NCBI RefSeq assembly: GCF_000193735.1
Contig: NZ_AEPF01000080.1
Span: 1 to 32,000, forward strand
DNA from: Neisseria sicca 4320
Lineage (GTDB): Bacteria > Pseudomonadota > Gammaproteobacteria > Burkholderiales > Neisseriaceae
Reading direction: 5' to 3'
DNA: 32,000 nucleotides
Both the position numbers and the translations under genes were made by a program. The notes beneath the pieces are model-generated. The model made no database searches and was not told the DNA's origin. It saw nothing but the letters and a program-made list of their open reading frames with translations. Positions 1 through 32,000 of the stretch are shown in pieces. Every line of letters begins with the position of its first letter. Position 1 is the first letter of the stretch.

Positions 1-317
1 CGCCTGCTGCCGCCTAAAAGGCGGCCCGGATGCCTGATTATGGGGCCTCCGGGGAGGATTAAGGGGACATTTGGGTGAAATTAGGCGCAATTAGGGGCGA
101 AAACAGCCGAAAAACTGTGTTGGGGTTCCGGTTGTCGGGGGAAGGGCTTTTTTGCAAAGGTCTCAGGTTGGATTTTATTCGGAGTAATGGCAGCGGTGTA
201 TTTCGTATCCGTCCTAAAAAGGGTCTTGAGATGATGGATTTCTATTTTTACTTGGGACTGGCAGTACCGGTTTTGATAGGGGCGATTTTATTCAAGGATT
301 GATACCCGATTAGGATA

Positions 318-683
318 ATGGCAAAATCCCGACTTTCTGCAACCGTTACGAAAGTTAGGATTATGTTTTACATTTCAGATGAAGAATTGAGATTCAAAAA
401 AGATACGAATCCAGATTTTGCAAATGAAAAATTGTGTCATGTGTTTATGACTGAATTATTCAATTTGAAAAATTTGTATCCATTCCATAATTTTATTGAG
501 ATTGCAAAAAACGCAATGCAATATTATTTGAACAGAAGTTACTTAGATGAATTAATTGTATTTTTTGAAGATTGTTCAATTCTGAAAGTGAATTTCACAA
601 AAGATGGGTTTGAGTGGTCTGAACATTATGATGAAGATATTACAACGGCTTTTTATTACGGTCGTTATGCTTTTAGGGGTTAA
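318..683 (+). CDS. hypothetical prophage-borne protein (AT-rich cargo ORF, no family recognised)
   Basis: A 366-nt open frame in DNA of about 27% GC (I counted 16/60 G+C in 361-420). Stop codons are frequent at that composition, so the frame is unlikely to be open by chance. The protein is acidic with no signal peptide or TM segment. An alternative start is M16 at 363. It overlaps the next gene by 56 nt. Confidence 0.4.
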   Translation: MAKSRLSATVTKVRIMFYISDEELRFKKDTNPDFANEKLCHVFMTELFNLKNLYPFHNFIEIAKNAMQYYLNRSYLDELIVFFEDCSILKVNFTKDGFEWSEHYDEDITTAFYYGRYAFRG

Positions 684-1098
684 TTTTTCGTTCGCTGATG
701 TGGATATACACGTTGAAAAAAATGGTCGTATGCGTGTACCAGCTGGCGGATTTAATCAGAATGGGATACGCCCTTGGATGTATCTTGATAATAATGGACC
801 TAAGTTTCATCATGAATATGTTTCAAGATTCGACAAATCACTTCACGTCCGCGAAGCCTCCACAGGCCTCCGCTCCGCCTCAACTATCCCTGTAACAGTA
901 GAAAGCCGCGTCTCCAAATCCACAGTCTTCAGAAACCTGCTCGCACGTGCAAGGGTCGGCGGCAAATACGCCGTCCAACGCGCCGCGGGCAAACTCGGTG
1001 CAGGTCTTTTAGGCGGTCCCGCCGGGTGGGCAATAACCGCGGCTTTAACCGCCTATGACCTTGCATCACCAATAGCGGCAAGCGAAGGCTATTACTAG
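628..1098 (+). CDS. secreted N-terminal segment of a pIII/TspB-like phage adsorption protein, ending at an in-frame TAG
   Basis: From ATG 628 the signal peptide is MMKILQRLFITVVMLLGVNFSFA|DV (the ORF track opens at 604). The C-terminus is Gly/Ala-rich. The stop TAG at 1096-1098 is in the same frame as ORF 1195..2247, and no other stop lies between them. Confidence 0.5.
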   Translation: MMKILQRLFITVVMLLGVNFSFADVDIHVEKNGRMRVPAGGFNQNGIRPWMYLDNNGPKFHHEYVSRFDKSLHVREASTGLRSASTIPVTVESRVSKSTVFRNLLARARVGGKYAVQRAAGKLGAGLLGGPAGWAITAALTAYDLASPIAASEGYY

Positions 1099-1194
1099 GA
1101 TGACAAATATCAGGATTTTGTAAAACCAAAAACCTTCGTATATTGCGTCGCAACATCTGGACTTTGTGCCGATCAAAGGGTTCAAGAAACGGTC

Positions 1195-2247
1195 ATGAAT
1201 CCCGATGCCGTATATGCCGATATGGAGTCAAATCCATCAGATGCCGAAATCAATAAAAAGCTGTGTTCTAAGCTGGATGCCAATCATTTTAATTTTGAAT
1301 ATCCCGACCGATTTAGTAAACAGAACACATATTTTAACGGTAAAAGTCGAATATGCGTTGTTGAATTCAATGTTTTGAGAGCGGTTGGGACTCTATCTGA
1401 GGGGGATACGGCAATGTCGGAAACACGTTGGCTGGAACGCGTCCCAAAAGAAAAAGAACCCATACCGCAAAGCGTATTTGATAAAGCCGTCCAGCCATCC
1501 GCCGATGCCAGCCCGTCAAAATATGTTGGCGCAACTGCCAATCAAGACGGCAGTGTACTAGGCGAATCGCAAGGCAATCCAACCGTATCGAATGGAACAG
1601 TCATCACACTTGGTCCCGCAACAGGTCCGGACGGAAAGCCTGTACAAGTAACGATAACTTTTAATACCCCATCTGGCGGCAATAAATCGGCAGACGTAAA
1701 AGTAACCCTGCGTCCCGACCTCACACCGGGCAGTCCTGCCGCTCCGAATTACACGCCTGCTCCCGTCCCTCCGCCTGCAACAACCCCTACAACAACACCG
1801 GGCGATAATGGCAAACCCGATGGAAAGCCGAATGAAACACCTGAAGACAATCCGAAGGACAACCCTAAACCCGACCCTGACGGTAAAGACGACCCAAAAC
1901 CCGACGACAAGCCTAAAGAGGATGACAAGCCTAAAGAAAGCGGCGGTTTGTTGTGTGAAGTATTTCCCAACATCTTGGCATGCGACAAAATGGGTAAGCC
2001 CGAAGAAGGTATGTTTGACAGCATTAAAATACCCCACATAACTGATGAAACCACGTGGAATACTGACAACTTCCTACCGCCAAACGGCGTTTGTCCTCAA
2101 CCCAAAAGCTTCAACATTTGGGGCAGACCGGTACAAATCAGCTACGAACCGCTCTGCGTATTTATGCAAAATATCCGTTTTGCTGTTTTACTCGGATTCA
2201 TTATCATGTCCGCCTTTATCGTTTTCGGCTCTTTAAGAAAGGGATAA
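1195..2247 (+). CDS. pIII/TspB-like phage adsorption (minor coat) protein, C-terminal part
   Basis: A long Pro/Lys/Asp-rich linker (PAPVPPPATTPTTTPGDNGKPDGKPNETPEDNPKDNPKPDPDGKDDPKPDDKPKEDDKPKE) is followed by a Cys-containing domain and a C-terminal membrane anchor (FAVLLGFIIMSAFIVFGSLRKG). It sits directly upstream of the pVI-like and Zot-like genes, as ORF6/TspB does in meningococcal Nf/MDA phages. Confidence 0.6.
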   Translation: MNPDAVYADMESNPSDAEINKKLCSKLDANHFNFEYPDRFSKQNTYFNGKSRICVVEFNVLRAVGTLSEGDTAMSETRWLERVPKEKEPIPQSVFDKAVQPSADASPSKYVGATANQDGSVLGESQGNPTVSNGTVITLGPATGPDGKPVQVTITFNTPSGGNKSADVKVTLRPDLTPGSPAAPNYTPAPVPPPATTPTTTPGDNGKPDGKPNETPEDNPKDNPKPDPDGKDDPKPDDKPKEDDKPKESGGLLCEVFPNILACDKMGKPEEGMFDSIKIPHITDETTWNTDNFLPPNGVCPQPKSFNIWGRPVQISYEPLCVFMQNIRFAVLLGFIIMSAFIVFGSLRKG

Positions 2248-2251
2248 TAAT

Positions 2252-2545
2252 ATGCCACTGCTCGCCGGATTGATTCCTCTTTTGGGAATCCTGTTAAAAA
2301 TGCTGATTGTCCGCATGATTATTGCCACCGGCTTAACTTTTGTTACATACGCCGGTTATGTAATCGCATTGGGTAAATTCAAGGAATACACCTTAAATGC
2401 TTTTAACTCCATGCCATCTGATATTCTCAATTTGCTGTTAATTGGTGGTTTTGGCGAAGGTTTGGGTTATTTGTTTGGCGCATTCTCTTTTTATATCGGC
2501 ATGGCTGCCTTGAATAAATTGACTTTCGTTTCTCCCGCGGGGTAA
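2252..2545 (+). CDS. small multi-TM phage protein, pVI-like minor coat protein (DUF2523-like)
   Basis: A 97-aa protein with three hydrophobic segments, tightly packed between the pIII-like gene (4-nt gap) and the Zot-like gene (3-nt gap). This is the canonical inovirus position. Confidence 0.6.
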   Translation: MPLLAGLIPLLGILLKMLIVRMIIATGLTFVTYAGYVIALGKFKEYTLNAFNSMPSDILNLLLIGGFGEGLGYLFGAFSFYIGMAALNKLTFVSPAG

Positions 2546-2548
2546 TTC

Positions 2549-3724
2549 ATGATTTATCTTTTCACCGGCAACATGGGCACGGGCAAGACTTCGCGAGTAG
2601 TGTCCATGATTCTGAACAACGAAGACGGTTTGTTTAAGATGAAGCTTGAAGATGGTACTGAAGTAGATCGCCCGCTTTACTTCTGCCATATCGACGGCTT
2701 GGATAAACGTAAATTTAACGCGCATGAAATTACTGAAGAAGAAATCATGTCTGCACCGTTGCGCGATATTATTCCGCAAGGCGCCGTCTTGATTGTTGAT
2801 GAAGCACACTATACCTATCCTGTGCGCGCATCAGGTCGCCCCGTTCCTCCCTATATCCAAGAATTAACCGAACTGCGCCACCACGGCCATACGGTTATCT
2901 TGATGACCCAGCACCCAAGTCAGCTTGACGTATTTGTACGCAATCTCGTGTCAAAACATACCCATCTTGTACGTAAAGCCGTGGGTATGAAGCAGTATTC
3001 TTGGTATAACTGTGTTACGAACCTTGATAATCCCGCCGGTGTTGCAGGCGTTGAATCTTCAAGTTGGAAGCCTCCAAAAGAAGCTTTTAAATATTACAAA
3101 TCCTCAAGTCAGCATCAGAAGTTTAAAAAGAATATTCCGCTTGCTGTTTGGGCTTTGATAGGTATATTTGCTTTCATGGCTTGGAAAGGCTACAACGTTT
3201 ATCAGATCTATCAGCAAGGCATTGGCCAACAAGAACAGGTTGAACAACAGGAAGCAGCCGCCAGTCAGCCGCAAATGGTGTTACCAACGGAATTAAACGA
3301 TCAAACGGCCAAAATTGATAACAGCCTAAACCCGACAGACTTTATCCCCACGTTGGCAGAAAAACCCGAATCCAAACCGCTTTACGACAGCGTGCGCCAA
3401 GTTAAAACCTTTGAACGCTTGGCCGCTTGCATAGATGGCGGTAAAAGTGGTTGTACCTGTTATAGCGACCAAGGCACGGCTTTGAAAGAAGTGACTAAGG
3501 CAATGTGTAAAGACTATGTCAAAAACGGCATGCCGTTTAATCCTTACAAAGACCCAAGCCCGACAGCACAGGCAGCGCCTGCACCGCAAAGCCTGCCAGC
3601 AACGACAGAATCAAACCAAATACTGACAATGGGCGGCAAATCGCCACAGAATTTGATGTATGACGGCTATGTCGAAGCAGGAGCGCAATTCCAACAGCGC
3701 GGCGGTATTGTTGGCACTAATTAA
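2549..3724 (+). CDS. Zot-like / pI-type filamentous phage assembly ATPase
   Basis: Walker A GNMGTGKT at residues 7-14 and Walker B LIVDEAH. A single central TM segment (IPLAVWALIGIFAFMAWKGY) is followed by a Cys-containing periplasmic C-terminal domain. This matches the Zot (PF05707-type) architecture. Confidence 0.85.
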   Translation: MIYLFTGNMGTGKTSRVVSMILNNEDGLFKMKLEDGTEVDRPLYFCHIDGLDKRKFNAHEITEEEIMSAPLRDIIPQGAVLIVDEAHYTYPVRASGRPVPPYIQELTELRHHGHTVILMTQHPSQLDVFVRNLVSKHTHLVRKAVGMKQYSWYNCVTNLDNPAGVAGVESSSWKPPKEAFKYYKSSSQHQKFKKNIPLAVWALIGIFAFMAWKGYNVYQIYQQGIGQQEQVEQQEAAASQPQMVLPTELNDQTAKIDNSLNPTDFIPTLAEKPESKPLYDSVRQVKTFERLAACIDGGKSGCTCYSDQGTALKEVTKAMCKDYVKNGMPFNPYKDPSPTAQAAPAPQSLPATTESNQILTMGGKSPQNLMYDGYVEAGAQFQQRGGIVGTN

Positions 3725-3728
3725 TTGA

Positions 3729-3788
3729 GCTGCTTTTTACCGTGTTGATGAAGCCCTAAAAGGCGTAATCAACACGGTAAAAAGCAGC
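3729..3788. repeat. perfect 21-bp inverted repeat with an 18-nt loop, just after the Zot stop codon
   Basis: GCTGCTTTTTACCGTGTTGAT (3729-3749) is the exact reverse complement of ATCAACACGGTAAAAAGCAGC (3768-3788). Confidence 0.9.
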
Positions 3789-3840
3789 CATGGGGTGCGG
3801 GAACTCCCGCCTTTTTGATTTCATCAAAATGCCAAATCTA

Positions 3841-3877
3841 AACCTGTAAGCCCTTTGATTCAGACGGCTTACAGGTT
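3841..3877. repeat. perfect 12-bp stem hairpin carrying a GCCGTCTGAA-type DUS core in its loop and 3' arm
   Basis: AACCTGTAAGCC (3841-3852) pairs with GGCTTACAGGTT (3866-3877). TTCAGACGGC lies at 3859-3868. Confidence 0.85.
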
Positions 3878-3897
3878 CGGATTAGCTACCCGAACCG

Positions 3898-3965
3898 AAA
3901 AACGCCCATCTTGAAACGGCCTAAGTCATCAGACTGTAGAAAAGATGAAGAGGGCGTTTTTTTGT
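3898..3965 (+). terminator. imperfect long hairpin ending in GGGCG plus a T-run; possible terminator upstream of the recombinase gene
   Basis: AAAAACGCCCATCTT (3898-3912) pairs with AAGAT..GGGCGTTTTT (3942-3961), followed by more T residues. The loop is large, so terminator function is uncertain. Confidence 0.3.
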
Positions 3966-4029
3966 TGTCTGAAAATTGAGTAGCATCAAAGAACACACAA
4001 AAGTGTGAATCTGCATAGTAAGGGAAATT

Positions 4030-4992
4030 ATGAGAAACGCTGTCGGTTTGGATATATCGCAAAACACCTTTGATGCTGCCGCTATTGTCAACGGTCAACG
4101 TAAGCAAGCCCTGTTTGACAACAGCATCAACGGCTTTGAAAACTTTAAAGCCTGGCTTGACGGTTTTGACTGTGAATTGCATATCTGCATGGAAGCAACC
4201 GGCAATTACTTTGAAGACGTTGCCGACTATATCGGCCAGTTTTACACCGTTTCCGTTATTAACCCTTACAAAATCAGCGAATACGGCAAAAGCCGCTTTC
4301 ACCGCACAAAAACAGACAAACAAGATGCAAGGCTTATTGCCGAATATTGCCATACGGCCATGCCCAAAGACTTACCCGCTCGGCAAAAAATAAGCATCGG
4401 TCACTACCGCTTGAAACGCTTATTGGCTCTGTACGAACAGCTCAAAACCCAAAAGACCGCACAAAAGAACAGGCTGAAAGTCGCTAAAGACGAATTTGTT
4501 CGAAAAATCCATCAAGCTCAAATCCAAGAATTGGATCAACACATTCAGCAAGCCGAAGCAGAAATACAGGCAATCACGAACGGCAATCAAGATTTGAAAA
4601 CCGTTTCAGAAGGCCTGCAAACCATTCCGGCCATTGGTAAACTGACAGCGGCCATACTCACAAACTATTTGCTTAGCGGCGACTTTAAAACCGCCAATCA
4701 ATTCACCGCCTTTGCCGGCTTGAATCCACAACAAAAAGAATCGGGAACCAGCGTCAAAGGTCGTTCAAGCATGACACGTTACGGAAACAGACGGCTAAAA
4801 GCCGCCCTGTTTATGCCTGCTATGGTTGCACTCAACAGGGATTACTTTCATGATTTTGTCAAACGCCTGAAAGCCAAAAACAAACCCAAGATGCTGATAT
4901 TGGGTGCTCTAATGCGTAAGCTGCTTGTCGTTGCTTACCACGTTTACAAAACACAAAAACCTTACAATCCTGAACGCTACAAACCTGCATAG
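4030..4992 (+). CDS. IS110-family (Piv/MooV, DEDD-type) transposase/recombinase
   Basis: The N-terminal motifs are GLDISQNTF, ICMEATGNYF, VSVINPYKISEYGKSRFHRTKTDKQDARLIAEY. The C-terminal motifs are LQTIPAIGKLTAAIL, FTAFAGLNPQQKESGTSVKGRSSMTRYGNRRLKAALFMPA. These are the classic IS110 DEDD and helix-hairpin-helix signatures. The position matches the pivNM/irg-type recombinase at the end of Nf prophages. Confidence 0.9.
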   Translation: MRNAVGLDISQNTFDAAAIVNGQRKQALFDNSINGFENFKAWLDGFDCELHICMEATGNYFEDVADYIGQFYTVSVINPYKISEYGKSRFHRTKTDKQDARLIAEYCHTAMPKDLPARQKISIGHYRLKRLLALYEQLKTQKTAQKNRLKVAKDEFVRKIHQAQIQELDQHIQQAEAEIQAITNGNQDLKTVSEGLQTIPAIGKLTAAILTNYLLSGDFKTANQFTAFAGLNPQQKESGTSVKGRSSMTRYGNRRLKAALFMPAMVALNRDYFHDFVKRLKAKNKPKMLILGALMRKLLVVAYHVYKTQKPYNPERYKPA

Positions 4993-5174
4993 TGTTTGTA
5001 CAAAATAACAAAGCTGTTTTTGTCTGATTGTCAAGCAATAACAGCTTAAAACGCTTGCGTCATGAGGAAATAATCAAAATAAATATAACGATAAATCAAT
5101 ATGATATAGAAATTCCTCGAAATAGGGCTAGACGGTTAAAGTAGCATCTTTTCTCATGCATACCATATCCCCCC

Positions 5175-5201
5175 AAAAAAACAGGCCGCTAAAAGCGACC
5201 T
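5175..5201 (-). terminator. Rho-independent terminator of the isochorismatase-fold gene
   Basis: On the minus strand the sequence reads AGGTCGCT-TTT-AGCGGCCT (8-bp stem with one G-U pair) followed by T7. It lies 36 nt after the stop codon. Confidence 0.6.
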
Positions 5202-5236
5202 GAAAAACTCTTGCAGCTGGGAGTGATAGCAAGAGG

Positions 5237-5890
5237 TTACGACACTTTAAACCAAGCTTCGTTAGCATAACGGAGCATTTGTTCAGGAATCTCTTCAGCG
5301 TTACTGACAACAGAGATACCGGATTTACGCATTTTATAGACAGCCTGAATGGTGCTTTCAGGTGCATAACCGTGGCAGGCGGCAAGATTGACGATAATGT
5401 GCAGGCTGTCGTTGTACCACAGTAATTGTTCGGCGGTGCGGCTGATTGCTTCTTCCGTTGCCAAACCGCCGATAATGACGGTATCGGCTTTTTGTGCATA
5501 AAGCCATTCAATCAAACCGGTACTGCGGGCTTCGTTATCATCATGGAAGCATGCGCCAAAACCATTCTCCCCGCCCAATTCGATTACATGATCATAATCA
5601 GCAGATGCGGGCAAACCATCCAGCAAATTTGCACCGCGGCAACCACCCGCACACTGGCTGAAATAACCGCCTTCCCGCGCAAACATAATTCCGTTGCGTT
5701 TAACGACTGCGGCGCAAACACTCTCCGGATCGATATTGACGTTTTCGACCAAAATACGTTTGTCTGCAATAGACGCATTGCGGTTTAATTCTTTAATCAT
5801 GTTGTCCGGCTGATGCAGGAAATGATTGGCGTTGGCTGCCATGCAGGTAAAGCGGAATTGGGGTTGAATATCGATAGCGACAGTCGTCAT
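5237..5890 (-). CDS. isochorismatase/nicotinamidase-fold protein, apparently lacking the catalytic Lys and Cys
   Basis: VAIDIQPQF resembles the VDxQNDF motif. HVIELGGENGFGACFHDD...TGLIEWLYAQKADTVIIGGLATEEAISRTAEQ resembles the 'KG...YSAF...T.L..L...V.V.GLATDYCV' block. I chose the start at 5890 (MTTVAIDIQ) because a GGAG lies 7 nt upstream; the ORF track opens at 5905. Confidence 0.6.
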   Translation of the reverse strand: MTTVAIDIQPQFRFTCMAANANHFLHQPDNMIKELNRNASIADKRILVENVNIDPESVCAAVVKRNGIMFAREGGYFSQCAGGCRGANLLDGLPASADYDHVIELGGENGFGACFHDDNEARSTGLIEWLYAQKADTVIIGGLATEEAISRTAEQLLWYNDSLHIIVNLAACHGYAPESTIQAVYKMRKSGISVVSNAEEIPEQMLRYANEAWFKVS

Positions 5891-5946
5891 GATGTGGCTC
5901 CACAAAAATCCGGATAAATCCGGAACATTACCTTAGACAAATGGTT

Positions 5947-6002
5947 ATTATCCAAGATAATCGGTGTATTTATGATGAACGGTATATTATCAGGATAATC
6001 GG
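5947..6002. promoter_or_regulatory. two operator-like palindromes, ATTATC-N3-GATAAT-CGG and ATTATC-N2-GATAAT-CGG, upstream of the isochorismatase-fold gene
   Basis: ATTATCCAAGATAATCGG lies at 5947-5964 and ATTATCAGGATAATCGG at 5986-6002, 57-112 nt upstream of ATG 5890. The half-sites are the Fur-box hexamer GATAAT and its complement. Confidence 0.3.
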
Positions 6003-6343
6003 CAAACCGCTAGAAATATTTAACAATTAGTAACAATTTATACCGCAAATATCTATTTTGTAGAATTCACTTTCAGAAATTTCACAATGAATATCAACTC
6101 AATAAGCATAAATATTTGAAAATTATTTCTGTTTAATTCTCCTTATTATCTCTTTCCCGGCTTTTACCCTAAATAAAATGTGGTTAAAAAACAACAACAC
6201 GAGACGAATATAGTTATTTTTTGGCTTAATAAACCTTTCCATATGTTTTTACCGAGACTTCTTGCCAAAACAGATTAAAACGCAACACATAGACAAACGG
6301 CAGTCATTCCACCTTAGACCTACAAATCCAAAACCACAAATAC

Positions 6344-6389
6344 AAAAAGGTCGTTTGAAACCTTAAATCTCAGTTTCAGACGACCTTTA
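6344..6389 (-). terminator. inverted DUS pair (one arm degenerate) forming the terminator hairpin of the 653-aa gene
   Basis: AAAGGTCGTTTGAAAC pairs with GTTTCAGACGACCTTT, 14 nt beyond the stop codon at 6403. Confidence 0.6.
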
Positions 6390-6402
6390 ATCAGCTTTAA
6401 AA

Positions 6403-8364
6403 CTACTGTTTACCGAACTGGCTGTAATCCACCACCATGTATTTGGCAGTAATTTTCTGCGAGGCGTTGCCTTCGTCGCCCATCAGAATCATCTGCGGCT
6501 TGCCGTTGACCGTAATCGAATCGACGGCTTCGACGTTGGTAATGTGGTGCAGATTGGGCAGCGAGATTTTTTGCGGTTCGTCGGTCGGGTTTCCGCTCCA
6601 AGTCCATAATTGCGAGAATTTCTGACCGGTTTCATCTTTCACTTCGTTGGCGATGACGTAGTTTTTCAACACGGGGTCGTAGTTGATAGAACGGATACCG
6701 CCGCCGTCGATGTCGAGAATGGCGACCTCGTCAAACTCAGGTTTGGCATTGCGCTCGAATACGTCTTTCGGGTTGCTGATGAATGCCACCAAAGCCATAT
6801 TGTTGAACTCAGGATCGCGGAAGCCTAAAACGAGGCGTTTCTTCACGGGATCAAACGCCATACCTTCGATATTGATTTCCTCAAAGGAAACCTCGGCTTT
6901 GGTGCGTTCGCGGATCAGGTCGTGCAGCTTCTTATCAGTTTCCAAAACCTGCGTCAGATTATCGTAGCTGGTCAGCCCCAACACATTGCCGTCTTGGATT
7001 TTAAAGCGCATCAAATGTTCGCGGTCGGGCGAGCGGTTGCCTTTGCGGGTGCGCGAATGCGAAGTGAGTGCGTAGATAAAGCCTTCATCGTCGCGCGCCA
7101 AAGCTTCCAAGTCGCTCAGACGGCGTTTGAAGCCGGTAATCACACGCGTATCCAAGGCTTCGTCTTCGACAAATCTGCCTGACGGATCGATGCTGATGAT
7201 GCTGAACGCGTGGTTGGGTTCGTCTTCGGCAATCAACAGTTTCCCGTCGGGAAGCTGTTGCACGGCGGAAGGCTCGTATACGCCGTTGAACATATTAATA
7301 CCCAAAGAGCGCAGCTCTGCCGCATTGTTGGCAGGCTTAGTTAAAAGAGAAGGCAATGTCTTCACGCCGATAAACGCCGCCAGCGAAGCCAAAAGCCCCC
7401 AGCGGAATACGGCATAAGACAAGTTGATGTATTTGAACTGTTTGTCCGCCAGCAAGCCCAGCCAGTAAAGATGGTCGCTCATCTTTTGATAGACTTGTTT
7501 ACGGTCGCCCATGATCTCTTGCATCATTTCCCAATATTGCTCTTTTTGCAACTTTACACGGTCTTCGTAAATCAGAATATTGGGCTGGCTACCGCTGAAA
7601 AAGCGGGTTTGTGTGCTGCTGAGGCGGGTTTTCAAATCACGCAGTTTGGCGCGCCCGCGGAAAAAATCCTTAAACCAAGTGCGTGCAGCCTGCATTTTGC
7701 CGATACGTTCGGGCGAAGCGGACAGAAGCGCGAACACGATGGAGGCGGCGGCGGTAATCATAAACGTACTCGCCGGAATCAGAAATTCGGGCGACGACGA
7801 GAAAATAAACGCGCCCGAAATCATCAGCGCAGACACGATAAAACCATTCAGCGAAATCATAATGTTCGCCTTGGTCGCCGCCAGTGCAAGCAGCTCCATC
7901 TCCGAACGCACGGCATTACGGAACATGGTTTCTACGCCTTTGTTCGTACCCAAAAGATCGGAAGGTGGCACATCGGCGAGTTGTCTTTGCTTCGTTCCCC
8001 TCTCTTTTTTGTCTTTCTTTTTCTTTTTGGTTTTTTCAGACGACGTTCCTATGCCTCCGAAGTTCGTGTTGTTCGTCGCAGCTTCTTCAGCATTGTACCC
8101 TTGCAGATTATTCTCCGTTTCAAATTGCACTGCCTCTTCAACTTTTAAAGTTTCTTCAGTTTTCAAGGGTTCTTTTACTTTCAAAGCTTCATCACCGTTT
8201 TCAAAAGCTTCATCTGCGCTCTCCCAAATTTCAGAAACAGGTTGCTCTGAAACAGGTTGCTGGGCATCAGGAGCGGGACGCTCAATAGGTTGGTCCCAAT
8301 CAGAAACTGTATTTTGCATATTTTGCGTCTCTTGACCTTCTTTATTTTTATTGTGGTAATCCAT
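6403..8364 (-). CDS. membrane protein: disordered acidic/Lys-rich N-terminus, PycTM/DUF5706-like TM module, and a C-terminal DUF3616/phytase-like beta-propeller-like domain
   Basis: Residues 143-333 read ...EMELLALAATKANIMISLNGFIVSALMISGAFIF..LIPASTFMITAAASIVFALLSASP.. Then comes a ~95-aa helical insert (NILIYEDRVKLQKEQYWEMM..DHLYWLGLLADKQFKYINLSY) and a third TM segment. Residues 360-653 show repeated strand-turn motifs (LLIAEDEP, FIYALTSHS, INIEGMAFDP, LVLGFRDP, GGIRSINYDP, ILMGDEGN). GGAG lies about 13 nt upstream of the ATG. Confidence 0.6.
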   Translation of the reverse strand: MDYHNKNKEGQETQNMQNTVSDWDQPIERPAPDAQQPVSEQPVSEIWESADEAFENGDEALKVKEPLKTEETLKVEEAVQFETENNLQGYNAEEAATNNTNFGGIGTSSEKTKKKKKDKKERGTKQRQLADVPPSDLLGTNKGVETMFRNAVRSEMELLALAATKANIMISLNGFIVSALMISGAFIFSSSPEFLIPASTFMITAAASIVFALLSASPERIGKMQAARTWFKDFFRGRAKLRDLKTRLSSTQTRFFSGSQPNILIYEDRVKLQKEQYWEMMQEIMGDRKQVYQKMSDHLYWLGLLADKQFKYINLSYAVFRWGLLASLAAFIGVKTLPSLLTKPANNAAELRSLGINMFNGVYEPSAVQQLPDGKLLIAEDEPNHAFSIISIDPSGRFVEDEALDTRVITGFKRRLSDLEALARDDEGFIYALTSHSRTRKGNRSPDREHLMRFKIQDGNVLGLTSYDNLTQVLETDKKLHDLIRERTKAEVSFEEINIEGMAFDPVKKRLVLGFRDPEFNNMALVAFISNPKDVFERNAKPEFDEVAILDIDGGGIRSINYDPVLKNYVIANEVKDETGQKFSQLWTWSGNPTDEPQKISLPNLHHITNVEAVDSITVNGKPQMILMGDEGNASQKITAKYMVVDYSQFGKQ

Positions 8365-8541
8365 ATTATCTTTATACTCCGTTTGAGTGAATCAATTTAG
8401 ATGGAAAGGAAAAGCGTTTTTTAGTTCCTTTTAGCCAAGATAATTTACATATCGATAAACATTATTGTTCAAAACATTACATTTATCGGAATAATACTTT
8501 TAGTAAATATTAATAAAGTAATATAATTTCTATTATTTCAG

Positions 8542-8576
8542 CAAAAACTGCCGCCAAACTTGATGTTTGCGGCAGT
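8542..8576 (-). terminator. Rho-independent terminator of the PepSY gene
   Basis: On the minus strand the sequence reads ACTGCCGCAAAC-ATCAA-GTTTGGCGGCAGT (one bulged base) followed by T5. It lies 22 nt after the stop codon at 8598. Confidence 0.65.
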
Positions 8577-8597
8577 CTTAAACCATTGTTAATCAGA

Positions 8598-8882
8598 TTA
8601 GTAATCGATGCGCTCTTTGATGATTCTTAAGTCGGGGTAAGACAATTTGATGTCGTATTCGCGACCGCCTTTATAGGCCTCTACTTCCAACACGGGTCTT
8701 CCGCGATAGTCGTCAGCATCGATATCGTGAACGCGGTAACCGCGTTGTTCAAGCATTCTGATGGCTTTTGCACGGTTTTGTTCGAAATTTCTGTCGCTGT
8801 AAATTTGGTGTTCAATGTAATCGCTTGCACCAGCAGTAGCGGCGGTCAGAGCAACGATAGCGGTCAATAATAATTTTTTCAT
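8598..8882 (-). CDS. small secreted PepSY-domain protein
   Basis: The signal peptide is MKKLLLTAIVALTAATAGA|SD. The PepSY-like pattern is AIRMLEQRGYRVHDIDADDYRGRPVLEVEAYKGGREYDIKLSYPDLRII. AGGAAG lies 6 nt upstream of the ATG. Confidence 0.65.
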   Translation of the reverse strand: MKKLLLTAIVALTAATAGASDYIEHQIYSDRNFEQNRAKAIRMLEQRGYRVHDIDADDYRGRPVLEVEAYKGGREYDIKLSYPDLRIIKERIDY

Positions 8883-9045
8883 GATCGACTTCCTTTCGAA
8901 ATGTGTCGTTTGGGGTTTTGGTGAATGTGTATTTAAACACGGAAAAATTAGCAGTCATTTAGCACTTCGTAAAACGTAGTAAAGGTCGTCTGCAACATTC
9001 CAAATAACCTTTTAACATTTAATCTTTCTCCATTGCAGGCTGTGT

Positions 9046-9834
9046 CTAAGTTTCTGCAGGCGGAAGGGGCGGGTGCTCGTCGGTTTCTTCCGATTTGGGT
9101 TTGACAAAGCGGCTGCACCAGATGCCTGCTTCGTAAAGCAGGATAAGCGGGACGGCAAGCAGGGTTTGGGAAATCACGTCCGGCGGGGTAATGATCGCTG
9201 CAACGACGAATGCGCCGACAATGACGTAGGGGCGTGCGTTTTTGAGTTGTTCGGTGGTCACGATACCTATTTTGGCGAGCAGGACGACGACGACGGGGAC
9301 TTCGAAAGTCGTACCGAATGCGACGAACATGCCTAAAATAAAAGACAAATATTTGTCGATGTCGGTCGCCATGTTGACGCCGACGGGGGTGATGCCAGCG
9401 AGGAATTTAAAGATGACGGGGAAAACGAGGTAGTAGGCAAACGCCATGCCGACAAAAAACAGGCTGACGCTGGAGAGGACGAGCGGGGTAATCAGGCGTT
9501 TTTCGTTTTGATAGAGGGCAGGCGCGACGAATGCCCAGATTTGGTAGAGCGTATGCGGCAGGGAAACAAGGAATGCCGCCATCAACGTTACTTTCACCGG
9601 TACGAAAAACGGCGCGATGACGTCGGTGGCAATCATGCTGGTGTCTTTGGGAAGATTCACCATCAATGGTTCGGCAACAAAAGTGTAAAGCTGCTGGGCA
9701 AACGGCATCATGCCGAGAAAGCAGACGACGATGCCGATGACGATCCACATCAGGCGGCGGCGTAGCTCGATAAGGTGTTCGATAAGAGGTTGGACGGGTT
9801 GTTCGTTTTGAGGTTCGGACACCGGTTTACTCAC
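9046..9834 (-). CDS. tatC: twin-arginine translocase subunit TatC
   Basis: A six-TM protein with the conserved LIELRRRL N-terminal helix. It has a GTG start overlapping the tatB stop codon (GTGA) and follows tatA and tatB. Confidence 0.9.
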   Translation of the reverse strand: MSKPVSEPQNEQPVQPLIEHLIELRRRLMWIVIGIVVCFLGMMPFAQQLYTFVAEPLMVNLPKDTSMIATDVIAPFFVPVKVTLMAAFLVSLPHTLYQIWAFVAPALYQNEKRLITPLVLSSVSLFFVGMAFAYYLVFPVIFKFLAGITPVGVNMATDIDKYLSFILGMFVAFGTTFEVPVVVVLLAKIGIVTTEQLKNARPYVIVGAFVVAAIITPPDVISQTLLAVPLILLYEAGIWCSRFVKPKSEETDEHPPLPPAET

Positions 9835-10505
9835 TTTTTACGGACGCGAAGTTTGGGTTTGGCATGAAATTTCGGGCGCAGGTCGCGCTTGCGGTTCATC
9901 GCTTGTTTTTTGAGGGAGGTGATATGCAGCACGGGCGCGTCTGCGGAAGTGTCGATATAGCTGACTTCTACGACATTGGACGCCGGAGCGGCGCTGCCGG
10001 TCAGATATTCGCGCCATGTGCGATCTTGCTCGGATTCCGCAGGCGTGTCGGTTTCGACGGCATCCGTCGTAGTGTCTGCTTGCGCCGTAGCGTTTTCAGA
10101 CGACGTGGAAATAGCCGGGTCGTCTGAAACTTCCGCACTTAACGAAGGAAGCGGGTTGCCGTGTTCATCCAAACCGAAATCGGCAGGCGTGCGTTGCGCC
10201 GGCAGGCGTTCCCACGGTTTGAGTCCGTCAGAAATGTCGTGCAGGTTGTCCTGCATATCCGTACCGGTTTCTTTGAGGCTGTCGCGCACTTGTGCGGCGG
10301 CGGCTTCAAATTCCTGTTTGGCTTTGCGCAGCTCTTCCAATTCGACTTGGGTGTTGAATTCCTGCTTGACGCTGCTGACGAGGCGTTGCAGCTTGCCGAT
10401 AAGCCGTCCGGCAGTACGGGCGGCTTCGGGCAGACGCTCGGGACCAAGTACAATCAGGGCGACAATGCCGACTAACAGCAGCTCGCCCAAACCGAAATCA
10501 AACAT
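9831..10505 (-). CDS. tatB: twin-arginine translocase subunit TatB
   Basis: The N-terminus MFDFGLGELLLVGIVALIVLGPERLPEAARTAGR gives a TM segment plus amphipathic helix, followed by a long variable acidic tail. Confidence 0.9.
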   Translation of the reverse strand: MFDFGLGELLLVGIVALIVLGPERLPEAARTAGRLIGKLQRLVSSVKQEFNTQVELEELRKAKQEFEAAAAQVRDSLKETGTDMQDNLHDISDGLKPWERLPAQRTPADFGLDEHGNPLPSLSAEVSDDPAISTSSENATAQADTTTDAVETDTPAESEQDRTWREYLTGSAAPASNVVEVSYIDTSADAPVLHITSLKKQAMNRKRDLRPKFHAKPKLRVRKK

Positions 10506-10508
10506 AGA

Positions 10509-10697
10509 TTATGCTTTGTCTTCGTCTTTTTTGTGTTCGATGACTTCGTCTTTTTTACCGTCAGTACCTTCGTTCAGACCTTGTTTGAAGTCATGCACGG
10601 CACCGCCGAGGTCTTTGCCGACGTTGCGCAGTTTTTTGGTACCGAAAACCAAAACGACGATAATTAATACGATAATCCAGTGCCACAGAGAGAACAT
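10509..10697 (-). CDS. tatA: twin-arginine translocase subunit TatA
   Basis: A 62-aa protein reading [40 protein letters not shown]. Confidence 0.9.
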
Positions 10698-10742
10698 GGT
10701 AAATCCTTGATATAGTTGAGAATGGATATTTGAAATGTTGGT

Positions 10743-11066
10743 TTACGCAGGCGTACCCATGATGTGGATATGCAGGTGGAACACTTCCTGCCCGCCGCCT
10801 TTGCCCGTATTGATTAGGGTTTTGAAGCCGTCGGTCAAACCTGCCGCTTTGGCGATTTGAGGGACTTTCAACATCATTTTGCCCAAGAGGGTTTGATGTT
10901 CGGGCGCGGCGTGTGCCAGCGAGTCAAAATGGACTTTCGGAATCAGCAGCAGATGAACTGGCGCGGTGGGGCGGATGTCTTTGAAGCACAACATCTCGTC
11001 GTCTTCGTACACGGTTTGCGCCGGAATGTCTTTGGCGGCGATTTTACAGAAAATACAGTTGTCCAT
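10743..11066 (-). CDS. HIT-family (HinT-like) nucleotide hydrolase
   Basis: CIFCKI at the N-terminus and the histidine triad HLHIHIMG near the C-terminus. Confidence 0.85.
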   Translation of the reverse strand: MDNCIFCKIAAKDIPAQTVYEDDEMLCFKDIRPTAPVHLLLIPKVHFDSLAHAAPEHQTLLGKMMLKVPQIAKAAGLTDGFKTLINTGKGGGQEVFHLHIHIMGTPA

Positions 11067-11076
11067 AATGGCTCCG

Positions 11077-11140
11077 AGGTCGTCTGAAAACGAGCGCAGC
11101 GAGTTTCGCTAAAACGAGTGCAGCGAGTTTCGTCAAACAG
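11077..11140 (+). repeat. DUS fused to two tandem ~23-bp units of the ACGAGCGCAGCGAGTTTCGCTAA repeat family
   Basis: AGGTCGTCTGAA (11077-11088) is followed by AACGAGCGCAGCGAGTTTCGCTA and then AAACGAGTGCAGCGAGTTTCGTCA. Confidence 0.85.
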
Positions 11141-11179
11141 ACGGCAGAAAAACGAATAAGGTCGGATTGTAATATAAAT

Positions 11180-11503
11180 TCAAGACTCTTTGCGAGAGGC
11201 TTTTTCCGCCAAGCCCGATAAACCTTGACGACGCGCAAGCTCGTTGACGACATCTTCGGCGCGCAAACCGTGGTGCGCCAAGAGAACCATGGTGTGAAAC
11301 CATAAGTCGGCAACTTCGTAAACGAGGTGTTCGCCGCCGCCGTCTTTCGACGCCATCAGCACTTCGCCCGCTTCTTCGATGACTTTTTTGAGGATTTTGT
11401 CTTCGCCTTTGTGCAGAAGCTGGGCAACGTAGGAAGCTTCGGGATCGCCGCCTTTTCGGGAGTCGATGGTGTTTTGGATTTGGGAGAGGATGGTGTCGGT
11501 CAT
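11180..11503 (-). CDS. hisE: phosphoribosyl-ATP pyrophosphatase
   Basis: [28 protein letters not shown]...[18 protein letters not shown] is the typical HisE pattern. It is monofunctional, separate from hisI. Confidence 0.9.
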
Positions 11504-11605
11504 GGGATTTTTTTCGGCTTTGAAGGATAAGGACTATTCGGATAAGGCATCGGCTTGCTTGGTTTCGGGTGAGTGTTTTGACAACAGACAATCATCAACC
11601 CGATT

Positions 11606-11643
11606 TTTAGCGAAACTCGTTGCACTCGCTTTCAGACGACCTC
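11606..11643 (-). repeat. one unit of the 23-bp repeat family fused to a DUS (reverse orientation)
   Basis: TAGCGAAACTCGTTGCACTCGC is directly followed by TTTCAGACGACCT. Confidence 0.8.
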
Positions 11644-12050
11644 TAAGGATGCGCATGCCCATAAATGACTTCTTCGTCTTTCAATACGGCATCAACCGTC
11701 TGCCATTCGCCGTCTTTCCAAACTTTGTAGAAACAGCTTTCGCGCCCCGTATGGCAGGCGATGCCGCCGTTTTGGTCTATCAGCATCACGATGGCGTCGC
11801 CGTCGCAGTCGAGGCGTAATTCGTACACCTTTTGCGTGTGTCCCGACTCTTCGCCCTTCATCCATTGTTTCTGGCGCGAACGGCTGTAATAGTGTGCAAA
11901 GCCGGTTTCTACCGTTTTTTGCAGCGCCTCGGCGTTCATCCATGCGACCATCAATACGCGGCGGGTCTGCCGGTCTTGGGCAATGGCGCAGACCAAGCCT
12001 TTTTCATCGAATTTGACGGCTTCAAGCAGGCTGTTATCCATATTCGGCAT
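11643..12050 (-). CDS. hisI: phosphoribosyl-AMP cyclohydrolase
   Basis: GLVCAIAQD...VLMVAWMN...[22 protein letters not shown]...[27 protein letters not shown]. Confidence 0.9.
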
Positions 12051-12063
12051 CCTTATTTTATAT

Positions 12064-12098
12064 TGGCGAAACTCGCTTCACTCGTTTTCAGACGACCC
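12064..12098 (-). repeat. one unit of the 23-bp repeat family fused to a DUS (reverse orientation)
   Basis: TGGCGAAACTCGCTTCACTCGTT is directly followed by TTCAGACGACCC. Confidence 0.8.
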
Positions 12099-12117
12099 TA
12101 AGTCAATCAAGTTCAAC

Positions 12118-12885
12118 TTACAGCCGCACTTCGATTCCGGCTTCGCGCATGGCGAGCTTCGCATCGCGGATACTGACTTCGCCGAAATGGAAAATACTGG
12201 CGGCAAGCACGGCATCGGCTTTGCCTTCTTTGATGCCGTCAATCAGATGCTGCACATTGCCGACGCCGCCGGAGGCGATGACGGGAATATCGACCGCTTC
12301 GCTGACGGCGCGGGTCAGCGGCAGGTTGAAGCCTTGTTTCGTACCGTCCCTGTCCATGCTGGTGAGCAGGATTTCGCCCGCGCCGCGCCGTTGCATTTCA
12401 ACTGCCCATTCGACTGCGTCCAAGCCCGTCGGCGTGCGCCCGCCGTGGGTGAAGATTTCCCAGCGGGTGTTTTCGGGATTGACGGCTTTGGCATCGACGG
12501 CAACGACGATGGCTTGCGAGCCGAAAAATCCGGCGGCTTCGTTGACTAAATCGGGATTGGTTACGGCGGCGGTGTTGATGCTGGCTTTGTCCGCACCAGC
12601 ATTGAGCAGACGGCGGATGTCGGCTACGGTGCGCACGCCGCCGCCGACGGTCAGCGGAATGAAAACTTGTGAGGCAACGTCTTCGATGACGTGCAAAATG
12701 GTGTCTCGGTTGTCGGAGGAAGCGGTGATATCGAGAAAGGTCAACTCGTCCGCGCCTTCGTCGTTGTAGCGTTTGGCGACATCGACGGGGTTGCCTGCAT
12801 CGCGCAAACCGAGAAAGTTCACGCCTTTGACGACGCGGCCGTCTTTGACGTCGAGACAGGGGATGATGCGTTTTGCCAGTGCCAT
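12118..12885 (-). CDS. hisF: imidazole glycerol phosphate synthase, cyclase subunit
   Basis: [24 protein letters not shown]...[12 protein letters not shown]...GGGVRT...ASGGVG. Confidence 0.95.
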
Positions 12886-12913
12886 TTCGAATGCCTTTCC
12901 AAACCTAGGAATG

Positions 12914-12999
12914 AGGTCGTCTGAAAGTGAGCGAAGCGGGTTTCGCTAAAACCTATACAACGGATTTTACCCAAACGGACAATCCTTTTCAGACGACCT
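12914..12999. repeat. forward DUS plus one 23-bp-family unit, a spacer, then a reverse DUS
   Basis: AGGTCGTCTGAA (12914-12925) is followed by AGTGAGCGAAGCGGGTTTCGCTAAAA. TTCAGACGACCT lies at 12988-12999. Confidence 0.8.
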
Positions 13000-13029
13000 T
13001 TTAAATCATTGATACCGGCAAGGCAGGTG

Positions 13030-13347
13030 TTACGCCAGCCAGTTGTGAACCCATTTGGGCAGGTGTTGGAGCAGTTGGAAATAGCCGACGCCCGCAATGG
13101 CGGCGAATACGCAGGAAGTCATAAAGTTGCCGCTGAAACGTCCAACGATATAAAACACTGCGCTGGCAAATGCCCACAACGCGCCGTTAAACGCCATCCA
13201 ATAGGTGTCGATCATTGGCATATCAAACGCGGAAAGCTGACGGACGAGGATAGCGATAATGGTAAATCCCAAACCTTCGCTGACGGCGCGCACATTGCGA
13301 CCGGACGACCAGATAATCCAAAAGCCCAAAATAAATGCTTCAAACAT
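13030..13347 (-). CDS. small integral membrane protein embedded in the his cluster (function unknown)
   Basis: A 105-aa protein with 3-4 hydrophobic helices (MFEAFILGFWIIWSS..., GFTIIAILV, ALWAFASAVFYIVG, CVFAAIAGVGYF). I chose the start at M21 of the tracked ORF. The antisense + ORF 13009..13437 looks non-protein-like. Confidence 0.55.
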   Translation of the reverse strand: MFEAFILGFWIIWSSGRNVRAVSEGLGFTIIAILVRQLSAFDMPMIDTYWMAFNGALWAFASAVFYIVGRFSGNFMTSCVFAAIAGVGYFQLLQHLPKWVHNWLA

Positions 13348-13615
13348 GAAATACCCCTTAAAAAAGTAAATAAAACAATTAAGTGTGAGATGGTGAGTCC
13401 CAAGCAATATTCGGCGGTCAGCCGCCTTTTATTGTGAAGAAAAAATGGACGAACCCATCTTTTGCCCTGTCTATACAGATAGGGCAACAATGAAAGCAAA
13501 CGGGTTCAACCGATTATTTTGTATCTTCGCCCCGCTATCTTGTTTTAAAACAGCGGGACAAGTGAGTAAGAAAGCGTTTGGTCATTTCAGACGACCTTGA
13601 TGATTGTTTTATATA

Positions 13616-13697
13616 AGGTAGTCTGAAAACGAGCGCAGCGAGTTTCGCTAAAACGAACGCAGTGAGTTTAGCAAAACGAACGCAGTAAGTTTCGCTA
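13616..13697 (+). repeat. degenerate DUS followed by three tandem ~23-bp units of the repeat family
   Basis: AGGTAGTCTGAA is followed by AACGAGCGCAGCGAGTTTCGCTA, then AAACGAACGCAGTGAGTTTAGCA, then AAACGAACGCAGTAAGTTTCGCTA. Confidence 0.85.
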
Positions 13698-13704
13698 CAT
13701 CAAC

Positions 13705-14442
13705 TTATACCAGCGAATCCGCCAACTGCTGCGCTTGGGCAAAATCAATACTGCCCTCGTAAATCGCGCGACCGGTAATCGCACCTGCCACGCCGTGTTT
13801 CTCAACGGCACACAAAGCGCGGATGTCGTCCAAATTGGTCAGTCCGCCCGATGCGATAACCGGAATGGCGACGGCTTGCGCCAATTTGACGGTTGCGTCG
13901 ATGTTCACGCCGCTCATCATGCCGTCGCGACCGATATCGGTGTAAATAATGCTGTTGACGCCGTCGTCTTCAAAACGTTTCGCCAAATCAATCACATGAT
14001 GCTCGGTTACCGTCGCCCAGCCGTCTATCGCCACCATGCCGTCTTTGGCATCCAGTCCGACGATAATCTGCCCGGGAAATGTTTTGCACGCCTCGCGTAC
14101 GAAGTCGGGATTTTTTACCGCCGCCGTACCGATAATGACGTCGTTCAATCCCAAATCCAAATATTTTTCAATGGTTTCTAAGTCGCGTATTCCGCCGCCC
14201 AGTTGTACGGGAATGTTTTTGGCAACGGCAGCGAGGATGTCCTTGATGGCAGGAAAATTTTGCGGAACGCCGGCAAATGCGCCGTTCAAATCCACCAAAT
14301 GCAAACGGCGCGCGCCTTGCTTGAACCAATGCAGCGCAGTTTCAGCGGGCGAGTCGGAAAACACCGTCGCCTGCTCCATCAAACCTTGTTTCAGGCGCAC
14401 ACAGCGGCCTTCTTTTAAATCGATTGCGGGAATCAGCAGCAT
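13705..14442 (-). CDS. hisA: ProFAR isomerase (1-(5-phosphoribosyl)-5-[(5-phosphoribosylamino)methylideneamino]imidazole-4-carboxamide isomerase)
   Basis: [20 protein letters not shown]...LHLVDLNGA...QLGGGIRD...ASGGL. Confidence 0.95.
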
Positions 14443-14603
14443 GGGAGTCCTATTCTTATGCGGAACGTATTTTACACAAATTATCGAGTTTTAGCAGATT
14501 TGAATAATTCAAGTTAACAGTAATACGAAATCCTAATCAAAATCGCTTGAAAATCCTTTTCAGACGACCCGATTAATTTCTAGAAATCAAAGGGTAAGCC
14601 TTT

Positions 14604-15248
14604 TCAACTTGTCCAGTCCAAGAAATTGCGTAACAGCAACAATCCTGCGTCGTGGCTTTTTTCAGTATGGAACTGGGTGGCGAACACATTGTCTTTGCCG
14701 ACGATACAGGCAAATTCGTTAGGATATTCGCTGGTAGCAAGGACGGTTTCGGGGTCTTCGGGAGCGAAGTAGTAGCTGTGTACAAAGTAAAAGCGCGTTT
14801 CTTGACCGATGTCTTTAAACAGCGGGTGCGGGCGGGTTTGGCGTACTGTGTTCCAGCCCATGTGCGGCACTTTCAGACGACCTCCATTTGCGTCGGTCTG
14901 ATTGAAGGGAAAGCGTTTGACCCTGCCTTTAAACCAGCCCAGTCCGTCAGTATCGCCTTCTTCGCTGTGTTCAAACAATAATTGCGCACCGACGCAGATG
15001 CCGAAAAACGGTTTGTTTTTCAAGCCGTCTTCCACTGCTTCGCCCAAACCGCTTTGCCGCAATGCAGCCATACAGTCGGGCATCGCGCCCTGACCGGGGA
15101 AAATGATTTTGTCGGCAGCAAGGATGTCTTCGGGACGGGCGGTCAGGTAAATTTCGGCAGCGTTGCCGGACAAGGCTTGCGCGGCCTGTACGGATTTGAG
15201 GACGGAATGCAGATTGCCCATGCCGTAATCGACAATAGCGGTTTTCAT
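14604..15248 (-). CDS. hisH: imidazole glycerol phosphate synthase, glutamine amidotransferase subunit
   Basis: VDYGMGNLHSV...PGQGA...GICVGAQLLF...FVHSY...QFHTEKS, the class I GATase triad context. Confidence 0.95.
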   Translation of the reverse strand: MKTAIVDYGMGNLHSVLKSVQAAQALSGNAAEIYLTARPEDILAADKIIFPGQGAMPDCMAALRQSGLGEAVEDGLKNKPFFGICVGAQLLFEHSEEGDTDGLGWFKGRVKRFPFNQTDANGGRLKVPHMGWNTVRQTRPHPLFKDIGQETRFYFVHSYYFAPEDPETVLATSEYPNEFACIVGKDNVFATQFHTEKSHDAGLLLLRNFLDWTS

Positions 15249-15333
15249 GTTTTCTCCTTGGTTTGCAGCTTGTACTTATCGGTATGGTTATGAATATTGT
15301 AACAAAACATCGTACTGGAAGGACAAAAGAAAA

Positions 15334-15361
15334 AGGTCGTCTGAAAATTTTCAGACGACCT
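15334..15361. terminator. inverted DUS pair hairpin, terminator downstream of lctP
   Basis: AAAAGGTCGTCTGAAAATTTTCAGACGACCTTTT is a perfect palindrome with flanking A and T runs. Confidence 0.7.
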
Positions 15362-15377
15362 TTTGCTCTGTAAGCTC

Positions 15378-16964
15378 TTATAAGAAGAAAATAACTGCGA
15401 CTGCGACAGCAATCACGCCGTAAATCGCCATGGGAATGACGGTTTTCTTGATAATGGTACCTTCGGCGTTTTTTACGTCCAGTACGGTACATACGGCGAT
15501 GATGTTGTTGATGCAGACCATGTTGCCCATTGCGCCGCCGACGGATTGCAGGGCGAGGATGAGGGTAACGGACAGGCCGGTATCAAGGGCGATTTGTTGC
15601 TGAATCGGACCGAATGTCAGGTTGGATACGGTGTTCGAACCGGAGAAGAATGCACCGATGGCACCAAGGTAAGGGGAGAAGTAAACCCAGTGTTCACCCG
15701 CCATCGCGGCAAACTCTTTACCGATGATTTTCACCATGGAGTTGTCGCCGCCAACCATCATCAGTTGAACCATAATCAGCGCGCCCATCAAGGCAAGCAG
15801 CGGTTTTTTGGTTTGGTTGAAAGTTGCAGCGTAGAAAGCCCAGGCGTCTTTGAATTTGGTTTTATAAAGCAGGATACAAATCCAAACGGTAAAGACAAAC
15901 GGAATCCATGCGGGAACGTAGAGGGTTTGGTAGGACGCATTTACGCCTTGTCCGAAAATATTGCTGAAAGTAATGGTCAAAGAGTCGCTGACGGTGATAT
16001 TGCTCAAATCAAACGGCAGTTGGAAGCTGAACCATTTATCTTTGCTGGTCAGCAGGTCTTTGATGCCGAGCTGTTTGATGCGGGTAACCACCAGCATGCC
16101 GATAAGCATACCCAGAGGGGCAAGTGCTTTGGCGACTTGGGCGAAAGGTACTTTTTCAGTATTCGGATCTTTCGGATGGTCTTTGCTCAAACCCCAGCCG
16201 TGGTTGGCGGCGAATACGGATACCATCAGGCCGATTGCGCCGGCAACGAGTGAAGGAAATTCTTCGTTGACCATCGCCAAGGCAACATAAGGAATGGTAC
16301 AAGAGAAGACGGAGATGCCGATGAAGCCTAAGTTTTTACGGATTTCAGACCAAGGTACGATGAAGCTCAAACCGATGACAGGAATAACGAAACTTGCGAA
16401 GAAGTGCATTACGCCCGTTTGCATACCGATTTCTAAAATGCTTTTTTGATCCAAACCCAAAGGAGCAAAACCGAACCAAGTCGGTGTACCCACCGCGCCG
16501 AATGATACGGGTACGGAGTTCATGACCAGCGTAAAAATCGCCACTTTCAACGGATTGAAACCCAAGCTCATCAGAATCGGGGCGGCAATCGCAGCAGGCG
16601 TACCGAAGCCGGATGCCCCCTCAATCATAAAGGCGAACGCCCAGCCGATGATCATCAACTGCGCCACGGGGTTCGGGCTGATGGTCGCCAGCCATTTGCG
16701 GATAATGTCGATACAGCCGGTGGTTTCCATCATGCGGTTGAACATAATCGCACCGAAAATCACGGTAATCGGCGTCAGTGTGGAAACCAGACCGGACGCT
16801 GCGGTTGCGTTGAGCAGCATAGCGTCGTCGTTGAAATAAAACAGCTTGATGGCGTAAATCAGCGCGGCGGTAATCGGCAGCGCAATGTAGGAAGGCATGC
16901 TGTTTTTCTTAACCATCAGCCAAATCAGCAGGATGATGGGAAAAATGCTGAGGAATAGTGCCAT
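15378..16964 (-). CDS. lctP: L-lactate permease family transporter
   Basis: A 528-aa polytopic membrane protein whose N-terminus and overall pattern are typical of the LctP/LldP family. Confidence 0.8.
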   Translation of the reverse strand: MALFLSIFPIILLIWLMVKKNSMPSYIALPITAALIYAIKLFYFNDDAMLLNATAASGLVSTLTPITVIFGAIMFNRMMETTGCIDIIRKWLATISPNPVAQLMIIGWAFAFMIEGASGFGTPAAIAAPILMSLGFNPLKVAIFTLVMNSVPVSFGAVGTPTWFGFAPLGLDQKSILEIGMQTGVMHFFASFVIPVIGLSFIVPWSEIRKNLGFIGISVFSCTIPYVALAMVNEEFPSLVAGAIGLMVSVFAANHGWGLSKDHPKDPNTEKVPFAQVAKALAPLGMLIGMLVVTRIKQLGIKDLLTSKDKWFSFQLPFDLSNITVSDSLTITFSNIFGQGVNASYQTLYVPAWIPFVFTVWICILLYKTKFKDAWAFYAATFNQTKKPLLALMGALIMVQLMMVGGDNSMVKIIGKEFAAMAGEHWVYFSPYLGAIGAFFSGSNTVSNLTFGPIQQQIALDTGLSVTLILALQSVGGAMGNMVCINNIIAVCTVLDVKNAEGTIIKKTVIPMAIYGVIAVAVAVIFFL

Positions 16965-17061
16965 GGCGAATCCTTAAAATCGGCGTTGTTTATCAATTTT
17001 TCTAATGATGTCGGATGCGAGAGAGAGATATCGAACCTTAATCTGAGAGTAATTATTAAAT

Positions 17062-17080
17062 AAATTGGTAATACCAATTT
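17062..17080. promoter_or_regulatory. perfect 9-1-9 palindrome AAATTGGTA-A-TACCAATTT upstream of lctP; candidate GntR-family operator
   Basis: It contains the T.GT-N3-AC.A core typical of FadR/LldR-type GntR operators and lies 98-116 nt upstream of the lctP start. Confidence 0.45.
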
Positions 17081-17251
17081 AAAAGAACGCCGCATACTTT
17101 ACGTAATCTGATGTAATCGGTCAAGTGGTTTATGTACCTTCGGCATCTACCAGACAAGGTTTTCAGGGTTTGCAAATTGGTTTCGGCATATAGCCGATCG
17201 AGGACAGCGTGTTGATTACACGAAAAAAGAAACTGTCCTTTAAAAACCAAA

Positions 17252-17280
17252 AGGTCGTCTGAAACCATTTCAGACGACCT
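17252..17280. terminator. inverted DUS pair hairpin downstream of guaA
   Basis: AGGTCGTCTGAAACCATTTCAGACGACCT with flanking A and T runs. Confidence 0.7.
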
Positions 17281-17304
17281 TTTTATGCGTTTATATCTCT
17301 ACTT

Positions 17305-18870
17305 TTATTCCCACTCAATCGTGGCGGGCGGTTTGCCGCTTACATCGTATACCACGCGGTTAATGCCTTTGACTTCGTTGATGATGCGGTTGGAGACGCG
17401 GCCGAGCAGCAAGTACGGTAGTTCTGCCCAGTGTGCGGTCATGAAGTCGCTGGTGATGACTGCGCGCAGTGCGACGACGTAATCGTAAGTGCGCCCGTCG
17501 CCCATTACGCCGACGGATTTCACGGGCAGGAATACGGCGAAGGCTTGGCTGGTCAGGTCGTACCAAGATGTGCCGTTTTCATCGGTGGTGTTGCGCAATT
17601 CTTGGATGAAAATGTCGTCCGCTTGACGCAGCAAGTCGGCGTATTCTTTTTTCACTTCGCCCAAGATGCGCACACCCAAACCGGGGCCGGGGAACGGATG
17701 GCGGTACACCATTTCGCGCGGCAAGCCCAAAGCTACGCCGAGTTCGCGCACTTCGTCTTTGAACAAGTCGCGCAGCGGTTCGAGCAGCTTGAGCTTCATG
17801 TTTTCGGGCAGGCCGCCGACGTTGTGGTGCGATTTGATGGCGTGGGCTTTTTTAGTTTTTGCACCTGCGGATTCGATTACGTCGGGGTAAATCGTGCCTT
17901 GCGCCAGCCATTTGGCGTTGGTGAGTTTTTTCTCTTCGGCATCAAATACTTCAATAAATTCCGCGCCGATAATTTTGCGTTTTTTCTCAGGGTCAGTAAC
18001 GCCGGCAAGTTTCGCCATGAATTGCTCTTCGGCATCGACGTGAATCACTTTCACACCCAAGTTGCGGGCGAACATATCCATCACCATTTTGCCTTCGTTC
18101 AAGCGCAAGAGGCCGTGATCGACGAATACGCAAGTCAGTTGGTCGCCGATGGCGCGGTGAATCAGCGCGGCGGCTACGGAAGAGTCCACGCCGCCTGATA
18201 AACCCAAAATCACTTCGTCGCTACCGACCTGTTCGCGGATTTTGGCAACGGCTTCTTCGATGTAGTTCGGCATGGTCCAGCTCGGTTGCGCGCCGCAGAT
18301 GTCCAAGACAAAGCGGTTCAACAGGGCGCGGCCTTGTTTGGTGTGGGTAACTTCGGGGTGGAATTGGATGCCGTAGAATTGTTTTTCGACGTTTTCCATC
18401 ATGGCAATCGGGCATGACGGGGTATCGCCGATAACGGCAAAGCCGTTGGGCAGCTTGGACACTTTGTCGCCGTGGCTCATCCATACGTCCAGCGTATTGG
18501 GCGCGTCGTCGTAAATATCGCGTGTCAGTTCGCTGTCGATGGTTTTGACTTGCGCGTAACCGAATTCGCGCTGGTTGCCGGGCTGCACTTCGCCGCCCAA
18601 GTGATGCGCCATAAACTGCATTCCGTAGCAGATGCCCAAAACCGGAATACCCAAATCGAAGATGCCGGTATCGGCTTGATAGTCGGATTCGTAAACGGAA
18701 TTGGGGCCGCCTGAGAGGATGATGCCTTTCGGATTGAAGGCTTTGATTTCGTCCAAAGGCATGTCGAAGGAATGCAGCTCGCAGTAAACATGGGCTTCGC
18801 GCACTCGGCGGGCGATAAGCTGGGTAACTTGCGAACCGAAGTCGAGGATGAGGATTTTGTCTTGGGTCAT
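17305..18870 (-). CDS. guaA: GMP synthase (glutamine-hydrolysing)
   Basis: [25 protein letters not shown]..., [15 protein letters not shown], and a C-terminal PPATIEWE. The start at 18870 gives 521 aa; the tracked ORF extends 15 codons further. Confidence 0.95.
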
Positions 18871-18937
18871 GGCGGGAACTTTGCAGAGTGATGGGGAACG
18901 GTCTGACTGTTTCAAAACGGAATTCCGATAACAAAAC

Positions 18938-18980
18938 AGGTCGTCTGAAAACGGCGGATTATACCATTTTCAGACGACCT
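18938..18980. terminator. inverted DUS pair hairpin between the 112-aa membrane gene and guaA
   Basis: AGGTCGTCTGAA (18938-18949) pairs with TTCAGACGACCT (18969-18980). Confidence 0.6.
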
Positions 18981-18996
18981 TTGCAGGGAGAGGGGC

Positions 18997-19335
18997 TTAG
19001 TTATCCTGCTGTTTATGCTGCTTATAAGGCACCATATCGCTGCGCGAAAGCAGCAGCAGGCAGCCCAGCACCATCATTCCCAAAGCAACCAGCGGCGAAT
19101 AGCCGAGCCAATATTGATTGTGCAGATACACCGCCGCGCCGATATACACCAGCAGCGGGCCGGACACGATAGACTGCTTGTTGACGCCGTCCATCACCAA
19201 AACCGCAATCCCCGCCACCACCATACCGGCGGACACGATGGTCGAAGTTGCAGGCAGGATGTCCGTCGTTTTCAAAAACCAAACGGCACCGAAGATAATC
19301 AAAAACAGCGGCAGGAAAAGCGAAGAGCGAGACAT
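18997..19335 (-). CDS. small integral membrane protein (function unknown)
   Basis: A 112-aa protein with four hydrophobic helices and a polar C-terminal tail. Confidence 0.5.
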   Translation of the reverse strand: MSRSSLFLPLFLIIFGAVWFLKTTDILPATSTIVSAGMVVAGIAVLVMDGVNKQSIVSGPLLVYIGAAVYLHNQYWLGYSPLVALGMMVLGCLLLLSRSDMVPYKQHKQQDN

Positions 19336-19353
19336 GGCGTTACTCCGTAAAAT

Positions 19354-19394
19354 TTCAGACGACCTTGATTATTGGGTCGCAGGGGTCGTCTGAA
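19354..19394. terminator. inverted DUS pair (reverse then forward) downstream of smpB
   Basis: TTCAGACGACCT (19354-19365) pairs with GGGTCGTCTGAA (19383-19394). Confidence 0.55.
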
Positions 19395-19513
19395 AAGCCT
19401 GAAGAAAGCAATCTTGGGTATGTTTTTGCAAACATAATGCTTGATGTGTAAACGGCGGGAACGCGTTTGCAGCGACATCGGCATTCGGCGGTCAATTCAA
19501 GCTGTTATCAGCC

Positions 19514-19960
19514 TCAGCGCACATTTTTCATCAAACGTTGTTTTTCGCGTTTCCAGTCGGCTTCTTTCAGGCTTTGGCGTTTGTCGTGTTGTTTTTTACC
19601 CTTCGCCAAGCCGATTTCCATTTTGATTTTGCCGCGCGTGAAGTGCAGGTTCAACGGGACGATGGTGTAACCCGCACGCTCGGTTTTACCGATGAGCTTG
19701 TTGATTTCGGATTGCTTGAGCAAAAGCTTGCGCGGACGGACGGGGTCGGGTTTGACATGCGTCGAGGCTGTCGGCAGCGCGGTAATATGGCAGCCGACCA
19801 GATAAAAAGCGTCTTTTTTCCAGTAGATATAGCTTTCTTTCAGCTGAACACGCGCGGCGCGGATGGCTTTGACTTCCCAACCTTCCAATACCAAACCGGC
19901 TTCGAGCTGGTCTTCGATAAAGAAGTCGTGAAAGGCTTTTTTATTATTGGCAATACTCAT
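19514..19960 (-). CDS. smpB: SsrA-binding protein
   Basis: [29 protein letters not shown]...LLLKQSEI...[11 protein letters not shown]. Confidence 0.95.
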
Positions 19961-20280
19961 AATTCTATTCTTGTCTTCTGTCTTTTCAGACCGGGTATTT
20001 TAACAGGATGCGGGGGTAGTGCGAACTGCTTCTCAAACCGACTGTATTTTCCAGTCTCTCTGGCTTTTCAATCTTTAAACATATACCGCTCTATACGGCA
20101 AATTAAAATCGAAACACCAGCCTACCCTAGCCTCACATTCGTATAGTATGGCAAGGTGAAATAAAAATCTCCAACCTACCCCCTTCCCTTCTTCTTAAAG
20201 GCAAAAGAATAGGTTGGCATTTTGCTTCATACTGATTTTCGTAAGAGGCATATCAAATGTACCACACGCTTCTCGGTGAA

Positions 20281-20317
20281 GATCGTCTGAAACTTGGATT
20301 AGGTTTTCAGACGACCT
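20281..20317. terminator. DUS pair hairpin (left arm degenerate) next to the radA stop codon
   Basis: GATCGTCTGAAAC pairs with GTTTTCAGACGACC, followed by TTTT on the + strand. Confidence 0.5.
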
Positions 20318-20333
20318 TTTCGATTACTGTCTG

Positions 20334-21713
20334 TCAATTTTCCGCATCGCGGCAGATTTCGATGGCTTCCTGAAGGCTGGAGACGCCGAAGATTTTTAGA
20401 TTTGGGAACTCTTTTTCGTTGCGCGGCATATTGGCTTTCGGGACGATGGCGCGTTTGAAACCGAGTTTTTCCGCTTCTTTGAGCCGTTCTTGTCCGCGCG
20501 CGACGGGGCGGACTTCGCCGCTCAAGCCGATTTCGCCGAATGCGACCATTTTTTCGGGCAGCGGGCGGTTGCGGAAGCTGGAGAGCATGGCGAGGATGAC
20601 GGCGAGGTCGGCAGCGGGTTCGCCGATTTTGACGCCGCCGACGGCGTTGAGGAACACGTCTTGGTCGAAGCAGGCGATGCCACCGTGGCGGTTGAGGACG
20701 GCGAGCAGCATGGCGAGGCGGTTTTGTTCGAGACCGACGGTGAGGCGTTTGGGGGTAAAGCCGTGTGCGTCATCGACCAATGCCTGAATTTCGACCAAAA
20801 GCGGGCGGCTGCCTTCTTGTGTAACCAAAACGCACGAGCCTGGCGTGTCGTCGCGGTAGCTGGCTAGGAAGATGGCGGACGGGTTGGATACGCCTTTCAA
20901 ACCGTTTTCGGTCATGGCGAACACGCCCAATTCGTTTGCCGCGCCGAAACGGTTTTTGATGGCGCGGATCATGCGGTAGTTGGAATGCTGGTCACCCTCG
21001 AAATATAACACGGTATCGACCATGTGCTCCAATACGCGCGGACCGGCAATCGCGCCGTCTTTGGTGACGTGTCCGACCAGTATCATGGCGATGCCCATTT
21101 GTTTCGCCATGCGCGTCAGTTGGGCGGCACATTCGCGCACCTGCGACACGGAGCCCGGGGCGGAAGTGATTTGGTCGGAATACATGGTTTGAATGGAGTC
21201 GATGACGACGACTTCGGGTAGATGTTGTTTCAACGCCGCTTGAATCGCTTCCATGCGGATTTCGGCAAGCAGGTTCACGCCTTCGGTGGGCAGTTCCAAA
21301 CGTTGCGCGCGCAGGGCGACCTGTTGGGCGGATTCCTCGCCGGAAACGTACAGCACTTTGCGACTTTGCGCCATTTTGGCGATGGTTTGCAACAGCAGCG
21401 TGGATTTGCCGATGCCGGGGTCGCCGCCGAGCAGGATGACCGCGCCATCGACCAAACCGCCGCCCAATACGCGGTCGAGTTCACCCATGCCGGTCGGGTT
21501 GCGCGGCACTTCGGTGGCGGTCACGGCGGAGAGGGATTGGACGGTCGAGGTATCCGCCGCCCAAGATTGGAAGCGGGCGTTTTTAGGCTCGGGCGCGGCT
21601 AGGCTTTCCTGAAGCGTGTTCCATTCGCCGCAATGCGGGCATTTGCCCTGCCATTTCGGGGAAGTGCCGCCGCATTCGGTGCATTGGTAGATGGTTTTGG
21701 GGGCTTTTGCCAT
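20334..21713 (-). CDS. radA: DNA repair protein RadA/Sms
   Basis: The zinc finger is CTECGGTSPKWQGKCPHCGEWNT and the Walker A is GGDPGIGKST. The KNRFG motif and a Lon-like C-terminal domain are also present. Confidence 0.95.
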   Translation of the reverse strand: MAKAPKTIYQCTECGGTSPKWQGKCPHCGEWNTLQESLAAPEPKNARFQSWAADTSTVQSLSAVTATEVPRNPTGMGELDRVLGGGLVDGAVILLGGDPGIGKSTLLLQTIAKMAQSRKVLYVSGEESAQQVALRAQRLELPTEGVNLLAEIRMEAIQAALKQHLPEVVVIDSIQTMYSDQITSAPGSVSQVRECAAQLTRMAKQMGIAMILVGHVTKDGAIAGPRVLEHMVDTVLYFEGDQHSNYRMIRAIKNRFGAANELGVFAMTENGLKGVSNPSAIFLASYRDDTPGSCVLVTQEGSRPLLVEIQALVDDAHGFTPKRLTVGLEQNRLAMLLAVLNRHGGIACFDQDVFLNAVGGVKIGEPAADLAVILAMLSSFRNRPLPEKMVAFGEIGLSGEVRPVARGQERLKEAEKLGFKRAIVPKANMPRNEKEFPNLKIFGVSSLQEAIEICRDAEN

Positions 21714-21747
21714 GATGTTTTCCCTATGGGATTTTTGAAGTGTGAAA

Positions 21748-21784
21748 AGGTCGTCTGAAAACTGATAGCGTTTTCAGACGACCT
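21748..21784. terminator. inverted DUS pair hairpin downstream of the protease gene
   Basis: AGGTCGTCTGAA (21748-21759) pairs with TTCAGACGACCT (21773-21784). Confidence 0.65.
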
Positions 21785-21807
21785 CTTTTCAAGGATTCGG
21801 ACTGAGC

Positions 21808-23310
21808 TTATTTACCTTCGTCTTTACCGTCTTTCTTGTCTTTTTTCGGAGCCGGTTTTTTCGCCGCCAAACCTAAAGACTTTTGCCATTCGGCTGGATT
21901 TTTCACTAAATCCAAGGCTTTGCGGAGTTGGTCGTCTTTGGCAGGATTAGGAATGCGACGGCTGGAGATGTCTTCGTCTTTATCTTTGTCCGTGCCTTTT
22001 TTGGACTTGGCGTTTTCATCGGCTTTGGCAGCTTCGTTTGAATCAGGCGTGCTGATTTCGTTGCTGCCGTTGACGTCTTCACCGCCGAGCGGGTTGCCGA
22101 TGTGTCCGGCGAGGTCGGCTTCGCGGCTTTCAAAAGCGCGGTCTTTGTCTTTGACTTCGACATCGGGAACAATACCTTGCGCTTGAATCGAGCGGTCGTT
22201 CGGCGTGTAATACAGGGCGGTGGTCAGCTTAACCGCGCTGCCGTTGGACAGCGGAATCAGAGTTTGAACCGAGCCTTTGCCGAAGCTTTGCGTACCGACG
22301 ACGACGGCGCGTTTGTGGTCTTGCAGCGCGCCTGCGACGATTTCAGAAGCGGAAGCAGAGCCTGAGTTGATCAACACGGTCATGGGTATGGTTTTCAACT
22401 CCGCGGGCAAATCTGCCAGAGGGTCTTTGCCGCTCGTGCGGATGTAGTCTTCGGGACGGGCTTTCAACACCATGCCCTCTTTGCCGTCGCGTCCTTTGGT
22501 GCTGACGACTTTTGCATCTGCGGGCAGGAAGGCGGCAGAGACGCCGACCGCGCCGTCAAGCAGACCGCCCGGGTCATCGCGCAGGTCGAGAACGAGGCCT
22601 TTGAGCGGCGCACCTTTATTTTCTTTAATCAATGCCTTGGCGGATTCGTTGATGGCTGCCACGGTGCGCTCTTGGAATTGGGATACGCGGATGTAGCCGT
22701 AGCCCGGTTCGAGCAGGTGGTGGCGGACGCTTTTGACTTTGATGATGGCGCGGGTCAGATTGACGACGATGGGTTTGTCCGCATTTTTGCGCGAAAGGGT
22801 CAGGGTGATTTTGGTACCCGGTTTGCCGCGCATTTTTTTGACGGCTTCGCTGGTGGTCAGGCCGCGTGTAGAAACGTTGTCGATTTTGACGATGAAGTCG
22901 CCGCTTTTCACGCCTGCGCGCTCGGCAGGCGTATCCTCAATCGGCGCGACGACTTTGATAAATCCGTCCTCCTGACCGATTTCCATACCCAAGCCGCCGA
23001 ATTCGCCGCTGGTGGATTCTTTCATATCGGCAAAGCCTTTTTTATCCAAATACTCGGAATGCGGGTCGAGGTCGGATACCATGCCTTTCATCGCGCCTTC
23101 AAAGAGGTCGGCATCGGATTTGTCTTGGTAATAATTGGCTTTGATTTGCCCGTAAACTTCCGCCATGTTGCGGATGGATTGTACGGGCAGGGTTTCGTTG
23201 TCTTTTTTGTCTTTTTCGGCGGCAAAGCTTTGAACGCTCAAGCTGAGGGCGACACCGCTGAATGCGCCGAGTGTGTAGAGTGCGACTTTTTTCAAAGTGG
23301 ATGTTGACAT
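21808..23310 (-). CDS. ctpA: carboxy-terminal processing protease (S41 family) with a Lys/Asp-rich C-terminal tail
   Basis: Signal peptide, PDZ region (GGLGMEI...AGVKSGDFIVKID), and S41 core (LDLRDDPGG, SGSASASEI, GTQSFGKGSVQ). Confidence 0.9.
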   Translation of the reverse strand: MSTSTLKKVALYTLGAFSGVALSLSVQSFAAEKDKKDNETLPVQSIRNMAEVYGQIKANYYQDKSDADLFEGAMKGMVSDLDPHSEYLDKKGFADMKESTSGEFGGLGMEIGQEDGFIKVVAPIEDTPAERAGVKSGDFIVKIDNVSTRGLTTSEAVKKMRGKPGTKITLTLSRKNADKPIVVNLTRAIIKVKSVRHHLLEPGYGYIRVSQFQERTVAAINESAKALIKENKGAPLKGLVLDLRDDPGGLLDGAVGVSAAFLPADAKVVSTKGRDGKEGMVLKARPEDYIRTSGKDPLADLPAELKTIPMTVLINSGSASASEIVAGALQDHKRAVVVGTQSFGKGSVQTLIPLSNGSAVKLTTALYYTPNDRSIQAQGIVPDVEVKDKDRAFESREADLAGHIGNPLGGEDVNGSNEISTPDSNEAAKADENAKSKKGTDKDKDEDISSRRIPNPAKDDQLRKALDLVKNPAEWQKSLGLAAKKPAPKKDKKDGKDEGK

Positions 23311-23516
23311 TATGAATGGCTTTCTTGTTGTCTTATTTCATTTCAGACCGTAATGACTGTGAAACGGGGTGGGTAAATATTGCTTCAGACGACCTGAATA
23401 TACGTCCGCAAGACTGTATGCGATTTACGCTTGGCAAACAACCGGATTCGCGTAAAAAATATCTGAGCGGGTGTAAAAGCTTTTGAATATAAGGCCGTTG
23501 GGTTCAGTTATTAAAT

Positions 23517-23553
23517 TTCAGACGACCCGTAATACGGGAAAAGGTCGTCTGAA
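23517..23553. terminator. inverted DUS pair hairpin downstream of the EnvC-like gene
   Basis: TTCAGACGACCC-GTAATAC-GGGAAAAGGTCGTCTGAA. Confidence 0.6.
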
Positions 23554-23574
23554 AACATCAAACCTGTTTGCAGG

Positions 23575-25329
23575 TCAGCTTATCCAGGAGAGCGGGTTCA
23601 TTGCCTGCCCGTTGTAGCGGACTTCCAAATACAGGCCCTCCATGTCCGAAGGCAGGGTTCCGCTGATACCCAGGCGGCTGCCTGCGGCTACGGCGTAGCC
23701 TTTGGCGACTTCGATTTCGCTCAAACCCGAATAAATGCTGACATAGCCGTCGCCGTGATCGATGACGATGACTTTGCCGAAACCTTCCAATTCATCGGCA
23801 TAGGTAACCGTACCGGCGGCGATGCCGCTGACGGTTGCCGGAGTCGTTTGGTAGAACACGCCTTTCCAAACTTCACCGTCGCCGCGGTCTTGTCCGAAGA
23901 GTCCGGCAAGCGTACCGCTGACCGGTTTTTTCAGACGACCCTGCATACGGCTGAAGCTGTTGGCATTGCTGATGCTGACGTAGGACGGCGCACGGATACT
24001 CATGTCTTCTGCGGTCAGGTTGGACATGGCGGCGCGTTCATCGGCGGCTTTTTGCGCGGCGGCGGCTCGGTCTTGGCGCGCTTTTTCGGCGGCGGCAAGA
24101 CGGGCTTCGGCGGCTTTTTTGCGCGCTTCGGCTTCTTGGCGGCGTTGCTCGGCTTTACGCTTATCCAAGTCTTTCAACAGATTGTTCAGGCGTTGTTCGT
24201 TTTCTTTGTGGTTGATTTTTTTCTGCGCCTCTTTTGCCATTTGCGCATTTTGGCGGCGGCTTTCCGCTTGTTCGGCGGTATTGGTTATGCCGTGTCGGCG
24301 CAGCGAGGATTGGACGTTTACCTGAAGTTTTTTCAGGTATGCCAGCTCGTTGTTGATTTTTTGCTCTTGCGCTGCCAGCTCTTTTTGCTGCTTCTCAAGG
24401 TCTTTGATGACTTGCTCGTTGGCAGTGTTGATATAGCGGGTGTAACGCAGGAAGCGGGTTTTCTGACCCGGCTCGGCATTTTTCAGGAACAGGGCAACGG
24501 CGTTGGGCTGGCTGTTTTTATAATTGCCCGAAACAAAGCGGGAAATTTGCGCGCGCGTGTTGGAAACCTGAGTTTTCAGGTGGTTCAAATCCGCATTGAG
24601 CTTTTGAAATTTGTCCCATGCGTCGCGCTGCTGACGGTTGATGGCGGACAGGTTGATACGGCTTTGCTGCAACTGTTTCAACGTGGTGTTGACGTGAATG
24701 ATGAAACCTTCGTTGCGGCTGCGCAGCGATTTTTTGCCTTCCAAATCATTGGCGGCGGCGGTTACCGCGGATTTGAAGTCGTCTGAATCGGCGGCAGCGG
24801 TTTTCTTATCGGCTTTGTCCGCTTTTTTCTCGACGGCTTTTCTGTCTTGTTTTGCCGCTGCTTCTTCTTTTTTAGGCAACTCGGCAGCTTCTTTTTTTGC
24901 CTTTGCATTATTTTTGGCTGCGGGTTTGTCTGCAGCTTTGTCCTTGCCTTTTTCAGGCTCGGTTTTTGCGGGAACGGCTTTGCCTGCCTTCTCTTCCGCT
25001 TTGACTTCGCCTTTTTTGGTTCTGTCGGCTTTATCTTGTTTTTTGGCTTCGTTGCCATTTTTGCGTTCTTTGGCAAGCTCGTTTTTCGCCGCTTCGGCAG
25101 TTTCCTTTTTGCTTTTGGCTACCGGCTTGTCGTCTGCCTTGTCCCTAGCGTTTTTGGCGGCAGGCTTTGCTTTGTCTTTGGCTGATTCTTTTTTAGCAGG
25201 TTCGGCGTCTTTTTTGTCTTTGACGCTTTTTTTGACGGGCGCAGCCTTCTCTTTGGGCGCGTCTTTGGCGGCGAAAGAAGGCGAGGCGAAACCGATGAGC
25301 AGGGCGATTAAAAGAGGTTTGTAACGCAT
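23575..25329 (-). CDS. EnvC-like murein hydrolase activator / M23 (LytM) peptidase-domain protein with a long Lys/Ala-rich N-terminal extension
   Basis: Signal peptide, a ~170-aa K/A/E/D low-complexity region, coiled-coil segments, and a C-terminal LytM domain (GKVIVIDHGDGYVSIYSGL...LYLEVRYNGQAMNP). It is adjacent to ctpA, as in many proteobacteria. Confidence 0.8.
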   Translation of the reverse strand: MRYKPLLIALLIGFASPSFAAKDAPKEKAAPVKKSVKDKKDAEPAKKESAKDKAKPAAKNARDKADDKPVAKSKKETAEAAKNELAKERKNGNEAKKQDKADRTKKGEVKAEEKAGKAVPAKTEPEKGKDKAADKPAAKNNAKAKKEAAELPKKEEAAAKQDRKAVEKKADKADKKTAAADSDDFKSAVTAAANDLEGKKSLRSRNEGFIIHVNTTLKQLQQSRINLSAINRQQRDAWDKFQKLNADLNHLKTQVSNTRAQISRFVSGNYKNSQPNAVALFLKNAEPGQKTRFLRYTRYINTANEQVIKDLEKQQKELAAQEQKINNELAYLKKLQVNVQSSLRRHGITNTAEQAESRRQNAQMAKEAQKKINHKENEQRLNNLLKDLDKRKAEQRRQEAEARKKAAEARLAAAEKARQDRAAAAQKAADERAAMSNLTAEDMSIRAPSYVSISNANSFSRMQGRLKKPVSGTLAGLFGQDRGDGEVWKGVFYQTTPATVSGIAAGTVTYADELEGFGKVIVIDHGDGYVSIYSGLSEIEVAKGYAVAAGSRLGISGTLPSDMEGLYLEVRYNGQAMNPLSWIS

Positions 25330-25524
25330 GATTGGTTCTGGATCGTTAAAATAAAGGCAATAGGCGGAATTATATAGTCAGCGGGGTCGTCTGAAAATAA
25401 CATCTGCCGATATTTGTTCAGACAATACTTTCCTCTGCGCTTGCAATCTGAACAAGCGGTCTTATATAGTAGGAGCTACGGTGTTAGCTTCTTTATTTTC
25501 AACCCTCAAAGGTTTCTTATTTAC

Positions 25525-26073
25525 ATGAAAAAAATCATTCTGCCTGCGCTTTGCGCCCTGTTTCTTGCTTCCTGCGGTAACGATACCGACAAAATCGGAC
25601 GTGCCAGCACGGTTTTTAATGTTTTGGGGAAAAATGACCGTATTGAAGTCGAGGGTTTTGACGATCCTGATGTGCAAGGGGTTGCCTGTTATATTTCTTA
25701 TGCGAAAAAAGGCGGTTTGAAAGAGACGGTGAACTTGGAGGAAGACGCAAGCGATGCCTCCGTGTCGTGCGTACAGACGGCTGATGTTATCCGTTATAAC
25801 GAGCAAGCTGTCGCTAAGCCGCGGGAAGTGTTTAAACGCAGTGCAAGTTTGGTATTCAAAAGCCAGCAGATTGTCCGTTATTACGATCCTAAACGTAAGG
25901 CGTTTGCGTATCTGATTTACAGCGACAAAGTTGTTCAGGGTTCGCCGAAGAACTCTTTGAGCGCGGTGTCTTGCTTTGGCGGTGCTAAAGCGGATGCGCA
26001 GCAAATTGCCGGTGCGGAAGGCAAACAGATTTACGGTGCGTGCGTCGTGGATGCGCCTGTGCCGACCAAATAA
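25525..26073 (+). CDS. creA: CreA-family lipoprotein/periplasmic protein
   Basis: The lipobox is LFLASC|GN. FDDPDVQGVACYISYAKKGG is CreA-like. I chose the start at ATG 25525 rather than the tracked 25414. Confidence 0.7.
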   Translation: MKKIILPALCALFLASCGNDTDKIGRASTVFNVLGKNDRIEVEGFDDPDVQGVACYISYAKKGGLKETVNLEEDASDASVSCVQTADVIRYNEQAVAKPREVFKRSASLVFKSQQIVRYYDPKRKAFAYLIYSDKVVQGSPKNSLSAVSCFGGAKADAQQIAGAEGKQIYGACVVDAPVPTK

Positions 26074-26085
26074 AAGACAAGCGAT

Positions 26086-26634
26086 ATGAACCTAACCGAC
26101 CATTTCTTGATTGCCATGCCCGATATGGATGATCCGTTTTTTGAAAATTCGGTAATTTATGTGTGCGAACACAACGAAGAGGGCGCGTTGGGCATCATCA
26201 TCAACAAACCGTCGCCGATTACGATGGATATGATTTTTGCGGCGTCTGACCGCAACATCCCTTTGCGGATGCAGCACGAACACGTCATGATGGGCGGGCC
26301 GGTACAGATTGACCGCGGCTATGTCGTGCATACGCCCGTGGGCAACTGGCAAAACAGTATGATTGTTTCAGACGACATCGCGCTGACGTCTTCGCGCGAT
26401 GTGATTGAAAACTTATCGCGTCAGGGCGCGGTGGATAAGATTTTAATCAGCATAGGCTATTCGAGCTGGAGCAAAGGGCAGCTTGAACGCGAGCTGGCGG
26501 ACAATGTCTGGCTGACGGTTAAGGCGGACGAGCATATTTTGTTCGACCTGCCTTATGAACACCGCTACGCCGCCGCGTTTGCCAAACTGGGCATCCAGCC
26601 CGATGCGCTTGTCTGTGGAGCCGGTCATGCATAA
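26086..26634 (+). CDS. yqgE: YqgE/AlgH-family protein (UPF0301)
   Basis: [40 protein letters not shown]...GGPV...[13 protein letters not shown]. Confidence 0.9.
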
Positions 26635-27103
26635 AGCACCGGCAGGGACGGTTTTGGCGTTTGATTTCGGCGAGGCGCGTATCGGCGTGGCGCAGGGCGA
26701 TGCGGAGCTTGGCTTGTCGCATCCTTTGGCGACGGTTACCGGCAACAGCAACGATGAGAAATTCAACGCCATCGCCAAGCTGATACGGGAATGGCAGCCC
26801 AAACATCTGGTCGTCGGGCTTCCGACCCACGCCGACGGCACGGAACACGAGTTGACCCGCCTCAGCCGCAAATTCGGCCGCCGCCTGCACGGGCGTTTTA
26901 ACCTGCCCATATATTGGGTGGATGAACGGATGTCTTCGCTATACGCCGAAAGCCTGCTTGCCGAAGCGCAGGTATTCGGGCGCAAGCAAAAGGCGGTACT
27001 CGACCAAGTGGCGGCGCAAGCGATTTTGCAGGGCTTTTTCGATGGCGGTGCGGCGGAGTATTTCAACGGCAGGGAAGAAGGTTCGGAAGAATCATCCGAT
27101 TGA
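26627..27103 (+). CDS. ruvX: Holliday junction resolvase-like protein RuvX/YqgF
   Basis: [17 protein letters not shown]...[11 protein letters not shown]...DERMSS. The ATG overlaps the yqgE stop codon (ATGCATAA). Confidence 0.9.
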
Positions 27104-27130
27104 GAGAGTTTGAAAAAATTTTGAGAAAAA

Positions 27131-27189
27131 AGGTCGTCTGAAAGCTGTATTGACGGGGTTGAATCCGTTAACAGGCTTTCAGACGACCT
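27131..27189. terminator. inverted DUS pair between convergent ruvX and the OMP gene; bidirectional terminator
   Basis: AGGTCGTCTGAA (27131-27142) pairs with TTCAGACGACCT (27178-27189), with flanking A and T runs. Confidence 0.6.
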
Positions 27190-27196
27190 TTTTGCA

Positions 27197-28165
27197 TCAG
27201 AACAAGGCTTCAATCCTTAACAGCGCGCCGACGCGGTGTTTTTGGTTTTCTTTGCGGTTGTTGTAGTAGTTGACCTCAGTTTGGGTAAACAGCCAGTTGC
27301 GCCAAATCGGCTGGCGGTAGGTGGTAAACGGGCCGTAGGTATTGAGGGCGGCTTTGCGTTTTTCGATATTGCCGCCGGTATATACACCGTAGTTGACGTG
27401 GCGGTGTTTGCCGAGATTGTGTTGGCGGAAGAGGCTGTTGCCCCATGTCCAGTCTTCGGTTTTATCGTGTTCGTATTGCAGGTGTGCCTGATTGGCGATA
27501 AAGCTTTTTTCGTTGGGGATGTAACGCGTTTCCCAGTTGGTACGGACATGGTGTTTGCTCTTGATGCCGTAACGGTAGATTTGTTCCAAGCTGGTGTCGA
27601 TGTTGTCGGTCAGTTGCCAATTGCTCGAGCTTTTGGCGCGGGCGAACAGGTCGCTGCCGGAGCGGATACCGATATCGAAGTCGGTATCGGTGTGCTGTTT
27701 TGCGAATGCTTCAGACCAGCGTACGGCAATGGAAGCATTTTTGTCGCGGCTTTGGGATGCATCGAATATCCTGCCGTTGGTATTGGTACGGTTGCGGTAG
27801 GCGTTGGCTTCGTGTTTCAACTCGTCGTCCAAAGAGTCGTCACCGAAAATCACATGGACTTTTTTCTCTAAGGTCGGCAGTTTCAGACGACCCCGTACGC
27901 GCGGCGTCACGGTAAACTTGTCGTCAGGGTTCCATTCGGTATCAAGCATAAGGCGCAGGTTAGCGTCGGCAGGATGGTCGGGATTTGGTTCGCCAAACCA
28001 GTCGTCGATGCGGTTGGACCATTTGTCCAAGCGTTTGGAAACTCCTTTGTGGCGGTGGTCCAACCAAGTGTCGCCGTCGGCGGGCGGTTCGTCGTTCGCT
28101 GCAGCCATCGTCGGGAAGAGGATAAGCAGGGTGAGTAGGGATAAGGTAGGGGTTCGGATAGTCAT
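27197..28165 (-). CDS. predicted outer-membrane beta-barrel protein (family not recognised)
   Basis: The signal peptide ends in MAAA|ND. Alternating aromatic/hydrophilic strands run throughout, and the C-terminal strand LLRIEALF ends in Phe. Confidence 0.5.
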   Translation of the reverse strand: MTIRTPTLSLLTLLILFPTMAAANDEPPADGDTWLDHRHKGVSKRLDKWSNRIDDWFGEPNPDHPADANLRLMLDTEWNPDDKFTVTPRVRGRLKLPTLEKKVHVIFGDDSLDDELKHEANAYRNRTNTNGRIFDASQSRDKNASIAVRWSEAFAKQHTDTDFDIGIRSGSDLFARAKSSSNWQLTDNIDTSLEQIYRYGIKSKHHVRTNWETRYIPNEKSFIANQAHLQYEHDKTEDWTWGNSLFRQHNLGKHRHVNYGVYTGGNIEKRKAALNTYGPFTTYRQPIWRNWLFTQTEVNYYNNRKENQKHRVGALLRIEALF

Positions 28166-28330
28166 TGTTTTTCCTAGCTTAAAGCATAAAGCTATTATGG
28201 ACGGTATCTTAGGGGTAATGCAAGTCGTCTGAAAAAGGCTGTGATAAAATCTTGCGCGCCCGGTTTACCGCCGTTCTGTTGCGCAGAAAAGCAGTCAAGC
28301 GGGCGCATACCAATACATAAGGAAAACCGA

Positions 28331-29314
28331 ATGAGTATTTTGTCGAAAATTTTTGGGAACAAGCCGTCCGACGAAACGGCACAAGAGCCGCGCAAACTTT
28401 CCGCGCAGGAAAAAAGCGAGGGCGCGGCGCGGGCGATTTATGCAAAAGATAAAGTGTATGTGCCGCTGTCTGCCATGCAGGCGGATGTATCGGAAGGGAC
28501 GAGCATCCCTTACATAGGTCGTCTGAAAGACGGACGGACGGTTTTGTATCTGTTTGACACCTATGAAGCCGCGCGGACTTTTTCAGACGGGCAGGACGGC
28601 GCTTTAGACGGCATCGGCTTGGTCGGTGCGTTGGATAAAGCGGACCAGTTCAATAATTTGAGTAATGTCCTGCGTGTCGCGCACTCGTTGGGCATTCAAC
28701 TGATGGAATACAGAGGGCAGGACGGCGAGCATTTTGAATGCGCGCTTTCTTGGTTGATGCGTGTGAATGGCGCGGGCAGCATGGCGGCTTCCAGAGAGAA
28801 GATGGATGCTTTGTCCTTCGGCACCGATGCCAAGCTGCCGCTGCAATTTCACCCGATAGACATCATCGGTTTTTCCAATCCCTATAAAGTCACACCGGCG
28901 CGGGCGGAAGAATTGTTCAAGCAGTTCACGAATGTCGAAGATGACGAATTGCTGGACTTTTTTGCCGGCAACACGCCGCAGGAGAATGTGTTGCTGATCG
29001 GGCTGGTGGAAAAATATTCGGCGGATTTGGCGAAATCCGTGAAATATATCGTTTGGAACCAATTGGCGGAGCAGCCGCTTTTTGTCGGGATAAACCGCAA
29101 AGACGGCGGGTTTTACGCGCGGGACGGTTATTTATACCTCTTTTACACCGACCGTTTCCAACACATGGGTCCTGCCGGCTGCCATCCCGTTTCCGGCAAG
29201 GAAGCCGTGTTGGACTTGGTTCGCCGCTACGAACTGAAAGGCATCGCCCTGACCGACGGGTTGCACAATATGGCGCGGTTTGAAAACGACGTGATTTTCC
29301 AAAACGGGGAATAG
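28331..29314 (+). CDS. hypothetical cytoplasmic protein with two SseB-like-looking halves (low certainty)
   Basis: AGGA lies 8 nt upstream of ATG 28331. The protein has two similar modules (VYVPL...LYLFDTYEAARTF and PLFVGI...LYLFYTDRFQHMG). No motif identified it securely. Confidence 0.45.
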   Translation: MSILSKIFGNKPSDETAQEPRKLSAQEKSEGAARAIYAKDKVYVPLSAMQADVSEGTSIPYIGRLKDGRTVLYLFDTYEAARTFSDGQDGALDGIGLVGALDKADQFNNLSNVLRVAHSLGIQLMEYRGQDGEHFECALSWLMRVNGAGSMAASREKMDALSFGTDAKLPLQFHPIDIIGFSNPYKVTPARAEELFKQFTNVEDDELLDFFAGNTPQENVLLIGLVEKYSADLAKSVKYIVWNQLAEQPLFVGINRKDGGFYARDGYLYLFYTDRFQHMGPAGCHPVSGKEAVLDLVRRYELKGIALTDGLHNMARFENDVIFQNGE

Positions 29315-29506
29315 CCGAAACCTTCCTGCCTCGGCTTGAAATAAAAGGGGCCTTGGATTCGGATTTCAAGTGCAACACAGGCTTTCAGACGACCTTTTTT
29401 GTTTTCGCGTCAATTCCCTAAGTCGGGTTTAATTAAGTTAAACCGCAAATTGAACGACGGAATTTTGTTACACTCGGCATTTTACACTTCACACAAAGGA
29501 AACATC

Positions 29507-29929
29507 ATGGCATTAATGGACAGCCTGCTGAACGCGGCAGCACAAGCACTGGGCAATAAAGACAGCGGTTCCACCCAAAATTCTTTGATCGATATGGCAA
29601 TGGATTTGGTACAGCGGCAAGGCGGTGTGAGTAGTTTGATCAATCAATTACAACAAGGCGGATTAGGCGACGTATTGAACAGCTGGGTTTCCAACCAACA
29701 AGACAACGCGCCCATATCCGGCAGCGATTTGCAAAACGCGCTGGGCAGCGACACCATCGGCCAAGTGGCGCAAAAGTTCGGCATTGATGCCAACCAGGCG
29801 GGCGACCTGCTGGCGCAAGTCCTGCCCAACCTCGTCGATAAAGCCACACCCAACGGCTCGGCACAAGAAGCCGACGGTTTCGGTCTGGACGACATTGCCT
29901 CCGCCATACTGAAAAACTTCACCAAATAA
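29507..29929 (+). CDS. YidB-family protein (DUF937)
   Basis: LVQRQGGVSSLINQLQQGGLGDVLNSWVSNQQDNAPISGSDLQNALGSD...LLAQVLPNLVDKATPNG. AAAGGA lies upstream of ATG 29507. Confidence 0.7.
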   Translation: MALMDSLLNAAAQALGNKDSGSTQNSLIDMAMDLVQRQGGVSSLINQLQQGGLGDVLNSWVSNQQDNAPISGSDLQNALGSDTIGQVAQKFGIDANQAGDLLAQVLPNLVDKATPNGSAQEADGFGLDDIASAILKNFTK

Positions 29930-29947
29930 GCGGCACTTTAAACAAAA

Positions 29948-29979
29948 AGGTCGTCTGAAAATATTCTTTCAGACGACCT
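29948..29979. terminator. inverted DUS pair between convergent yidB-like and nudF genes
   Basis: AAAAAGGTCGTCTGAAAATATTCTTTCAGACGACCTTTTT. Confidence 0.7.
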
Positions 29980-29997
29980 TTTTACATTCTTTTCACA

Positions 29998-30531
29998 TCA
30001 ATCCTGCATCAGCCAATATTGCAACCCGATTAAGGTTTTGCCGTCTTTGATTTCGTTGTGTTCCAAAGCGATGCGGACTTCTTCCTTGCTCATCAGGACG
30101 GTTTCGGTGATTTCGTCTTCGTCGTTGCTCAAGGTGCTGCCGAGGCGCACGCCTTCTGCTTGGTAGAGGTACATTTTTTCGTCGCAGAAGCCGATGGCGG
30201 TGTAGAAGCTGCTGATGAGTTTGACGCTGTCGGCAGTGTACGGGGTTTCTTCCGCCAATTCGCGTAAGGCGCATTCGGCTGGGTCTTCGCCTGCATCAAG
30301 TTTGCCGGCGGGCAGCTCGATCGTGGCGATGCCTGCGGCGTAACGCCATTGGCGCACGAGTACGACTTTGCCCTCTTCGGTAATCGCCAAAACGCAGGCG
30401 GCGCCGGGATGGCTGATGACGATGCGCTGGCTTTCATTGCCGTTGGGCAGGCGGACTTTGTCGCGGTTGATGCTGACGAATGAACCTTGATAAATCGATT
30501 CGCTGCTGAGTTTGGTTTCTTTCAAATCCAT
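29998..30531 (-). CDS. nudF: ADP-ribose pyrophosphatase-type Nudix hydrolase
   Basis: The Nudix box is GKLDAGEDPAECALRELAEETPY, within an N-terminal beta-region typical of ADPRases. Confidence 0.75.
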   Translation of the reverse strand: MDLKETKLSSESIYQGSFVSINRDKVRLPNGNESQRIVISHPGAACVLAITEEGKVVLVRQWRYAAGIATIELPAGKLDAGEDPAECALRELAEETPYTADSVKLISSFYTAIGFCDEKMYLYQAEGVRLGSTLSNDEDEITETVLMSKEEVRIALEHNEIKDGKTLIGLQYWLMQD

Positions 30532-30561
30532 TTGCGTGCTTTCTTTATAAAGTGTGGTACG

Positions 30562-30648
30562 GGGTCGTCTGAAAATCGGGAATGGGTTTCAGACGACCTT
30601 TGGTGTCAAGAAGGTCGTCTGAAACGAGCGAAGCGGGTTTCGCCAAAA
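30562..30648. repeat. inverted DUS pair, followed by a third DUS fused to one 23-bp-family unit
   Basis: GGGTCGTCTGAA (30562) pairs with TTCAGACGACCT (30588). Then AGGTCGTCTGAA (30612) is followed by ACGAGCGAAGCGGGTTTCGCCAAAACGA. Confidence 0.8.
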
Positions 30649-30663
30649 CGATTTGTGTCGTTT

Positions 30664-31014
30664 TTAAACTTTGCTGCGTTCGATTTCGATACCGACTTCT
30701 TTGACATCGGGCAAGATGCCGGGTTTGATGATTCTGACGCGCACGTTCAGCGCGCCGAAATTGTCGAGAATCAGCTTGGCGATGTGTTCCGCCAATGATT
30801 CGAGCAAGAGGAAGCTTTGTTCGGCAAGGCTCGCCCTGACGGCTTCGCAGACTTCGCCGTAGTGGACGGTATTGCCGATGTGGTCATCCTGACCGCTTTG
30901 TTCGGGGATGCCGATGTCCAAGTCCAAAATCAGGGTTTGGGGGCGTTCGCGTTCCCAGTCGTACACGCCGATCAGGGTGTCCGCCTTCATGCCGCGTAAA
31001 AAGATTTTGTCCAT
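30664..31014 (-). CDS. folB: dihydroneopterin aldolase
   Basis: MDKIFLRGMKADTLIGVYDWERERPQTLILDLD...VHYGEV...IIKPG. The start at 31014 is M18 of the tracked ORF. Confidence 0.85.
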   Translation of the reverse strand: MDKIFLRGMKADTLIGVYDWERERPQTLILDLDIGIPEQSGQDDHIGNTVHYGEVCEAVRASLAEQSFLLLESLAEHIAKLILDNFGALNVRVRIIKPGILPDVKEVGIEIERSKV

Positions 31015-31070
31015 TTGTCTGCCTGTTTTTTTGATAAAATGAGCGTCCCATTTTAAGTAAAGCATCTGAA

Positions 31071-31682
31071 ATGTTCAATGTATCCGCCGTTATCGCGGCT
31101 TATTTAATCGGTTCGTTGTCGTTTGCCGTTATTGTTTCCAAATATTACGGCATGGACGATCCGCGCACTTACGGCTCGGGCAACCCCGGCGCGACCAATG
31201 TTTTGCGCAGCGGCAAGAAAAAAGCGGCGGCGCTGACTTTGCTGGGCGACGCGCTCAAAGGCTTGGTGGCGGTGGTTTTGGCACGCTGCCTGCAAGATGC
31301 TTTGAATCTGTCGGACATCACCATAGCAGCGGTTGCCGTCGCCGCATTGGTCGGACATATGTGGCCGCTGTTTTTCGGCTTTAAAGGCGGTAAGGGCGTG
31401 GCGACTGCGTTGGGCGTATTGCTGGCGCTTTCTCCCGCAACGGCTTTGGTTTGCGCGGCGATTTGGCTGGTCATGGCGTTCGGATTTAAAGTGTCCTCGC
31501 TTGCCGCACTCGTCGCCACCGTAGCCGCGCCGCTCGTCGCCTTCTGGCTGATGCCCTACCCTTCTTGGGCTTGGGCGACCGTCGTCATCGCCGTGCTGGT
31601 GTTGTACCGCCATAAAAGCAATATCCAAAACCTGCTTCAAGGCAAAGAAGGCAAAATCGGAGACAAGGCGGACAAACCTTAA
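31071..31682 (+). CDS. plsY: glycerol-3-phosphate acyltransferase PlsY
   Basis: GSLSFAVIVSK...GSGNPGATNVLRSGKK...GFKGGKGVAT...YRHKSNIQNLLQGKE. Confidence 0.95.
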   Translation: MFNVSAVIAAYLIGSLSFAVIVSKYYGMDDPRTYGSGNPGATNVLRSGKKKAAALTLLGDALKGLVAVVLARCLQDALNLSDITIAAVAVAALVGHMWPLFFGFKGGKGVATALGVLLALSPATALVCAAIWLVMAFGFKVSSLAALVATVAAPLVAFWLMPYPSWAWATVVIAVLVLYRHKSNIQNLLQGKEGKIGDKADKP

Positions 31683-31724
31683 ACCTGATTTTATTTTTCA
31701 GACGACCTGTGCGATTGCGGAATG

Positions 31725-31831
31725 TATAGTGGATTAAATTTAAATCAGGACAAGGCGACGAAGCCGCAGACAGTACAAATAGTACGGCAAGGCGAGGCAA
31801 CGCCGTACTGGTTTAAATTTAATCCACTATA
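31725..31831. mobile_element. Correia repeat-enclosed element (short ~107-bp form)
   Basis: The terminal inverted repeats are TATAGTGGATTAAATTTAAATCAGGACAAGGCGA... and ...GGTTTAAATTTAATCCACTATA. Confidence 0.9.
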
Positions 31832-31950
31832 AAAAGGTCGTCTGAAAACCTTTCAATCTACGCTGCGGCATTACCTTAACCTGCCGCGCGGTATCAAAAA
31901 CCGATTTAATCCATTATAATCAAGCTCTTTTGTTTCACAACCAAACCTCC

Positions 31951-32000
31951 ATGCCGAAACGCCCGCTCAAAACCGTCCTGACCGCCTTTACTTTGGCCGC
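31951..32000 (+). CDS. 5' end of an unidentified CDS running off the window (MPKRPLKTVLTAFTLA...)
   Basis: An ATG followed by a signal-peptide-like start. Only 16 codons are visible. Confidence 0.25.
   Translation, partial: MPKRPLKTVLTAFTLA

Follow-up and report, generated by a model that had tools for sequence, protein, structure and literature searches.

So far, modules of the PycTM type have been described solely in Pycsar and Pucsar defence systems, as effectors that disrupt the membrane when a cyclase triggers them. A gene of Neisseria sicca 4320, contained in a 32-kb stretch of DNA that we analyzed as a whole (hereafter the window), joins such a module to a beta-propeller, and the question it raises is whether this fusion serves phage defence or the ordinary physiology of the cell envelope. 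The 653-aa open reading frame was found exactly where the sequence-only reading had placed it, with all quoted segments located, and its three-part anatomy of an acidic tail, a PycTM-type module, and a propeller was upheld by Pfam, PADLOC, and AlphaFold (Table 1). The predicted order of parts is a cytoplasmic disordered tail, the PycTM-type three-TM (3TM) module, and a periplasmic propeller. Orthologues with 76-98% identity occur in 33 species representatives, and the product is a real, well-conserved inner-membrane protein of Neisseria. Identities of 96-98%, together with the DUS dialect, indicate the N. mucosa/sicca group. An NCBIfam search of the protein returned no match. We found no paper on the PycTM + DUF3616 architecture in the literature on either domain family; in this respect the initial remark that no system with this domain combination had been described was correct, but the databases already name such proteins, either as 'Pycsar system effector family protein' or as 'DUF3616 domain-containing protein' (NCBI).

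Table 1. Features of the fusion gene and its locus (window coordinates; residue numbers refer to the full-length protein)
Feature	Position	Strand	Basis
Target CDS, complete, 653 aa	6403..8364	minus	ORF list; Pfam and PADLOC matches; orthologues
Acidic low-complexity N-tail, residues 1-135	7960..8364	minus	composition, charge
PycTM / pJV1-SpdB3-type 3TM module, residues 136-345	7330..7959	minus	PF18967, PADLOC, BLASTP, AF2
TM1, residues ~166-188	7801..7869	minus	conservation across 117 family members
TM2, residues ~195-217, ending in conserved A-S-P-E-R	7714..7782	minus	homologues, AF2, charge
TM3, residues ~320-341	7342..7407	minus	AF2, homologue hydropathy
Beta-propeller, residues ~356-646	6427..7299	minus	PF12275, AF2, Foldseek
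Intrinsic terminator, hairpin with DUS-type arms followed by a U-run	6346-6388	minus	fold -20.7 kcal/mol, z=-3.4
AT-rich upstream region (27.5% GC), GGAG ribosome-binding site, presumed own promoter	8365..8597	minus	sequence
Upstream companion gene, 94-aa secreted PepSY_2 protein, own terminator	8598..8882	minus	PF13670, E=5e-14
Two-gene cassette of 2.7 kb (PepSY and target)	6344..9013	minus	blastn

The three TM helices are, on strong evidence, homologous to those of PycTM/PucTM proteins (the pJV1-SpdB3 3TM family). The PycTM identity claimed for residues ~143-333 was borne out by a PF18967 match above the Pfam gathering cut-off of 27.2 (E=2.7e-12, 47.5 bits). In addition, the PADLOC PycTM profile matched the whole protein with E=3.3e-7 and the module alone with 1.2e-8, and the module can be aligned over its full length with a canonical-type PycTM protein of 193 aa from locus L040 (BLASTP, E=1e-16). 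Its elements are an N-terminal amphipathic helix with an ETMFRNA motif, TM1, TM2, a cytosolic helical region, and TM3, in this order; the most conserved motif of the family, K-A-N-I-M-I-S-L-N-G, lies in TM1 and is also present in the canonical-type PycTM protein. In the AF2 model the module helices have pLDDT values of mostly 85-93, TM3 is continuous with a long cytosolic helix (helix 288-341), and the linker between TM3 and the propeller is of low confidence (pLDDT 55-62). The region between TM2 and TM3 (residues 218-320), in which a '~95-aa helical insert' had been proposed, is indeed helical, but it mostly corresponds to the normal cytosolic part of PycTM, and only ~26 aa are extra relative to one short canonical-type PycTM protein.

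Compared with PycTM/PucTM effectors (PF18967), the target shares the amphipathic helix, TM1 with its KANIMIS-N motif, TM2 ending in A-[ST]-[RS]-P, the cytosolic helices, and TM3. In contrast to them, it begins with a disordered N-tail of 135 aa, has the extra ~26 aa after TM2, and continues beyond TM3 into a 300-aa propeller predicted to be periplasmic; it lacks a partner cyclase in any context examined, lies outside defence islands and phages, and is strongly conserved across species. The likeness to CBASS-type 2TM and SLATT-like effectors is one of concept, namely a small helical membrane module as a pore-forming effector; the PADLOC 'Effector 2TM' matches were weak and non-significant (E=0.0095-0.12), and, unlike CBASS-type systems, the target has no CD-NTase or SMODS partner. 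Members of the pJV1-SpdB3 family have three TM helices with cytosolic helices between TM2 and TM3, and the cryo-EM structure of EcPucTM is a hexamer in which TM2 lines a channel of ~15 Å (preprint 10.64898/2026.08.12.744502). By homology with EcPucTM, the 3TM module studied here may also form an oligomeric ring, as judged from 24% identity to a canonical-type PycTM protein, the preprint structure of a relative, and a single-chain prediction of the target.

The placement of the parts relative to the membrane follows from several lines of evidence. The Lys and Arg residues considered under the positive-inside rule number 19 in the TM2-TM3 region, none in the TM1-TM2 loop, and one after TM3, and export leaders are present on 65 of the 79 stand-alone propeller relatives. 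The N-tail and the TM2-TM3 helical region can be assigned to the cytoplasm with confidence, and the propeller is predicted to be periplasmic based on the charge distribution and on its secreted stand-alone relatives. Hydropathy, charge distribution, and the exported relatives thus agree with the initial proposal of three TM segments followed by a periplasmic propeller. The N-tail has a net charge of -13 over residues 1-118 and is closed by a polybasic K/R patch, KTKKKKKDKKERGTKQR (residues 111-127). It is hypervariable between species (dN/dS 0.33-0.9, amino acid identity 23-66% as opposed to 95-98% for the rest of the protein), and a variable tail with a K/R patch is present in every family member. 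The coding region of the tail contains an imperfect 18-bp repeat in 3.3 copies (8135-8194, TRF).

The C-terminal domain belongs to the DUF3616 / Phytase-like / SdiA-regulated group of propellers and probably has five blades. AlphaFold assigns the propeller a pLDDT of 89, with values of 90-98 in the all-beta domain. As claimed, the domain matches DUF3616 (PF12275) above the gathering cut-off of 20.6 (E=2.5e-7, 30.9 bits); the phytase-like part of the claim was not reproduced with the window protein, which has no match to the Pfam Phytase-like family (PF13449), unlike 48 of its 80 propeller relatives (DUF3616 is matched by 70 of the 80). Secreted proteins of the DUF3616 (PF12275), 'Phytase-like' (PF13449), and SdiA-regulated (PF06977) families are 30-45% identical to the target domain and share all of its invariant residues; they are stand-alone proteins of about 310-360 aa that carry either a signal peptide or a lipobox, whereas the domain of the target is tethered by the 3TM module. 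Invariant residues open the first strand of every blade (YEPS, DLE, NIEG, GGIR, NVE) and also occur where neighbouring strands end (EDE, TSHS, RDP, GDEG). Judged by strand position, the invariant Glu, Asp, Arg, Ser, Thr, and His would be placed as for an axial pocket.

Comparisons with solved structures gave little beyond the fold. A PDB sequence search with the single protein returned nothing meaningful, the propeller profile retrieved from PDB only designed 'Pizza' propellers (E>0.01), and we found no related solved structure there. Foldseek against PDB and BFVD matched generic propellers only (TM at most 0.5, ~10% identity), so functional transfer from these matches is impossible. The target resembles beta-propeller phytase and PhoX in its predicted extracytoplasmic propeller, putative acidic axial residues, and family-level adjacency to Pho-type genes, but no sequence or specific structural match to them was found in PDB or by Foldseek. 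The only report that we found for the DUF3616 group describes a biofilm-defective transposon mutant of Xanthomonas in a DUF3616 gene (PMC3130047).

At the DNA level, the gene can be regarded with confidence as a self-contained transcription unit. It had been credited with its own terminator, and a DUS-armed hairpin with a U-run does lie 3' of the gene; a mucosa-type DUS at 6375 is part of this terminator, which coincides with one cassette end. The flanks had also been noted as AT-rich, and 6061-6120 indeed has 23.3% GC, but the flanks (31% and 27.5%) are ordinary intergenic DNA with no sign of foreign origin, since the GC content of the gene body (49.5%) equals that of the window (49.9%). An Rfam search of these flanks returned nothing. 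Similarly, the single DUS core reported within the gene was confirmed at 8035, but the shortage is not unusual (P=0.26) given 43 mucosa-type DUS per 32 kb in the window. A foreign origin of the gene was rejected on its GC content and normal DUS density. The nearby IS110 element (4030-4992, 1.4 kb from the target) and the filamentous prophage genes TspB, DUF2523, and Zot (1195-3724) are where they had been reported, but the weight placed on them is unsupported, as the block is strain-specific and is missing at this site in all three genomes that share the tat/isochorismatase context.

The immediate neighbours of the target in the window are the PepSY gene, tatC, and an isochorismatase-family gene, and the rest of the window is core chromosome. 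In 27 of 33 Neisseria-type loci the PepSY gene is found together with the target, and the two change position jointly; the nucleotide homology of this cassette stops sharply at both ends in ~18 loci with different flanks (blastn). Altogether, the target occupies at least six chromosomal contexts in Neisseria. Masking as the cause of the absence of tatC at most loci was rejected, as there are no N runs and the context truly differs. A syntenic and universal gene in Neisseria would have spoken for a core function according to the sequence-only reading; the gene proved to be widely conserved in commensals yet non-syntenic, and it was not detected in pathogenic Neisseria in one scan of species representatives. 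A position that varies within one genus is characteristic of accessory genes, including those for defence, and it counts against a physiological reading.

Beyond Neisseria, the fusion is a large chromosomal family across Proteobacteria. The fusion profile identified at least 628 clusters, including Neisseria, Paracoccus, Roseovarius, Thiomargarita, and Allochromatium, and at a threshold of E<1e-3 the family comprises 1908 representatives, of which 148 remain at E<1e-30. In Neisseria both the 3TM module and the propeller are under very strong, housekeeping-grade purifying selection (dN/dS 0.02-0.04 at dS~1), while the tail drifts. No operon partner is conserved: among the 86 neighbours examined in 19 lineages, each Pfam family appears at most twice; a family-wide conserved partner was rejected on the same count.

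The absence of an adjacent cyclase, noted at the outset, was confirmed in the window among both the immediate neighbours and the larger ORFs. In other genomes, no cyclase or other Pycsar component was identified among the 86 neighbours from 19 lineages and in six further annotated loci, except at locus L125, and none was seen among the annotated flanks in five Neisseria/Kingella contexts. Eleven annotated loci revealed no partner cyclase beyond the class I type of L125, and few defence neighbours. This exception is a housekeeping-type class I adenylate cyclase (CyaA) located 2.7 kb from the fusion gene with four genes between. On the reading favored below, the target is not a Pycsar system, and its family does not show the location in defence islands or mobile elements by which such systems are recognized. 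A cyclic-nucleotide-gated effector served in trans by a cyclase elsewhere in the genome, with the propeller as an accessory, would account for the retention of the whole canonical module including its cytosolic helical part, for the NCBI name that refers to Pycsar, and for the cyclase near the gene in one gammaproteobacterial locus. We consider this highly improbable: in the Pycsar and Pucsar systems described so far, cyclase and effector share an operon, no class III cyclase adjoins the fusion gene in ~30 contexts, the PADLOC PycC profile has no match among the 86 neighbours, and the one cyclase is of the housekeeping CyaA type and four genes off. In this genome the cyclase search covered the 32-kb window.

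The proposal of an anti-phage effector with the propeller as its trigger was unsupported by the family data, namely its large chromosomal distribution, the lack of viral copies, and the housekeeping-grade selection. As a one-gene abortive-infection system, the propeller would sense a phage or envelope-breach cue and open the PycTM pore, so that the membrane potential collapses. In favor of this model, the membrane module shares homology with effectors of proven anti-phage activity, some input other than a nucleotide would be needed because there is no cyclase, and the small cassette changes its chromosomal position between Neisseria species. Moreover, a DpdF/GajB-like helicase of 1864 aa is the upstream neighbour in Kingella pumchi, and propellers are known as phage receptor-binding modules, although the Foldseek matches obtained here are generic. 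Nevertheless, that helicase is the one defence-like neighbour in ~30 contexts, the others being housekeeping genes, and the 2.9 million viral contigs of IMG/VR yielded no copy of the fusion. The supposed sensor shows no diversification (dN/dS 0.02-0.04), and its putative invariant pocket recurs in hundreds of secreted stand-alone proteins without a pore module. The prophage next to the gene is a peculiarity of this strain, and other lineages translationally couple the gene to PsiE or have it adjoining phosphate porins. On this balance, we regard a defence role as improbable.

Genomic context and conservation point instead to envelope or nutrient physiology. The explanation that we favor, with slightly less than an even chance of being right, is a membrane protein of ordinary physiology that works without a cyclase and binds a ligand through its periplasmic propeller. 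The 3TM modules would assemble into a ring crowned by propellers on its periplasmic side, and the propeller would bind or hydrolyze a small, conserved ligand in the periplasm; an anionic or phosphate-containing compound with a divalent cation is the most plausible, as suggested for the related 'Phytase-like' family. The propeller might be coupled to the ring and gate a conduit, or the ring might merely hold an enzyme at the membrane; in either case the role would be in routine envelope or nutrient-limitation physiology.

As an alternative, the 3TM module would be only an oligomerising anchor with no channel function and the protein a membrane-tethered version of a secreted-type DUF3616 enzyme or binding protein. 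Since most propeller relatives are soluble secreted proteins or lipoproteins, anchoring would be the only thing added by the fusion, and in N. canis as well as in locus L085 the gene directly downstream of the fusion encodes a stand-alone DUF3616 paralogue. We consider this unlikely, as TM1 is the most conserved stretch with invariant polar residues K165, N167, S171, and N173, and the cytosolic helical region also has a dN/dS of ~0.03; a passive anchor would require neither such conservation nor three helices and a cytoplasmic domain in a module of 200 aa. A periplasm-gated pore for regulated autolysis or release (DNA donation, outer-membrane vesicle release, or envelope remodelling) would suit the pore-type module, the origin of the family name in the Spd plasmid-spread proteins of Streptomyces, and the natural competence and autolysis of Neisseria. 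With no competence, lysis, or secretion genes in the neighbourhoods examined, and with a family widespread in non-competent marine Proteobacteria, it is hardly credible.

The PycTM module of the defence effectors also turns up, joined to a propeller, in a large family that is strongly conserved and cyclase-less. It is conceivable, though unlikely, that a Pycsar-type pore module also works with no nucleotide signal and forms a channel whose gate is a phytase-like propeller on the periplasmic side. If so, PycTM would not be restricted to defence, and more than 600 clusters would represent a class of ligand-gated inner-membrane rings: either a phosphate-limitation conduit or sensor from which the defence effector was recruited, or the first envelope-sensing single-gene abortive-infection system. 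This raises the question of whether the immune pore arose from a physiological, periplasm-coupled membrane ring or the ring from the immune pore. The results also caution against naming such genes 'Pycsar system effector', as is current practice at NCBI, and for Neisseria biology they add a conserved envelope protein of commensals.

A phosphate-specific role is a speculative part of this explanation, and the link to phosphate limitation is seen across the family rather than at the Neisseria gene. No phosphate genes were found near the Neisseria loci, and the best Pho box candidate upstream of the Neisseria gene (8365..8597) matched 12/18 positions, no better than shuffled sequences. Across the family, phosphate-limitation genes lie beside the fusion in 5 of ~24 independent lineages (target proteins at most 54% identical), with a binomial P of about 1e-4 to 6e-3. 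DUF3616/Phytase-like propellers gain from these neighbourhoods their first genomic clues, namely PsiE, phosphate porins, and PHO4/VTC. The PsiE gene overlaps the start of the target by 4 bp in loci L041-L044, and the phosphate-selective porin Porin_O_P is encoded upstream of the target in L052 and downstream in L057 and L124. In Roseovarius (L037), a DUF4956-VTC-PHO4-Phytase-like cluster lies upstream of the target and is preceded by a Pho box matching 15/18 positions.

Profile searches bore out both domains proposed for the 653-aa ORF, which was confirmed in the ORF list of the window (Table) and contains every sequence segment quoted in the sequence-only reading. PycTM (PF18967), the membrane effector of Pycsar anti-phage systems, scored 47.5 bits against the Pfam curated cut-off of 27.2, and DUF3616 (PF12275) scored 30.9 bits against 20.6; the PADLOC PycTM model also matched the protein, and a search of NCBIfam gave no matching model. 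The N-terminus, previously described as acidic over 135 residues, has a net charge of -13 over residues 1-118 and closes with KTKKKKKDKKERGTKQR (residues 111-127). The length of this tail varies across species, and protein length ranges from 596 to 657 aa. AlphaFold2 modelled residues 136-653 with confidence (mean pLDDT 89) from an alignment of 117 family sequences. In order, the model shows a long helix that includes an amphipathic segment and TM1; TM2; a helical stretch; a second long helix, with TM3 at its end; a low-confidence linker; and an all-beta domain (pLDDT 90-98). Lysine and arginine residues number 19 in the TM2-TM3 region, none in the TM1-TM2 loop and one in the stretch past TM3. 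From this charge distribution, the K/R patch and TM2-TM3 region are clearly predicted to be cytoplasmic, and the TM1-TM2 loop and post-TM3 segment periplasmic. The periplasmic placement of the C-terminal domain is also backed independently by hydrophobic export leaders at the start of 65 of its 79 stand-alone relatives. The proposed structure, a three-TM PycTM module with a periplasmic propeller, was right.

A 2026 preprint (10.64898/2026.08.12.744502) assigns PycTM to the pJV1-SpdB3 family of three-TM proteins and reports that the PycTM/PucTM effectors are cyclase-associated and that EcPucTM forms a hexamer with a ~15 A channel lined by TM2. That the fusion protein is a regulated lysis or release pore seems to us far-fetched. 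Its membrane module and a 193-aa PycTM protein of canonical type (L040) can be aligned from end to end (24% identity, E=1e-16). The two share the motifs KANIMIS-N, A-[ST]-[RS]-P, 'LS.EEY' and 'KY..L..SY', and the module differs mainly by a ~26-aa insert past TM2. Therefore, the ~95-aa insert described earlier is indeed helical, but most of it is the cytosolic part that such modules normally have. The L040 protein, encoded by a stand-alone gene on an IMG/VR viral contig, is another 'orphan' PycTM: no cyclase lies within ~2.5 kb of it among the ORFs that reach 100 aa. Upstream, on the other strand, lies a PAS-rich histidine-kinase-like protein (assigned by eye).

For the propeller, sequence searches for solved structures gave no related one, and Foldseek with the model returned generic propellers only. 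Among 80 propeller relatives, Pfam profiles detected DUF3616 in 70, Phytase-like in 48 and SdiA-regulated in 5, and these matches group the domain with the DUF3616, 'Phytase-like' PF13449 and SdiA-regulated families. Family-invariant residues open the first strand of five apparent blades (YEPS, DLE, NIEG, GGIR, NVE), and others lie at neighbouring strand ends (EDE, TSHS, RDP, GDEG), in the pattern of a predicted pocket around the propeller axis. That the three-TM module does no more than anchor a periplasmic enzyme in the membrane is, in our view, unlikely. In comparisons with orthologues from N. sicca, mucosa, flavescens and subflava (dS up to ~1), dN/dS was 0.03-0.04 for the module, 0.02-0.04 for the propeller and 0.33-0.9 for the N-terminal tail. 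Both domains are under housekeeping-grade constraint, and neither shows signs of the diversification that one would expect in a sensor facing phages.

An exhaustive search gave 1908 representatives at E<1e-3, of which 148 reached E<1e-30, and the family profile gave 628 clusters, including Paracoccus, Roseovarius, Thiomargarita, Allochromatium and many metagenomic Proteobacteria. Judged by these matches, the fusion is a large family outside Neisseria, in all of whose members a variable tail, K/R patch, ETMFRNA motif, three TM helices and propeller follow one another. Across 86 neighbours from 19 non-Neisseria lineages, each Pfam family was seen at most twice and PADLOC found no Pycsar cyclase. 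The earlier statement that no cyclase adjoins the gene in the window was right; control in trans, as a cNMP-gated effector, is very improbable. Precomputed annotation at eleven fusion loci showed housekeeping neighbours. The proposed anti-phage effector is not supported, given these neighbours, the lack of an operon cyclase, the dN/dS of 0.02-0.04 and the absence of any fusion copy in 2.9 million viral contigs. A one-gene abortive-infection sensor is improbable on the same selection pattern and viral search; in its favour is the helicase upstream of the Kingella pumchi homologue (PADLOC matches to DpdF, 2e-103, PsyrT, 2e-82, and GajB models), likely a DpdF/GajB-like defence gene and the single defence-like neighbour in the contexts examined. 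Since the defence reading fails the field's usual tests (defence-island association, mobile-element carriage, operon partner) and conflicts with selection, a physiological role is favoured.

Phosphate-limitation genes adjoin the fusion gene in five independent lineages (target proteins at most 54% identical). Five of 24 lineages corresponds to P ~4e-6 to 6e-3 at generous per-lineage chance rates of 1-5%. The Roseovarius cluster is preceded by a 15/18 Pho box, a score reached by 0 of 300 shuffles. Near the Neisseria target there are no phosphate genes, and its promoter has no Pho-box-like site, so the association is a hint at the family level and not a finding on the Neisseria gene. Our general model, put forward tentatively, is a physiological, cyclase-independent PycTM-type inner-membrane protein. 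A ring of such modules would carry the propellers on the periplasmic side, where they would bind a small conserved ligand or process it, whether or not they also gate a conduit. It is possible, though at low confidence, that this ligand is phosphate-related. The literature search found no paper on this architecture, and the proteins are already labelled by domains in databases. For immediate use, the chief outcome is that the automatically assigned name 'Pycsar system effector' should be treated with caution; of greatest interest is the possibility that a signal-independent, periplasm-coupled form of the Pycsar pore module is widespread.

Features of the window and of other loci
Feature	Location	Strand	Remarks
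Fusion gene	window 6403-8364	-	653 aa
Tandem repeat	window 8135-8194		imperfect, 18 bp x3.3; codes for hypervariable N-terminal tail
Terminator of fusion gene	window 6346-6388		DUS-armed hairpin, -20.7 kcal/mol, z=-3.4
PepSY_2 gene	window 8598-8882	-	94-aa secreted protein, own terminator; precedes fusion gene
Two-gene cassette	window 6344-9013		DUS-like sequences at both ends
AT-rich flank	window 6061-6120		23.3% GC
Filamentous-phage genes	window 1195-3724		Nf-type TspB, DUF2523, Zot
IS110-type transposase	window 4030-4992		IS110 family, DEDD
Prophage + IS110 block	window 1195-4992		inserted beyond 5148
Helicase	L024:1890-7481 (Kingella pumchi)		1864 aa, DEAD + UvrD fusion; just upstream of fusion-gene homologue
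Stand-alone DUF3616 paralogues	L035:9926-10924 (N. canis); L085:7694-8692	same as fusion gene	directly downstream; 332-333 aa, 57% identical mutually
Stand-alone PycTM-type gene	L040:5884-6465 (IMG/VR)		193 aa
PsiE	L041-L044		overlaps start codon of fusion gene by 4 bp
Porin_O_P (OprO/P-type, phosphate-selective)	L052:359-1831		immediately upstream of fusion gene
Porin_O_P (OprO/P-type)	L057:1548-1979; L124:8914-10272		downstream of fusion gene
DUF4956-VTC-PHO4-Phytase-like-porin cluster	L037:2393-7832 (Roseovarius)		upstream of fusion gene
Majority-context gene set	L005:3757-6945 and equivalents		conserved, upstream of cassette

The AT-rich flank, the gene's own terminator, the single DUS core inside it and the nearby filamentous-phage and IS110 genes were all confirmed. 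The two flanks have 31% and 27.5% GC. Nothing marks the gene as foreign, since its body has 49.5% GC against 49.9% for the window and, with 43 mucosa-type DUS across the 32 kb, a single one in 2 kb is unremarkable (P=0.26). These 43 cores (GTCGTCTGAA), against only one canonical GCCGTCTGAA, place the window's dialect in the N. mucosa/sicca group. The prophage and IS110 block is missing at the corresponding site in the three genomes with the window's context (L006, L027, L028), and its proximity is therefore incidental. The remaining window is core chromosome (tat and his genes, lactate permease, guaA, radA, a Ctp-type protease, an M23 peptidase, plsY).

Close orthologues occur in 33 species representatives, including N. 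sicca, mucosa, subflava, flavescens, perflava, oralis, elongata, many other Neisseria and Kingella pumchi; more distant ones occur in N. canis, N. arctica and Neisseria sp. S1. The species-representative scan, which needed exact peptide words, matched no genuine representative of N. meningitidis, N. gonorrhoeae or N. lactamica; two matched records bearing such names show an N. sicca-type context and are probably mislabelled. Of 33 Neisseria-type loci, 27 have the PepSY_2 gene upstream; it moves together with the target, and cross-context nucleotide homology ends sharply at 9013 and 6344, defining a 2.7-kb two-gene cassette. Within Neisseria and Kingella the target has at least six contexts: between tatC and an isochorismatase-family gene (the window and only three further loci) or, in the majority, with a hydrolase-methyltransferase fusion gene on one side and DUF2238/queC on the other. 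Elsewhere it adjoins aroD; or ppiD together with a gene for an outer-membrane efflux protein; or a gene for an ABC transporter, in this case with a DUF3616 gene standing alone downstream; or a large helicase gene. The majority-context set encodes a ~480-550-aa membrane protein, a 195-aa protein, an Nm-ACP-like protein and a 580-615-aa Hydrolase_4 + Methyltransf_20 fusion, and may be a lipid- or surface-modification cluster.
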